A stretch of 61,509 nucleotides of DNA, taken from contig JBQLZK010000045.1 of NCBI GenBank assembly GCA_052168235.1, forward strand, positions 1-61,509. Reading direction: 5' to 3'. The notes below the pieces were generated by a model. That model searched no databases, was not told the DNA's origin, and saw nothing but the letters and a program-made list of their open reading frames with translations. Position 1 is the stretch's first letter; each line of letters opens with the position of its first letter. Both the position numbers and the translations under genes were made by a program. Positions 1-61,509 of this stretch are shown here, one piece after another. The DNA comes from Thainema sp. Lineage in GTDB: Bacteria > Cyanobacteriota > Cyanobacteriia > Phormidesmidales > Phormidesmidaceae.

Positions 1-97
1 TCCCACCTTATGATCTCATATTGAGATCGCTCTGGCTATTTTTCGAAGTGCCCTTAAGGAAAACAATTTAGACTCTTCTTTAGAAGGACTAAAATAT

Positions 98-784
98 GTG
101 ATTCCGCTATTAACTTTTCTACTCGGACAATTGGTAGCACAAAGAGATAAAGATAGAGATACCAAGAAACTGATATTCAGGATAGGAAAGAAAATTGATT
201 TTGAGTTGGAAGAAATATCAGAATATTTGCGTAACATTGAAGCAATTGCACTCAAATATAAAAGAACCTACAGCTCTGATCTTCTTAGAAAGGAGAGTCA
301 TGAACTAGTCGAATATCTAAACAGAGCTTATGTACAAATAAAAAGCGAATTGGACATATATGATTTTCAATATGGGAATGAAATTTTGTATCATATAAAT
401 CAATTAAAAAATGAGTTGAATTATCTTTTATTTCTTCCAGAAGGATCGACTGAAACTATTTTTGATTGGTTAGAAGAGACTCGATTCTTGTACATTAATA
501 CAATGAAAATCAGACTTCTCATATCAAAAAATATTCTCAAAGATAGTCAAAGATTCGATTTCTTGATTGATCGGCTAAAAGACTACGCAATTAGACTTAG
601 AAGATTAAGAGATCAGATAGAGACAAAAATAGCTAGAATAAGTCGCAACTTGGAAGAGGAAATTGATGTGGAAAATCATACAGATGATATTGACTTTAGT
701 TATGATGTCAATACTGAGGCTAGGGCGATAGAAAGGATTCAAAAAATATTCCAGGAATTCGGTAGACAAATTGAAGAAATCTAG
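98..784 (+). CDS. Hypothetical protein, AT-rich, helical/coiled-coil, possible N-terminal hydrophobic segment
   Basis: 228-aa ORF with GTG start; visibly more AT-rich than neighbours; no recognised motif. Confidence 0.6.
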   Translation: MIPLLTFLLGQLVAQRDKDRDTKKLIFRIGKKIDFELEEISEYLRNIEAIALKYKRTYSSDLLRKESHELVEYLNRAYVQIKSELDIYDFQYGNEILYHINQLKNELNYLLFLPEGSTETIFDWLEETRFLYINTMKIRLLISKNILKDSQRFDFLIDRLKDYAIRLRRLRDQIETKIARISRNLEEEIDVENHTDDIDFSYDVNTEARAIERIQKIFQEFGRQIEEI

Positions 785-808
785 ATGGTTTACTATTTAA
801 ATTTCTTC

Positions 809-2530
809 TTAATCTATATCGTACTCATCTTTGAACACTTCAATAGCAGCCTCCAGTTCATCAGTTGATTCTTCACTGATTACATAGATTTTGAACTCTT
901 GATCCTGACTCAAATAAGCCGAATAATCGGACTCTAAAAACGCGCGATATTCAGGATTTTCAGCTACATAAATTTCGAAAAAGATAAGCGTTAGTGCATC
1001 TTCGTAATAGTCGATAATTGACGGGCTGGCTAAAGTTAAACCTTCAATTGAATTGATCGCATCCGTAACACCCGCATCTACTTGTGAGAAATCGACGTGG
1101 GCTTGGCCTTCAATTAGTCCTAAATACTTTTCTGAACTGCCCAACCAGGGAAATGTTTGAAACTGCTCGAATACGGCTGGTGTCGCTGGATCGTAGCTTC
1201 CGGCTGCGATCGCAACTGGAATGGTAACTTGGCTCAGTCCCTCTGGCCCGAAAATACTACTGTTCACCGGATTCATCGCGATCACTGCCGCCACGCGCGG
1301 GTCGCGAAAATCGTAGGTTTGCTGCGGCAGTTCCAGCGCCTCACACTGTAGGAGCCGAGAGATATTAATGTAGTTAAACTGAGCCGCACACTCTTGGGCC
1401 AAAAACTCAAAATCTGGTACCGCTCCAGCCAGCGCCAGCGCCGTATAGCCGCCAAACGAATGGCCAATTACGCCAACGTTATCGAGATCCAGCACTCCGT
1501 CAAGCTCGGAAGCACTCCGCTGCTCCAGCATATCGAGGACAAAGCTGATATCTTTTGGTCGATCAATAAACTCCTCAACTTGAAAAATATTGTTAGATAG
1601 CCCTTGACGAAACCGCTCAGCCTGGAGCAGATCACTGCCCGGATGCTGTGGCAGCGCCACCAGATAACCATAGGAAGCCAAGTGTTCCGCTCGTTTCCAG
1701 AAGGCTTCTGGGTTAGAGGCGAGGCCATGCGAGATCACGACCACGGGTGTTTGTTCAGATCTCGCCTGCTGCGGCTGAAACACGTCCACGTATAGCGTGC
1801 GATCTCGGCTTTCATCAGTCAACGTCCAGCGCTGGTAGGCAACCTCAAACGGGCCAGACTGGCTGGGATCCGGCAGTGCGGCAAAATCCACGGGTGGATC
1901 GCCAACGGCCTCTGCCGTAGAAAGCTGATCCATCGTTGCGATCGCATATTCAGTTCCTTCTACGACCGTGGTAATGGCCTCACTCAGTCCTAACACCTTG
2001 TCGAGATCGAGCCGAATGTTAACGGGCAGATAGCGCAAAAAATTGAGCAGCGAGAGCCCTTGCTCATCATTGGCCGCCAACACCAAGGCAGAACGAATTG
2101 CGTATTTACTGTTCAAGCCAGCTTCCGTGCGGATCAGATCGCCTAAAAACTGCGTCAGGATGCGATCGCCAATATTGCTGCGGAAAAAGCGTGAAACCAG
2201 AACTGGATCGAGATCAACGGAGTTTTGTAAGGCCGCCCGAAATTCGGCCTGCTGAGTCTCATTCACGTTGGCTAAATTGAAATATGACTCTAATTCAGAC
2301 GTGACAACTCCGGTTTCAGCAAAGGTTTCTAAAGACTCCAGTTCGATTGAACGCACAATCGGCCCATACTGAAATCCCAATCGTTCTGCTGCCGTAGCAG
2401 GCAGCATGGAGCCTATACCCCAAACAGCACCCAGTGCCAGAGTAAACGACCATTGTTTTACGCTCTGCTTTAAACGAATTCCAGTGCGAGTCAATCGATA
2501 CGGCCTAACCAGTGTGTTCATAAATCGCAT
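809..2530 (-). CDS. Alpha/beta hydrolase with N-terminal DUF1400 domain
   Basis: Signal-peptide-like N-terminus (..ATAAERL), ISHGLAS oxyanion motif, GHSFGG nucleophile elbow. Confidence 0.9.
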   Translation of the reverse strand: MRFMNTLVRPYRLTRTGIRLKQSVKQWSFTLALGAVWGIGSMLPATAAERLGFQYGPIVRSIELESLETFAETGVVTSELESYFNLANVNETQQAEFRAALQNSVDLDPVLVSRFFRSNIGDRILTQFLGDLIRTEAGLNSKYAIRSALVLAANDEQGLSLLNFLRYLPVNIRLDLDKVLGLSEAITTVVEGTEYAIATMDQLSTAEAVGDPPVDFAALPDPSQSGPFEVAYQRWTLTDESRDRTLYVDVFQPQQARSEQTPVVVISHGLASNPEAFWKRAEHLASYGYLVALPQHPGSDLLQAERFRQGLSNNIFQVEEFIDRPKDISFVLDMLEQRSASELDGVLDLDNVGVIGHSFGGYTALALAGAVPDFEFLAQECAAQFNYINISRLLQCEALELPQQTYDFRDPRVAAVIAMNPVNSSIFGPEGLSQVTIPVAIAAGSYDPATPAVFEQFQTFPWLGSSEKYLGLIEGQAHVDFSQVDAGVTDAINSIEGLTLASPSIIDYYEDALTLIFFEIYVAENPEYRAFLESDYSAYLSQDQEFKIYVISEESTDELEAAIEVFKDEYDID

Positions 2531-2789
2531 ACTCAGGCGGAAACTATCGTGCTGTCATAGCAATCCTACAGAGGTGAATTGCCAAAATCCTGATGCTAGG
2601 GAGCGAAAAATATAAAATCTCACACTTGCGCTCAAACCCTTCGGGTTCTGGCTTTGCAACATGCAAGATTATGAGAAATATAAAATGTTTGATCCAGTCT
2701 GGCTTTGAATGCGCAACTATTTGTTTTAATGTGTTCACGATAAATTCATTAACTGTCTCACCTCGCCTTTGGGCGTCAAGTGCGATCGC

Positions 2790-3290
2790 ATGTCTCAAGC
2801 CAATCAAGACTTCTCGCTCGCTACCACCTCGGCGCTTGATATCTCGCAGCGCTATCAAGTCGTGCAGGATATGGTGATGGATTACGCATTGGGCATCGCA
2901 ATTGTGGGGCTAAATCCGTTTCCGCAATTATTTACGCCCGTTTTTCTAGCCACCGTTGCCATCATTGGCAAAATGCTGTGGGATATTGGCCGCAAATGGC
3001 GCTTTGCTTGGCGAGGTAATCCACTTGTTCTTGCCAATACGGCTTTGGACGTCATTGGTGCGTTTACCATTGCCTTCCTCGCTTGGCTGACGCTAATTAT
3101 CATTGGCACCTTTTGGCCACTATTCACACCGTTTGCGCTGGCTGCTGCGTTCATGACCTTCACGCTCAGTATTGGTCGCACGGCTAATCAGTTTGGCCTG
3201 AATGGCTATTTGCGGCGTGGCTTCAATCAAGATACGAAAGACCCTTCAGAGCCTGCACCAAGCGGGGAGGATGCGATCGCAGATGGCTAA
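2790..3290 (+). CDS. Membrane protein, DUF697/YcjF-like
   Basis: Several hydrophobic helices, AIVGLNPFP motif; stop overlaps the start of the lipase; ATG at 2790 preferred. Confidence 0.6.
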   Translation: MSQANQDFSLATTSALDISQRYQVVQDMVMDYALGIAIVGLNPFPQLFTPVFLATVAIIGKMLWDIGRKWRFAWRGNPLVLANTALDVIGAFTIAFLAWLTLIIIGTFWPLFTPFALAAAFMTFTLSIGRTANQFGLNGYLRRGFNQDTKDPSEPAPSGEDAIADG

Positions 3291-4437
3291 GCTCACTCGT
3301 CGTCAGATGTTGCTGGGTGGTTTAGCGGTCAGTGTTGCCGCTACAGGCGTTCGTCAGTTTTTGCGCCTCAAGGCACAAGCCATTCAGCAGGCGGAAATTA
3401 CCGATCTCGTTTTGGGTTCATCCGCCTATCAAACGCAAGCCCTAGAAAGCGCCTACGATGCTGATAAGGTCGTCGTCGCAAATATTGAAGAGATTAACGC
3501 ATCGGTCAAGCTGCAAGCTCCCACTGTGCCCTACAGCCGAGAAATGTCGAAACAGCTCATCCTGTGCAGTCGGCTTAGCACTGAGCAGTATCTCACGGGT
3601 AAGTATGACTTGGATTATGAAGGTGCGATCGCAGCATTACCAACCTACAGCGATCGCTTGGCTGCCTACACTCAAGTAGCTTCCGTCATCGGCCCAGAAG
3701 AAGCCAATGTACAAGAACAGGTAGAACTCACTCCAGAAAATGCCAATGAATATATCGATCCGCTGAAGGCTAATTTTGATCAGGCCGAGACTTTAATTCG
3801 GGGATTAGCGGGTCAATCCGTCACGCTCAAATGGGCCAGTCCAGTTTACTGGGGATTTGCGATCGCATCGCCAGCGGCCAGTATTTTGGTCTATCGCGGC
3901 ACGCAGCGGGGTAATGAGTGGCTACAGACCATCAATGCGGAGCAAATTACCTCTAAAGAGGAAAGCAGGTTTAAATTTGTCGGAAAAGTCCATCATGGAT
4001 TTGCCAAAATCTACAGCGAGTTAGCCGAACCGACGCTGGCCGCCGTCCGTCAGTTCGATCCGTCTGTGCCGCTATATATCACAGGTCACAGCTTAGGCTC
4101 GCCGCTCGCTACTCTGGCCGCAATGGATATTGCCCTGCGAGTGCCTGAACTGAAGGAGCAAATTCGGCTCTATAGCTATGCTGGCCCCCGCACAGGCAAT
4201 CCAGAGTTTGCCGAAGCGCATAGCCAATTGATTCCCAATGCCTACCGGGTCATCAACTTGGCCGATCCAACAGTCATGGTGCCACCTACCTCAACCGTAG
4301 ATGTGGTCTATGCCCACGTCGGACAGGTTTGGTCATTTCCGGGACCAGGGGGAGACATTGCCCTCAACCATTTTGTCAGCACGTACCGCACCGCAATTGA
4401 AAATGAAACCGAAACGCTAGCGACCCGCGAAAGTTGA
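3283..4437 (+). CDS. Class 3 lipase with Tat signal peptide
   Basis: MAKLTRRQMLLGGLAV twin-arginine leader; VYRGT, VHHGF, TGHSLG motifs. Confidence 0.9.
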   Translation: MAKLTRRQMLLGGLAVSVAATGVRQFLRLKAQAIQQAEITDLVLGSSAYQTQALESAYDADKVVVANIEEINASVKLQAPTVPYSREMSKQLILCSRLSTEQYLTGKYDLDYEGAIAALPTYSDRLAAYTQVASVIGPEEANVQEQVELTPENANEYIDPLKANFDQAETLIRGLAGQSVTLKWASPVYWGFAIASPAASILVYRGTQRGNEWLQTINAEQITSKEESRFKFVGKVHHGFAKIYSELAEPTLAAVRQFDPSVPLYITGHSLGSPLATLAAMDIALRVPELKEQIRLYSYAGPRTGNPEFAEAHSQLIPNAYRVINLADPTVMVPPTSTVDVVYAHVGQVWSFPGPGGDIALNHFVSTYRTAIENETETLATRES

Positions 4438-4445
4438 TCATGCTT

Positions 4446-4459
4446 TTGACTTAAGTCAA
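4446..4459. promoter_or_regulatory. CRP/FNR-family (DNR/HcpR-type) operator upstream of hcp
   Basis: Perfect palindrome TTGAC-TTAA-GTCAA resembling the TTGA-N6-TCAA box, in the short gap before hcp. Confidence 0.6.
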
Positions 4460-4515
4460 GGTTTTCTTTGAGCGCTCTCTCTAATCTAGAGACAAGATGA
4501 ATGGAGAGCGAAATC

Positions 4516-6150
4516 ATGTTCTGTAATCAGTGTGAACAAACGGCCCGTGGCGATGTCTGTGAACAGTGGGGAGCCTGCGGCAAAAGCCCCGAAGTCGATG
4601 CGTTACAAGATTTACTCGTACACTGTCTGCGCGGCTTATCCCAGATTGCTCTACAGGCCAAAGCCGCTGGTATTAATACTCGCGAAGTCGATGCGTTTAC
4701 CTGCGAGATGCTGTTTTCGACGCTAACCAACGTTAATTTCGATGCAGAAAACTTTTCGACGTTTGTCAACCGCACGATTGCTCTACGTGACAGCCTTAAA
4801 TTGCAGTTGCAGGCGCTGGGACGCGAAAAAGTAGAAACTCCATTGAGCAGTTTTTATCCCGCCAGCAGCTTGGCACAGCGCATTCAGCAAGGACGTGATT
4901 TAGAACTCGCGTTCATTGGTCAGTCCGGTAAAGATGTGGATGTGTTTTCGCTGAAGCTGACGGTGATCTACGGGCTGAAAGGTGTAGCCGCCTACGCTTT
5001 CCATGCCACAGAACTGGGTCAGCATGACGACGAGCTCTATCGCTTCTGTCACCAGGTCTTAGCCGACCTGGATACAACCGACAAATCGCTGATGGACTGG
5101 GTGGGTCGCGCTCTAGAGGTCGGTCGCATTAATCTAACCGCCATGGAGCTGCTGGATCGCGGCAATACGGAAACCTTTGGTCATCCAGAACCGACGACCG
5201 TTCCCCTGGGCTGGCAAGCCGGTAAAGCGATTCTAGTTTCGGGTCACGATCTGCTGGCGCTGCGTGCGGTGCTGCAACAAACCGAAGGCACAGGCATCCA
5301 GGTTTATACCCACGGTGAACTGCTACCCGCACACGGCTATCCCAAACTGAAGCAGACCTATCCTCACCTCTATGGCCACTACGGAACGGCTTGGCAAAAT
5401 CAAAATCAAGAGTTTGAGCGTTTTCCTGGCCCAATTGTGATGACTACCAACTGCTTGATGCCGCCCCGCGACAGCTATTGCGATCGCATTTATACGCTCG
5501 GCCCAGTTGGCTTTCCGGGACTGCGCCACAGCCATTTAGATGATTTGTCCGCCGTGATGCAGCAGGCGCTAGAACTACCGGGCTTTGCGGCAGCTCAAGA
5601 CCGAGGCACGGTGATGACGGGCTTTGCTCACAACGCGGTTCTGCAAATTGCCGATCAGGTGGTTGATGCCGTGAAACAGGGGCAGATTCGCCACTTCTTC
5701 TTAGTGGGTGGCTGCGATGGTGCGAAGGCAGGCCGCAATTACTACACGGATTTAGTCGCCAATGCGCCGGATGACTGCGTCATTCTCACCTTGGGCTGCG
5801 GCAAGTTCCGCTTCTTTGACCAAGATTTGGGCACCATCGGTGGCATTCCTCGGCTGCTTGATGTCGGTCAGTGCAATGATACCTACTCGGCGATCAAAAT
5901 TGCGTCGGCTCTGGCCAATGCCTTTGAGGTTGACGTGAATCAGCTCCCGCTCTCCCTGGTGCTGTCCTGGTATGAACAAAAAGCGATCGCAGTTTTGCTG
6001 ACGCTGCTCCATTTGGGTATCAAGAATATTCGGATCGGCCCCACGCTGCCGGCATTCCTTACGCCCAATGTACTGAAACTTCTGGTCGAAACCTATAATC
6101 TCCAGCTCATTTCAACTCCTGAACAAGATCTCGCTGCTTGTCTCGGCTAG
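4516..6150 (+). CDS. hcp: Hybrid cluster protein / hydroxylamine reductase
   Basis: MFCNQCEQT..C....CGK cubane ligands; VSGHDL, THGELLPAH, TTNC, GGCDG, GQCND, SWYEQKA motifs; GGAG upstream of ATG 4516. Confidence 0.97.
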   Translation: MFCNQCEQTARGDVCEQWGACGKSPEVDALQDLLVHCLRGLSQIALQAKAAGINTREVDAFTCEMLFSTLTNVNFDAENFSTFVNRTIALRDSLKLQLQALGREKVETPLSSFYPASSLAQRIQQGRDLELAFIGQSGKDVDVFSLKLTVIYGLKGVAAYAFHATELGQHDDELYRFCHQVLADLDTTDKSLMDWVGRALEVGRINLTAMELLDRGNTETFGHPEPTTVPLGWQAGKAILVSGHDLLALRAVLQQTEGTGIQVYTHGELLPAHGYPKLKQTYPHLYGHYGTAWQNQNQEFERFPGPIVMTTNCLMPPRDSYCDRIYTLGPVGFPGLRHSHLDDLSAVMQQALELPGFAAAQDRGTVMTGFAHNAVLQIADQVVDAVKQGQIRHFFLVGGCDGAKAGRNYYTDLVANAPDDCVILTLGCGKFRFFDQDLGTIGGIPRLLDVGQCNDTYSAIKIASALANAFEVDVNQLPLSLVLSWYEQKAIAVLLTLLHLGIKNIRIGPTLPAFLTPNVLKLLVETYNLQLISTPEQDLAACLG

Positions 6151-6161
6151 AGTTTCTATTT

Positions 6162-6213
6162 AAAACTCGAAGGAGGTGATGATGCGGCGGCATCATCACC
6201 TCCTTCGAGTTTT
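6162..6213. terminator. Perfect palindrome (24-bp arms, 4-nt loop), probable bidirectional terminator after hcp
   Basis: AAAACTCGAAGGAGGTGATGATGC-GGCG-GCATCATCACCTCCTTCGAGTTTT. Confidence 0.75.
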
Positions 6214-6221
6214 GGTCGCAA

Positions 6222-6323
6222 ATTGAAGTCTGGTTGAAAACTCGTCATCTATTTTTTGTAAAACGTTTGCCCTGCAAACGTTTTACAAAAAATAGATCGG
6301 GGTCTGACACACAAACTTGATAT
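6222..6323. mobile_element. MITE family A, copy 1, with central perfect hairpin (6247-6297)
   Basis: Ends ATTGAAGTCTGGTTGAAAAC...CAAACTTGATAT are imperfect inverted repeats; homologous to 24811-24910 and 33613-33718. Confidence 0.7.
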
Positions 6324-6333
6324 AAATATGAGA

Positions 6334-7014
6334 CTATTGCGATCGCTGTTTCATCTCTTGATGAACCGTCATGCCAATTTCCAGCGCCTCGTTGAGCAAT
6401 TGGGCATATTCCGCCGCCTGATGGTTAACGCTGAGCGACTGCAACGTCGCCAAATTCGTTTCAATATTGATAAATAGCTCTTGGCGACGTTGAATAAAGC
6501 GCTGATGCTTCCGCAAAATTCGCTCCGTCATGAGGCCGCAGGCTAAACTCTCGCGAGTGGCCCGCAGTGCCGTGATCACCTCATCCTGATTCGGCAAATT
6601 CAAATCCGCCGTCGGCACAGTATTCAGCTCATCCATAATCTGAAGCGCTTGAATAATGTCATTGTGACGATCCACTTCATCCAACAGCCGATGCAGAGTC
6701 TGCAAGCGTTTGCCCTTCAGCCAAATCATCACGTTCCAGACCATGGCGATGAGTACGGAAAGTGCGATCGCAATTAAAAACAAAAAACGTGTCGCAACAT
6801 CATCCATATTCCGCACAATGATCAAACTTAGACCTAGACACAGGATAAACGCCACACCAATTTTCAGAATTTCTGATAGGCACAAAGACAAAATTCGTCG
6901 AGGTGATTGAAAGACGGATGGGCGAACAGTACCCGCTACAAATATTTCCCCGACATCCACATCCGTTAGCTTTTCAATATCCGCTTGGGTTAGCTTTAGT
7001 TCTGAAATATCCAT
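6334..7014 (-). CDS. Hypothetical membrane protein (2 TM helices + coiled coil)
   Basis: Long ORF with two hydrophobic segments; ATG at 7014 preferred. Confidence 0.75.
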   Translation of the reverse strand: MDISELKLTQADIEKLTDVDVGEIFVAGTVRPSVFQSPRRILSLCLSEILKIGVAFILCLGLSLIIVRNMDDVATRFLFLIAIALSVLIAMVWNVMIWLKGKRLQTLHRLLDEVDRHNDIIQALQIMDELNTVPTADLNLPNQDEVITALRATRESLACGLMTERILRKHQRFIQRRQELFINIETNLATLQSLSVNHQAAEYAQLLNEALEIGMTVHQEMKQRSQ

Positions 7015-7124
7015 TCGTGTATCTTGACAATAAAAGACTGATTGATGAACCACAAAAATGAACTAAACACCTAAATACACGTTTAACTTAAATACAAACT
7101 AAAACCCTGAATAGAACCGAGCGC

Positions 7125-7802
7125 TTATCCAAATAGCAAACTTAAAACACTGCGAATGACCTGCTGATAGAAATTGCCTTCAATATCGCGAAACAATTGA
7201 AACGGCTCACCTGGTGCTCCAAAGAATGGGCGCAGCGTCCAGGCCAACTGGCTACCAACTAAACCATACAGAACCAGCCAACCCTTCAATAAATTAAACC
7301 GAGATTTTGTAGTGTCCTCATCGGATTTCATCAGCGTCAACATGCCCTTATAGAACATGCCCATGCCCACCACACCAGTCAGCCCCAAAATGGCAACATT
7401 AAGGAGCAAGAAAAAGTTGTATTCATGAATGGAAATCAGGAAAAATAGCGTAATCGGTGCAAAACTAAACAGCAAAACGCTAATGACGGAAACGCTAGTT
7501 AAGCTTAGCGTCAAATATTGCCGAAAATTGAGCTTCGAGCCAAACAAAATATCGAAGAAATACAGCGTTGGCAAACAGATCAACAGCGTCAATAAATAAA
7601 GCGCTGGCAGCTTAACTGCCGAAACAATCATTTGCTGCCAGCTATTCGATGCGCCCATGATTGCGCCATATACACCCAGAAAGATGGCGCTTGCGATCAT
7701 CAGCGAGATAATCTTCTGCTCCAGCTTCAGCTCCTGTCGGACTTCATCCAGGAAAATAATGCGATCGCGCAATAGCGAGATTAAAACAGAAAAGTGTTTC
7801 AT
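7125..7802 (-). CDS. Multi-pass membrane protein (Yip1-like cyanobacterial family)
   Basis: About 5 TM segments; GSQLAWTLRPFFG motif. Confidence 0.75.
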   Translation of the reverse strand: MKHFSVLISLLRDRIIFLDEVRQELKLEQKIISLMIASAIFLGVYGAIMGASNSWQQMIVSAVKLPALYLLTLLICLPTLYFFDILFGSKLNFRQYLTLSLTSVSVISVLLFSFAPITLFFLISIHEYNFFLLLNVAILGLTGVVGMGMFYKGMLTLMKSDEDTTKSRFNLLKGWLVLYGLVGSQLAWTLRPFFGAPGEPFQLFRDIEGNFYQQVIRSVLSLLFG

Positions 7803-7884
7803 CGGTTTTCACAGAGACTGAGTAGTGACAAAGGATACAAAAATCCCGCCTACAACTACAGCCTCGGCACCAACAATTCCGGCT

Positions 7885-7945
7885 AACAACTGAAAGGGAA
7901 AGCCCGTCGCCGCTTAGCGGCGACGGGCTTTCCCTTTCAGTTGTT
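7885..7945. repeat. Perfect palindrome, 29-bp arms, GC-TTA-GC apex
   Basis: AACAACTGAAAGGGAAAGCCCGTCGCCGC-TTA-GCGGCGACGGGCTTTCCCTTTCAGTTGTT. Confidence 0.95.
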
Positions 7946-7954
7946 GATGAGGTT

Positions 7955-8001
7955 GGAAATTGTTGTGTAGCGCGGCGGAGCCGCGCTACACAACAATTTC
8001 C
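7955..8001. repeat. Perfect palindrome, 22-bp arms, GC-GGA-GC apex
   Basis: GGAAATTGTTGTGTAGCGCGGC-GGA-GCCGCGCTACACAACAATTTCC. Confidence 0.95.
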
Positions 8002-8012
8002 GATCAGGTCTA

Positions 8013-11000
8013 TTAGACAACTGGACTCCAGTTACCATTCGTGACAGGCGGCGTAATCGGTGCTGTACCGACCCGAGCACCGTTGTTATAGAACCAAACT
8101 GAGGTTTTACCCTCTACACTGTTGCGCCAGAGTAGATCGTCTGCAACTCCGTCACCATCAAAGTCAGACGCTCCTTCAATGCGCCAGTTCGGATCATCGA
8201 GCGGATCGAGTGCCTGCGTTCTCTTAGTGCCATCTGATTCAACAAACCAGACTACATTTTGGCCCGTTTCGTAATTACGCCAAATAAGGTCGTCTAGCTG
8301 CCCATCCTGATCAAAGTTACCAACACCCGCAATCTCCCAATCGCTACCTGGAACATTGTCTAACGCAATGGTGCCAATACGGTTGATACCGTTCATAACC
8401 CAGATTACGTTTTGCCCCGTTAGTTCATTGCGCCAAACCAGATCATCCCGAAGCGGACTGCTAGCAGAGAAGTCACCTACACCTCCTAGCTGCCATCCCG
8501 CTTCTGCAACAGCAGGTAGGCCAGCGGTTCCAACACGATTGGTGCCGTTCATGAACCAAACGCTGTTTTGACCCGTTGTAGAATTGCGCCAAACCAGATC
8601 ATCTTGACCATCTCCGTCGTAATCCCCAACACCTTCAATCTGCCAATTTGCACCCGTTACAGGTGGCAGAGCGCCAACTTGGGTTCGAGCATTGCTGTCA
8701 TCTAATAGCCAGATTGAATTCTGTCCTGTTACATCATTCCGCCATACAACATCCGGCAGCGCATCCCGATTGAAGTCTGGGAACTGCGAATTACCAATCA
8801 CAGCTTGCTGTCTAGCCGATGTGGTAGCCCCATCTTCATCGGTAACCTGAACGCTGATGCTGTAGTTACCCGGATCATCATAGATATGACTGATATTTTC
8901 GAAGTCAACATCACCGGCAGGCAAATCCAACGTACTGGACGAACCATCCCCCCAATTAATTGTGACGGTATGTGTGTCCGCCGGATCTGGATCAACAAAA
9001 CTACCATTGAGCCGATATGGTTGGCCACTCAGCCTTAAAGTACCCGGCTGAAGCAGCAAGTTTGCAGGCGGATCATTAGCGTCAGTTAAGTTGACAGTTA
9101 CATTTCGAGTCCCAACTGCACCATTGGCATCAGTTGCGGCAACTAAGAGTACAAAAGTAGGCTGAACCTCAAAGTTGAGATCGCCAGCATCTGCAACTGT
9201 AATTTGGCCCGTATTGCTAATTGCAAAGGCTCTGGTGCCATCACCATCTACATCGCGGTTGCCATTGTTGATTGTCCAAGCTGTAATGTTGTCGCCCTCT
9301 GGATCGGTCGCCACTACATCACCCACAACCGTGCCATTAGCTGAATTTTCGATCACGGTTAACACCTGCCCCACGGGAATCAGAGGCGGCTCATTCACAT
9401 TATTCACATTGACCGTGATCGCTTCCGTGTCAGAGAATTCGCCATCACTGACCTGAACCTGCAGCGTATAGCTGGTGGGATACGCTTCAAAATTCAGATC
9501 GTCTCTGTCAGCAACAACGAGTTCACCATTCGCGTTGATGCTAAATGCACCTGTGGAATCGCCGTCGTTATCGGGGTTGCCGGACAGAATCGTCCAAGTC
9601 AGCGCATCTTCTTCTGGATCAGCCGCCACTACATCACCAAATACGGTATCGACGGGTGAATTTTCGTCAACATTGAAGACCTGATTCGGAGCAATGGCAG
9701 GAGCTTCATTAATATCATTGAGGGCAATATTTACTGACTCTGTGTCCGTATTGCCAGCCGAATCAGTGACCTGGACATCAATTGTGTAGTTACTGGCAAA
9801 TTCGTAGTTCAGATCTTCAGAGTCTTGAACGAACAGACGCCCTGTTTGTGAGTTCAAGCCAAACGCGCTGACTCCATCACCATCAACGTCTGGATTGCCG
9901 CCTACGATAGCCCAGGTCAGGGGGTCTCCTTCCGGATCACCAGCAGAAATAAAGCCAATTTCGGTGCTGATCTCGGCATTTTCATTAATGGTAAACGTCT
10001 GCCCAGACATAATGCTGGGTGGCTCATTCACGTTATCGACTTCAATGGTAACCGTGGCTGAACCCGTTTCACCTTCCTCATCAACAGCTCTGACGGTAAG
10101 GTCATAGCTAGACGTTGTCTCAAAATCAAGTTCATCTCCATCGGCTACCGTAATCAGGCCGTTAGAATTAATCTGGAATAGGCGAATGCCATCTCCATCC
10201 GTGTCTGGATTATTAGCGGTAATAGACCAGTTCGTTACGTTGCCTTCTGGATCATTAACCATGACCATGCCAACTTCAGTTCCGTTGGCAGAATTTTCAG
10301 GCACAGTGAGGACTTGATCCGCTGGCACCACGGGTGGCTCGTTCACATTTGTCAACGTGACTGTGAAGTTTGTCACATCGCTAAATTCGCCATCGGTAAC
10401 CGTCAGCTCTAAGTCAAATGTAGAATTCGCCTCGAAATCGAGATCGTCACTGTCAGCAATGGTAATTTCGCCACTATCACTAATCAAAAAGGCACTGGTG
10501 CCATCACCATCGGTGTCAACATTGCCGTTGGTGATTGACCAGTTCAATACCTCACCGATATCCGGATCGGTCGCTGTAACGGTACCGACCACAGTGCTAT
10601 TGGCGCTATTTTCCAGTAGTGTTGCTGACAGTGTTTGGTCAGGATCAATCACAGGCGGCTCATTGACATCTGTAACTTCGACCTGAACAACGGCTGTGCC
10701 GACTTCTTCACCAGTATCTCCAGCCTGAATCGTCAAATCATATAGATTTGGCGCAGTTTCAAAGTCTAAATCATCTGCATCATTGACCAGAATTTGACCG
10801 GTTGAGTCAATGGCAAAGGCGGCATTGCCATCTCCATCTAGATCGGGATTTGACTCTGCTGTGATTGACCAAGAGAAAGTATTACTGGGTTCTCCTTCTG
10901 GATCAGACACGCTAACCTGCCCAACAGGGGTACCGACTGGGGAATTTTCAGGTATGGTAAAGAGCTGATCGGGCACAATCACAGGTGGCTCATTGACATT

Positions 11001-14000
11001 GTCGATCTGAATTGTGATATCAGCCGTATCACTAGATTCACCATCACTGGCTTGTACTGTGACGGTATAGCTCGTGTCGTAAGCCTCAAAATCCAGATCT
11101 CCACTATCGGCAACGAATAACGCGCCTGTTGTGCTATCAATGCCAAAGGCAGCTACTCCATCCCCGTCATTGTCAGGGTTGGTGCCGCTTTCAATGGTCC
11201 AGCTAGTGACATTTTCTTCCGGGTCGAGGACTTCGACCATCCCGAAAAAGGTGCCGTCGGGCGTGTTTTCGTCAACGCTAAAGCTTTGGCCATCCGGAAT
11301 ATCCGGTGGTTCATTTTCGTTATCAACTTGAATCGTGACCGTGGCTAAATCTGTATTGCCTGCTGTATCCGTTGCGCGTACTGACAGGGTGTAGCTGGAG
11401 TCTGTTTCAAAGTCTAAATCATCTGGATCTGCCACAAAGATGGTTCCCGTACTGGCATTAATGCCAAACGTAGGGGTTTGGTCGCCATCTGGATCGGGAT
11501 TGCCTCCTAAAATGGCCCATGTTAGACCGCCAACATCAGCCTCATCTGGATCATTGCCGGTGATGGTGCCAACAACGGTGTTGAATGCTGCTGATTCGCT
11601 GACCGTAAAGGTTTGTCCGTCCGGAATAGTGGGTGACTCGTTTACATCATCTAAGTCAATTTGAATGAGCTCTGTGGTGGTTGCACCAGATTCATCAATG
11701 ACGGTGACTTCAATGCCGTAGGTGGAAGTTGATTCATAATCAAGCTCATCTCCGTCTGTAACGGTAATGGTGCCTGTGCCATTAATAGCAAAGGCGTTGA
11801 TACCATCACCATCGGCATCCGTGTTGCCACCTGTGATTGCCCAAGTCGTAATATTGCCTTCCGGATCATTGGCTTCGACTGTGCCAACGACCGTACCGTT
11901 TTCGGCATTCTCTTCTACGGTCAGAATTTGCCCGACTGGAATGACAGGCGGTTCATTAATGTTATCGACTTCAACCGTAACGGTGACCTGATCTGTTAGT
12001 TCACCGTCGCTAACTTGCACTTCGAGGGTATAAGTTGAAGTGGTTTCGAAATCAAGATCATCGGCATCTGCGATCGCAATTTGCCCCATGTCATCAATCG
12101 AAAAGACAGGCGTTCCATCCATGTCTGGATCTAGATTGCCACCGATGATTGACCAGGTTAGCGTGTCCGTCGGATCGGGATCGGTCGCATTGATGGAGCC
12201 GATAACTGTACCAGTTACTTCATCCTCTGCCACTTCAAATGTCAGATCTTGGCCCGGATCAATTACTGGCGGATCATTGGCATCCGTGACCGTGATGGTA
12301 AAGGTTTCCTGATCGCTTGCACCTTGCTCATCGGTTGCTTGAATCAGCAGGTCAAATGAACTATTGGCACCTTCAAAATCGAGATCATCAGCATCATTGA
12401 CAGTTAAGGTGCCTGTTGCTGGGTCAATTGCGAAAGCCGCATTGCCATCTCCATCCAGATCTAGATTGCCATCCTCAATCGACCAGGTAATCGTACTGCT
12501 GTCGATATCATCCGCCAGCAAAATGGCAATTTCATCTCCAGCTATAGCCGACTCACTAACTTCAAACGCAAAATCCTGCGTCGGATCAATTACTGGCGGA
12601 TCATTAACTGGCGTAACGACCACTGAGATATTGCTGGTTGTACTGGATATGGCAGTGCTACCACCATTGTTAGACGCGTTGGTCACTACTAGAGAGGTTT
12701 GCCCAACCGTAAAACTTCCCCGATAGCTATTATCAATCGCCCGAACCTGCAAGGCTGGGGGTGTACCGTTGTAGTTAGCCGCCGGTCTAAACCGAAGTAG
12801 CGTATTGGCTGATAGCACTAAAGCGGCGGTATTGCTGACGCTTGGAACATTGAACCAATTAGTGCCGCCATTGGTTGAATACTGCCAGCGTCCCTGCGTG
12901 GTGGAATTGGCTGGATTGCTTATGACGGCAATCCCTGCCAACGAACTATTAGGGTCAATATCGTTAAAAACGGGTGCAACTAAATTCGACACAGAGGTGC
13001 CAGTTGGATTGAGCGCATCTTCATCAACTGCAGGCAGCGCAACATCGCCCAGCAAATTGGGAGCATCATTCGTAGCAGCGACATTAACCGTAACAGCAAC
13101 GTTATCGGTTGCACCATCATCATCTTGAACTTGCACCAGGAATGTTTCAGAACCGCTAAAGTTTATTCCTGGCGTGTAGCTGACAACTCCGTTAGCATCC
13201 ACCGAAGCCGTCCCGTTTTGAGGTGTCTGGACAACCTGCCAGGTAAATGTATCGTCGCCTGGATCGGTCACCGTTAATGCAACTGTACCAGCTGTTGTCG
13301 TATCTTCTTGAATCGTAATTGTTGGATTTGCTTGGTTAATAAGGGGTGCAACATTATTGATCGTGAATGAGGCAGTCGCCGAATCAGTTTCGTCAGTCGC
13401 CGTATCGTTAACCGTTACGGTGATTGCATACGGCGCTCCATCCGGAGCATTATCTACATACTGGTGGTCAACGTTAAAGAAGAAAATACCAGTGCCATTC
13501 CCATCAACGTCCCCTCCATTGATCACGGTGATATCAGTCGTGGTTTCATCACCCCAATCAATCGTTGCGGTGTAATTAGCGGGGTCAACGCCATCACTAT
13601 CTCTAAACGTTGCATTCAGCGTGACAGTTGTTCCTTCGTTTTGTGGCGAACTTGGATCAACCGCAACGTTAGTAATTTCTGGTGCTACAAAGGTTGATGT
13701 GTAGGTATTTAATGTTTGAGTCGTAAACGCGAGTGTGCGTGGTTCATGGGCTAACGTACCAACAACTTGATCGAGCTGCCAATCTCCTCCCTGTTCTGCA
13801 TTTCCCACTAAACGCTGAGAGGCATGAATGGTCGCCTGAGTCAGATTCTGTAAGTGAGTAAGTAATTCTGAACCCGCATCTCCCAAAGCAACTCGGCAAC
13901 CATACAAGAAAATATGGGATGCCGACAAACCCCATTGACTCAACTCTGCTTTGTATTGTCGAATCGTGTCTAAACTGAGCTGTTGATTTCCTAGATATAA

Positions 14001-14246
14001 GCAACCTGGCGAACCATGTGACACAACGTGCAGTGCAACTGGGATATCGCTCCCATAGTCTGTTCTGATGCGCTGCAGGATGTGGGTAATCTGCTGAATA
14101 CCATCGGCTTGAGCATCCAGTAAATAAACAGCAACCCCAGCTTTGGCTCCGCTGAGCAAATACTGGTAATCGTTGACCCCTGGATCAATAATTAAAACCT
14201 GAAGGGCGGTCGTAGAAGCATTGGAAGGATGAAGAGTAGTAGTCAT
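8013..14246 (-). CDS. Large surface/secreted adhesin: DUF4347 + PKD-like + multiple cadherin repeats + C-terminal FG-GAP/VCBS repeats
   Basis: LHVVSHGSPG..LYGCRVA (DUF4347); IDWGD/INWGDG (PKD-like); repeated NEPP...V.EN...A.DP....W.I..GN.D.DGDG..AF.I...DLDFE; GDYDGDGQDDLVWRN repeats. Confidence 0.92.
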   Translation of the reverse strand: MTTTLHPSNASTTALQVLIIDPGVNDYQYLLSGAKAGVAVYLLDAQADGIQQITHILQRIRTDYGSDIPVALHVVSHGSPGCLYLGNQQLSLDTIRQYKAELSQWGLSASHIFLYGCRVALGDAGSELLTHLQNLTQATIHASQRLVGNAEQGGDWQLDQVVGTLAHEPRTLAFTTQTLNTYTSTFVAPEITNVAVDPSSPQNEGTTVTLNATFRDSDGVDPANYTATIDWGDETTTDITVINGGDVDGNGTGIFFFNVDHQYVDNAPDGAPYAITVTVNDTATDETDSATASFTINNVAPLINQANPTITIQEDTTTAGTVALTVTDPGDDTFTWQVVQTPQNGTASVDANGVVSYTPGINFSGSETFLVQVQDDDGATDNVAVTVNVAATNDAPNLLGDVALPAVDEDALNPTGTSVSNLVAPVFNDIDPNSSLAGIAVISNPANSTTQGRWQYSTNGGTNWFNVPSVSNTAALVLSANTLLRFRPAANYNGTPPALQVRAIDNSYRGSFTVGQTSLVVTNASNNGGSTAISSTTSNISVVVTPVNDPPVIDPTQDFAFEVSESAIAGDEIAILLADDIDSSTITWSIEDGNLDLDGDGNAAFAIDPATGTLTVNDADDLDFEGANSSFDLLIQATDEQGASDQETFTITVTDANDPPVIDPGQDLTFEVAEDEVTGTVIGSINATDPDPTDTLTWSIIGGNLDPDMDGTPVFSIDDMGQIAIADADDLDFETTSTYTLEVQVSDGELTDQVTVTVEVDNINEPPVIPVGQILTVEENAENGTVVGTVEANDPEGNITTWAITGGNTDADGDGINAFAINGTGTITVTDGDELDYESTSTYGIEVTVIDESGATTTELIQIDLDDVNESPTIPDGQTFTVSESAAFNTVVGTITGNDPDEADVGGLTWAILGGNPDPDGDQTPTFGINASTGTIFVADPDDLDFETDSSYTLSVRATDTAGNTDLATVTIQVDNENEPPDIPDGQSFSVDENTPDGTFFGMVEVLDPEENVTSWTIESGTNPDNDGDGVAAFGIDSTTGALFVADSGDLDFEAYDTSYTVTVQASDGESSDTADITIQIDNVNEPPVIVPDQLFTIPENSPVGTPVGQVSVSDPEGEPSNTFSWSITAESNPDLDGDGNAAFAIDSTGQILVNDADDLDFETAPNLYDLTIQAGDTGEEVGTAVVQVEVTDVNEPPVIDPDQTLSATLLENSANSTVVGTVTATDPDIGEVLNWSITNGNVDTDGDGTSAFLISDSGEITIADSDDLDFEANSTFDLELTVTDGEFSDVTNFTVTLTNVNEPPVVPADQVLTVPENSANGTEVGMVMVNDPEGNVTNWSITANNPDTDGDGIRLFQINSNGLITVADGDELDFETTSSYDLTVRAVDEEGETGSATVTIEVDNVNEPPSIMSGQTFTINENAEISTEIGFISAGDPEGDPLTWAIVGGNPDVDGDGVSAFGLNSQTGRLFVQDSEDLNYEFASNYTIDVQVTDSAGNTDTESVNIALNDINEAPAIAPNQVFNVDENSPVDTVFGDVVAADPEEDALTWTILSGNPDNDGDSTGAFSINANGELVVADRDDLNFEAYPTSYTLQVQVSDGEFSDTEAITVNVNNVNEPPLIPVGQVLTVIENSANGTVVGDVVATDPEGDNITAWTINNGNRDVDGDGTRAFAISNTGQITVADAGDLNFEVQPTFVLLVAATDANGAVGTRNVTVNLTDANDPPANLLLQPGTLRLSGQPYRLNGSFVDPDPADTHTVTINWGDGSSSTLDLPAGDVDFENISHIYDDPGNYSISVQVTDEDGATTSARQQAVIGNSQFPDFNRDALPDVVWRNDVTGQNSIWLLDDSNARTQVGALPPVTGANWQIEGVGDYDGDGQDDLVWRNSTTGQNSVWFMNGTNRVGTAGLPAVAEAGWQLGGVGDFSASSPLRDDLVWRNELTGQNVIWVMNGINRIGTIALDNVPGSDWEIAGVGNFDQDGQLDDLIWRNYETGQNVVWFVESDGTKRTQALDPLDDPNWRIEGASDFDGDGVADDLLWRNSVEGKTSVWFYNNGARVGTAPITPPVTNGNWSPVV

Positions 14247-14932
14247 AGCGTTTTTTGATACAGCACTACAGAGATTGACGGGTTGCAAAGACCAATACCC
14301 ATCAGATAGCGATTTTCGGTAGAAACCAATAAACCATAAACGCAGTCTGCGAATTTGATTTCTAGCTGTTACTTATGTTTACGTCTGCTGTGTCCACCTA
14401 CGTCTAAGCAACTGCGCTAGCAGCTGTTTACTTTTTCTGCCAACGTTTTTGCAAGAGCAAAGTCAAGTATTTTACAAACGGGAGTAAGTATAGTACAAAC
14501 TCCTCAGCTCGACATTTTTTGCGATGAAATAATTTAATCTTAGATAGAAACGATTAAAAAACTTTGATGTCTCTATCGAGAACGCCAGCGTCTAAATCTG
14601 TCCAAAGGAGTAGTGTCGAAAACCATTGGATGACATAAAATGCGCTAAATCCAGCGTATGCCCTAAGTTTTGCAGCTTAGGGCAGCATTTGAAATGCTGA
14701 CTTGGCACTCCTACTTCGTGAGTTAATCTGATTTCGCGAGTAATTCGCGAGTAATAAGATTGTAAACTCCAATTTTCGTTGAATAGGGGCAGTTAGCAGC
14801 ATCAGCATTTTCGTGTGCAGCTTGCCAAGAAAAAACAACCTTCTCTGCTGCCACTATTGCAAAACGTAAGCAGTAGAAAAGATTGTTTGCTTAGCTACAT
14901 TACTGTTGTATAGCAGTTAGTATCATTCCCTT

Positions 14933-15597
14933 TTACCAAGGGAGAACTTCGCCGTTGCTGTGCCAGAATGTGCCTGTATTTTCCATCGATAAGGCATCAA
15001 TTCTTGCCAATAAACCCTTCACGGCCTCTTCAGTGGTAATTCCATTTTGGGTAAAGCCAGTCATGCGGGTGCTAACCAAGCCGGGATGCAGAATAGCAAC
15101 GGCAATTCTACGCGGTTTCAAATCGTGGGATAACGATTTGCCTGCCATGGATACGGCCACCTTAGACATCCGATAGCCATAGGAACCACCGGATGTGTTG
15201 TCCTCCATTGACCCCATACGGCTGGTCATGATTGCAACTTTACCGCCATCTCGGATCAACGGCAGTAAAGCATGGGTCAAGCGCAGAGTTCGATCGCATT
15301 TACCTCAAACTGCTTGCGGATACTGGCAAAATCCAAATCATCTAGGCTAACGCGTTCGAGAATACCAGCGTTGTTGATTAAGACATCCAGCGTAACGCCC
15401 TTTAGTTTCTGAGCTAGCTGAGCAACCGATTCATCCGACGTGATATCGATATCGGTTTCAACCCGCACTCCCAGCGAATCTAGCTCTTCCGAAGATACCC
15501 GACACACTGCAATGACATCGTCACCACGCTGCTGAAGCTGCTTGCAGTATTCATAGCCAATGCCACGGTTGGCTCCGGTTACTAGATAAGTCGCCAT
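14933..15597 (-). pseudogene. Short-chain dehydrogenase/reductase (SDR), frameshifted near 15290
   Basis: TGANRGIG and NNAG in one frame; SRMGS, YRMSK, LHPG in the next; one missing base restores a continuous frame. Confidence 0.85.
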
Positions 15598-15696
15598 ATC
15601 GTACTCCAAGTCAAACGTTAGAATACTAAACTCCGGGTATAGCCTACTGCAACTCTGCCACCAAAGTCTCTGCCCTAAGCCGTAGCATTGTCGTGA

Positions 15697-16671
15697 TCAA
15701 GCCCAGAGTCGCGTATAGACTTGGCCGTCATCCCAAATCGATTTGATTTGTGTGCCAACCGCGCTGAAGAAGCCCCAGAAATAGAATACGCCGCGTACTG
15801 CAATCTTCAAAGGTGAGCCGCTCTTATGGCAAGGTGGACGGCCCAACACGTGACAGTCAAACAGTCGCCAATACAGCCGCAGGCACTGCCCTACAGTCAA
15901 GTGCTTAAATGACATCAAGAAATGATTGTGGTAATGTGTGACCTGATATTTTAGCGATCGCGTACTGATGTCATGACAGCCGCCCGTTGGTTCACCTAAA
16001 TGGATCAGTACCGCTTGGGGGTCGTACCAAATCTGATAGTCTGTATGTCGAATTTCGAGGCAAAAGTCGGATTCTTCCCGAACGGCACTGCCCCGGAAAC
16101 GCTCATCAAACCGTAGGCCATGCTGGGTAAAGATCTCCCGCCGAAATGACATATTGCAACCGCGGGCTGAAATTACGGGTTGCGGTTGAGTCGTGTGGAC
16201 TAAATCAAGGTAATACCAAGCGATACCAGGATCCATTGCTTGGGGCGGCAAGTACTCTTGAGTGAACCCATCCGGTGAGTTTTCCATAATCATCCGGTCA
16301 AGCACTCGTCCGGCCACCGCACCCACCTTAGGCTGATCGATAAAGTTCTGGGCGTGGGCTTTGAGATAGCCTGGTTCCATCCGCACATCATCATCAATAA
16401 ATACAACGATGTCGCCAGTTGACTGGCTGACGCCGTAGTTGCGCGCTCCCGGTAAACTGGCCCACTTGAGCCGCAGCCAGCGAATTTTGCCTTGCTCTTC
16501 TAAACTGCGCAAGCATTCAGTCGTCTCTGGCTCATGCTCTTGGGTCTGATCGACAACCAACACTTCAAAGGTGGGATAATCCTGCTGCAATACGTCCATC
16601 AGCGTGTCCCGCAGCGGTTCTTCGCGCTGATAGGTGGGGACAATCACAGAGATAGAGGGCCAGTTTGTCAT
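15697..16671 (-). CDS. hpsN: GT2 glycosyltransferase, hormogonium polysaccharide HpsN-like
   Basis: SVIVPTY, VVDQ, ARNYG, FIDDD, GCNMSFRR, REESDF motifs; AMDPGIAWYYLDLVHT segment recalled from HpsN. Confidence 0.75.
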   Translation of the reverse strand: MTNWPSISVIVPTYQREEPLRDTLMDVLQQDYPTFEVLVVDQTQEHEPETTECLRSLEEQGKIRWLRLKWASLPGARNYGVSQSTGDIVVFIDDDVRMEPGYLKAHAQNFIDQPKVGAVAGRVLDRMIMENSPDGFTQEYLPPQAMDPGIAWYYLDLVHTTQPQPVISARGCNMSFRREIFTQHGLRFDERFRGSAVREESDFCLEIRHTDYQIWYDPQAVLIHLGEPTGGCHDISTRSLKYQVTHYHNHFLMSFKHLTVGQCLRLYWRLFDCHVLGRPPCHKSGSPLKIAVRGVFYFWGFFSAVGTQIKSIWDDGQVYTRLWA

Positions 16672-17097
16672 AGCTCAAGATAAGGATTTAGGGCGAGGTT
16701 CCACTGATAAGATACCCATTCTGTGAGCATGGGCGACATCTTGCACGGAGAGTCTCACATCTTGCTCTCAATCTCAGACTTGCTCTCAATCCCAGAAAGA
16801 TGATGTTGTCGTCGTGAGTACTGACGGGCTGCTGGTTTCTATCTAACTTTGCAGAATTCTGCAATGAAAATTGCTGAAAAGAGCAATCAAGCCTGCCTGA
16901 AAACGTATTCAACTTCGCAGAAAGATTCAATCACTGCAAAAAGAGTCTGGCTTAGGTTGTGTACAGAGTGAGATGCCATAAGGATAAGAGTTCCCAATTA
17001 ATGTTGGAATCTAACTGACTTTTAATAACTCCTTTCCATCATTTTTTGACTCACGGGTCACTAGCTAAAGCCGCATTCTCTAGCCGGAACAATCGCC

Positions 17098-17364
17098 ATG
17101 TTTTCCTCTAAGCCTATCTTTACGCCTCATGTTCAAGTAGAACTTGTGTATCTGCAAGCAGATTTAGATAATCTCCTGCTTGATCTGTTGAATCGGATTG
17201 ATTCCAAGCTTGATCCGGTTCAAAAGGCCACTATATTACATGATTTTGAACATTCTCATGATCGGCTGAAACGCTACGGGCTGATCTGGCCAAGATCTAG
17301 TATTCATAATCAATCAGGAATTCCATATTCAGATTATTGTTGCAAAATTCAGGCAAAGTTATAG
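17098..17364 (+). CDS. Small hypothetical protein
   Basis: 88-aa ATG ORF co-oriented ahead of the desaturase/PKS cluster. Confidence 0.45.
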   Translation: MFSSKPIFTPHVQVELVYLQADLDNLLLDLLNRIDSKLDPVQKATILHDFEHSHDRLKRYGLIWPRSSIHNQSGIPYSDYCCKIQAKL

Positions 17365-17447
17365 GCAGCGCTTGTCCTACATAAACAGTAAATCGAGTTT
17401 TATTTATAAACTTAACGCCGTCCACTTTTCCTAGGAAATTAAGCGTA

Positions 17448-19064
17448 ATGAGTAATAACATCAAGGCTCAAGTCCTAGAGCGCCAAAGGACTGAAAGTCC
17501 CCAACAGCTTGAAGATTTAGAATCAGTTGATACAGTTCAAACAGTTAATAGTTCTAACTCACAGACTGCTCAGAAGCCAATTGATCTGCCTAATCTTGAC
17601 CCGAATTTACAGCAGAACAATTCAACTCAAAAACCAGCAATGGTTGCACCGGAACGCACCAGTACATTGATGCCGAATGTTTGGGTGTATGACGGTGATG
17701 CCTATGATTTAACGGAATTTATGACGAAACATCCGGGCGGCGAATTCTTCATTGGCCGGATGAAAAATCGCGATATTACGACTCTGGTTAACGTGCTTCA
17801 CCGCAACCCAGCCAAGGCCAAGCAGCGGCTCAAACAGTATGCGCTGGGCCGAAAAGCTACGCCGGAAGATCTGCATCCCAAATGCAATGCGCCACCGTTT
17901 TTATTCAAACCCAATTTTGACGGTCGCGTGGATACGCCGACGTTTGATTTTGACAATCCTGACCAGTTGCTCAACCGAATCCGCGATCGCATCAATCATC
18001 CCACTGTTCAAGCGCAAATTGCCCGTGTGGATGTTTGGTTTGATGTAACGGCTGTGGTGCTGCTGGTGATGTACGTAGCGGTGCAGGTATTGCGACTTGA
18101 GTTAACTCCTTGGATGCCGCTTTATCTATTTGTGCCGCTGATGGTGGGGCTGCGAATTGCCCTGTCTGGGGTGGGTCATTATCTCAACCATCGGCCAATG
18201 GTAGGGTTCAATAAGTTTGCCTGTCATGTCTTTGATATCAATTACGTACCGATGGCGTTTGTGGTGGTTGATGGTCACACGCTGCTGCATCATCCCTACA
18301 CGCAAACGGATGTCGATGTGAAGCAAAATGTCTTCACGGCGATGATGGATTTACCCCGCTATTATCGGATGCCGCTGCATACGCTGCACAAGTTGGGGCA
18401 CGTAGCGACGGGCATGTTGATGCGGATGGCTGAGCTGTGCATTAACGGCGTGAAGTACGGCGTAGAAGACATGTATGGCAATCGCCAGCGAGCGTTTCCT
18501 CACTATGCGGGACTGGTGGCAATGCGGCTGTTGCTGCTGGGCGAGTGCGTGATATTTGCGCTCAATGGCCAATTTTGGGCTTGGCTGGCTCAGTTCGTGG
18601 TGACGCTGTGGATCAGCACGTTCATGATCGTGGCCAGCCATGATTTTGAAGATGATCAGACCCACACTGACGTGAAGGCAGAATCGGACTGGGCGGTTTG
18701 GCAAATCCAGACCTCCTATGACCTGACGATGATTGGCAACAAATATGTTGACTGCTTTCTGTCGGCGGGTCTAAGCCCCCATCGCGTCCATCACGTTCTG
18801 CCCTACCAACGCAGCGGATTCGCCAACATTATCAGTGAAGACATCGTGCGAGAAGAAGCCGCCAAGTTTAACCTGCCCTGGCATCCACCGAAAAACTTCT
18901 TTTGCGATCGCTTACCGCTGATGTCTCGGCACTATCTGCTCAGTCCCTCCCGCCAAGCCAAAGAGGAAAATCTCAACATCTGGCAAGAACACTTCAATCC
19001 ATTAGCCCTCAAAACAGCCGTCACCTACGTCTACAAAGGCTTCATCGGTATCGGCTCAATTTGA
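17448..19064 (+). CDS. Cytochrome b5-fused fatty acid desaturase-like protein
   Basis: YDLTEFMTKHPGG heme motif; His boxes HYLNH, HTLLHH, HRVHH; TM helices. Confidence 0.9.
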   Translation: MSNNIKAQVLERQRTESPQQLEDLESVDTVQTVNSSNSQTAQKPIDLPNLDPNLQQNNSTQKPAMVAPERTSTLMPNVWVYDGDAYDLTEFMTKHPGGEFFIGRMKNRDITTLVNVLHRNPAKAKQRLKQYALGRKATPEDLHPKCNAPPFLFKPNFDGRVDTPTFDFDNPDQLLNRIRDRINHPTVQAQIARVDVWFDVTAVVLLVMYVAVQVLRLELTPWMPLYLFVPLMVGLRIALSGVGHYLNHRPMVGFNKFACHVFDINYVPMAFVVVDGHTLLHHPYTQTDVDVKQNVFTAMMDLPRYYRMPLHTLHKLGHVATGMLMRMAELCINGVKYGVEDMYGNRQRAFPHYAGLVAMRLLLLGECVIFALNGQFWAWLAQFVVTLWISTFMIVASHDFEDDQTHTDVKAESDWAVWQIQTSYDLTMIGNKYVDCFLSAGLSPHRVHHVLPYQRSGFANIISEDIVREEAAKFNLPWHPPKNFFCDRLPLMSRHYLLSPSRQAKEENLNIWQEHFNPLALKTAVTYVYKGFIGIGSI

Positions 19065-19144
19065 AACTCCCTCTCCCCCTCACCCTTACTCCCCCTCTCC
19101 CCTTTTCTTATCTCCGCATGAACACTCCTATCTAAATTATCGCC

Positions 19145-20374
19145 ATGACTCCCCCCGTTTCTCAAGTTAGTCCTTCCATTGGCCGTCTCGTTAATCACTC
19201 AGCTTCTCCCGTAGAAACGCATGGTACTCCGCCGAAACACCTGCCGTCTCAATCGGAGCTGGCTCGACCGACTCGCCCTACTCACACTCTCGTCCCTGTG
19301 ATTGAACGGCTGGCTACGGGTACGCCGCAACACTTAACGCCTCAAGCCGAGGCCGCACGGTTTGTTGCAGAGTTGCCGCATTTGAAGCAAAACTGTCACC
19401 GCATTGAGAAAATTTACGGCAATACCCGGATTAATGCTCGCCATCTAGCTATTGACCTGCTTTCCAATGAAACTGTGGCTTTCAGCCGTCGAGCAGGCAC
19501 GATTGAATCCCGCATGGATAGCTTTAAATACCATGCGGTGCCGCTCGCTGAGCAGGTGGTTAAACCCGCACTGGCCGGAATTGCCCTGGAGTCGATTGGA
19601 CTAATCGTCTTCGTTACCAGCACCGGATTTGTTGCCCCTGGTGTCGATGCTGAGCTGATTGAGCGGCTGGGACTGCGGCGTAATATTGCCCGCGTCACGG
19701 TTAACTTTATGGGCTGTGCGGCAGCGATGAATGGGCTGCGGGTGGCCTGCGACCATGTCAAAGCTTATCCCCATCAAAAAGCGCTGCTGATTTGCTTGGA
19801 ACTGAGTTCAATCAACGCCACGTTTAACGACGACATTAATGACGTGATTATTCACAGTATTTTTGGTGATGGCTGTGCAGCGGCTGTGATTGGCTGCCAG
19901 GAGACAGAAGTAGCTCACGCCAGCGGTCAAATCCTAATCCGCGACCACCTCAGCTATTTGGTGGAAGACACGCAGGATGGCATCAGGCTGGGGATTCGCG
20001 ATAACGGCATTACCTGTCGGCTGTCGCGCTCTCTGCCGGACTATATTGAAGCCGGGGTGGGGCGAGTGATTGAGAATTACTTGGCAGCGCACCAGCTCAA
20101 TAAAGCCGACATTGACCTGTGGGCCGTGCATCCTGGCGGCACCCGGATTATTCAGAAAGCTCAGAGTTCACTGGGTTTGACCAATGAGCAGGTGGATTAT
20201 AGCTGGGGGGTGTTGCAAGAGTACGGCAATATGCTGAGCGTTTCGATTCTGTTCGTACTCCAGCGCATGCTGCAACAGCGTCACCTGAAGTCAAGCGACC
20301 AGCCTGCAACGGGTTTAGCCTTTTCCTTCTCGCCCGGTGTGGGCATAGAAGGAGCCTTATTTGAAATGGCATGA
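19145..20374 (+). CDS. Type III polyketide synthase (chalcone synthase-like)
   Basis: Catalytic Cys in FMGCAA, His in WAVHPGG, Asn in YGNM; IFGDG and FSPG motifs. Confidence 0.95.
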   Translation: MTPPVSQVSPSIGRLVNHSASPVETHGTPPKHLPSQSELARPTRPTHTLVPVIERLATGTPQHLTPQAEAARFVAELPHLKQNCHRIEKIYGNTRINARHLAIDLLSNETVAFSRRAGTIESRMDSFKYHAVPLAEQVVKPALAGIALESIGLIVFVTSTGFVAPGVDAELIERLGLRRNIARVTVNFMGCAAAMNGLRVACDHVKAYPHQKALLICLELSSINATFNDDINDVIIHSIFGDGCAAAVIGCQETEVAHASGQILIRDHLSYLVEDTQDGIRLGIRDNGITCRLSRSLPDYIEAGVGRVIENYLAAHQLNKADIDLWAVHPGGTRIIQKAQSSLGLTNEQVDYSWGVLQEYGNMLSVSILFVLQRMLQQRHLKSSDQPATGLAFSFSPGVGIEGALFEMA

Positions 20375-20411
20375 AAATAATTTGCGTCGTCAGTGAGTCA
20401 TTACAAACGCC

Positions 20412-22079
20412 ATGAGATATCTAACTTTTCTACTTAAAACGGCTTGGATTGAAATCGCCACAGCAACGCTACTGGGACTGCTCAGCGGTGGGCTGAGTGC
20501 CAAGCTGATTGCCATGATTAACCGCGCCATCCAGCAGCCCAACCATCGGGAAGGACTGGTGCCGTTTGCGGTGCTGGTCTGCCTGACGCTGGCGATTGGG
20601 ATTACGTCTCAGTTCATTTTGATTCGGCTGTCTCAGGATGCCATCTATCAGCTGCGGCTCAATTTGAGTCACGATATTTTACAGTCGCCCCTGCCGCATT
20701 TAGAGCGATTGGGCAGTCATCGGCTGCTGGCCTCGCTGACCGATGACGTGCGGACGCTAACCCACACCGTTTCAGTGATCCCAAATCTCTGTGTGGATTT
20801 AGCGACGATTGCAGGTTGCTTAATTTATCTGGCTTGGCTGTCGGGCTATCTGCTGGTGCTGCTGGTGCTGGTTGCGTTGGTGGCCATTTGGGCCATTCAG
20901 ATCACGATGCGGAAGGCGCAGCACCTGTTTGAACTGGCCCGTGCAGAAGAAGACCATCTGTTTCACCATTTTCAGGCAATTACGGATGGGACTAAAGAGT
21001 TAAAGCTAAATCGCGATCGCAAATTGGACTTTTTCCATCATCACCTGGCCTACAACGCCAACATCATGCGCCAGAAGACGAAACACGCCATGAAAATCTT
21101 TGCGGTGGCGGATGGGCTGGCCCAGTTTGCGCTGTTTGCTATTCTGGGCGTGATTTTGTTTATTGCGCCGCAGTTGATTGAGACGCCAATGCCGCTGCTG
21201 GCCACCTATGCGCTGACCGTGACCTACTTGACGATGCCGTTTCAAAACCTGCTGCATCGGCTCCCGGAACTGCTGCGGGGCCGCGTGGCGCTGCGGAAGC
21301 TTGACCAGATGCAGCTTGCTCTGGCCCATGAGCAGGAACCGAATGCTGCCGATCCTCGCCCATTTCTACAGTCCTGTCAGATTGAGCTGCGCCAGGTGCG
21401 CTATCACTACCAGCCCTATGGAGATGAGCATGGTTTCACGCTTGGCCCCATTTCCTTATCCTTAGAACCGGGACGCATTACCTATCTGATTGGTGGTAAC
21501 GGTAGCGGCAAGTCTACCTTGGCGAAAATTATTACGGGTCTCTATCTGCCGGATGCGGGTGAATTATTGCTGTCTGGTATGCCAATTACAGAAGAGAATC
21601 AGGACTGGTATCGGCAACATATTTCGGCTATCTTTTCTGATTTTTATCTGTTCGATCGCTGCCTCGGTTTAGAGGGCGTTAATCTCGATCAAACCGTCAA
21701 TCACTATCTTCGACAGCTTCAGCTTGATCATAAAGTGCAAGCCCGCGATGGCGTTTTGTCTACCACTCGCCTATCTCAGGGACAGCGCAAACGGCTGGCG
21801 TTGTTGACCACTTATTTAGAAAATCGGCCCGTTTATGTCTTCGATGAATGGGCTGCCGATCAAGAACCAGCCTTTCGAGAACTGTTTTATACCGATATCC
21901 TGGTCAAGCTTAAACAGCAGGGAAAAACGGTGGTGGTTATCACCCATGACGATCGATATTTTTATTTGGCAGATCGGCTAGTGAAATTAGATTATGGACG
22001 AGTTGAAGAAGCAGATGCAGAGACTGTCAATCGATTGAGCCGTCGGCCAAGTCATTCACCGATATCTAGTCACTTGTAG
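20412..22079 (+). CDS. Cyclic-peptide export ABC transporter (SyrD/PvdE/YojI family)
   Basis: TM domain plus GGNGSGKST, LSQGQRKRL, FDEWAADQEP, ITHDDRYF. Confidence 0.95.
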   Translation: MRYLTFLLKTAWIEIATATLLGLLSGGLSAKLIAMINRAIQQPNHREGLVPFAVLVCLTLAIGITSQFILIRLSQDAIYQLRLNLSHDILQSPLPHLERLGSHRLLASLTDDVRTLTHTVSVIPNLCVDLATIAGCLIYLAWLSGYLLVLLVLVALVAIWAIQITMRKAQHLFELARAEEDHLFHHFQAITDGTKELKLNRDRKLDFFHHHLAYNANIMRQKTKHAMKIFAVADGLAQFALFAILGVILFIAPQLIETPMPLLATYALTVTYLTMPFQNLLHRLPELLRGRVALRKLDQMQLALAHEQEPNAADPRPFLQSCQIELRQVRYHYQPYGDEHGFTLGPISLSLEPGRITYLIGGNGSGKSTLAKIITGLYLPDAGELLLSGMPITEENQDWYRQHISAIFSDFYLFDRCLGLEGVNLDQTVNHYLRQLQLDHKVQARDGVLSTTRLSQGQRKRLALLTTYLENRPVYVFDEWAADQEPAFRELFYTDILVKLKQQGKTVVVITHDDRYFYLADRLVKLDYGRVEEADAETVNRLSRRPSHSPISSHL

Positions 22080-22107
22080 ATCTCAGTTTAGTACTCTATA
22101 AATTAAG

Positions 22108-22156
22108 TTTTGATAGTTGATGTGCCGCGCGGAGCGCGGCACATCAACTATCAAAA
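22108..22156. repeat. Perfect palindrome, 23-bp arms, GC-GGA-GC apex; probable terminator
   Basis: TTTTGATAGTTGATGTGCCGCGC-GGA-GCGCGGCACATCAACTATCAAAA. Confidence 0.95.
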
Positions 22157-22303
22157 TTCATTAAAACAAAGGCAAATTGTTTTGGGGTAGTGCGTCTGGG
22201 AGGTGCATTTGGGGGTAGTGCGATCGCACTTAACTTTAAAGACAACAATTGAGTATTATGACTGAGCCATGCTAATCAATTATTGTCTTCAAATAATGTG
22301 TTA

Positions 22304-22552
22304 CTAACGAACACCGCCACTCGTATGGGCAGTTTCAGCTGCTTGGGAATTGAGAGGAGGTTCATAGATTTGTTCTCCTCCCATTACAATTTGAAGCTCA
22401 TGAGTTGATTTTTGGAATATCTGAAATATCTGATAAATGCTATTACCCGTTAGGGTGAAAATCCATAAGCCAAACAATAAACTGATCGTACCGCCAAGTA
22501 GAACAATGAGATGGGATCGCTGGAAGTTAGGGGGCTGAGTGGTTGGAAACAT
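22304..22552 (-). CDS. Small single-TM hypothetical protein
   Basis: 82-aa ATG ORF, one TM helix, C-terminal YEPP...SGGVR. Confidence 0.55.
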   Translation of the reverse strand: MFPTTQPPNFQRSHLIVLLGGTISLLFGLWIFTLTGNSIYQIFQIFQKSTHELQIVMGGEQIYEPPLNSQAAETAHTSGGVR

Positions 22553-22716
22553 GGCTATGCTTGAAATTCACTACTTACATCTTGGAGGCTAAAGACAAGG
22601 AGTAATTTGAAGGCAAAACGGAATAATGAAAGGAAGCTACACTTAACCTATGCTCTCATTTTTCTTTAACAAAGATATAATTTGTAAATCAATTAATATA
22701 TAGTCTTAATAATTTG

Positions 22717-22820
22717 TATAGCGCTTCTTGCACTAGTAAAGGGAGATTAATTTTTGAAAGCCACGCTTCGCGTGGCTTTCAAAAATTAACTTGTACCTCA
22801 GTAGCCTAGGAAAGGCTATA
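22717..22820. mobile_element. MITE family B (TATAGC...GCTATA ends, IS630-like) carrying a perfect hairpin (22747-22789)
   Basis: TATAGCGCTTC...GAAAGGCTATA termini; 20-bp arms with GC-TTC-GC apex; homologous ends at 60993-61046 and 61460-61490. Confidence 0.7.
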
Positions 22821-22839
22821 GTTTTAAGAATTGCTGGCG

Positions 22840-24753
22840 CTACCTTTGCTTGGATCTTTGTAGTGACCAGCGGAGTTCACAAACCGTTCCTTTGGTATCA
22901 GACGATCGCTGGAAGATGCCGTTTAGCCGCCGTGCTAGGGCCAAAGCTTGCTGTGTACCGCGCCCATTTCTCGTCTGGGACGGTCTGTCCGCTTGATGTT
23001 TGCCGTTGTCAGCGATGCGAATGACGTTTTCCGTTTCTGTCGTTATGCATAACACCGTTAGGCGCTTGGCCGCGATCGCATGTTTGCCGACATTGCAGAG
23101 GGCTTCTTCAAAAAATCGACAAATTGCTCGTTTCTCATCAGCGGTGAGTGCATCCGTTCCGGCTAGCGGATCAAACTTGATAATTTGAAATTCAATCGAT
23201 GCAAAGCCAGGAAAATTGCGCTCCAGTGTGACTTTGTAAATCGTATACAGTACCTCATGCAGCGGATTACGCAAATCAATCACGCACTGGCTGCCGAGCT
23301 GAAGCTGCTCTTCCAAGGGCAGTGATTCTTGCAGAAGTTGATGGTAAATTGCCCGCAGTTCTTGATTCAGCAGCTCTAGCTTGTTGCGGGTTGGTAAAGA
23401 TAAGGTTTCTTGCTCTTGCAGCAGTAAAGCCAGAATCTGCAATGGGCCGTTGTGAATCGCGTCATAGGTGCGCTCAATCACTCGCTGACGTTCATCAATC
23501 CGCGATCGCAATGTTTGGTCATACAGATAAAACCCCGGCAGCACCAAGCCATTGATCGTAAACACCATCAGCGTCGGCGTGACCGGAATCCACCAGCCCC
23601 CCAACCACAGCAGCAGTACGCTGAAATCGAACAGCATCAGGCCGACTGTTCCGACCGCCAGCATGTACCAGGCTGGGCGGGAAGTGTATCGCACCAGCAG
23701 CATACCGATGATGCCCCACAGCCCAATCCACAGATATTCCCAACCGTCCGACCAGGTTCGCAGGGCAGGTCGATTATCCAGCACGGCACTGAGAATTTGG
23801 CTGATCACATGGGCCTGCATTTCCACTCCCGACAGCAAACCAGGATTCTCAGCCTGTACGGCGGCTGAATTCACCAAGTCCTTAACGCTGGGAGACACCA
23901 TACCAATGAGCACAATGCGATCGCGAATTAGCTGATCCTCAACTCGACCCTCCAGCACATCCGTCATCGATACCCGCTCAAACGGAGTGCGGCCACTGCG
24001 GGGATTGATCAGCATCTGTACCCCGTTAGCGTTCGTATCGACATAGCCGCCGGAATTCGCCTGAAACCGCAGCAGCTCTGTCCGCCCAAAGCGCATGTTG
24101 TGCGGATTGAGCTGGCCTCGCTCCAGCGTCAATCCTTCTTCGGCCAGGTACGCTTCGGCTAGTCTGAAGGCAAATGAAAACCGAAAGTGGTGAGGGTGGG
24201 GATGCTTGGGCGGCGGCGCACTGCCCAAATAGGCTCGTCGCACAAAGCCATCTTTATCTAGCGGCAAATCCACAAACCCAATCCGGTGCGGTGGCAGTCC
24301 GGGCGGCGGCGGAATCCGTTTGCCAATCATTTTTTCGATGCCAAAGACATCTGAATTTCTGAATGTAGCCATCAGAGCATCGTGCCCCGGTCGAACGGGC
24401 AAATCTCGATAAAAATCAAGCCCAATGGCGCGAGGTTGGTGCTGAGATAAAACCTGGAGCAGTCTGGCCAAGTCCTGATCGGGAATTGGATAGGTTCCGG
24501 CTCGCTGAATATCGGTCTCATCAATGCCGACTATCAGCAGCCGCTTATCGGGCGATTCAGCAGGTCGCCAGCGTAGAAAGCTATCTAACGTTTTCCATTC
24601 CAAATGCTGTAGTAGACCCAGCGCCCGCGCCGATAGAATCAGCGCAATTACCACTAGCCCCGGCAGCGTATGGCGCTGCCAACCGTGTCTCGCTTGCCAT
24701 AACTGTCCACCTGCGGTGCGAATCGTTCTGCGGTTGGCCATGCTGGGAATCAA
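22840..24753 (-). CDS. CHASE2-domain sensor histidine kinase
   Basis: IVGIDETDI, IGLDFYRD, GVEMQAH (CHASE2); 3 TMs; DAIHNGPLQ H-box, EALCNVGKHA, IADNG, GRG. Confidence 0.92.
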   Translation of the reverse strand: MIPSMANRRTIRTAGGQLWQARHGWQRHTLPGLVVIALILSARALGLLQHLEWKTLDSFLRWRPAESPDKRLLIVGIDETDIQRAGTYPIPDQDLARLLQVLSQHQPRAIGLDFYRDLPVRPGHDALMATFRNSDVFGIEKMIGKRIPPPPGLPPHRIGFVDLPLDKDGFVRRAYLGSAPPPKHPHPHHFRFSFAFRLAEAYLAEEGLTLERGQLNPHNMRFGRTELLRFQANSGGYVDTNANGVQMLINPRSGRTPFERVSMTDVLEGRVEDQLIRDRIVLIGMVSPSVKDLVNSAAVQAENPGLLSGVEMQAHVISQILSAVLDNRPALRTWSDGWEYLWIGLWGIIGMLLVRYTSRPAWYMLAVGTVGLMLFDFSVLLLWLGGWWIPVTPTLMVFTINGLVLPGFYLYDQTLRSRIDERQRVIERTYDAIHNGPLQILALLLQEQETLSLPTRNKLELLNQELRAIYHQLLQESLPLEEQLQLGSQCVIDLRNPLHEVLYTIYKVTLERNFPGFASIEFQIIKFDPLAGTDALTADEKRAICRFFEEALCNVGKHAIAAKRLTVLCITTETENVIRIADNGKHQADRPSQTRNGRGTQQALALARRLNGIFQRSSDTKGTVCELRWSLQRSKQR

Positions 24754-24810
24754 TCAACAGTAGTGCAGCCTCAAGTTCATTGTTGCGGTAAATTCTCCGA
24801 AAATCTACTG

Positions 24811-24910
24811 ATATTGAGTCTGCGTATAAAAACTAATTCATTTTTTGTAAAACGCTTGCTGAGCAAGCGTTTTACAAAAAATGAATCATGGGTTTTCAAC
24901 TGGACTTCAT
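24811..24910. mobile_element. MITE family A, copy 2 (inverted), with perfect hairpin (24836-24886)
   Basis: Reverse complement aligns with 6222-6323; ATATTGAGTC...GGACTTCAT ends; GC-TGA-GC apex. Confidence 0.7.
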
Positions 24911-24938
24911 AGAAATCTTCTGCTCCTCGACCCGTTCG

Positions 24939-25613
24939 TTAGTCAATTAACCCTTCTTCCCGCGCCCGCAGTTCGGTTTGAATGCGAATATTCTTGCCAT
25001 CTTCCGGATAGACTCCCAGTGCATCCTGCACCTTTGTCCAGTAGTGCCGTACAGTACGTTCTGAGACGTTCATCTGCTCTGCGATCGCTTTATCCTGCAA
25101 CCCATCTTTGAAGGCCAACTCCAGCACCTCAAACCACTCCGGCTTAACTTCAATACCAGTACGCATGTCGCGCGGCGTATAGATTAGCCCCTTCAGCGCC
25201 CAGTCTACTTTCTCTAGCATTTCTCGCATGGGCAAATTCTTATCGGCAATGGTGAAGCCGCCTTGATGGGCATCAATCGAAGGCTTAAGCCGAATCAGCG
25301 ATCGCACATGGGCACTCTGCACCACAATATTTAGCTCCGTGTAGGTTTCCAGCAGGTGGCGCAGAAGCTGAATGCCGGATTCGATATGTGATGGTTGGTT
25401 GACCGCCTCTGGAATGGATAGATCCGCCATCAGCAGATCGGGCCGCATCACGGCTAACTGCGCTTTTACAGCTTGAGCATTCGCTGCCGTGCGAATGTCG
25501 GCGTCCGGATAGGCTTTGGCTAAGGCGTGAATCGTGCCGTTTAGAACGGATTCATGATCGTCAACAACGAGAAATGTTAAGCGAGGTGGAGAGGATGGCA
25601 TTGAGTGGGGCAC
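24939..25613 (-). CDS. NarL/LuxR-family response regulator
   Basis: LVVDDH, ADLSIP receiver domain; GLQDKAIAEQMNVSERTVRHY HTH. Confidence 0.93.
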   Translation of the reverse strand: MPHSMPSSPPRLTFLVVDDHESVLNGTIHALAKAYPDADIRTAANAQAVKAQLAVMRPDLLMADLSIPEAVNQPSHIESGIQLLRHLLETYTELNIVVQSAHVRSLIRLKPSIDAHQGGFTIADKNLPMREMLEKVDWALKGLIYTPRDMRTGIEVKPEWFEVLELAFKDGLQDKAIAEQMNVSERTVRHYWTKVQDALGVYPEDGKNIRIQTELRAREEGLID

Positions 25614-25841
25614 AGGCTAACGAAATCCGGGCAAAAACTAAGTAAGTCTGCTAGCGTCGTCTTTACGCTGAAAGTCGAGAGCTAGAGTGTTGATTCGATT
25701 TTCCCCTGAGTTGAAACCCCAAGGGTCTAGTCTTGTTTTTAGCAGGATTCCTCTCCCTGTAGCAAAAAGAAGTTAGCAATTCCTCATAATTACGGATAGT
25801 GGGCTAGGGACAAGCTGCGATCGCGCATCAGCCGATGTTAA

Positions 25842-28800
25842 TTACGGGCAAGGTGCGATCGCGCTTCTTTCGTATGAGGCACCAGGAGCCGCTGCTATAA
25901 GCTGAACCTGCCCTGCCTCATTTACGATCCAACCCTGCGCTTCCTGAATCACATCCGGTCTATCATTTTGCTCGTTTTCTGATAGCTGATGAGATGACTG
26001 TATTGCAGTTGTCTGCATTGTCTCTGGCCCTAAGTCGTCCAAAAATTGATTATCATTCAGTCGATCGCTTGGTTCTGGCGGTAATCCACCCCGTCCGGTA
26101 ATAATGAATTCGCTCTCTGGTGCTGAGGCGACATCACAACTGCGATCGATCAGTCCCGTTGGATCAACAATATTTTCTGGCAGCTCGGTTAATCCCTGTC
26201 GCACATCTACGGAAGTAAGCTGATTAAATGTGGTTATTCCTGCGGCCCCACCTTCAGAGCTAGCGGTGATATCGCTCAAGGGTGTCCGCTGATCACGAAA
26301 CTCTAGGCCAAAGATATCAAGTGCTGTAATGTTGACCTGTCCACCATCTCCCTCAAACGCATCAGCCGCAATATCGCTATTTTCCTGTGGCACCCCAATA
26401 ATAAAGTCAGCCGTAATATCAATGTTGCCACCATCGCCACCTGCTTGAGCGGTACCTGCTGTTGTAGAAACAAGGCTACCGTTTCGCATAATCAAATTGC
26501 TATCTAGATCAACAGCAATGTTTCCACCTTGACTGTTGAACGTTTCTGCGAGGATTGCTGAGCCATTTCCCATATTTAATGAACTAGAATCAATTGAGAT
26601 ATTACCGCCCCTCTCCGACAACAGAGAAGCTGAATTACTCAATATCAAACCTTGTTCTAATTCAATATTTTCTACCATTTGCAAAGTGACATCTCCAGCA
26701 CTACCTTGGCTCTCAGAGGTGACCGCGATTTCTGCTTCGCTACTGATAAATAGCGAATTCGCTGCTAGCTCAACACTACCACCATTACCTTGTGCATTTT
26801 GATTAACAGTACTGGACAATCCACTGCCTAGAATTCCATTAGGAGTAGTTCCATCAAGACGAACAGAATCATCGATTTCAACAATAATTTTTCCTGCATT
26901 CCCGTCTCCAAAGGTACTGGTGTTAATCACTGCACCATTTGTCGCTTCTAGAGAGCCTGCTATTAATTCAACATTTCCACCATCTCCCATAGCATTTGTC
27001 TCAACAGTACTGAATAATCCACTACGAAACTTGCCGTTAGAACCAATCCCATCAAGGCGAACAGAATCATCGACTATAACGGTCACCTCTCCTGCACTGC
27101 CGTTACCGAAAGTACTAGCAACTATCTGAGCCCCATTTGTAACGACCAGAAATTCGGCTATTAATTCTACGCTCCCACCATTTCCTTGTGCTTCTGGATT
27201 AACAGCACTGCCTAATCCGCTGACAGATTCTCCATTTGGATTAGTTCCATTAAGCAAAACAGAATCACCAACTGTAACAGTTATATTTCCTGCATTACCT
27301 TTTCCTTCTGTACTAGCAGTAACTTGAGCCCCATTTGTAACAGTTAAGGAATTTGCTGTTATTTCAATTTCACCACCTGCACCTTGCGCACTTTGATTGA
27401 CGGTACTACCCAGTCCGCTAATAATCTCTCTGTTGGGACTAGTTCCATCAAGCAGAACAAAATCATCGACTGTAACGATTACATTCCCTGCATTTCCATC
27501 TCCAGAAGTAGTGGCACCAATTTGAGCTCCATTTGCAACGGTTAAGGAATCTGCTGTTATTTCAATACTCCCGCCATTTCCTTGTGCTCCTGGATTAACG
27601 GCACTCCCTAATACACTTAAAAAGCGTCCGTTTGGACTAGTTCCACTAAAACGAACAAAATCATTGACTGTAACAGTTACATTTCCTGCATTTCCGTCTC
27701 CAAACGTGCTGACATTAATCTGAGCTCCGTTCGTTACGGTTAGAGAGTTAGCTGTTAGCTCAACATTCCCACCATTTCCTTGTGCTTCTGGACTGATTGT
27801 GCCACCTAATCCGCTGGCAGAACTTCCATTTGGACTAGTTCCATCAAGCAAGACAGAGTCATCGACTGTAACAATCACATCTCCTACATTGCCGTCTCCA
27901 AAAGTGCTGGCATTAATCTGTGCTCCATTGGTGACAGTTAGAGAGTTGGCTGTTAACTCCACACTGCCACCATTTCCTTGCGCTCCCAACGCGACAGTAC
28001 TACCTAATCCGCTACCAGATTCTCCATTTGGACTAGTTCCATCAAGCAGAACAGAACCACTAATTTCCAGGAATAAATTGCCCGCATCACCTATTCCTAA
28101 GACGCTAGAATCAATTTGTGACCCATTCCTTAACTCTAAGGAATCAGCGTTAATCTGTATGCTTCCACCTAAACCTTGGCCTGTCTCTTCCACAGTACTA
28201 CGAATAGTATTTGTCCCAATAGAGTCAACATCATCAAGAAGAACTTCACTGGCCTTGATGATAATATCACCAGCATTTCCCATACCAAAGGTAGAAGTAG
28301 CTAGTTCAGAACTGTTTAGAACATTCAGTCTAGAAGTTTCAATAATTAAGTTGCCTGCATTTCCGACAGCATTTGTATCAACAATATTACGTACAACGCT
28401 CGATGTAATGTTTACCTCATCAGATGCATCTAGCACCATGTCTAGTGCCTGTGCATCTTCAAAGCCAGAGTCTGTATCAATTCCAGCAACAATAGAACTA
28501 TCTAAAATATTCATGTTGTGAGCAGAAAAAGCAAGGCTCGATCTTGCCTCCGCGCGAACATCAATGGCGCTATCTTGTATAGATATGTCTGCACGATTTA
28601 AGTCATTTGCAAAATCTAGACCAACTAAATCACCATCAACTGTTATGCCTATGATACCGGCGTCATTAATCGCAGCAATTTGCAATTTACCTGCTGATCC
28701 GGAGGGAAAGCCGATATTACTATCGGGAGTAAGACCAACGCTACTATTTTCGAGCAAAACATTTCCACCAGCCAAAATTAAGCTTTGGCTCTGATTTACA

Positions 28801-29405
28801 CCTAGGATGCCGCTTTGAGCACGTATATCTCCCGGTCTTTGGTTTCCATATTGAAGTCCCACTGGTGTGTTGATTGTTAGCAATGGTACAGGAGAAGGAT
28901 TCCGTGCATTAAACAACTGATTGTTGTCGAATAGAAATCCATCAGCTGTGGTTGCAAACAGAGATCCACCGATCAAAACAGTCGCGGAATTAGGGCCGAA
29001 TAAAATGCCGTTTGGATTCAGCAAAAACAAATCAGCATTTCCACCAACGGTAAGTATTCCTAGAATTTCTGAGGCCGTATTCCCAGTGACACGACTAAAA
29101 ATTCGTTCAATTCCAGGTGGATTCTCAAAACCTACGAATTCTCCTGCTGCAACATTAAATTCAGAAAAGCTGTGAAATAAATTTGCTCCACGAGCAGCAC
29201 CACCTAAAATCAAATCCCCATCGCCAAACGGAGGCAAGGTGGTTGGAACAACCTCTGAGGATTCTGCGCCCAATGTGTCGTCTGGTGTAATCTGCCCTAA
29301 TGCAGCAGACTGTATTAAAAAACTAGTCGCAATAAATCCTGAGCAAACAGTGATACCAAGTGTTTGAAAAGATAAAAGCATGCCAAAAAGTAGTGTAAGT
29401 AACAC
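25842..29405 (-). CDS. Filamentous haemagglutinin-family (TPS secretion domain) beta-helix protein
   Basis: QITPDDTLG, NLFHSFSEFNV, LFLLNPNGILFG; tandem 66-aa repeats; C-terminal ITGRGGLP and EAQGW motifs. Confidence 0.92.
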   Translation of the reverse strand: MLLTLLFGMLLSFQTLGITVCSGFIATSFLIQSAALGQITPDDTLGAESSEVVPTTLPPFGDGDLILGGAARGANLFHSFSEFNVAAGEFVGFENPPGIERIFSRVTGNTASEILGILTVGGNADLFLLNPNGILFGPNSATVLIGGSLFATTADGFLFDNNQLFNARNPSPVPLLTINTPVGLQYGNQRPGDIRAQSGILGVNQSQSLILAGGNVLLENSSVGLTPDSNIGFPSGSAGKLQIAAINDAGIIGITVDGDLVGLDFANDLNRADISIQDSAIDVRAEARSSLAFSAHNMNILDSSIVAGIDTDSGFEDAQALDMVLDASDEVNITSSVVRNIVDTNAVGNAGNLIIETSRLNVLNSSELATSTFGMGNAGDIIIKASEVLLDDVDSIGTNTIRSTVEETGQGLGGSIQINADSLELRNGSQIDSSVLGIGDAGNLFLEISGSVLLDGTSPNGESGSGLGSTVALGAQGNGGSVELTANSLTVTNGAQINASTFGDGNVGDVIVTVDDSVLLDGTSPNGSSASGLGGTISPEAQGNGGNVELTANSLTVTNGAQINVSTFGDGNAGNVTVTVNDFVRFSGTSPNGRFLSVLGSAVNPGAQGNGGSIEITADSLTVANGAQIGATTSGDGNAGNVIVTVDDFVLLDGTSPNREIISGLGSTVNQSAQGAGGEIEITANSLTVTNGAQVTASTEGKGNAGNITVTVGDSVLLNGTNPNGESVSGLGSAVNPEAQGNGGSVELIAEFLVVTNGAQIVASTFGNGSAGEVTVIVDDSVRLDGIGSNGKFRSGLFSTVETNAMGDGGNVELIAGSLEATNGAVINTSTFGDGNAGKIIVEIDDSVRLDGTTPNGILGSGLSSTVNQNAQGNGGSVELAANSLFISSEAEIAVTSESQGSAGDVTLQMVENIELEQGLILSNSASLLSERGGNISIDSSSLNMGNGSAILAETFNSQGGNIAVDLDSNLIMRNGSLVSTTAGTAQAGGDGGNIDITADFIIGVPQENSDIAADAFEGDGGQVNITALDIFGLEFRDQRTPLSDITASSEGGAAGITTFNQLTSVDVRQGLTELPENIVDPTGLIDRSCDVASAPESEFIITGRGGLPPEPSDRLNDNQFLDDLGPETMQTTAIQSSHQLSENEQNDRPDVIQEAQGWIVNEAGQVQLIAAAPGASYERSAIAPCP

Positions 29406-29558
29406 TACTGTGCAGCTTTACAGACATCCAGCAATTATCCAAGGGCAAGTTGACATCACTTCATACGCATTAACTCAACGCCACTTTTTACAAACAGGCT
29501 GCAATTCCCCGGTATGATAGTTAACCGGACTTCTGCTGCAAAACAAGACTAGACAACC

Positions 29559-30644
29559 ATGACACAGCACTTTCGCATTACGCTGCTTCCCGGTGATGGC
29601 ATTGGCCCAGAGATTATGGCCGTGACTGTTTCTGTCCTCAAACAGGTTGGCCAACAGCTCGACCTCACGTTTGACTTTCAAGATGCTCCCATCGGCGGCG
29701 TAGCGATTGATGCCACAGGTAATCCCCTGCCAGATGAAACGCTGGAGATCTGTAAATCCAGCGATGCCGTTCTGCTAGCGGCCATCGGCGGCTACAAATG
29801 GGATAACCTGCCCCGCCACCAGCGCCCTGAAACCGGACTGCTCGGTTTACGGGCCGGACTCAATCTGTTCGCCAATCTGCGTCCAGCAACGATTTTGCCG
29901 CAGTTGGTTGATGCCTCTAGCCTGAAGCGGGAAGTGGTCGAAGGCGTAGACATTATGGTCGTGCGCGAATTGACGGGCGGCATTTACTTTGGTCAGCCCA
30001 AGGGCATTTTTACCACCGAATCCGGTGAAAAGCGCGGCGTCAATACAATGGCCTACACCGAAAGCGAAATTGATCGGATTGGCCGAGTCGCATTTGAAAC
30101 GGCGCAAAAGCGGGGCGGCAAACTCTGCTCCATTGACAAAGCCAACGTGCTCGACGTGTCGCAACTGTGGCGCGATCGCATTTCTGCTCTTGCGAATGAA
30201 TACAGCGATGTCGAGCTGTCTCACTTGTATGTAGACAACGCCGCCATGCAGCTGATCCGCTGGCCCAAGCAGTTTGACACCATCGTCACAGGCAACCTGT
30301 TTGGCGATATCCTCTCCGATGCGGCGGCGATGCTGACGGGCAGTATCGGCATGTTGCCCTCTGCCAGCTTGGGTGCCGATGGCCCCGGTGTGTATGAACC
30401 CGTTCACGGTTCCGCACCGGATATTGCCGGACAGGACAAGGCCAATCCAATGGCGCAAGTCCTCAGTGCGGCGATGATGTTGCGCTATGGACTCGATCAG
30501 CCGGAAGCAGCGACCCGGATTGAAAACGCCGTGATGACCGTGCTGGATCAGGGCAAGCGGACGGGCGATATCATGTCCGAAGGTATGACCCTAGTGGGCT
30601 GCCAAGAAATGGGCGATGCGCTGATGGCGGCATTGGAAGCATGA
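29559..30644 (+). CDS. leuB: 3-isopropylmalate dehydrogenase
   Basis: [46 protein letters not shown]. Confidence 0.98.
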
Positions 30645-30832
30645 CTGACAAGCTAAGCTTCATTCTCAAAGTTATGATTGGCTCCGCTTTGATCTCGCTT
30701 GGGATTAAATATCTGGGGCCACAGCTTGCCGTTCCTGCCACATCGGCAGTTGCGATCGCAATTGTCCTGGCACCCCCGATTATCATGGCGGTTTTGCTGG
30801 GCTGGCGACTGCAAAAAGATAATCGAGCCTAG
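30641..30832 (+). CDS. Small 2-TM hypothetical protein
   Basis: ATGA overlap with leuB stop; two hydrophobic helices. Confidence 0.7.
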
Positions 30833-30899
30833 CCCCATCCATTAAAGCAACCTGAAAAACACACTCTTCCCAATCGAATAGCATACAATCGAGTTTTAC

Positions 30900-30953
30900 G
30901 TAGGGGCGTTAGCGAAGTCATGTCCAAAGGGTTATATGGCCATTCGCCCTTAC
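30900..30953. repeat. GTAG-type REP palindrome with a small inserted element
   Basis: GTAGGGGCG...CGCCCTTAC arms interrupted by TTA-GCGAAGTCATGTCCAAAGGG-TTA. Confidence 0.55.
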
Positions 30954-31070
30954 ATCAACCCTTTCCTTACATAAAATTAGTACTCACGATTCCCTGTACA
31001 GCCCCTTACAGCCTCAAGCCCTCATTCTGGTACGTTTTGCATTGCCCCAACACACCCACCCATTCCTATC

Positions 31071-32210
31071 GTGCAGCCCAAACGATCTTCCCTAGGCCAA
31101 CCCCTAGCCATCTTACTGATTGCGATCTCAGCCTACACGCTTTGGCAGATGCGTCAGCTGATTTTGCTGGTATTTGCCGCGATCGTGCTGGCTCAGGCTC
31201 TCCATCTTCAGGCAAACACCTTTGAGCGACTGGGGGTGCGATCGCGCTGGGCACGATCGTTTTCGATTGCGGTGCTGTTGGTATTTACGATTGTATTTGT
31301 AGGGCTAATTGTCCCGCCCGTTGCGGCTCAGATTCAGCAAATTGTGAGCGTACTGCCGCAAGGACTGACCCAGATTGAGCTGTGGCTCCGGCAGGCCAGT
31401 GAGCAGATCTCATTCGTTGAGCTAGAGCAAATTGACTTATCCCAGCTAATTGAGTCGTTTCAGCCAGTGCTGATGGAAATTCTGGCTCGACCCGTAATGT
31501 TTGTGTCGGTGCCCCTAGCTGTAGCGCTGAACTTGTTGATTATTCTGGTTTTGGCGCTCATGCTGTGGGCCAATCCTGTCGCCTATCGCAACGCCTTAAT
31601 TTGCCTATTTCCCAAGTTTTATCGTCCCCGCGCCCTAGAGATCCTCAGTCACAGTGAAGCAACCCTAAGCCGCTGGCTCACGGCAGTTGTCACGCAGATG
31701 GTCACCGTTGCCGTTCTTAGCGGTTTAGGACTGTGGATTTTAGGTGTTCGCTTTGCGCTGGCGCTCGGTATCCTGTCAGGACTACTAACATTTATTCCCT
31801 ATCTGGGGCCAACAATCAGCGTTATTCCGCCGTTTTTGACCAGTTTAGAAAGTCCCGGCAGTGCGATCGCAGTTTTAATGCTCTACGGTCTCATCCACTG
31901 GGTGATTATTCATCACGGCCTGTCGAAATGGATTCAACGGCCAACTCAAATCTTGCCGGGAATTGCTCTGCTGATTGAAATCCTCTTCGCCCGCCTGTTC
32001 GGCATTTCCGGCCTGATCCTCGCCTTCCCCTTCGCCCTAGTCGCCCAAGTCTGGATTCACTCCACGCTGATCGAAGATGTCCTCAACCCCTGGCGCGATC
32101 GCACCCTGAGCAACGCTGATGATTCCAACCCCTCACCCCTCACCCCTCACCCCTCACTTCCCTCCTCCATTCCCGACTCCACCGAACCCCCCGATCCCTC
32201 TGTTTCCTAA
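31071..32210 (+). CDS. AI-2E family transporter
   Basis: Multi-TM; LTFIPYLGPTIS motif; C-terminus includes CCCCTCA heptamer repeats. Confidence 0.88.
   Translation: MQPKRSSLGQPLAILLIAISAYTLWQMRQLILLVFAAIVLAQALHLQANTFERLGVRSRWARSFSIAVLLVFTIVFVGLIVPPVAAQIQQIVSVLPQGLTQIELWLRQASEQISFVELEQIDLSQLIESFQPVLMEILARPVMFVSVPLAVALNLLIILVLALMLWANPVAYRNALICLFPKFYRPRALEILSHSEATLSRWLTAVVTQMVTVAVLSGLGLWILGVRFALALGILSGLLTFIPYLGPTISVIPPFLTSLESPGSAIAVLMLYGLIHWVIIHHGLSKWIQRPTQILPGIALLIEILFARLFGISGLILAFPFALVAQVWIHSTLIEDVLNPWRDRTLSNADDSNPSPLTPHPSLPSSIPDSTEPPDPSVS
32130..32160 (+). repeat. Short tandem heptamer repeat (CCCCTCA)n, STRR-type
   Basis: CCCTCACCCCTCACCCCTCACCCCTCAC. Confidence 0.8.
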
Positions 32211-32215
32211 TATTC

Positions 32216-33415
32216 ATGCGCACCATTGCCGAGATCAACGAAAAAATTCGCGATCGCACCGTTACCGTCTGCACCGTCAGTGAAATAAAAAAGCGCGTAG
32301 CTGAACAGGGAATCAAAGCCGTTGCTGAAGCCGTCGATGTGATTACCACGGGCACGTTCGAACCGATGGAATCCTCCGGCGCGATGATCAACTTGGGCCA
32401 TACCGATCCGCCCATTAAAATTCGCCAGTGCTGGATCGATGGTGTGCCAGCCTACGCAGGCTTTGGCGCGGTAGATCTATATCTGGGTGCTACGCAACCG
32501 ATTGACTATGTTGTTCAAGGTGAAACCGTCGATCCCGAAGAAAACCGCGATCGCGGCGGTGGACACGTAATTGCCGATCTGATTGCGGGTAAACCGTTAC
32601 CGATTCGCGCCATTGGGCAAGTGACCGACTGCTATCCCCGCGCTTCGTTTGAAACCACCATTAGCCGCGATACCATCAACCAATTCTACTTATTTAATCC
32701 GCGCAACCTGCACCAGAATTTCATTGTCGGCGTTAACGGTGGCGATCGGCAGCTGTTTACCTACCTTGGCCCTCTCCAGCCTCGTTTGGGCAATGCGGTG
32801 TACTGCAATCCCGGTGCAATTTCGCCATTGATGAATGATCCCGATTTAGACTTGGTTGGGATTGGTAGCCGTGTGTTTTTAGGGGGTGGTGTCGGTTACA
32901 TTGCTTGGGAAGGCACACAGCATTTTCCACTGCAAAAGCGGTTGCCCAATCGCACTCCCATCGGCCCTGCAGCCACCGTGGCGCTGATTGGTGATGCCCG
33001 TCAGATGTCAGCCCAGTGGGTGCGCGGCTGCTATTTCAAAGGCTACGGCCCTTCCTTGATGTTGGGAATTGGCGTACCGCTGCCTGTGCTGTACGAAGAG
33101 GTGGTGGCTCGCTGTGCCGTACCGGATGAAGATCTGGTCGCCCCGGTGGTGGATTTTTCGATTCCGCGTCGGGTACGTCCCACGTTTGGTCTCGTCAGTT
33201 ATGCACAGCTCAAATCGGGCCACATTGTGATTGACGGCAAAAAAGTACGCACGGCTCCGCTAGCCAGTATGTATCTTTCTGGAAAAGTAGCTGAAGAACT
33301 CAAACAGCGGATCGAACAGAGCGAATTTTTCTTGAGTGAATCGGTTGCGTCACTGCCTAGAGATCGCTCATTTCTGCCCCAAAATTTCTGGGGCACCAGT
33401 CTAAATTTAGAATAA
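32216..33415 (+). CDS. Homocysteine biosynthesis protein (DUF39, aspartate-semialdehyde sulfurtransferase-like)
   Basis: MRTIAEINEKI, VDVITTGTFEPMESSGA, RGGGHVI, LFNPRN. Confidence 0.88.
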   Translation: MRTIAEINEKIRDRTVTVCTVSEIKKRVAEQGIKAVAEAVDVITTGTFEPMESSGAMINLGHTDPPIKIRQCWIDGVPAYAGFGAVDLYLGATQPIDYVVQGETVDPEENRDRGGGHVIADLIAGKPLPIRAIGQVTDCYPRASFETTISRDTINQFYLFNPRNLHQNFIVGVNGGDRQLFTYLGPLQPRLGNAVYCNPGAISPLMNDPDLDLVGIGSRVFLGGGVGYIAWEGTQHFPLQKRLPNRTPIGPAATVALIGDARQMSAQWVRGCYFKGYGPSLMLGIGVPLPVLYEEVVARCAVPDEDLVAPVVDFSIPRRVRPTFGLVSYAQLKSGHIVIDGKKVRTAPLASMYLSGKVAEELKQRIEQSEFFLSESVASLPRDRSFLPQNFWGTSLNLE

Positions 33416-33612
33416 CAACCCCAGTTTTTTAGAGATCAATACAGGGATGAGCATAGAACTAATAGTAATTCAGAGCAATTCAGATTAATTCAGAACAACT
33501 GGGCCATATTTAACTGAGAATTCATGCAGTTGAAGATTATAGCGTTTGTTAAATTCAGGTTCCTGAATGACGATTATTATTCGGTAGGATTGAATTGGCC
33601 TGATCTCAGATC

Positions 33613-33718
33613 AATCCGAAGTCCGATTAGAACCCGATGATTTAATTTTTCGTAAAAAGCTGGCCCAGTCAGGCTTTCACGAAAAATCAAGTTAGGTTCT
33701 GATATACGGACTTGATAT
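33613..33718. mobile_element. MITE family A, copy 3, with degenerate hairpin (33642-33690)
   Basis: GAAGTCCGATTAGAAC...ATACGGACTTGATAT ends; 23-bp arms with 5 mismatches. Confidence 0.65.
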
Positions 33719-33827
33719 AACGATGAAAGAGGCTTCAAGATCCAAGATCGAAGTTCAAGATCCAGAAAGATGCTCTAGAATCTACACCGCTCAAGCATCC
33801 TGTGAAATCGTGAGTCAGCAGTGAACT

Positions 33828-35798
33828 ATGAAGTCACCCAGCACCCAAACCCAGTTGTCGGTTCAATCATCAGCTCAACCAGTCGATCAACAGGATAAAT
33901 CACCGTTGCCTCAATTACCGCTGCCGCAACCTAAAAATAATAAGGATAAGCCAAGATTCGGCCACTGGCGGTTTGGTAAGCTCTATCAAAAAATTGGCTA
34001 TGGCTATCTTGTCTCTATCAGCCTTGGCTGTCTCGGATCGCTGCTGGGCGTTGTCATGGCGGATTTCTATCAGGGACAAAGTTTGGTGCAGCTTTTGGAT
34101 GCTCAGGAGCAATACCAAATCCTAGTGGACTTTGAACGATCAACAGAAGCCTTTCAATTGCACAGCACCCGCTTATTTGCCTTGACGGATCAGCCCCAGA
34201 GACTACAGGAAGAATACGCCTTTTTGCGTCAAGAAAGCCGCAAGATCCAGCAGTTACAGCAACAGTTAGACGCTTTTTTAGTCAACCAACCAGCCTGGGT
34301 CGCCGTAACGCCAGACCAGATGCGGCAGCTTGTGCAAACCTATGCCACCGAGATCGAAACCTGTTTGGCCGAGATAGAATCCGCGATCGCAGATCCATCA
34401 CTCATAGCCGATCCATCACTCATAGCCGATCCATCCACCACATCAGCAAAGCTCAAGTCCCTCGCTGGGGGCGAAATGGCCATGCAGTTTGACCAGCATC
34501 AGCAGGAGCTAATATCCATTTTGGATGCGGCTCGCAGGCAAGATCGGCAAGCCTTTGACCTGATGGAAGAGGCTCAGGGCGTTGAGAAACTCATTATCGG
34601 AATCAGCGTCGGCTTGGCTATGCTGACAGCAGCGCTAATGGCATGGCGCACCACACGTGCGATCGCACAGCCGATTGAGCAAGTAACTCAAGTGGCTCAA
34701 CATGCCGCGATTGAGTCCAACTTTCACCTCCGTGTCCCCGTTAAGTCTCAAGACGAAGTTGGGCTACTCGCGCAGGCGCTGAACCTACTGATTCAGCGCG
34801 TCGAAGAGCGCACCCACGACCTGGAGCAGACCGCCCAGTATGCCAAACAGCAAGCCGAATCCTTACAAACGACGCTAGAGAGACTACGCAAAACTCAGGC
34901 TCAACTGGTACAAACCGAGAAGATGTCCTCTTTAGGACAAATGATTGCGGGTGTAGCCCATGAAATTAATAACCCGGTCAGCTTCATTCACGGCAATTTG
35001 ACTTATGCCAAAAAGTACGTTGAAGATCTACTAAGCCTGGTAGAGCTTTATCAAACCGAGATCACCCAGCCGCCCCTGGCCATCCAGCAAAAAGTGGATG
35101 ATATTGATCTCGATTTTGTACAAAGCGACTTGCCGAAACTATTGTCGTCTTTGGAAGTGGGCACAGAGCGGATCCGCAGCATTGTCCTGTCGTTGCGAGT
35201 GTTCTCACGGCTGCAGGAAGCCGAGATGAAAGCGGTTAACCTACATGACGGCATTGACAGCACGTTAATCATTCTAAATAGCCGCTTAAAAGCACAGCCT
35301 AATCGGCCAGAAATCAAGCTCACAAAGCAATATGGCGATTTGCCACTTGTTGACTGCTATGCCGGACAGCTCAATCAGGTGTTTATGAATTTGCTAGCGA
35401 ATGCGATTGATGCGCTAGAGGAAAAATATGAACAGATTCGACCCACTCAAACTGATTGGCGACCCAACATTTTAATTCGAACCCAAGCCCAGAACAACCA
35501 AGTCACAATTAAAATTATCGACAATGGTTCCGGCATTCCTGAGAAGATCCAGTCTAAGATTTTTGACCCGTTTTTTACCACTAAAAGAGTCGGCAAAGGT
35601 ACGGGCTTAGGTATGTCAATCAGCTACGAAATTGTAGTCGAAAAGCATCAGGGTAAGCTGGACTTTGTTTCCAACGCAGAGCAGGGCACGACTTTCATCA
35701 TTCAGTTACCAATTGGCCTCCAATCAGCAACGGATACTGATACGCTCAATCCACTAGTAGTCTGCCAAAGTGGAGGTGAGGAGGTAGAAGAATTTTAA
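33828..35798 (+). CDS. Membrane sensor histidine kinase (HAMP, HisKA, HATPase)
   Basis: 2 TMs, [47 protein letters not shown]. Confidence 0.95.
34386..34436 (+). repeat. In-frame 18-bp tandem repeat (IADPSL x3)
   Basis: ATCGCAGATCCATCACTC ATAGCCGATCCATCACTC ATAGCCGATCCATCC. Confidence 0.9.
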
Positions 35799-35862
35799 AA
35801 ATATTGCTGCGCAATATTTTTAAAATTCTTCTACCTCTCAAAACACACTTAACAAAGTACTA
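35755..35862. mobile_element. MITE family C overlapping kinase 3' end, with perfect hairpin (35781-35837)
   Basis: Imperfect TIRs TAGTAGTCTGCCAAAGTG / CACTTAACAAAGTACTA; 27-bp arms with GC-TGC-GC apex. Confidence 0.55.
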
Positions 35863-36021
35863 AATTGAGATATCGTAGCTTTTTGATATAGCCAAATTCG
35901 GCACGAGATTATGAAAAAGTGAGCTAAATCTAAGGCGGGGTTAAGCTTTGGCAATGCTGCAAAACTGGGGTGAATCCCTTGATAAGCTAAGCATGGGATA
36001 GGTGAGGAGGTCATCATACCT

Positions 36022-36930
36022 ATGCATCGATTGCTAACTGGGCCGCTAACTGTCGAGCACGTTGATCTTGAAATTGAGGGGCTGCCTCAATCACTCCAAC
36101 AGCTCAAAATTGTTCAACTCACTGATCTACACTTTGACGGGTTGCGGCTGTCTACGCACATGCTGAAAACCGCGATCGCACAAAGTAATGCCGTTCAACC
36201 AGACTTGGTGGTGCTGACTGGTGATTATGTCACCGATGATCCAGCTCCAATTCATAAACTGGCCGATTGGCTGAGCCATCTCCAAAGTCGCTACGGTACC
36301 TATGCTGTACTAGGCAATCACGATATTGTGCCCTGTGGGGCTCAACAAACTGTCACGGCAGCATTTGAGAACGCAGGCATTCGCGTTTTGTGGAACGAAG
36401 TCGCTTATCCGTTTGGGCCAGAATTTCCAGTGGTGGGACTAGCCGACTACTGGTCGCGAGACTTTGATCCTGCGATCACACTGGATACCATTCCGCTCGA
36501 AATACCGCGCTTGGTGCTGTCCCATAATCCCGATACAGCAGAGCATTTGCGGGCTTGGCGGGTGGATCTGCAACTGTCTGGACATACCCACGGTGGCCAG
36601 ATTCGCATTCCCGGTTTAGGCATTGTGCCAACCTGGGCGCAAACGATTCGGCCTCACATTCCGAAGCGTATTCGTCGCTATATTCCCTACATGCGGGGCA
36701 AATGCGTTAAAGTTGTGCGCCATTGGGAATGGGCTCAGGGCTTGCATCAAGTTGGCTCCAACTGGCTATATGTCAATCGAGGATTGGGCACGTTTCCCCC
36801 TGGCCGATTGCTTTGTCCCCCAGAGCTAACGGTGATTACGCTAAGCCCATCGGTCAGACAGGAATCAACTTGGCATGTGCCTCAATCGGTGCTCGTCGCA
36901 CAGCCACAGCCAACAGAAGTGGTGTCGTAG
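36022..36930 (+). CDS. Calcineurin-like metallophosphoesterase
   Basis: TDLH, TGDYV, LGNHD, SHNPD, SGHTHGGQ, VNRGLG. Confidence 0.95.
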   Translation: MHRLLTGPLTVEHVDLEIEGLPQSLQQLKIVQLTDLHFDGLRLSTHMLKTAIAQSNAVQPDLVVLTGDYVTDDPAPIHKLADWLSHLQSRYGTYAVLGNHDIVPCGAQQTVTAAFENAGIRVLWNEVAYPFGPEFPVVGLADYWSRDFDPAITLDTIPLEIPRLVLSHNPDTAEHLRAWRVDLQLSGHTHGGQIRIPGLGIVPTWAQTIRPHIPKRIRRYIPYMRGKCVKVVRHWEWAQGLHQVGSNWLYVNRGLGTFPPGRLLCPPELTVITLSPSVRQESTWHVPQSVLVAQPQPTEVVS

Positions 36931-36947
36931 TAGCAGTCTTAAAAGGG

Positions 36948-36992
36948 AAAAAGAGCATTGACCGACGCTTAGTGTCGGTCAATGCTCTTTTT
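36948..36992. terminator. Near-perfect 21-bp-arm hairpin followed by T tract
   Basis: AAAAAGAGCATTGACCGACGC-TTA-GTGTCGGTCAATGCTCTTTTT (one G.T pair). Confidence 0.8.
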
Positions 36993-37195
36993 TCTTTTGA
37001 TTGGCTTTTAATTGGCTTTAGGGACTTATTTTGATGTGCAGATTGAATAAGCCACACATTTTGTAGCAATTGATAGCGAAAGCAGGCGATACAATTCAGT
37101 TACTTTATCTACCTTATTCAGCTTTATTCGACAAAAATTGCCACTATAGCCACATAGCCAACACTATAGCCAACACTGGGTTGAGGAGAGGAATC

Positions 37196-37966
37196 ATGGC
37201 GGTTAACTATGCTGCAGCTTGGAAAAATGCGGTTTATTGCCAGCAGGTTTATCAAAATTTTTCGCCATCCCTTCGCTTCGATCAGATTGACGATGCGCCG
37301 CTGCTAATTGCAGAATCCAGCACGGATACACAACTGGCAATTCTAACGGTTGGGACAGATTCTACGATTGTATTTCGCGGTTCTGAGTCCTCTGCGGATT
37401 GGGAAACCAATTTGGGTACAGATTTAGGGCAAACGACTTTTGATGAAAATGTCATTCAAGAAGAAATTGTGGCTGAAGACGCACAGGAACTAGTCTATCC
37501 CTACGAGGAAAAAAGTAGCTCCGGGGCCAAGATGCATAAGGGATTTATTCGGGCCTACTTTTCAGTGCGCGATCGCATTCACGATTACATCCGCAACCAA
37601 GAGCTTACCCGGATTACAATCACGGGGCACAGTTTAGGGGGAGCGCTGGCGACGCTGTGTGCGGTGGATATTCAATACAACTTTTCTGATACAATCTCAC
37701 AAATTGAAGCCTATACCTATGGTGCGCCAAAAGTCGGCAATGATGGTTTTCGCGATTCATTTAATCGGCGGGTTCCTGACAGCTACCGATTTGTAAATGG
37801 CATGGATTTGGTGCCCGCGTTACCCCGTTGGTGGCAGGGCAATTATCGTCATGTGGATGAAGAGGTGCGGATTGGCCCACGATTTAGCTGGAACTTTGTT
37901 TCGGCTCGATTCAAGGATCATGAGATTGCAGAGTATATTGAAGAACTGACGGATTTAGCCAGATAG
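37196..37966 (+). CDS. Class 3 lipase
   Basis: VFRGS, MHKGF, TGHSLGG, YGAPKVG, DLVP; AGGAG RBS before ATG 37196. Confidence 0.92.
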   Translation: MAVNYAAAWKNAVYCQQVYQNFSPSLRFDQIDDAPLLIAESSTDTQLAILTVGTDSTIVFRGSESSADWETNLGTDLGQTTFDENVIQEEIVAEDAQELVYPYEEKSSSGAKMHKGFIRAYFSVRDRIHDYIRNQELTRITITGHSLGGALATLCAVDIQYNFSDTISQIEAYTYGAPKVGNDGFRDSFNRRVPDSYRFVNGMDLVPALPRWWQGNYRHVDEEVRIGPRFSWNFVSARFKDHEIAEYIEELTDLAR

Positions 37967-38205
37967 CGGGTCTAATTTTTCCACAAAAGCGTCAGTATTA
38001 ATACTTGATTCTGGTCGTTATCGTCAAGCTTTTTCCTGAGTGGGCAATATTTAAACCGAGAAAATACGGGATTTGATTTATTCGGAGAATTGTCCCCGAG
38101 TTTTTCACAATTGGGCTTTACTTTTGTTTATAGAGCCTCCTTGTTCATGTCTGTTGGCGAGGACTGGTTTGTGCTGTATGCGATCGCACACACATTGGTA
38201 TTGCC

Positions 38206-40011
38206 ATGAAATCCACTACAAATTTAGGAAATCGTTTATTTCCTATATCTGATATTCGCTTGAACGAAACGTGCGCGACTGACGGTTCAAAACGCAACAG
38301 TGAAGAACCGTTTGGCATTTCAATTCAGTCGAAAATCATATTGGGATATTTCCTTTCCCTTGGCATTGTCGTCAGTGGAGCAATCGCTGGAGTCTCAATC
38401 AGCAATGTCCAACAAGAAAGCGCTCGTCGTTTGCTGGAAGAGGATATTGCAGAGGAATTAAGACTTCCTGTTCAAATTCAGGAACAATTAAAAATTGCTG
38501 AATCTGAACAGCGACTGCTTCCCTCCCTCATGAATGATTTCGAAGAGTGGCAAGAACATAAACAAGGTTTTGAGGCTGCAATTACAACTGCTGAGCAGGC
38601 TTGGCAAGAACTTAAAGAGACTTATGAAAATCCTGAAGATGGTATTCAAGAAACAAATGAAGAACTAGAAGCATTAGCCAATTTACTCGAAAATTATGAT
38701 TATCTTCTAGCTGATTATCATCGCCAGGTTGACGCAGTTATCACAAACGTCAATCCAGAAACAATTTCTCTCACTGAGCAAGAGGCAATTCAGCAATTAT
38801 TATTAGCAATAAATACACCTGATCAGGTTCGGGCGTTAGATGCTTTTGAGGCTGATTTAAATTTATTAATTGAAGCTGTTGTCGAAGAAAAAATTGAAGC
38901 AGAAGCCGCTTTAGCCCGAGCTAATCAGCTCAAAGATCAAATCACTATCGGTTCCTTAGTTCTGGCAGTTGGAGTTGCTATTGTTCTGAGTTTTTTAATT
39001 AGTCGTGCGATTACATCTCCACTCAAGCAAACGTCACGAGTTGCCCAACAGGTGATTGATGAAGGCAACTTTGATCTGCAAGCCCCAATCAATTCGAATG
39101 ATGAAGTTGGGCAACTGACCCAAACGCTAAATTTGCTGATTCAACAGGTCAAAAAACTGCTGAAAGAGCAAGAATCTGCTAAAACTCTGCTCGTTCACAA
39201 TGAAAAAATGGCCAGTTTGGGACAGTTAGTTGCAGGTGTAGCCCACGAAATTAATAATCCCGTGAACTTCATTCATGGCAATCTCTGTCATGTGCAAACC
39301 TATGCGAATGATTTGCTCCATCTAATTCAGCTCTATCAGCAGGAATGTCCTCAACCATCCAACGCGCTGCAGGATGAAATTGAGACTATAGAGTTAGATT
39401 TTCTCCAAGCAGATCTGGAAAAAACGCTGACCTCAATGCAAACGGGAACCAACCGAATTCGAGAAATTGTTTTGTCGCTGCGTAATTTCTCTCGTCTGGA
39501 TGAGATCGCTTTCAAAGAAGTGGATTTGCATGAGGGGATGGACAGCACGCTCATGATTTTGCAGCATCGGTTTAAGGCGAATTCCAACTCTCCTGGCATC
39601 AAAATTATTAAAGACTACGATGCTGCTTTGCCTAAAGTTGAATGCTATGCAAGTCAGCTCAACCAGGTATTTATGAATTTACTGGCGAATGCTGTTGATG
39701 CTTTCGAAGCCCAGGCGGTCAACACCAGCCCCACCATCACGATTCAGACCAGTCGGGAGGGGGAAAATCAAATATGTGTCCAGATTTCCGATAATGGCCC
39801 TGGTATTCCAGATGCGGTGCGATCGCGGATTTTCAATCCTTTCTTTACGACGAAACCTGTTGGTAAAGGAACGGGGATTGGCCTTTCGATTAGCCACCAA
39901 ATTGTCGTTGAAAAACATGGTGGTCAGCTTGCCTGTGAGTCCAGTCCGAGTCAGGGCACAACGTTTACGATCACTCTCCCCATCAAACCATCGTGTGTGC
40001 TGAGCAAATAG
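38206..40011 (+). CDS. Membrane sensor histidine kinase (HAMP, HisKA, HATPase)
   Basis: 2 TMs, [32 protein letters not shown]; kinase core similar to 33828-35798. Confidence 0.95.
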   Translation: MKSTTNLGNRLFPISDIRLNETCATDGSKRNSEEPFGISIQSKIILGYFLSLGIVVSGAIAGVSISNVQQESARRLLEEDIAEELRLPVQIQEQLKIAESEQRLLPSLMNDFEEWQEHKQGFEAAITTAEQAWQELKETYENPEDGIQETNEELEALANLLENYDYLLADYHRQVDAVITNVNPETISLTEQEAIQQLLLAINTPDQVRALDAFEADLNLLIEAVVEEKIEAEAALARANQLKDQITIGSLVLAVGVAIVLSFLISRAITSPLKQTSRVAQQVIDEGNFDLQAPINSNDEVGQLTQTLNLLIQQVKKLLKEQESAKTLLVHNEKMASLGQLVAGVAHEINNPVNFIHGNLCHVQTYANDLLHLIQLYQQECPQPSNALQDEIETIELDFLQADLEKTLTSMQTGTNRIREIVLSLRNFSRLDEIAFKEVDLHEGMDSTLMILQHRFKANSNSPGIKIIKDYDAALPKVECYASQLNQVFMNLLANAVDAFEAQAVNTSPTITIQTSREGENQICVQISDNGPGIPDAVRSRIFNPFFTTKPVGKGTGIGLSISHQIVVEKHGGQLACESSPSQGTTFTITLPIKPSCVLSK

Positions 40012-40101
40012 GTTGAGCAGGAATGTGTTCTGCAAACTAGTGCTTCTTGCGATCTCACCGTCATACTGTTTCTAACATTGTTACGTTAGTTGTTACGTTA
40101 G

Positions 40102-40482
40102 GTGGAAACGGTCATGACGAGTATCGTACTGTTCATTTTGCTGGGCGCATTTGCAGGTGTGATTAGTGGACTCATTGGTATTGGTGGCGGAGTGATTATC
40201 GTACCTGCGCTGGTATTTTTCTTTGGCCTATCGCAACATCAGGCACAGGGAACGACGCTGGCGCTGTTGGTGCCACCGATTGGTTTGCTGGGAGCCTGGA
40301 CATATTATCAGCAGGGCTATGTCGATATTAAAGTCGCGGCCTATATTTGCTTAGGTTTTTTATTTGGCAGTTTGCTGGGAGCCAAGTTTGCTATCGGTAT
40401 TCCCAATGAAATTTTGGAGAAAGTATTTGGTGGAGCCATGCTGATGATTGCGCTCAAAATGATTCTCGGCAGATCGGTCTAG
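40102..40482 (+). CDS. Sulfite exporter TauE/SafE family (half-size)
   Basis: GLIGIGGGVIIVP, HQAQGTTLA. Confidence 0.88.
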   Translation: METVMTSIVLFILLGAFAGVISGLIGIGGGVIIVPALVFFFGLSQHQAQGTTLALLVPPIGLLGAWTYYQQGYVDIKVAAYICLGFLFGSLLGAKFAIGIPNEILEKVFGGAMLMIALKMILGRSV

Positions 40483-40636
40483 ACTCATGTTTGAGGGGAT
40501 GAGCAGTTGCGTGGCTCCTGTGTGGCACAGTCATGCATCTGTTCATGCAGGGATAGTATTGATGGCATAAAGCAGTACGGAGTTTTACCAAACGATTTAG
40601 CGCTATATTTCGCTATAGGATTAAGCGTGGGGAGTT

Positions 40637-41236
40637 ATGTTAGGTACGTCTGCTTTAGCTCAATGTTTTGCGGTGCTGTGTTTTGTGGCGGCGGCGGCAT
40701 TGGTGTGGATTGAGCAGCGGGACGTGCTGAGTTTGTCAGCTCAAGCTAGAGTCATCACGCCCTATCGGCAGTCAAGCGGAGAACCGCCAAAAGCGCAGGC
40801 GTTATCAAATTTAGGCGATATTTCTGAGGATTTGCCCGTACCCGAAGATAGCCCAGAATTGCGAGTCAGTTTGCGCGATCGCAAAGTGCGAGTTTATAAA
40901 GATGGCGCAATTTTGAACACCTATGACATTGCGGTGGGTCAAGAAGAGTGGCCAACACCGACGGGAGAGTTTCAGGTGCAGCGACTACAGATGTTTCCCG
41001 CTTGGCAGCACCCGATCACGGGCGACATTGTGCCACCGGGGCCAGATAATCCGTTGGGTACTCGCTGGATTGGCTTTTGGGCGCAGGAAAATTGGCAAAT
41101 TGGCTTTCACGGCACTAATCAAACGGAACTAATTGGTCAGGCGGTATCTCACGGCTGTATTCGAATGCGGAATGAGGATGTTGAGGCGCTGTTTGACATG
41201 GTGCAAGTGGGTGCGATCGTGCGAATTGAAAGTTAA
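40637..41236 (+). CDS. L,D-transpeptidase (YkuD domain)
   Basis: TPTGEF, PGPDNPLG, IGFHGT, SHGCIRM. Confidence 0.93.
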   Translation: MLGTSALAQCFAVLCFVAAAALVWIEQRDVLSLSAQARVITPYRQSSGEPPKAQALSNLGDISEDLPVPEDSPELRVSLRDRKVRVYKDGAILNTYDIAVGQEEWPTPTGEFQVQRLQMFPAWQHPITGDIVPPGPDNPLGTRWIGFWAQENWQIGFHGTNQTELIGQAVSHGCIRMRNEDVEALFDMVQVGAIVRIES

Positions 41237-41256
41237 AAGTTGAAGTGAGCGACAAC

Positions 41257-41284
41257 AAAAAAGCCCCGCGTTAGCGAGGCTTTG
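41257..41284. terminator. Intrinsic terminator between convergent genes
   Basis: AAAAAAGCCCCGC-GTTA-GCGAGGCTTT. Confidence 0.7.
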
Positions 41285-41346
41285 TAGAGAGTGTTGATCC
41301 AATGAGAACTCACAGGAGGAATCTACTCACGCATGATTTGTAAGGT

Positions 41347-41919
41347 TTAGGTAATTTGTTGAGCTAATTTTTCCATCGCTTCGGCGCTGGGTTCAAATTT
41401 GCTGGCATAGGTTTGCAGCAGGCTATTCACCTGCGACATGACATCGTCACCAGCGGACTTGGCGATGGCTTGGCGCTCAGGGAAGAATTCTGGGCGATCT
41501 AGGTTGCGGGCGATGGCTTCGCTGATTTGGTTGGAAATCAGGTCAGCTAGTTCTTCTTTGGCCCGTTCTCTCTGATAGTTGGCCCCTTCTTCTGTGGTGG
41601 CGTAGAGGGGAGGTAATCGGTTGAGGGCATAGGCGGCGATGTCGCCCAGATCGAGGGTGCAATCACTGGAGGCTTCGACTTCGGCGACCCGTGCGATCGC
41701 TTCGGTCAGTACCAGCTCTTCCATGACGTTAATAAACTGCTTGCGGGGGACGGCAACGACCTCACCAGTTAGGAGAGCGCCCATTAGTCGATCAAGAGCC
41801 ATATACTCTTCAATCGACAGTTCGGCAGCGGTATCACAAATGCGACCAACCTCTGCCTCCATTGCTGGTGTTAGGTATCCGTCTTGTAATGCCTGTTCAA
41901 CAATTTTTTCAATGCTCAT
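41347..41919 (-). CDS. ComFB-family protein
   Basis: NVMEELV...DIAAYALNRLPPLYAT ComFB motif. Confidence 0.9.
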   Translation of the reverse strand: MSIEKIVEQALQDGYLTPAMEAEVGRICDTAAELSIEEYMALDRLMGALLTGEVVAVPRKQFINVMEELVLTEAIARVAEVEASSDCTLDLGDIAAYALNRLPPLYATTEEGANYQRERAKEELADLISNQISEAIARNLDRPEFFPERQAIAKSAGDDVMSQVNSLLQTYASKFEPSAEAMEKLAQQIT

Positions 41920-42588
41920 ATGTCGATTAGTACTCAAAAGAACGTCTAGTTTGCAATGTGGCCAGAACAGAATTGGGGGGACGTTTGGTAGATGGGTCTG
42001 GGGTAGGGACTACATCTTCAGTGGTACCAACGCTTTAGCTACCTAACCGGACTGGTCTGACTTTAGTTTGCCCAAGTTGGATGGGAGACTAGCATGGATG
42101 TGTAACTTTACAAAACTTTCATGCGGCTTGGACAATGGGTGAGCTGGTAGGTCGATCTTAGTGGAGTATTCAGTTTATTGCGATCGCATAATGAGAAAAG
42201 TGGCTAGGCACGCTGATGAAAATTGCACAACTGTCTCTGGTGAGCTTGACGGGGTAGCACTTTCTGGTAGGGTGGCTAAATCACATTTTCCTAAATCATC
42301 AGACCTCAGAGCGCGGATTCGTTCGCGCTCTTTATTTATGTCTCTTAATATTTAAGTCTTCTATTTTTAAGGCAACTTGATCTATTAAGTTGCTGGTATT
42401 TAATGAGTTGGTCAGTATAAAAAATTACTTCGTTTTCTATTTTGGCAGAGCGTGAAATACTTGCCCTTCATACGCTTTGTGTGAATATCAAGTAATTGTA
42501 AAAAGACATCAAAATTCTTGGTACGTTTGGGGACGATTGGGAAAACTTATGAATAAGTAAGCTATACACCGACGCAGTTCGATCAACC

Positions 42589-42667
42589 GTAGGGTGTGTC
42601 AGGCATAGCCATAACGCACCACTCGATAAGGCTTCGGTGCGTTTTGTGTCGCTAAATAAACTTCTAA
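42589..42667. repeat. Degenerate GTAG-type REP doublet
   Basis: GTAGGGTGTGTCAGGCATAGCCATAACGCACC followed by an inverted GGTGCGTT... copy. Confidence 0.55.
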
Positions 42668-42704
42668 TTATCAGGGCTTTATAGCTGAGGATCTGAGAAC
42701 TAAT

Positions 42705-43328
42705 ATGCCAAATGTTAAGCTCAACACCTTAATTGAGAATGAAATCAGCCGCCTTTCAGAGTTGCACAACGTAGACTCATCAGTTTTAGGCGAATTTGCT
42801 CAATTTGTAATTGCAAACGCTAAAGCCAAGCAACCAGCTAAATCATCGAAGCCAACTAAATCAGCTAAATCATCGAAGCGATCAAAAGCTACAGAAGCAA
42901 CAGAAGCAACAGATGTAGCAGATTTATCGATGACTGATTTGAGAAATGCCGTTTATCAGTATTTCGAAGTTAAGGATACAACCAAGCTGAAAAAATCTGG
43001 CTCCTTCAAAATGGCAACTGACGGCATGGGAGATCTAGATTTCCGTCTCAAAGAAACTTGGGAAATGCTCTATCGCAAATTCATCGGAGTTTTGCCAGGT
43101 GAGGAATCACAAGAAGGCTATGGGTGCATTAATGGAGTAGATATCTTCAAGTATTTCAAACCTTGGGATGTATTTGGTTTGGATTCAAAAACAGCCAGTT
43201 CGGAAGACATCAAACAAGCTTACCGGAATCTCAGTAAAACCTATCATCCTGATATTCCAAAGACAGGGGATGCAAAGATTTTTGATCGAATTAATACCAT
43301 GTATAAGAGCATCAGTGTGGAGGCATGA
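42705..43328 (+). CDS. Protein with C-terminal J-domain (class C DnaJ-like co-chaperone)
   Basis: PWDVFGL..ASSEDIKQAYRNLSKTYHPD...F..IN..Y with intact HPD; K/S/A-rich linker. Confidence 0.85.
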   Translation: MPNVKLNTLIENEISRLSELHNVDSSVLGEFAQFVIANAKAKQPAKSSKPTKSAKSSKRSKATEATEATDVADLSMTDLRNAVYQYFEVKDTTKLKKSGSFKMATDGMGDLDFRLKETWEMLYRKFIGVLPGEESQEGYGCINGVDIFKYFKPWDVFGLDSKTASSEDIKQAYRNLSKTYHPDIPKTGDAKIFDRINTMYKSISVEA

Positions 43329-44347
43329 AGATGACGAAAAAACTTGCTCAGTTTACCATCAAAGAAAAAGATCTTGCCGCTGCACTAGAAATCAGTCATC
43401 AAAGACTTAGAGAAATTATTGATTTTTTTGATTCAGATCCAAACGACGAGTGGGAATTACGCGAAGATGATCATTTCGTAGTAATCAATAAACAGTGGAA
43501 TGAGCGCTTGTTCTCCAAACATGGTGCTTTTGCGATCGCAAAATACATGGACTCTACTGAGAAGAAAAGTATTTGGGATCAAATTGTTGAGTTCATCACA
43601 AAGCATAAACAGAAGTTGCGGAATGCTTTTGTTTGTCAAAAAATCCATGAAAACAGTAGCTCCTTGACAAAGAGGAATAACCGACATTACCTTTCCAAAA
43701 AAGATACTGTTAATATCCTCTGTACCAGTTATGCAAAACTGAATAAAGTTTTCCGCGATATTCAACAGTCAGAGCGGCCTTTAGCCTACGGGGAAGACTT
43801 CGATGATATTGATGGAACTCGTTACTATTCTCTGTTTGGATTTTTCCGTATCAGCAAAATCTTGTCGCAAGAGCTGACTGTAAAGGATCGTCGAGAGTGG
43901 TGTTCTGCAATCGAAATCGTTGGAGATAGAACATTCAAGCAAATTATCAGCGCAGAAGAGGCGAGAAAGAGGAGAATCGCTTCAGCCAAGAGAAAAGCTA
44001 GAACTAGAGATAGAGGAACATGCCAGATTACTCAACGTAAGCCAGAAGTTTATGATCAATTTAATTTAGCTGTTCATCACATTTTCTCTGCCAAAGATTA
44101 TCCACATCTAGAATCAAGTATTGATAATCTAATTACCATCCGTGAGGAAATCCATAAAGAATTTCACACTTGGAATGGTGGATTTCAACGGCCATGTACA
44201 GTTGATGATTTAATCCGCTTTGTAATGGAGGTTTACCCTGCTGAGTATGAAATTCTGCATAAGCTTAATACGTTAAAAGTACAGCTTGGAACACATACAC
44301 CTGTTCAAGGAGTTCAAGCACTACCTAAACCTGGTAAGGCTGCATAA
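43325..44347 (+). CDS. HNH endonuclease-domain protein with N-terminal putative DNA-binding repeats
   Basis: RDRGTCQIT...AVHHIF...DNLITI..EIHKEFH HNH signature; ATGA overlap with J-domain gene. Confidence 0.8.
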   Translation: MKMTKKLAQFTIKEKDLAAALEISHQRLREIIDFFDSDPNDEWELREDDHFVVINKQWNERLFSKHGAFAIAKYMDSTEKKSIWDQIVEFITKHKQKLRNAFVCQKIHENSSSLTKRNNRHYLSKKDTVNILCTSYAKLNKVFRDIQQSERPLAYGEDFDDIDGTRYYSLFGFFRISKILSQELTVKDRREWCSAIEIVGDRTFKQIISAEEARKRRIASAKRKARTRDRGTCQITQRKPEVYDQFNLAVHHIFSAKDYPHLESSIDNLITIREEIHKEFHTWNGGFQRPCTVDDLIRFVMEVYPAEYEILHKLNTLKVQLGTHTPVQGVQALPKPGKAA

Positions 44348-44400
44348 ATCATTATTGCAAGTTGCATCTTTTTTAACCTGGAAAGCTGAACTTAAAACAA

Positions 44401-44433
44401 AAAGGCCCTTCAGTCGTGAGACTGGAGGGCTTT
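44401..44433. terminator. Intrinsic terminator-like hairpin after HNH gene
   Basis: AAAGGCCCTTCAGTC-GTGA-GACTGGAGGGCTTT. Confidence 0.65.
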
Positions 44434-44672
44434 GCAATGAACTCCACATTTTTGCTTAACGCATATCAACATTATGAAATCCTCACTTCATAAAGACTTC
44501 CGTTAAATAGCGGAATTTTCACTAAAACCCTATCCGTAAATCAACGCAAATTCATTTTTCAGCTTTTCTCAGCTTCATCTAAATTACTGAAGAATTCGAT
44601 TAATATCGCCCAAAACGCCCTCCAGTCAGGTTTAATGAATCACTACCCTTCATCACCCTGAGATAAAGAACC

Positions 44673-46373
44673 GTGGCCCGCTCCATTGCTCAATTCTGGA
44701 AACAGCGCACTCCTGGACTACAACAACTACTGGCTTACCAACCCAACTGGCTACGCGGTGACCTGCTCGCAGGCTTAACCGTCGCCGCCTACCTCATTCC
44801 TCAATGCATGGCCTATGGTGAGCTCGCAGGCGTCGAACCCGTCGCTGGCCTGTGGGCCATCCTGCCGCCGATGATCCTCTACGCCATCTTCGGTTCCTCA
44901 CCCCAGATGTCCATCGGCCCCGAATCCACCACCGCCGTCATGACCGCCGCTGCGATCGCACCTCTCGCCGCCGCCGATGGCAGCAACTACGCCAGCCTCG
45001 CCGCCCTGCTGGCCGTCATGGTCGGGGTCGTGTGCATCATCGGTCACTTTGCCCGTCTTGGTTTTCTCGCCAACCTGCTCTCTCGACCCCTGCTAATCGG
45101 CTACATGGCAGGCGTCGCCCTGATTATGATTGGCGGACAGCTCGGCAAAGCCAGCGGTATTTCTATTGAAGCCGACACCGTTTATGGGCAGTTCTTCGAG
45201 TTTTTTACCCGCCTTGGCGAAATTCATCCGCCCACGCTGATTCTGTCCATTGCTGTACTGGTCTTCCTGTTCACCATTCGCCACTATTTCAAAAATGCCC
45301 CTGGCCCCCTGCTGGCCGTCCTGCTCGCCACCACAGCCGTTGCCGTCATTGACCTCGATCAGCAAGGCGTCGTCGTGATTGGCGAAATTCCTGCCGGACT
45401 GCCCCAGCTTGCCCTGCCGAACGTCGCGCTCGATCATCTGCTGCCCACGATTGCCTCCGCCATTGGGATTGCCCTGGTCGGCTATTCAGACAACGTCCTC
45501 ACCGCCCGTGCCTTTGCCGCCCGCAACCACTATAAAATCGACGCCAATCAGGAACTACTGGCCCTCGGTATCGCCAACGTTGGCAACGGATTCATGCAGG
45601 GCTTCCCCATCAGCAGCAGCGGTAGCCGCACCGCCATTGGTGACTCGCTGGGCAGCAAATCCCAGCTTTTTTCGCTGGTCGCCTTCGTCGTCGTCATCAT
45701 CGTGCTGCTGTTCCTGCGTCCGCTGCTGGCCCTGTTTCCCAGTGCGGCGCTAGGAGCGATCGTTATTTACGCTGCCACTAAACTAATTGAACTGCCGGAG
45801 TTTAAGCGACTGCTCCAGTTCCGCCGCAGCGAATTTGTTCTGGCCATCTGTACGTTTGCTGGCGTACTGCTGACCGATATTCTGGTCGGAGTTGCGATCG
45901 CAGTTGGCCTTTCAATTATTGAACTGCTCACCCGGATTACTCGGCCTCATGATGCCATTCTGGGCCAAGCTCCCGGTCTACCTGGTCTGCACGACATCGA
46001 CGATTGGGACAACGCAACCACAATTCCCGGTTTAGTGATCTATCGCTACGACGCACCGCTCTTCTTTGCCAACGTGGAAAACTTCCAGCAGCGGGCATTG
46101 CAAGCCATCGAGCAGGAACAGCATCCGGTCGAGTGGTTTGTGCTGAATACAGAAGCGATTGCCGAAATCGACATCACCGCCGCCGATGCCCTCAGCGAAC
46201 TGCACGATGAACTTGCTCAACAAGGCATTACCTTCGCGTTAACGCGGGTGAAACAAGACCTCTATGCCCAGCTCAAAACCTCTGGTCTGCTGGAAAAGAT
46301 TGGTCGCGATCGCATTTACTTCACGCTCCACACCGCAATTGACGCATTTCACAATCGAGGAAAAGAGAACTGA
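44673..46373 (+). CDS. SulP/SLC26 anion permease with STAS domain
   Basis: GDLLAGLTVAAYLIPQCMAY, ANQELLALG, SSGSRT, PLFFAN, IDITA. Confidence 0.95.
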   Translation: MARSIAQFWKQRTPGLQQLLAYQPNWLRGDLLAGLTVAAYLIPQCMAYGELAGVEPVAGLWAILPPMILYAIFGSSPQMSIGPESTTAVMTAAAIAPLAAADGSNYASLAALLAVMVGVVCIIGHFARLGFLANLLSRPLLIGYMAGVALIMIGGQLGKASGISIEADTVYGQFFEFFTRLGEIHPPTLILSIAVLVFLFTIRHYFKNAPGPLLAVLLATTAVAVIDLDQQGVVVIGEIPAGLPQLALPNVALDHLLPTIASAIGIALVGYSDNVLTARAFAARNHYKIDANQELLALGIANVGNGFMQGFPISSSGSRTAIGDSLGSKSQLFSLVAFVVVIIVLLFLRPLLALFPSAALGAIVIYAATKLIELPEFKRLLQFRRSEFVLAICTFAGVLLTDILVGVAIAVGLSIIELLTRITRPHDAILGQAPGLPGLHDIDDWDNATTIPGLVIYRYDAPLFFANVENFQQRALQAIEQEQHPVEWFVLNTEAIAEIDITAADALSELHDELAQQGITFALTRVKQDLYAQLKTSGLLEKIGRDRIYFTLHTAIDAFHNRGKEN

Positions 46374-46392
46374 GTGCTGTTGATACCAGCGC

Positions 46393-46740
46393 TTACTTGT
46401 CCAAAATCTGCCGAATCTCCTTCAGCTCAGTCAGAATCGCCCGCAGCAGCTCCTGGGTTTTGCTATCTGGCGGTTCCTTGACCTCAATCGTCACGCTTTG
46501 GCCCAGGACATCTTTAGCAAACCGCGCCACCTCGTTGGGGTGGAACATCAGCGGATCTTCTTTATTCGTCCGGTATTCTGGATTCAGCAACGTCGGATTG
46601 TAGGGCGGATTCAGCGACCCATTCTCCGTATTGGCATAGCGGTAGACCGACGCTCGCGATCGGCCAATGGCCTTTTGCACCGCCTCCACATCCATCAAAA
46701 TCGCTGTCGATGTCGATGTAGGTATCGTTTCTTCACTCAT
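46393..46740 (-). CDS. Small HTH (resolvase/excisionase-like) conserved cyanobacterial protein
   Basis: MDVEAVQKAIGRSRASVYRY helix-turn-helix. Confidence 0.75.
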   Translation of the reverse strand: MSEETIPTSTSTAILMDVEAVQKAIGRSRASVYRYANTENGSLNPPYNPTLLNPEYRTNKEDPLMFHPNEVARFAKDVLGQSVTIEVKEPPDSKTQELLRAILTELKEIRQILDK

Positions 46741-46779
46741 GATGCTTCTTCAACGTATCCGCGTACGCACTCCTGCAAA

Positions 46780-48429
46780 CTAGCGCTTTAGCTTAGCAAA
46801 CAGTTTGACATCAAATTCAGATTCGAAGCAGTCTTTCTTATAATCAATGCTCCACAGCTCCAGTTCGCAATTATCACCCGGCTCAGCAGGCTGTAAGTAA
46901 AGGTAAAAATTCGAATTTTCGGCATCATACTCGCAGGTAATATCTGCGATCGCGCCAATTTGTCGCCGATCCAGAGCTACGGCAATGCGCAATAGCGCAC
47001 TGAGCTGATCGACCATTGTGCGATACTGCTTGCCTGCTAAGTTACGGTAGTTTTCGTGCTTTTTCTTGGGCGAACTCTTGCGGTGATAGCGAGCCAGATT
47101 GGCAATTACCTCAACCTCCGTTTCCGTAAAGCCCAGCAGTTCCCCATTGCGAATCAGGTAGTAGGAATGCTTGTGGTGAGACGAGTGGCTGATGAAATGG
47201 CCGGAATTGTGCAGAATGGCAGCAGCCCACAGCAGCTCGCGCTCCACTGGCCCCCAGCTATGCAAGACGCCGTGAGTTTGGTCGAATAAACTCTGGGCAA
47301 ACTCAGCCACCCGTTCACTGTAAGCCAGGTCAACGTGATACTTCTGAGCAATTTTCATAACGCTGCGATACCGCACCGAATCCTGATAGCGCAGCCGATT
47401 TTCGATTAGCTGATGGGTCAGCATCCAGTCCACCACGACGCCATCCCGCAGCGCCCGTTCGCAAATTACCACCGACTCTGCCCCCAGCAGCGACATCGCC
47501 TCCTGCAAAATCATCGCTCCAGCCACAATGATTTCGGCTCGACGGTCAGACACCCCGGACGTATCCAGCCGCTCCTTGTAGTCCATCTTGCGCAGGCGAT
47601 TGACGATGTCCTGCAAATCTCGCAGACTCATTTCGTAGCCATTCAGCGGTGTTGGCACCATGCCTAGATGCTCTTTGGCATGCACAGTGGCAAGACATTC
47701 AATCGTGCCGGATGTGCCCACGAGCCGCAGCGTCTCCCCCGGTTCCAGCCGCGACTTAATTTCATCGGTCGGGCGCTCCAGCATGCCGCGAATGTAGGCT
47801 TGCAGATAGGTAAACTCGTCGCTACTGATCGGGTCAGTAGTAATAAATTCGCTGGTCAGCCGGACTGCGCCAATTTTGGTACTGCTGAGAAAGCGGGGTT
47901 CGCGCCCGTCACCCAAAATCAGCTCGGTTGATCCGCCGCCAATGTCAATAATGCCGTGGGGCTGACCGTTAAACTCCATGCCCGACAGCACGCCCAAATA
48001 AATCCGCCGCGCTTCTTCTGGGCCAGAGATCAGATTAATCGACAGGCCAATTTCCTTGCTCACCTGCTTGAGAAACTCTCGGCCATTGGGCGCTTCTCGC
48101 ACTGCACTGGTCGCCACAGCAACGATATCCTCGGCGTGCATACTGTTGGCAATCTCGCAGCAGCGCCGCAGTGCCGCCATCGCCCGCTCAATCGCCTCCG
48201 GGGTCAAGTCCCCCGTCTTGGGGTCGCGATTGCCCAGCCGCACCGTGTCTTTTTCTTTATCAATAATCGTAAAAGCCGGAATAGAGGGCTGAATTTTGAC
48301 CACCACCATGTGAATGGAGTTGGTGCCTACGTCAATGGCAGCCAAAATGCGATCGCGTTTATCCTGCAAGACAGGCGATTCGACTGGAGTAGCTTGAGTA
48401 GATTGATTCTGCGGTGCGGTGTTGACCAT
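46780..48429 (-). CDS. ppx: Exopolyphosphatase Ppx/GppA family
   Basis: AAIDVGTNS, ATSAVREA, EEAR, DIGGGSTE, GTSGT, HD-like C-terminus. Confidence 0.95.
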   Translation of the reverse strand: MVNTAPQNQSTQATPVESPVLQDKRDRILAAIDVGTNSIHMVVVKIQPSIPAFTIIDKEKDTVRLGNRDPKTGDLTPEAIERAMAALRRCCEIANSMHAEDIVAVATSAVREAPNGREFLKQVSKEIGLSINLISGPEEARRIYLGVLSGMEFNGQPHGIIDIGGGSTELILGDGREPRFLSSTKIGAVRLTSEFITTDPISSDEFTYLQAYIRGMLERPTDEIKSRLEPGETLRLVGTSGTIECLATVHAKEHLGMVPTPLNGYEMSLRDLQDIVNRLRKMDYKERLDTSGVSDRRAEIIVAGAMILQEAMSLLGAESVVICERALRDGVVVDWMLTHQLIENRLRYQDSVRYRSVMKIAQKYHVDLAYSERVAEFAQSLFDQTHGVLHSWGPVERELLWAAAILHNSGHFISHSSHHKHSYYLIRNGELLGFTETEVEVIANLARYHRKSSPKKKHENYRNLAGKQYRTMVDQLSALLRIAVALDRRQIGAIADITCEYDAENSNFYLYLQPAEPGDNCELELWSIDYKKDCFESEFDVKLFAKLKR

Positions 48430-48556
48430 CGGTTTTCGGATACGTACGTCAGAAGGCTGATTGAAATAACCTTACTTCTGTATTGATACTATGCGAGTTC
48501 TACTCAGTACTCTACCGAGACAAGGGTTCTTCCTGAACAGTTGCCTTAAAACATTG

Positions 48557-49168
48557 TTAAAACTTCAAAGACCAGCGTTCCAATAGCTCGGCTGTGACGG
48601 CTTGATAAGCTTGCCAACCCGTCTGGGCACGCGGATCTTTCAGTTCATGCACCAGCATACCGACGGTTGCGGCTTTCTGAAACGCGGCAAATCGGGGAAT
48701 ATGGGTTTCGCATACGGGCAGATTCTCGCTGGTGAGTAAATTCCGCACCTCTTCTCCAGCCCGACTGGGAGCAGGCGGCACAATCGTCAGCAAAATCCGG
48801 TAGCGGCGGGCATTAATCGCGTGCAGATACTCAATCGTCAGCACCAGCGCATCCAGCGCCAGCGTGTCCGGCGTCGTCGGCAGCACCAGCAAATCGCAGT
48901 GGTCGGTGAGCAGTTCCAAATCTTCCTTCTGCGGTCGCGCCTGGGTATCCACCACGACATGCCCATACTGGCGCAACTGCTGGGAGGCCTGCCACTCGTC
49001 TACCACCTTGAACGGCAGCACCCCCCGCTGCGCCCAGCCCAGTGCCGACCGATTCGGATCGGCATCAATCAGCAGCGTATTGGCCTGCTGCTGCAAACAA
49101 GCGGCAAGATGCATGGCGGTGGTCGTTTTGCCGACTCCACCTTTGAAGCTGGCGACGGTAATAATCAT
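48557..49168 (-). CDS. ParA-family ATPase (orphan)
   Basis: KGGVGKTT deviant Walker A, IDADP, VVDT. Confidence 0.92.
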   Translation of the reverse strand: MIITVASFKGGVGKTTTAMHLAACLQQQANTLLIDADPNRSALGWAQRGVLPFKVVDEWQASQQLRQYGHVVVDTQARPQKEDLELLTDHCDLLVLPTTPDTLALDALVLTIEYLHAINARRYRILLTIVPPAPSRAGEEVRNLLTSENLPVCETHIPRFAAFQKAATVGMLVHELKDPRAQTGWQAYQAVTAELLERWSLKF

Positions 49169-49235
49169 GGAGGCATACGTTAGGATTGCGAAAACTCGAT
49201 AAATGCACTTTCTTATAGGACGGGTTTAGTACTTA

Positions 49236-49357
49236 GGATTGTGAATTAAATAAGTCTATTGGGTAGGGGAGGGTTTAGTAGATAAATTTGCACTATGTCA
49301 CAGAGTTGACGGCAAAACCCGCCCCTACAGTTTGCGGATTTATTAAATCCACGTTCC
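49236..49357 (+). mobile_element. MITE family D, copy 1 (18-bp TIRs, TTA target duplication, internal GTAG REP hairpin)
   Basis: TTA|GGATTGTGAATTAAATAA...TTATTAAATCCACGTTCC|TTA; aligns end to end with reverse complement of 51354-51478. Confidence 0.8.
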
Positions 49358-49517
49358 TTAACAAGTGGTTTAGATTTAGATTGGTAAGCAAAACCCACCC
49401 TTTTAGACGGGTTTTGGGCTAGATGACTGAATCTCTACGTAAAATACTGGAATTATAGATCAACTGTACTTATTTATGCTCGATATTTTGCTAAAGTCCA
49501 AAATTGTTTGATTCCGT

Positions 49518-49581
49518 AAGGCGTGAGGAGCGAGGCGTGAGGCGCTAATCTAAAACTCAAAGCTCAAAATCCAAAATCTCA
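49518..49581 (+). repeat. STRR-like heptamer repeats
   Basis: AGGCGTG-AGGAGCG-AGGCGTG-AGGCG then TCTAAAA-CTCAAAG-CTCAAAA-TCCAAAA. Confidence 0.6.
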
Positions 49582-50592
49582 ATGTCCCGCTACATCCTGC
49601 GCCGACTTGTCAACTTAATTCCAGTCCTGCTGGGCATCACGCTACTTGTATTTATCTTTTTACACTTAATTCCCGGCGATCCAGCCGTTGTGCTACTGGG
49701 CGATCGCGCGACTCCGGAGCAAGTCGAAGCGCTGCGAGAACGCTTGGGGCTAAACGAACCCCTGCCGCTGCAATATCTGACGTTTCTGAGGCAGATATTG
49801 CGGCTCGATTTTGGCACCAGCATCTTTACTGGCATACCGATTATCGAAGAAATCAAAATTCGCTGGCCTGCCACGTTTGAACTCTCCTTTGCCGCTATGC
49901 TGCTGGCGCTGCTGTTAGGTATTCCGGCGGGCGTTCTGGCTGCCGTGCGCAAAAATAGCTGGCTGGATAATCTGACCATGAGCGCTTCACTGGTCGGGGT
50001 TTCAATGCCCGTTTATTGGCTAGGACTGCTGCTAATTTATCTCTTCGCCGTGCAGCTTCAGTGGTTGCCACCCAGCGGTCGGCTCAGCATTGCAGCGGGG
50101 TTCAACTTTGAACCCATTACAGGGTTCTACGTGCTGGATGCGCTGCTCCAGGGAAACTGGAGCGCGTTGCGAGATGCGATCGCACATCTCATCCTGCCCG
50201 CTCTCACCCTCAGCACCATTCCGCTGGCGATTCTGGCCCGCATCACCCGCAGCGCCATGCTTGAGGTTCTATCACAAAATTATGTGCGAACGGCCCGAGC
50301 CAAAGGCGTACCGGAATTCTGGGTGATTGCCCGCCACGCGCTCAAGAATGCGCTGCTGCCCGTGACCACGATTACAGGCTTGGAGTTCGGTACGTTATTG
50401 GGAGGTGCAATTCTTACTGAAACCATTTTTTCCTGGCCCGGCATCGGCACCTGGATTTATAACGGCATTCTGGCACGAGACTATCCGGTGGTGCAGGGCG
50501 GCGTAGTCTTTGTTGCGATCGCATTTGTCCTGATCAACTTACTGGTTGATATTTCCTACGCTCTACTCGATCCGAGAATTCAGTACAAATAA
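49582..50592 (+). CDS. dppB: Peptide/nickel ABC transporter permease (DppB/OppB family)
   Basis: YILRRL, IPGDPA, DFGTS, YVRTARAKG, RHALKNA, RDYPVVQG, DPRI. Confidence 0.9.
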   Translation: MSRYILRRLVNLIPVLLGITLLVFIFLHLIPGDPAVVLLGDRATPEQVEALRERLGLNEPLPLQYLTFLRQILRLDFGTSIFTGIPIIEEIKIRWPATFELSFAAMLLALLLGIPAGVLAAVRKNSWLDNLTMSASLVGVSMPVYWLGLLLIYLFAVQLQWLPPSGRLSIAAGFNFEPITGFYVLDALLQGNWSALRDAIAHLILPALTLSTIPLAILARITRSAMLEVLSQNYVRTARAKGVPEFWVIARHALKNALLPVTTITGLEFGTLLGGAILTETIFSWPGIGTWIYNGILARDYPVVQGGVVFVAIAFVLINLLVDISYALLDPRIQYK

Positions 50593-50642
50593 AAAGCGAG
50601 ATTTGGCTGCCGCAATGCGGCAGCCAAATCTCGCTTTTTATT
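50588..50642. terminator. Perfect palindrome (26-bp arms) containing both convergent stop codons
   Basis: AATAAAAAGCGAGATTTGGCTGCCGC-AAT-GCGGCAGCCAAATCTCGCTTTTTATT. Confidence 0.9.
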
Positions 50643-51282
50643 GTTCTGACAAATGCCCACTCCACCGACGAATCGGTACACAGTCTAAGTCAAGCTGATC
50701 CAACACTCTGGCTACTACAAAATCCACTAGATCCTCCACCGTTTGCGGCTGGTGATACCAGGCGGGAATCGCGGGCACCACTCGCACTCCGGCCTCAGCC
50801 AGTGCTGTTAAATTACGCAAGTGAATCAGACTAAACGGCGTTTCACGCGGCACGATTACTAGTCGTCGCCCCTCTTTGATCTGCACGTCAGCAGCCCGCT
50901 CCAGCAGATCAGAACTCAAGCCCGTGGCAATTTTCGCGACCGTACTCATGCTGCACGGCATCACGATCATGCCCACCGTGCGAAAGGAACCGCTGGCAAT
51001 GTTTGCGCCTACATCGCCCCAGGGATGGCACTGAAGCTTGCCGCCCGTGCTGACTCCGGCCTGCTCCCGCCAAAACTGCTCCTGCCGCACCGGATCGGTA
51101 GGCATACGAATATCCTGTTCTGCCTGCCACACCATGTAGGTTGATTTGGACGCCACCAGCTCTATCTGGCAGTCGGCCTCCAGCAAATACTTGATGGCGC
51201 GTACCGCATAAATGAGTCCAGAAGCGCCGCTAATTCCTAGGATGACAGGTCGATTGGGCGGAGAGAAAGAATCTAAAGACAC
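50638..51282 (-). CDS. ubiX: Flavin prenyltransferase
   Basis: GISGASG, IASGS, PCSMST, RAADV, PRETP, PAWY. Confidence 0.96.
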   Translation of the reverse strand: MSLDSFSPPNRPVILGISGASGLIYAVRAIKYLLEADCQIELVASKSTYMVWQAEQDIRMPTDPVRQEQFWREQAGVSTGGKLQCHPWGDVGANIASGSFRTVGMIVMPCSMSTVAKIATGLSSDLLERAADVQIKEGRRLVIVPRETPFSLIHLRNLTALAEAGVRVVPAIPAWYHQPQTVEDLVDFVVARVLDQLDLDCVPIRRWSGHLSEQ

Positions 51283-51353
51283 GCGTAGAGGTTAAATTAA
51301 CAGTTCTTTACTTACTGTACGCAATTTGCCGCGACTTTGCTGCACGACGCTAA

Positions 51354-51478
51354 GGAGCGTGGATTTAATAAAGTGGCAAATTGTAGGGGCGGGTTTCGCT
51401 TTCAACTCTATGACACGGTGCAGATTGGTCTACTAAACCCGCCCCTACGCAATATCGAACTTATTTAATTCACAATTC
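51354..51478 (-). mobile_element. MITE family D, copy 2 (inverted), TAA target duplication
   Basis: TAA|GGAGCGTGGATTTAATAA...TTATTTAATTCACAATTC|TAA; internal GTAGGGGCGGGTTT...AAACCCGCCCCTAC. Confidence 0.8.
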
Positions 51479-51491
51479 TAAGCCATAGGCA

Positions 51492-51540
51492 AACCCAAGG
51501 GGTGAACGGCTGGCATCGCTAGCCATTCACCCCTTGAGTT
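51492..51540. repeat. Imperfect 23-bp-arm palindrome, GC-ATC-GC apex
   Basis: AACCCAAGGGGTGAACGGCTGGC-ATC-GCTAGCCATTCACCCCTTGAGTT (3 mismatches). Confidence 0.75.
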
Positions 51541-51658
51541 CTTAAGCAGGCTTGATCTCGTACCGATCCGCCAAACTGTGACTACAAATTAGCTCCCCTG
51601 CCCCCTGGCCCCAATGCTCCCAGGATCTAATTCATAACCCAATTTGGCAGACTCGATA

Positions 51659-53995
51659 TTATTCCTCTTCGCCCATATCGTCGTCGTCATCATCGTCTGT
51701 CGCCTCACTGCCGCCACCGACGGCAACGAGGTCAATCTGCTGACGATAGTAATCAACACTCTTGACCTGCACTTCCACGCGATCGCCCAGTCGATACTGA
51801 CGACGATTCTTCCGACCCACGAGCTTCTGCTGACGAGAGCGATATTCGTACCAGTCATCTTTGAGCGAGCTGACGTGGACTAGACCCTCCACCAGCAGTT
51901 CCTCAATTTCCACAAAGAAGCCGTAGGACTGCACACCCGTAATCAAGCCGTGGAAAATTTCCCCGGTGTGGGCCTGCATGAATTCTGCTTTCTTCAGCCC
52001 TTCTAGATCAGCTTCTGCTTCCTGAGCCAGCTTTTCCTGCTCGCTGAGGTAGGTAGCCAGCGTGTCTAGCTGCTCTTCGAATTCACCATGAACACTGGGC
52101 GGCAACACGTTCCAATTAATCTTGCCGTGGCAGGAGCTATGGCGCAGATTGACCCGATCTTTAGAGCGGGTGGTTCTGCGATCGCGGCCCTGATCAAACA
52201 CGGCATGTAAAATGCGGTGCATGATTAAGTCGGGATAGCGGCGCATCGGGGAGCTAAAGTGAGTGTAGCCATCGGTCAGCGCCAGGCCAAAGTGGTTGCC
52301 GGGGTGAGTGCTGTAAACGGCGGGTTTGAGCGTAGACAGCAGCAGATAGGTCAGCACCTTCTCAGCTTTGGACTCGGCAAACTTCTCGGTGAACTGCTGA
52401 TAATCTCGCGAATGGACTTCATCTTCATCGTCAAGATGCAGGTCGATATCCATGTTGCTAGCCAGCTTAATCAACTCCTGCACGTCGGCAGGACTAGGCG
52501 TCCGGTGGACTCGATAAAGTGCTGGGATATCTAGGGCACGAACGTGAGAAGCCACCAGTTGATTCGTGAGCAGCATCAGCTCAGTCACCACGTAGCGAGC
52601 GGGTAAGTGGGAAGACTCAACCACGGCACCCAGTGCGCCCTCATCGTCGTATTGAAACTTGGGGGAAAGATACTGATGCACCTTGCTGTCTTCTTCCGGC
52701 AGCACGTGCTCTGGTAAGTTCAGCTCAAAGGCTCCCCGCTGGTGGCGCTGCTGTCGAATAGCCTGGCTGGCCGTATAAAGGTGCTTAACCAGTTCTACGA
52801 TGTGCTCCGGCGCTTCAATCTTGTCCGAAGACACATTCAGAGCGCTCTCTTCACACAGTCCAGCCTGTTCGAGAATAGCCTGCACCTGTCGATAATCGAG
52901 CTGATGATCCACTTGGATTATCGTCGGCTGAATCTCAAACTCTAGAACCTCTCCGGCGGAGTTCAGCGTAATCAGCACGGAGATGGTCAGATTATCTTGC
53001 CCAGTCGCCATTGAGCAAAGATTGCCCGATAGGGGCGGCGGCAGCATTGGCACCACCGTATCGGCTAAGTAAATTGAATTGCCCCGTCGCTGAGCTTCCT
53101 GATCGATCGGTGAACCCGCTGGCACGTAGTAGGACACGTCAGAAATATGAACGCCGACCTTCCATTTATCGTCACCCAAATCTTCGAAGCTAAAGGCATC
53201 ATCAATCGTCTGCGCCTCTGAGCCGTCAATGGTAACGGTCATGACATCGCGCAAATCGAGCCGATCTTTGAGATCCGATTTACGCACTTTCTTCGGCAGT
53301 GACTTGGCTTCTTCGATCACCTTGGCCGGAAAATCACGGGGTAAATCATGTTTGCAGAAGACAATGTCGATATCAGAGGCGGCTTCGGCATTACTGCCCA
53401 AAATTTGGGCCACTCGCCCCACAGGCGGCAGCGACCCCAAAGGATATCGCAAAATTTCAACGTGGACGAGCTGATCGATGGCCTTTTGCAGCAGATCTTC
53501 GTCTTGATCTAAATCCAGCTCAAACAGTAGCCGATCGTCCAAGGGCATGGCTTGATAGTGACTGTTTTCTTTCTTGACGCGGGCCAAAACGGAGGTGTTG
53601 GCTCGCTCCAGAATCAGCTTGACTTCTCCCTCGGGCGAGCGGCGACGAGTGCCCTCTTTCGTCACTTTAACCAAAACGCGATCGCCATTCCAAGCCGTGC
53701 TCAATTGGCTCTCACGAATATAAATATCTTCCGATTCTTCTGAATCTTGAATCGCAAAACAAAAGCCCTTACTGGAACAGCGCAGCTTTCCTTCGACGAC
53801 ATCATCTGCTTGTAGACGCCGATATTTACCGCGCTCTTTGATTAAAATGCCAACTCGCTCTAGCGCATCAAGCACAATCTGCAACCGGCGCATCTCGTCG
53901 TGGGTATTGCAGTTCAGCTTTTTTTCGAGTGCTTTGGGTGCAACTAATTTATCGTCTGAAAAGTTCGCGAGTAAGGTTGCGATTGAAAATTCCAT
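51659..53995 (-). CDS. rnr: Ribonuclease R family exoribonuclease
   Basis: Cold-shock domain KGFCF, TIDG..IDDA, HFGLA...YTHFSSPMRRYPDL, S1 domain. Confidence 0.92.
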   Translation of the reverse strand: MEFSIATLLANFSDDKLVAPKALEKKLNCNTHDEMRRLQIVLDALERVGILIKERGKYRRLQADDVVEGKLRCSSKGFCFAIQDSEESEDIYIRESQLSTAWNGDRVLVKVTKEGTRRRSPEGEVKLILERANTSVLARVKKENSHYQAMPLDDRLLFELDLDQDEDLLQKAIDQLVHVEILRYPLGSLPPVGRVAQILGSNAEAASDIDIVFCKHDLPRDFPAKVIEEAKSLPKKVRKSDLKDRLDLRDVMTVTIDGSEAQTIDDAFSFEDLGDDKWKVGVHISDVSYYVPAGSPIDQEAQRRGNSIYLADTVVPMLPPPLSGNLCSMATGQDNLTISVLITLNSAGEVLEFEIQPTIIQVDHQLDYRQVQAILEQAGLCEESALNVSSDKIEAPEHIVELVKHLYTASQAIRQQRHQRGAFELNLPEHVLPEEDSKVHQYLSPKFQYDDEGALGAVVESSHLPARYVVTELMLLTNQLVASHVRALDIPALYRVHRTPSPADVQELIKLASNMDIDLHLDDEDEVHSRDYQQFTEKFAESKAEKVLTYLLLSTLKPAVYSTHPGNHFGLALTDGYTHFSSPMRRYPDLIMHRILHAVFDQGRDRRTTRSKDRVNLRHSSCHGKINWNVLPPSVHGEFEEQLDTLATYLSEQEKLAQEAEADLEGLKKAEFMQAHTGEIFHGLITGVQSYGFFVEIEELLVEGLVHVSSLKDDWYEYRSRQQKLVGRKNRRQYRLGDRVEVQVKSVDYYRQQIDLVAVGGGSEATDDDDDDDMGEEE

Positions 53996-54677
53996 GTAGC
54001 GATTCAATCCTTAATTTGTTCACGGTCATTCTTCGAGCAACTGCTTCAAACTATCAGCTTACGATTGTCTTGCGATTGTTTACGGATGCTTGAGCCGATT
54101 CTGCCACCAGACTGACACAGTCAGAGCGTACCAGCGGTTAGTCCAGTTTATTTTTCAGGTGAATCTCTGCGAGGTTTACCCCAAAAAACAAGCTTGACGC
54201 CACATCAGATCTAGAGAAGCAGATGCATCATGCACCAATCTACAGCTCAGACATATCGTAAACAGATATGCAGCAGCACTCATGTTAATCTCGTCACTTT
54301 AATTTGCGATCGCAACTTTAGTTTTACAGTTGGCTAACAGACAGCACTGGACTGCGAAATAAAGTTACCTGAACAGCAATTTAAAGCCAGCGAGATTGGA
54401 AGAAACGATGGTGATAAAGGTAGAATCCCTTAGTGAGTAGGGACTCTCCACACCTTATTTTATGGTTCCGTACAGCGGGACCCCTGTCAAACGATAGCGT
54501 ACAAACCGCCTGACATGCCAGATTGATTTAATCCGTGTCGCTACCGAATCAGGACAGTACAGCAACAAATAGTAACAAATATCAAATTTTGTATAGCGTT
54601 AGTCACAGGAATTAAAACTTGTAGAGACGTTGGTCACAGAAGGCAAACCGGATAGAACCATGCCAGAACGGGTCGCG

Positions 54678-54691
54678 GTAGCCTACGCTAC
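54678..54691. promoter_or_regulatory. Possible NtcA box upstream of formamidase
   Basis: GTA-GCCTACGC-TAC fits GTA-N8-TAC; no canonical -10 at 22-23 nt spacing. Confidence 0.3.
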
Positions 54692-54876
54692 GGTTGCCAA
54701 GTCTCCAAACCGTAGAGAGTAAAGCGTATACTCACATCTTGCATCAAAACCTGGAAGGCTAATTTTGCCGTTAGATCGCGACGAGTAAAACCAACTCTTC
54801 CGGGTCTAGATTGGCAAGGTGCAGACTATGAGTATATTGATCGCAATTAGTATCGCAATTAGAGCAAGGCAGACTC

Positions 54877-55899
54877 ATGAGTGGACTTGGTGGACTCAAT
54901 AAAACTCCCAATGGTGTTGTCCTTGGGATGGTGCAGCTTCAGCTTCCTAACGTGGTGACACCGGATGACTTGGCCGCCCAAACCCAGCGAATTTGTGACA
55001 TGGTGGGCAAAGCGCGGCGCAATATGCCGACGATGGATTTAGTTGTATTTCCTGAATACTCACTGCATGGTTTATCGATGGATACCAATCCAGAGATTAT
55101 GTGTCGGCTGGATGGATCAGAGGTAGAGGCGTTCCGCCGAGCCTGCATTGAAAACCAGATTTGGGGCTGTTTTTCGATTATGGAGTACAACCCCAACGGT
55201 AATCCCTATAACAGCGGCATTATTGTTGACGACAAGGGAGAGCTAAAGCTCTATTATCGGAAGCTCCATCCTTGGGTGCCTGTGGAACCTTGGGAACCGG
55301 GCAATCTGGGCATTCCTGTTTGCGAAGGACCAAACGGCAGCACGATCGCACTTATCATTTGTCACGATGGCATGTTCCCCGAAATGGCGCGGGAATGCGC
55401 CTATAAAGGGGCTGAAATTATGATTCGGACGGCAGGCTATACGGCTCCTATCCGTCATTCTTGGCGAATTACCAATCAGGCCAACGCGTTTTGTAACTTA
55501 ATGGCGACGGCTTCAGTCTGCATGTGTGGCTCTGACGGCACGTTTGACTCGATGGGCGAAGGCATGATTGTTAACTTTGACGGCACGCCATTAGCAATGG
55601 GCAGTCACCGTCCAGACGAAGTTATCACTGCTGAAATTCGACCCGACTTGGTTCGTGAAGCCCGCAAATACTGGAGCGTTGAAAATAATATCTATCAGTT
55701 TGGCCATCGCGGGTATGTTGCCGTCAAGGGTGGCGCACAGGACTGTCCTTATACCTACATGAAAGATATGGTTGCGGGAAATTATCGTCTACCCTGGGAA
55801 GACGAAGTAGTCTACACCGATGGCACCTCTTGCGGCTTCCCAGCCCCCACTCGCGAATATCAGGGCGAGGAGATGCCGTCTGATATGCAGTCTGTTTAG
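54877..55899 (+). CDS. amiF: Formamidase (nitrilase superfamily aliphatic amidase)
   Basis: MSGLGGLNK N-terminus; Glu-Lys-Cys triad in FPEYS, YRKLHPW, ICHDG. Confidence 0.88.
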   Translation: MSGLGGLNKTPNGVVLGMVQLQLPNVVTPDDLAAQTQRICDMVGKARRNMPTMDLVVFPEYSLHGLSMDTNPEIMCRLDGSEVEAFRRACIENQIWGCFSIMEYNPNGNPYNSGIIVDDKGELKLYYRKLHPWVPVEPWEPGNLGIPVCEGPNGSTIALIICHDGMFPEMARECAYKGAEIMIRTAGYTAPIRHSWRITNQANAFCNLMATASVCMCGSDGTFDSMGEGMIVNFDGTPLAMGSHRPDEVITAEIRPDLVREARKYWSVENNIYQFGHRGYVAVKGGAQDCPYTYMKDMVAGNYRLPWEDEVVYTDGTSCGFPAPTREYQGEEMPSDMQSV

Positions 55900-56016
55900 A
55901 ACAGAAACTTCTGGAGTTGTCATCTACCTGCTTGGTAAGGGCAAATGGCTATTTGCCTCTACACAATGCTACGTTTCAAACGTTTCCTATCTATTTTTTA
56001 TAGCGGGTCTAGATAA

Positions 56017-56061
56017 GAACGAGAGGAGAGTGCCTCATCCTGAGGCACTCTCTCGTTTTCT
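56017..56061. terminator. Hairpin downstream of formamidase
   Basis: GAGAGTGCCTCA-TCC-TGAGGCACTCTC core with extended imperfect arms. Confidence 0.55.
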
Positions 56062-56171
56062 CACTCTTAACTGGAATCACTATAAATAAAACCATTTTGT
56101 CTTATCTGCATCAGGTCTATATCAGGGAACTTAGTCAAGAAAAGATAGCGCCCTTAGTTGAACTCTGGTGG

Positions 56172-56276
56172 TATAGCAGTAATCCTGTTGATGAGGACGT
56201 TAGAAAACCCTGAAAACGTTCTAACGTTTGAACGTTGGATTGCGTTACTGTCTCAGGCCAGGTAGTGAGGGCTATA
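56172..56276. mobile_element. Degenerate MITE with TATAGC...GCTATA termini
   Basis: TATAGCAGTAATCC...GTGAGGGCTATA; internal AACGTT(C/T) repeats. Confidence 0.45.
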
Positions 56277-56442
56277 GCTTGCTATAGATGCTAAAGAATC
56301 GATCGGTGCAACCTACTTGCCCATCAGCCGCAACCAGGAATCACCCCCTTAGAAAGATGCTGTGTATTTTAATCTCGTCTATCCCATAGGTAGGCAGTAG
56401 ATTGACAGTGAACAAGACGAGCTATAAGACGAGACAGTTGGT

Positions 56443-57999
56443 ATGCCAGGCACTTACCAGGCCGTAATTTTAGACCTCGATGGCGTCATTACGCAGACAG
56501 CGAGTCTACACGCTCAGGCTTGGCAGCAGATGTTTAACGACTACTTGAAACAGCAATCTGAGCAGGCAGCAGACGATTATAAACCCTTTGATATTGAGGC
56601 AGATTACCGCCGCTATGTCGATGGTAAGCCTCGTTACGATGGCGTACGCAGCTTTTTGGAATCGCGAGGACTTGAGCTACCGCAGGGGCAGCCGGGCGAT
56701 GACCCGGATCAAGAAACAATTTGCGGACTGGGTAATCGCAAAAACGCAATTTTTCTGGATCTGATGCAGCAGCAGGGCGTGGATGTCTATGAAGATACGG
56801 TAGAACAGATTCACCACTGGCGGAAGCAGGGTTTGAAGACAGCAGTGGTTTCCTCTAGCCGCAACTGCGTCACGGTGCTGGAAACGGCTGGTTTGCTGGA
56901 TTTATTCGACACGAAAGTAGACGGAGTTGATTCAGACAAGCTCGGTCTAGACGGTAAGCCCGCCCCCGACATCTTTTTGCAGGCCGACCAGCAGCTTGAG
57001 GTCAACCCGCAGCAGGCCGTTGCCATTGAAGATGCGATCGCAGGCGTCCAAGCAGGACGAGCCGGGAAGTTTGGCTTAGTGGTTGGGGTTGCCCGTGAGG
57101 GCGACGGTGCAGATCTGAAGCAGCATGGAGCAGATCGGGTGGTTCATCGGCTGGATGAACTACGGCTTGAGTCCGATGAGCTAGATACGTCAAATTCAAA
57201 TCAAACGGCTTCTGCGCTCGCGGAATTTGACGCTCTAATTGAGCAGCTCGAAGGGAGTACGGTAGCGCTCTTCACCGACTACGATGGCACCTTGACGCCA
57301 ATTGTGCCGCAACCGGCAGGAGCCGTTCTCAGTGACGAGATGCGATCGCTCCTGCAAAACCTGGCTCAACACTGCAGGGTGGCAATTATCAGCGGACGGG
57401 ATTTGCCAGACGTGCAGCAGATGGTCGGCCTCGAAAATCTTTACTATGCGGGCAGTCACGGGTTTGATATTGCTGGCCCAGATTTAAAGATGCAGCAAGA
57501 AGACGCTGTTGCAAGTCTGCCCAATCTGGATGCGGCAGAACACTGGCTGCAAGAACAGTTCAGCGATCTACCGGGAATACGAGTAGAACGGAAGCGATTT
57601 GCGATCGCGCTGCACTATCGCGACGCCTCTGCCGATACCGTACAGCGGCTAGAGTCAGCGCTAGAGACAGTACTCAGTGACTATCCTAAGCTGCGCCAGA
57701 GCAGCGGCAAACAGATTTTTGAGCTACAGCCGGACGTGCAGTGGGATAAAGGGCGGGCTATCCTTTGGCTGCTGAAGCAGCTTGACTTGAATCAGCCGGA
57801 CGTGCTGCCAATCTATCTGGGTGACGACACCACCGATGAAGATGGCTTCCGGGCCATGTGCGATCGCGGTATTGGCATTCGGGTTGGCGCTGACGGAGAA
57901 GCGACTCAGGCGACCTATGTGCTCGCCGATCCGGACGCGGTGCAGCAGTTCTGCCAAGCACTTTTGCAGTCGTTGCAGCAGGCTTCACATCATGGCTAA
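56443..57999 (+). CDS. otsB: Fusion of beta-phosphoglucomutase-like HAD domain and trehalose-6-phosphate phosphatase
   Basis: DLDGVIT, GKPAPD, IEDA (HAD-I); DYDGTL, ISGR, GSHG, WDKG, GDDTTDED (TPP). Confidence 0.88.
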   Translation: MPGTYQAVILDLDGVITQTASLHAQAWQQMFNDYLKQQSEQAADDYKPFDIEADYRRYVDGKPRYDGVRSFLESRGLELPQGQPGDDPDQETICGLGNRKNAIFLDLMQQQGVDVYEDTVEQIHHWRKQGLKTAVVSSSRNCVTVLETAGLLDLFDTKVDGVDSDKLGLDGKPAPDIFLQADQQLEVNPQQAVAIEDAIAGVQAGRAGKFGLVVGVAREGDGADLKQHGADRVVHRLDELRLESDELDTSNSNQTASALAEFDALIEQLEGSTVALFTDYDGTLTPIVPQPAGAVLSDEMRSLLQNLAQHCRVAIISGRDLPDVQQMVGLENLYYAGSHGFDIAGPDLKMQQEDAVASLPNLDAAEHWLQEQFSDLPGIRVERKRFAIALHYRDASADTVQRLESALETVLSDYPKLRQSSGKQIFELQPDVQWDKGRAILWLLKQLDLNQPDVLPIYLGDDTTDEDGFRAMCDRGIGIRVGADGEATQATYVLADPDAVQQFCQALLQSLQQASHHG

Positions 58000-60403
58000 G
58001 CGAAATATTAGTGATTGGACGCTCACGTACACCGATTGGAATCCGCAACAGCAGTCGCTGCGGGAAGCGCTCTGTGCCCTAGGTAACGGCTATATTGTCA
58101 CCCGTGGGGCGTTTGAAGAAGCCCATGCGGGTGGCCCCAACTATCCCGGCACTTACCTGGCAGGTGGCTACAACCGTTTGAAGACCGACATTGCCGGACA
58201 TGTGCTGGAAAGCGAGGACTTAGTCAACTGGCCGAACTGGTTGCCGTTGAACGTTCGTCCGGTGGGGGGAGACTGGTTTGATTTGAATGCGGTCGATCTG
58301 TTGGACTTTAAGTATCGGCTTGACCTGTATCAGGGTCTACTAGAGCGGCGGGTGCATTTTCGCGATGCCGATGAGCGGGAGTTTACGCTGGTAAGCCGTC
58401 GCTTGGTGAGTATGGCAAATCCTCACTTGGCGGCAATTGAGTGGCGACTGACGGCTCACAACTGGTCAGGCGATGTCGAGATTCGCTCGGCTCTTGATGG
58501 CACGGTGACGAACCAGAACGTTGAGCGCTATCGGCAGCTCAATGGTAAACACCTGGAGGTTCTGGATACAGAGCTGGCTGGGGAAGATGCCGTTTGCTTA
58601 ACCGTACGCACCAGCCAGTCGCACATTCAGATGAGCCAAGCTGCGCGATCGCACGTGTACTCTGGCGATAATCTGGTTTCGACTCAGCGGCAGCGTGAAG
58701 CGCAAGAGGGACGCGTCAGTCAGACGCTGATTGTGCCCTGTCAGCAGCATCAGGAACTGCGGGTTGAAAAGATTGTCGCCATTTACAGCTCGCGGGATTT
58801 TGCCGTTAGTGAGCCGAGTTTAGCAGCCTGTAAAGCCGTGCAGCGGGCGGGTTCTTTTGCGGAACTGCTGGCAGCTCACAGGCTCAAGTGGCAGCACCTC
58901 TGGAGCGTGGCCGACATTGGCTTGCAGAACCGCGACAGTGAAAGCCAGTTTATTCTGCGGCTGCATATCTTTCACCTGCTTCAGACGACCTCTCCCAATA
59001 CGATTGATCGGGATGTTGGTGTGCCGTCGCGGGGCTGGCACGGCGAGGCTTACCGGGGTCATATCCTCTGGGATGAGCTGTTTATTTTTCCCTTCATCAC
59101 CCTGCGGATGCCAGAGCTAGCGCGATCGCTGTTGATGTACCGCTACAGACGGCTAGATGAGGCTCGCTATCTGGCGCAGCAGGCGGATTACAGCGGAGCC
59201 ATGTTTCCCTGGCAGAGTGGCAGTGATGGTCGCGAAGAAAGTCAGGTGCTCCATCTCAATCCCCGCTCTGGTCGCTGGATTCCCGACAATTCCAACCAGC
59301 AGCGCCACGTCAGTGCGGCGATTGCCTACAACGTCTGGCAGTATTACCAAGTCACCGACGACACCGAGTTTCTTGCCTACTACGGTGCGGAGCTAATTCT
59401 GGAAATTGCTCGCTTCTGGGCCAGCATTGCCGCCTACAACAGCGATCGCAAACGCTATGAAATTTGCGGCGTCATGGGGCCAGATGAATTCCATACCCGC
59501 TACCCCCATACCGACCAGCCAGGACTGAATAACAATGCCTACACCAACGTGATGGCAGTGTGGGTGCTGCACTGTGCCTGCCATGTGCTAGATCGCCTGG
59601 ACGAAAAACGCTGCCAGGAACTGCGATCGCAGTTAAGCATTGAGGACGAAGAACTGCTGCACTGGGATCGGGTCAGCCACAATATGTTCGTGCCGTTCCA
59701 TAATGACAACATCATCAGCCAATTTGAGGGCTATGGCGACCTGGAGGAGTTTGACTGGGATGGCTACCGCGAACAGTACGAGGATATTCATCGCCTCGAC
59801 CGCATCTTAGAAGCCGAAGACCTAGACGTGAACGCCTATAAGGCCAGTAAGCAGGCCGATGTGCTGATGCTGTTTTACCTATTTTCTGCCGAAAAGCTGC
59901 AAATGCTGTTTGAGCACATGGGCTACTCGTTTGATCCGGCCTGTATTCCCCGCAATATCAACTACTACCTAGATCGCACGGCTCACGGCTCAACCCTAAG
60001 TCGGGTGTTGCATGCCTGGGTGCTGTCCCGCTGCGATCGCAAAACCTCTTGGACGCTGTTTAAAGAGGCACTGCACAGCGATATTGAAGATATCCAGGGC
60101 GGCACAACGCCCGAAGGTATTCATCTAGGCGCGATGGCGGGCACTGTTGATCTGGTTCAGCGGATGTACACAGGACTGGACATCCGCGATGGCGTCTTAT
60201 GGTTTGCGCCCCTGCTGCCCCGAGACCTGACTAGAATTACCGCCAGAATTCGCTATCGAGGCCACTGGCTATCGCTCGATCTCAACCACGAACAGCTCAA
60301 AGTATCCTTTGACCGAGGCGGCGCACCCCCGGCCCGGATTGGCTTTGGTGACCGAGTCTACGAAATGTGCGAGGGGGAAACGCGGGAGTTTAGCCTTCGC
60401 TGA
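57992..60403 (+). CDS. Glycoside hydrolase family 65 (trehalose/maltose phosphorylase-like)
   Basis: LGNGY, YRGHILWDE, MGPDEFH, KQADV, HGSTLS, GIHLGAM; ATG 57992 overlaps otsB stop. Confidence 0.93.
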   Translation: MAKRNISDWTLTYTDWNPQQQSLREALCALGNGYIVTRGAFEEAHAGGPNYPGTYLAGGYNRLKTDIAGHVLESEDLVNWPNWLPLNVRPVGGDWFDLNAVDLLDFKYRLDLYQGLLERRVHFRDADEREFTLVSRRLVSMANPHLAAIEWRLTAHNWSGDVEIRSALDGTVTNQNVERYRQLNGKHLEVLDTELAGEDAVCLTVRTSQSHIQMSQAARSHVYSGDNLVSTQRQREAQEGRVSQTLIVPCQQHQELRVEKIVAIYSSRDFAVSEPSLAACKAVQRAGSFAELLAAHRLKWQHLWSVADIGLQNRDSESQFILRLHIFHLLQTTSPNTIDRDVGVPSRGWHGEAYRGHILWDELFIFPFITLRMPELARSLLMYRYRRLDEARYLAQQADYSGAMFPWQSGSDGREESQVLHLNPRSGRWIPDNSNQQRHVSAAIAYNVWQYYQVTDDTEFLAYYGAELILEIARFWASIAAYNSDRKRYEICGVMGPDEFHTRYPHTDQPGLNNNAYTNVMAVWVLHCACHVLDRLDEKRCQELRSQLSIEDEELLHWDRVSHNMFVPFHNDNIISQFEGYGDLEEFDWDGYREQYEDIHRLDRILEAEDLDVNAYKASKQADVLMLFYLFSAEKLQMLFEHMGYSFDPACIPRNINYYLDRTAHGSTLSRVLHAWVLSRCDRKTSWTLFKEALHSDIEDIQGGTTPEGIHLGAMAGTVDLVQRMYTGLDIRDGVLWFAPLLPRDLTRITARIRYRGHWLSLDLNHEQLKVSFDRGGAPPARIGFGDRVYEMCEGETREFSLR

Positions 60404-60407
60404 AGAG

Positions 60408-60809
60408 CTATGAACCTCGCTGATCATGGGGCAACTCAATCCCTAGCCAGTCTGTTGCAGATTCGAGGCGAGAGAACGATTTGATATTGACGCCTCTGTT
60501 GTTGGCGCATAGCTCCAAGAATGCCGCATGATCAAATGCGATCGCACCAGAGACAACGATTGCGATTTTTCGGCGCGTCGGAAATATCGAATCTGGATAG
60601 GCGATGGAGGAAGCAATTTCAAAGATCCCAGCTGGATCTAGATCGCTTTCTACCTTCGTCAAATTCATTAAAACTTCGAATTGCTGGTCATAGTCTGGGT
60701 TGGAGGTAATCTCCTGTAGTGCCCGCTTCGATTCCTGCACGTTCAGCTTACCTTCTGGACGCGCCATAATCAGTCCCTGTTCGCGAAGAACAACATAGTT
60801 ATTTTTCAT
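60408..60809 (-). CDS. STAS/SEC14 (SpoIIAA-like) domain protein
   Basis: G.L...VL.NLT...RKIAIVV...F...ESATDWL pattern. Confidence 0.65.
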   Translation of the reverse strand: MKNNYVVLREQGLIMARPEGKLNVQESKRALQEITSNPDYDQQFEVLMNLTKVESDLDPAGIFEIASSIAYPDSIFPTRRKIAIVVSGAIAFDHAAFLELCANNRGVNIKSFSRLESATDWLGIELPHDQRGS

Positions 60810-60992
60810 AAGCTATAAATTAATTCAGTTATCTATCAAGCGATGGTACCCAAGACAATTCATATTACTTAGTAATAGATTGGGGCCGCGTAAGTTGCAA
60901 TTTGTGCAATTTGTGGGCGAGGTTATATCTTGCCTTGATTCGTTACTAGTTGCCCCACAGTATTGGCAAAATTGCCAGAACTACCAGAACGA

Positions 60993-61046
60993 TAAAGCAC
61001 TTCTTGCGCTAATAACTTGTACCTCAGTAGCCCAGGAAAGGCGACA
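60993..61046. mobile_element. MITE family B copy lacking the central hairpin
   Basis: TAAAGCACTTCTTGCGCTAATAA|CTTGTACCTCAGTAGCCCAGGAAAGGCGACA matches both ends of 22717-22820. Confidence 0.7.
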
Positions 61047-61071
61047 AAGTAGAAAACCAAAATCGATCATC

Positions 61072-61323
61072 ATGCCTTTCAATCTAGATTTTCTTTCAAT
61101 TTTTCGTAGTAAAAAATCAGAAAATTCTCCTTGGTGGATAGAAATTGAAACTCGTCAACCAAGTTATATTTACTATTTTGGCCCGTTTTTTGAGCGTCGA
61201 GAAGCGGCTGCTCAAAAAATAGGCTTTTTGGAAGATCTACAAGCGGAAAATGCCCAAGTTACCAGAGTAAAAATCAAGCGAACTCGTCCCAGTCAACTAA
61301 CAATTGCTAAAAATGATGTGTGA
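61072..61323 (+). CDS. DUF1816 family protein
   Basis: WWIEIET..P..YYFGPF...GFLEDL..E.A motif; ATG 61072 preferred over 60880. Confidence 0.85.
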   Translation: MPFNLDFLSIFRSKKSENSPWWIEIETRQPSYIYYFGPFFERREAAAQKIGFLEDLQAENAQVTRVKIKRTRPSQLTIAKNDV

Positions 61324-61459
61324 ATAAGCTTTCAGCGATAACTCTAGCGTACGGGAGATGTTGAGCTAGCAGAGTTTAACGACAATAAACGGGATTTTGG
61401 GCAAGGCGGATTACATCTTGGGAAGCTTGCTACCAATACGATCCCTGTAGGTTCCCGTA

Positions 61460-61509
61460 TATAGCGGTTCTCATTCGAATGAGGTACAGTAGCAGTCGTT
61501 TATGAACCA
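61460..61509. mobile_element. Left end of an IS630-like MITE/IS running off the window
   Basis: TATAGCGGTTCTCATTCGAATGAGGTACA shares TATAGC..TTC...TGAGGTACA with the family B terminus. Confidence 0.5.

Follow-up and report, generated by a model that had tools for sequence, protein, structure and literature searches.

A coupled gene pair for a J-domain protein and a putative HNH nuclease in cyanobacteria

What does a J-domain protein do when the stop codon of its gene overlaps the start codon of a gene for a putative nuclease? The choice of Hsp70 clients is set by J-domain proteins, and to our knowledge there are very few bacterial examples in which such a protein has a private, genetically linked client. 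The two genes considered here, J and H, lie in Thainema sp. within a stretch of 61,509 nucleotides (contig JBQLZK010000045.1, positions 1 to 61,509), referred to below as the window. Their features are listed in Table 1.

Table 1. Features of the J-H locus (positions in the window)
Feature	Position	Strand	Basis or remark
Dispersed ~33-nt repeat, REP-like, 5' of the operon	42589..42621	.	5 other copies in own genome, E <= 0.01
Shine-Dalgarno-like GAGGA	42688..42692	+	12 nt ahead of J start codon; sequence inspection
Gene J, J-domain protein, 207 aa	42705..43328	+	ORF; Pfam DnaJ above cut-off; 262 homologues
9-nt-periodic direct repeats coding the variable Lys/Ser/Thr-rich linker of J	42832..42885	+	Repeat search
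J-domain, helices I-III, no helix IV	43155..43325	+	HPD codons 43245-43253
ATGA stop/start overlap (translational coupling)	43325..43328	+	Sequence; in related loci the two codons overlap or are within a few bases of each other
Gene H, 340 aa: two winged-helix modules, long helix, putative HNH nuclease domain	43325..44347	+	ORF; 216 homologues
H module 1, residues 9-81, MerR-type winged HTH	43349..43567	+	Conserved FFDSDPNDEW wing
H module 2, residues 106-185, second winged helix, homologous to module 1	43640..43879	+	Mostly net positive
Long basic helix of H, residues 187-229	43883..44011	+	DSSP on model
HNH / His-Me finger domain of H, residues 230-322	44012..44290	+
Key codons of H	C233 44021-23; H251-H252 44075-80; N268 44126-28; H281 44165-67
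Strong hairpin 3' of the operon, terminator-like, weak U tract	44402..44433	+	-24.6 kcal/mol, z -4.7

The initial annotation described an AT-rich, coupled gene pair placed between a ComFB gene and a SulP gene and followed by a terminator-like hairpin, and each part of this description was borne out. In the open reading frame list and in the sequence itself the two genes share 4 nt. The GC content is 0.37-0.41 over positions 42200-44600 against 0.45-0.62 in the flanks, and GC3 is 0.365 in J and 0.331 in H against 0.50-0.67 in seven of the eight scored neighbour genes. Pfam identifies the flanking genes as ComFB (41347-41937, minus strand; 78.3 bits) and a SulP/STAS permease (44673-46373; 334 bits). 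None of 200 shuffled sequences folds as well as the downstream hairpin, at which a consensus terminator scan made no call. The 'REP doublet' of the same annotation was half right: the first part is a dispersed repeat, copies of which are also present in two relatives (G401 and G412), and the second part is an ordinary hairpin that folds no better than shuffles (z -1.0). A sigma-70 scan returned two promoter-like sites, fewer than the 6.5 that shuffles average, and neither lies immediately 5' of J. The only Rfam match over 41900-44750 was sub-threshold (sR12, 18.5 bits against 38). Contigs from RNA libraries of a natural biofilm, in three runs of one study, bridge J and H of a ~95%-identical relative. 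One of them spans exactly 42577-44348, and contigs of the close relative in that one study start at 42577 and 42593, at the REP-like repeat.

To judge from its sequence, J is a genuine J-domain protein. The J-domain with an intact HPD motif, already recognised at the outset, matches Pfam PF00226 (DnaJ) over residues 155-204 with 37.1 bits (cut-off 27.8, E 3.4e-9) and has the expected helical-hairpin fold. H181, P182 and D183 are invariant in all 31 aligned J sequences, and helix II is basic. The HPD motif and a basic helix II are the features by which J-domains trigger ATP hydrolysis by DnaK. The Pfam domain is carried by 119 of the 120 homologues among the J matches listed. In the structure model (pLDDT 85.6) the chain consists of an N-terminal helical hairpin (residues 8-41), a disordered linker rich in Lys, Ser and Thr (42-72), a middle domain (73-150) and the J-domain (~151-207). 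The linker is variable in length, or missing, across the alignment, and J of a close relative has a 9-nt deletion at 42891. The middle domain is conserved and family-specific. Used as a query, residues 1-152 of J retrieved the same family alone, with a J-domain in 118 of 120 proteins among the matches listed, and a fold search gave no match covering the N-terminal and middle parts.

The structure of H was modelled with a pLDDT of 87.3. Foldseek with the whole chain found nothing at E <= 0.001, and the alignment profile of H found chance-level matches among PDB sequences (best E 0.12); the domain-level picture comes from VIA-align. The C-terminal domain has the beta-beta-alpha-metal fold and matches the PHROG HNH family 144 (E 5.6e-6). 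Pfam HNH and HNH_2 do not match H of the window at E <= 1, the family member P0267 falls just under the HNH_2 cut-off (20.0 bits against 21), and 19 of 27 weak relatives carry HNH or HNH_2. All 33 H sequences share C233, H251, H252, N268 and H281, and H277 and C291 are nearly invariant. Two zinc-binding CxxC pairs are found in many, not all, HNH subfamilies. In H they are replaced by C233-x2-T236 and H277-x3-H281, with C291 as a further conserved cysteine, so that the HNH motif with degenerate CxxC ligands seen in the initial annotation is confirmed. On these sequence features H is a putative His-Me finger nuclease that looks catalytically intact. That the catalytic His, Asn and His do not vary among these sequences speaks for an active enzyme, although activity is not guaranteed because the usual zinc pairs are replaced.

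The N-terminal half of H contains two similar segments that had been likened to KilA-N or ORF6N domains. The similarity is real, since hhalign finds the two modules to be homologous (probability 80.9%, E 1.2e-5, 68 columns). For the likeness to KilA-N/ORF6N no match was found: Pfam gave none to these domains at E <= 1, and none is among the 50 matches listed for either of two VIA-align searches, where MerR-type domains are found. The N-terminal ~70 residues have the MerR-type winged-HTH fold, with no Pfam match to MerR families and no CbpM-type sequence match at E <= 1. All 33 sequences have an acidic module 1, an odd charge for a DNA-binding wing. The long helix that follows module 2, net positive in 32 of 33 sequences, may form a dimerising coiled coil.

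A J-domain gene followed by a gene for a MerR-like protein is a known arrangement, in gamma-proteobacteria that of cbpA-cbpM. In the passages of PMC4063869 that treat these proteins, CbpM is MerR-like, is encoded downstream of the J-protein gene cbpA and binds the J-domain of CbpA in competition with DnaK, and HspR is located in dnaJ/cbpA operons. The order of cbpA-cbpM and dnaJ-hspR given there is that of J and H. H could accordingly be imagined as a regulator of this kind, which would use its MerR-type modules to contact the J-domain or DnaK, operator DNA, or both, and which controls the activity of the co-chaperone or the transcription of stress genes, the HNH domain serving as a DNA clamp or contributing a minor activity. 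The acidic module 1, which resembles a protein-binding surface, and the degenerate zinc ligands would suit such a regulator. We consider it improbable: the invariant catalytic residues argue for a nuclease that works, H is unrelated to CbpM and HspR at the level of sequence, and a crude 8-mer count over the upstream regions of 60 loci showed no conserved operator motif. H also differs from CbpM and HspR in having two such modules and an HNH domain, and J differs from class II proteins of the CbpA/DnaJ type in being 207 residues long with the J-domain at its C-terminus.

The association of J with H is close to invariable. J lies directly upstream of H on the same strand at 22 of 22 full-length H loci in the phylum sample and directly upstream at 70 of 71 H loci in a scan of genome contigs, where the sole miss (L076) is a 5'-truncated remnant of H; that homologues stay paired, a check named beforehand, is thus supported. 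Beyond J and H, no gene is recurrent in the neighbourhood. The pairwise identities of J and of H are correlated (r 0.84, 1653 pairs), and where two divergent pairs occur in one genome, as they do in two genomes (G294, a Cyanobium MAG), each H has its own J. The window's own genome has a single copy of the pair. Intact J without H is found in two genomes (G041 and G200), so J can persist on its own. H without J occurs as fragments only (G125, G204, G380 and L076), with no case, among these small numbers, of an intact H lacking J. This asymmetric decay is as expected if H needs J. A Planktothrix J protein used as a metagenome query identified nine loci, of which five have H, one has a weak H match at the contig end, one is decayed and two are too short to tell. 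J and H are translationally coupled, they co-diverge and they are inherited only together. Low dN/dS values (0.049 for J, 0.038 for H), the invariant HPD and HNH residues and the RNA-library contigs mark both genes as functional.

The family looks restricted to cyanobacteria, to which 66 of 71 named loci belong. It is patchy there: of 401 sampled genomes 25 were found to have H, and of 156 genera 19, and neither of the two further sampled members of the window's family was among them. At 45 of 46 loci the GC content is below that of the flanks; the mean difference is 9.2 points. The pair has decayed and been lost repeatedly and independently. The H tree has 15 taxonomic label changes (shuffled mean 29.3, minimum 10) and synteny is stable within lineages. 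Because the tree is largely taxonomic and the synteny stable, long vertical inheritance with loss is likelier than the rapid turnover of defence genes. Searches of 50,697 phage records, a plasmid collection and IMG/VR yielded no relative of the family. A clean empty site was not found either: ComFB and SulP are present in the other genera of the window's family, with no DNA match to the pair, and in G407 the two genes are neighbours in convergent, not divergent, orientation, which leaves no clean insertion boundary.

These observations make it very improbable that H is a free-standing homing endonuclease that propagates the locus and takes J along as cargo or uses it as a helper. The HNH domain of H is nearest to HNH/HNH_2 proteins, NUMOD3 motifs occur in two of the 27 weak relatives, a motif typical of homing endonucleases, and an AT-rich, patchy locus would fit. 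Against homing stand the single copy in the window's genome, a position outside any intron or intein, the absence from the searched phage collections, the different orientation of ComFB and SulP in G407 in place of a clean empty site, and the taxonomic tree with its stable positions.

The surroundings of the pair were examined for defence genes by scanning the 8 nearest open reading frames at each of 17 loci (136 proteins). Strongly scored known defence genes lie near one locus of 17, a count made without matched control loci; at this locus, L045, the matches are a type IV mREase (1e-266) and PDC-S28 (5e-113). Candidate PDC families lie near two more (L042 and L044), and the remaining matches are generic domains. 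The neighbours in the window are housekeeping genes, as are most neighbours elsewhere. The defence-island setting, also named beforehand as a check, therefore mostly fails. The initial annotation did not recognise the pairing as a named system, and this is supported: PADLOC-DB 2.0 has no family matching J or H at E <= 1, and no published description of a J + HNH pairing was found in the literature. As no paper describing the pair was found, its function is inferred.

The same evidence bears on a reading without any role in conflict, in which H is a lineage-specific nuclease of DNA processing or repair, or a nucleoid protein, and J is its private J-protein, folding, assembling or recycling it. 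HscB serves IscU as a dedicated J-protein in this manner. A tree that follows taxonomy, stable synteny, neighbours that are mostly housekeeping genes, strong purifying selection on both genes with RNA-library contigs from a natural biofilm, and the lack of relatives on the phages and plasmids searched all agree with this reading. We nevertheless hold it to be unlikely, since one would expect wider retention of a housekeeping enzyme than the 25 carriers found among 401 genomes, with neither relative of the same family among them, and since the consistently foreign-like GC and GC3, the repeated decay and loss, and the two divergent copies in some genomes speak against it.

The composition of the pair has counterparts among conflict systems. 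The type IV restriction enzymes EcoKMcrA, TagI and VcaM4I and the CBASS effector Cap5 also combine a DNA-binding domain with HNH; H differs from them in its N-terminal MerR-type winged helices and replaced CxxC pairs, and it is not matched by the models that PADLOC has for systems of this sort. We know of no obligatory J-domain partner for any of the four. A closer likeness is to TAC and to type II toxin-antitoxin systems: the pair is a small, coupled, self-contained cassette with the smaller gene first, AT-rich, patchy and scattered among ordinary genes, whose upstream partner survives as an orphan and whose putative toxin, the nuclease, is never intact alone (numbers are small). Whereas a TAC cassette brings its own SecB-like chaperone, the J-H pair encodes only a co-chaperone and would borrow DnaK from the host. 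An Hsp70 system also takes part in the sensing or regulation of conflict systems in two published cases: phage sensing by bNACHT25 needs the host DnaJ (PMC12169576), and GAP1-N2 GTPase conflict systems occur with HSP70/GrpE and DnaJ-fused proteins (PMC7159879). These are built on a NACHT or GTPase core and have no sequence relation to J or H, and neither is known to join an HNH nuclease to a stand-alone J-protein dedicated to it.

Based on these findings, we propose that the locus is a cyanobacteria-specific two-gene operon in which J and H act as one unit, and that the pair is a nuclease module complete in itself and coupled to DnaK, with a probable role in defence or of the toxin-antitoxin kind; the probability of this reading is put at about one half. 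Of the coupled J-HNH unit envisaged in the initial annotation, the coupling, the pairing and the domains stand, the scarcity of defence genes around it and the absence from the phage, plasmid and IMG/VR sets count against the defence reading, and the DnaK-dependent switch is hypothetical. In the proposed mechanism, H would be held by the family-specific N-terminal and middle parts of J. The likely docking site would be the invariably acidic module 1 of H, a fold that CbpM and HspR use toward J-proteins or DnaK. The J-domain would load DnaK onto H, so that the conformation or oligomeric state of H, and hence its binding and cutting of DNA, would depend on free Hsp70. When DnaK is titrated by proteotoxic stress or by a flood of phage proteins, H would change state and cut DNA. 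The role is most likely one of the conflict type, either toxin-antitoxin-like addiction or abortive defence, and it could be exerted by restraint or by activation. More specifically, and as a tentative suggestion at less than even odds, the pair might be an immune or addiction module that guards Hsp70: J would keep the HNH nuclease on DnaK, titration would release it, and the DNA would be destroyed, which would make the module a sensor of chaperone availability with a private co-chaperone, confined to cyanobacteria.

A client-like nuclease and a J-protein are locked together here from Prochlorococcus-like picocyanobacteria to Nostocales, and the pair offers a clean, small system in which to ask how Hsp70 gates an enzyme. 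If the housekeeping reading is true, cyanobacteria possess an unknown chaperone-dependent DNA enzyme specific to them. If the conflict reading is true, chaperone availability would be added as a sensing principle to bacterial immunity or toxin-antitoxin biology, and bloom-forming genera such as Microcystis would carry an unstudied accessory module of this kind.

Genes J and H, encoding a J-domain protein and an HNH nuclease-like protein, respectively, overlap in a common ATGA stop/start and lie on a contig of a 7.54 Mb cyanobacterial assembly, flanked, according to Pfam, by a minus-strand ComFB gene and a gene for a SulP/STAS permease. The GC content is 0.37-0.41 over approximately 42200-44600 and 0.45-0.62 in the surroundings. 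The GC3 of J and H is 0.365 and 0.331, compared with 0.50-0.67 in seven of eight scored neighbour genes.

Coordinates of the J-H operon and the parts of the J protein
Feature	Position	Strand	Description
Gene J	42705..43328	+	ORF, 207 aa
Gene H	43325..44347	+	ORF, 340 aa
Strong hairpin 3' of the operon	44402-44433		-24.6 kcal/mol, z -4.7
J protein, N-terminal helical hairpin	residues 8-41		AlphaFold model
J protein, linker			disordered, Lys/Ser/Thr-rich, of varying length; AlphaFold model; encoded by 9-nt repeats
J protein, middle domain	residues 73-150		strongly conserved, predicted well; AlphaFold model
J protein, J-domain	C-terminal end		protein terminates after helix III; AlphaFold model

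The 'REP doublet' described upstream in the initial annotation is only half right, because this region holds one copy of a dispersed repeat of about 33 nt (five other copies in the genome) and not a doublet. The AT-rich spacer of 767 nt between ComFB and J also contains a pair of plus-strand hairpins resembling terminators, 42308-42331 (10-bp stem, -16 kcal/mol, z -3.3) and 42371-42394, which no convincing gene precedes; they could represent a small RNA or leftovers of a former insertion. The cyanobacterial palindrome HIP1, GCGATCGC, occurs in the upstream spacer (42180-42187) and inside H (43533-43540), both copies being part of a longer common stretch of 15 nt (repeat families D2 and I3). 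Farther downstream, a 115-aa ORF on the minus strand between SulP and Ppx/GppA (46393-46740) matches no Pfam family at E <= 1e-5 and shows just a faint similarity to HTH_22 (E 0.21).

J is a genuine, conserved J-domain protein. Residues 155-204 match Pfam DnaJ with 37.1 bits (cut-off 27.8), and the 31 aligned family members all retain H181-P182-D183 and K178, with K170 almost invariant. The AlphaFold model (pLDDT 85.6) is comprised of four parts. H is conserved as well, and its His-Me finger has retained the catalytic residues. No Pfam family reaches the cut-off in H; residues 213-285 match PHROG HNH family 144 (E 5.6e-6). The model of H (pLDDT 87.3) begins with two alike modules, in each of which a strand-helix-helix unit leads into a beta-hairpin wing and then a helix; a helix of 43 residues (187-229) comes next, and then a beta-beta-alpha domain. 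The similarity of the two N-terminal segments, noticed earlier from the sequence, reflects homology (hhalign probability 80.9%, E 1.2e-5, 68 columns). Module 1 has a MerR fold and is acidic in every family member, which is unusual for a DNA-binding wing.

J and H form an obligate pair and co-evolve. A collection of 5.8 billion proteins contains 216 homologues of H and 262 of J, and all the named ones are cyanobacterial. The family is compact, since an exhaustive HMMER search over 1.84 billion representatives gave 214 matches at E <= 0.001, 56 of them at E <= 1e-30. Among 401 sampled cyanobacterial genomes, H was found in 25, which represent 19 of 156 genera, and in neither of the two other sampled genomes of the window's family. 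The homologues remain paired: J lies directly upstream on the same strand, with the stop and start overlapping or nearly abutting, at all 22 full-length H loci of this sample. A second scan, with one genome per species of bacteria and archaea, gave 71 loci, ranging from Prochlorococcus, Cyanobium, Microcystis, Crocosphaera and Synechocystis salina through Calothrix and Nostoc. J is upstream of H at 70 of them, and the lone exception is a 5'-truncated H remnant. The names are cyanobacterial at 66 loci, 'uncultured bacterium' at four and a Sphingobacterium-labelled MAG at one. The last, titled Sphingobacterium thalpophilum (L113), is the sole non-cyanobacterial name; J and H at this locus look like the picocyanobacterial type (39% and 31% identity to those of the window), and our guess is that the contig is mis-binned. 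Two genomes, G294 (L006, L028) and a Cyanobium MAG (L111, L116/L117), carry two divergent pairs from different clades of the family, each H with its own J; the H proteins of G294 are 40% and 28-31% identical to that of the window. Pairwise identities of J and H co-vary (r 0.84, 1653 pairs), and the dN/dS values of J and H, computed with the nearest relative (95% identity), are 0.049 and 0.038, respectively. Clustering of all neighbour ORFs gave no third recurring gene, other neighbours being common to close kin only. The cassette is accessory, cyanobacteria-specific and self-contained.

The GC content of the pair is below that of its flanks at 45 of 46 loci (mean difference 9.2 points). The whole region is present at 90% identity in a genome of the same genus, G401; a DNA search of the remaining members of the family did not match the pair, and a clean empty site did not turn up. 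In another genus of the family (G407:C133:13592-15841) ComFB and SulP adjoin and are convergent, whereas the window has them in divergent orientation on either side of the pair; this implies that the region was rearranged locally and did not simply receive an insertion.

Both genes occur in 22 of the 401 genomes, and three have H fragments only, two of these with stop codons within the match. Intact J without H is found in two genomes (G041, G200) and a J fragment in one. The J-only proteins fall in a well-supported clade that also holds paired members, so the loss of H is secondary. Over the loci examined, intact J without H occurs, and intact H without J never does. At one metagenomic locus (L138, 68-1649) both genes are decaying after an IS630-type insertion: J has lost its 5' end to transposase ORFs, and a 60-aa N-terminal remnant is left of H.

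Expression was followed in three metatranscriptome runs of one biofilm study containing a relative about 95% identical. Contigs bridge the J-H junction; one covers exactly 42577-44348 with adapter sequence at its end, and another begins at 42593. A contig from the ComFB 5' region (41900-42119) is 10- to 17-fold deeper than the J-H contig in the three runs, so that ComFB looks strongly expressed in that biofilm, while the DNA run is flat at 25. These observations suggest a discrete J-H transcript, at contig level, in a single study where DNA carry-over is possible.

The pair matches no named system: of 5027 PADLOC models, none is hit by J or H at E <= 1, and full-text literature searches, largely outside subscription journals, gave no description of a J-domain/HNH pairing. 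The defence-island location expected for a defence or toxin system is not evident in the 136 nearest ORFs of 17 loci, where strong known defence genes occur at one locus (uncontrolled raw counts). The matches at this locus (L045) are to a type IV methyl-directed restriction enzyme (1e-266) and to a PDC-S28 helicase (5e-113); PDC families, which are PADLOC defence candidates, occur at two further loci, and the rest of the matches are to domains of a generic kind (kinase, ABC, SMC, IscS or Nth). L045 (G342, 8414-18019) is the single clear defence-island setting, the pair being flanked by an HNH-HIT fusion, a BrnT toxin, the DinG-like PDC-S28 helicase and the PLD/ResIII/DUF3427 restriction enzyme. 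At several loci Pfam recognises toxin-antitoxin or mobile-element genes nearby: PIN, Phd/YoeB and NT/HEPN at L042, NACHT at L039, an integrase at L037, IS605 OrfB at L041 and a DDE transposase at L033.

Many neighbourhoods, including 13 kb on either side in the window, hold plain housekeeping genes. Searches of 50,697 phage records, 72,556 plasmid records and IMG/VR yielded no relative. The H tree sorts largely by order (15 label changes; shuffled mean 29.3, minimum 10), with one mixed clade of 20 rows, including the window, that joins Nostocales, Nodosilineales, Prochlorotrichales, Pseudanabaenales and others. The housekeeping neighbours, the absence from mobile-element collections and the taxonomy-tracking tree weigh against a conflict-type role and keep alive a rather improbable alternative, in which J is a private co-chaperone for a chromosomal DNA enzyme, H.

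J-domains with HPD and a basic helix II trigger ATP hydrolysis by Hsp70, and J would therefore be expected to link some partner to DnaK. Genetic logic puts H far ahead of any other candidate for that partner. In the cbpA-cbpM and dnaJ/cbpA-hspR operons, a J-protein gene is followed by a gene for a MerR-fold protein, and CbpM competes with DnaK for binding to the J-domain (PMC4063869); this precedent makes the J-H architecture less arbitrary than at first look. Module 1 of H is like CbpM and HspR in its fold and in being encoded downstream of a J-protein gene. Because of this CbpM-like fold and its acidity in every member, it is proposed to be where J or DnaK docks; DNA would be bound by module 2 and the basic helices, and the nuclease would be able to act or not depending on Hsp70 occupancy. 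The component parts and the linkage of J and MerR genes are known. New here are an HNH nuclease fused to this linkage, the family-specific putative client region of J and the strict cyanobacterial pair. Chaperone-dependent immune sensors exist (PMC12169576, PMC7159879). Together with the patchiness, the foreign-like composition and the orphan asymmetry, they make a conflict-type role, toxin-antitoxin-like or abortive defence, the most likely one for the cassette.
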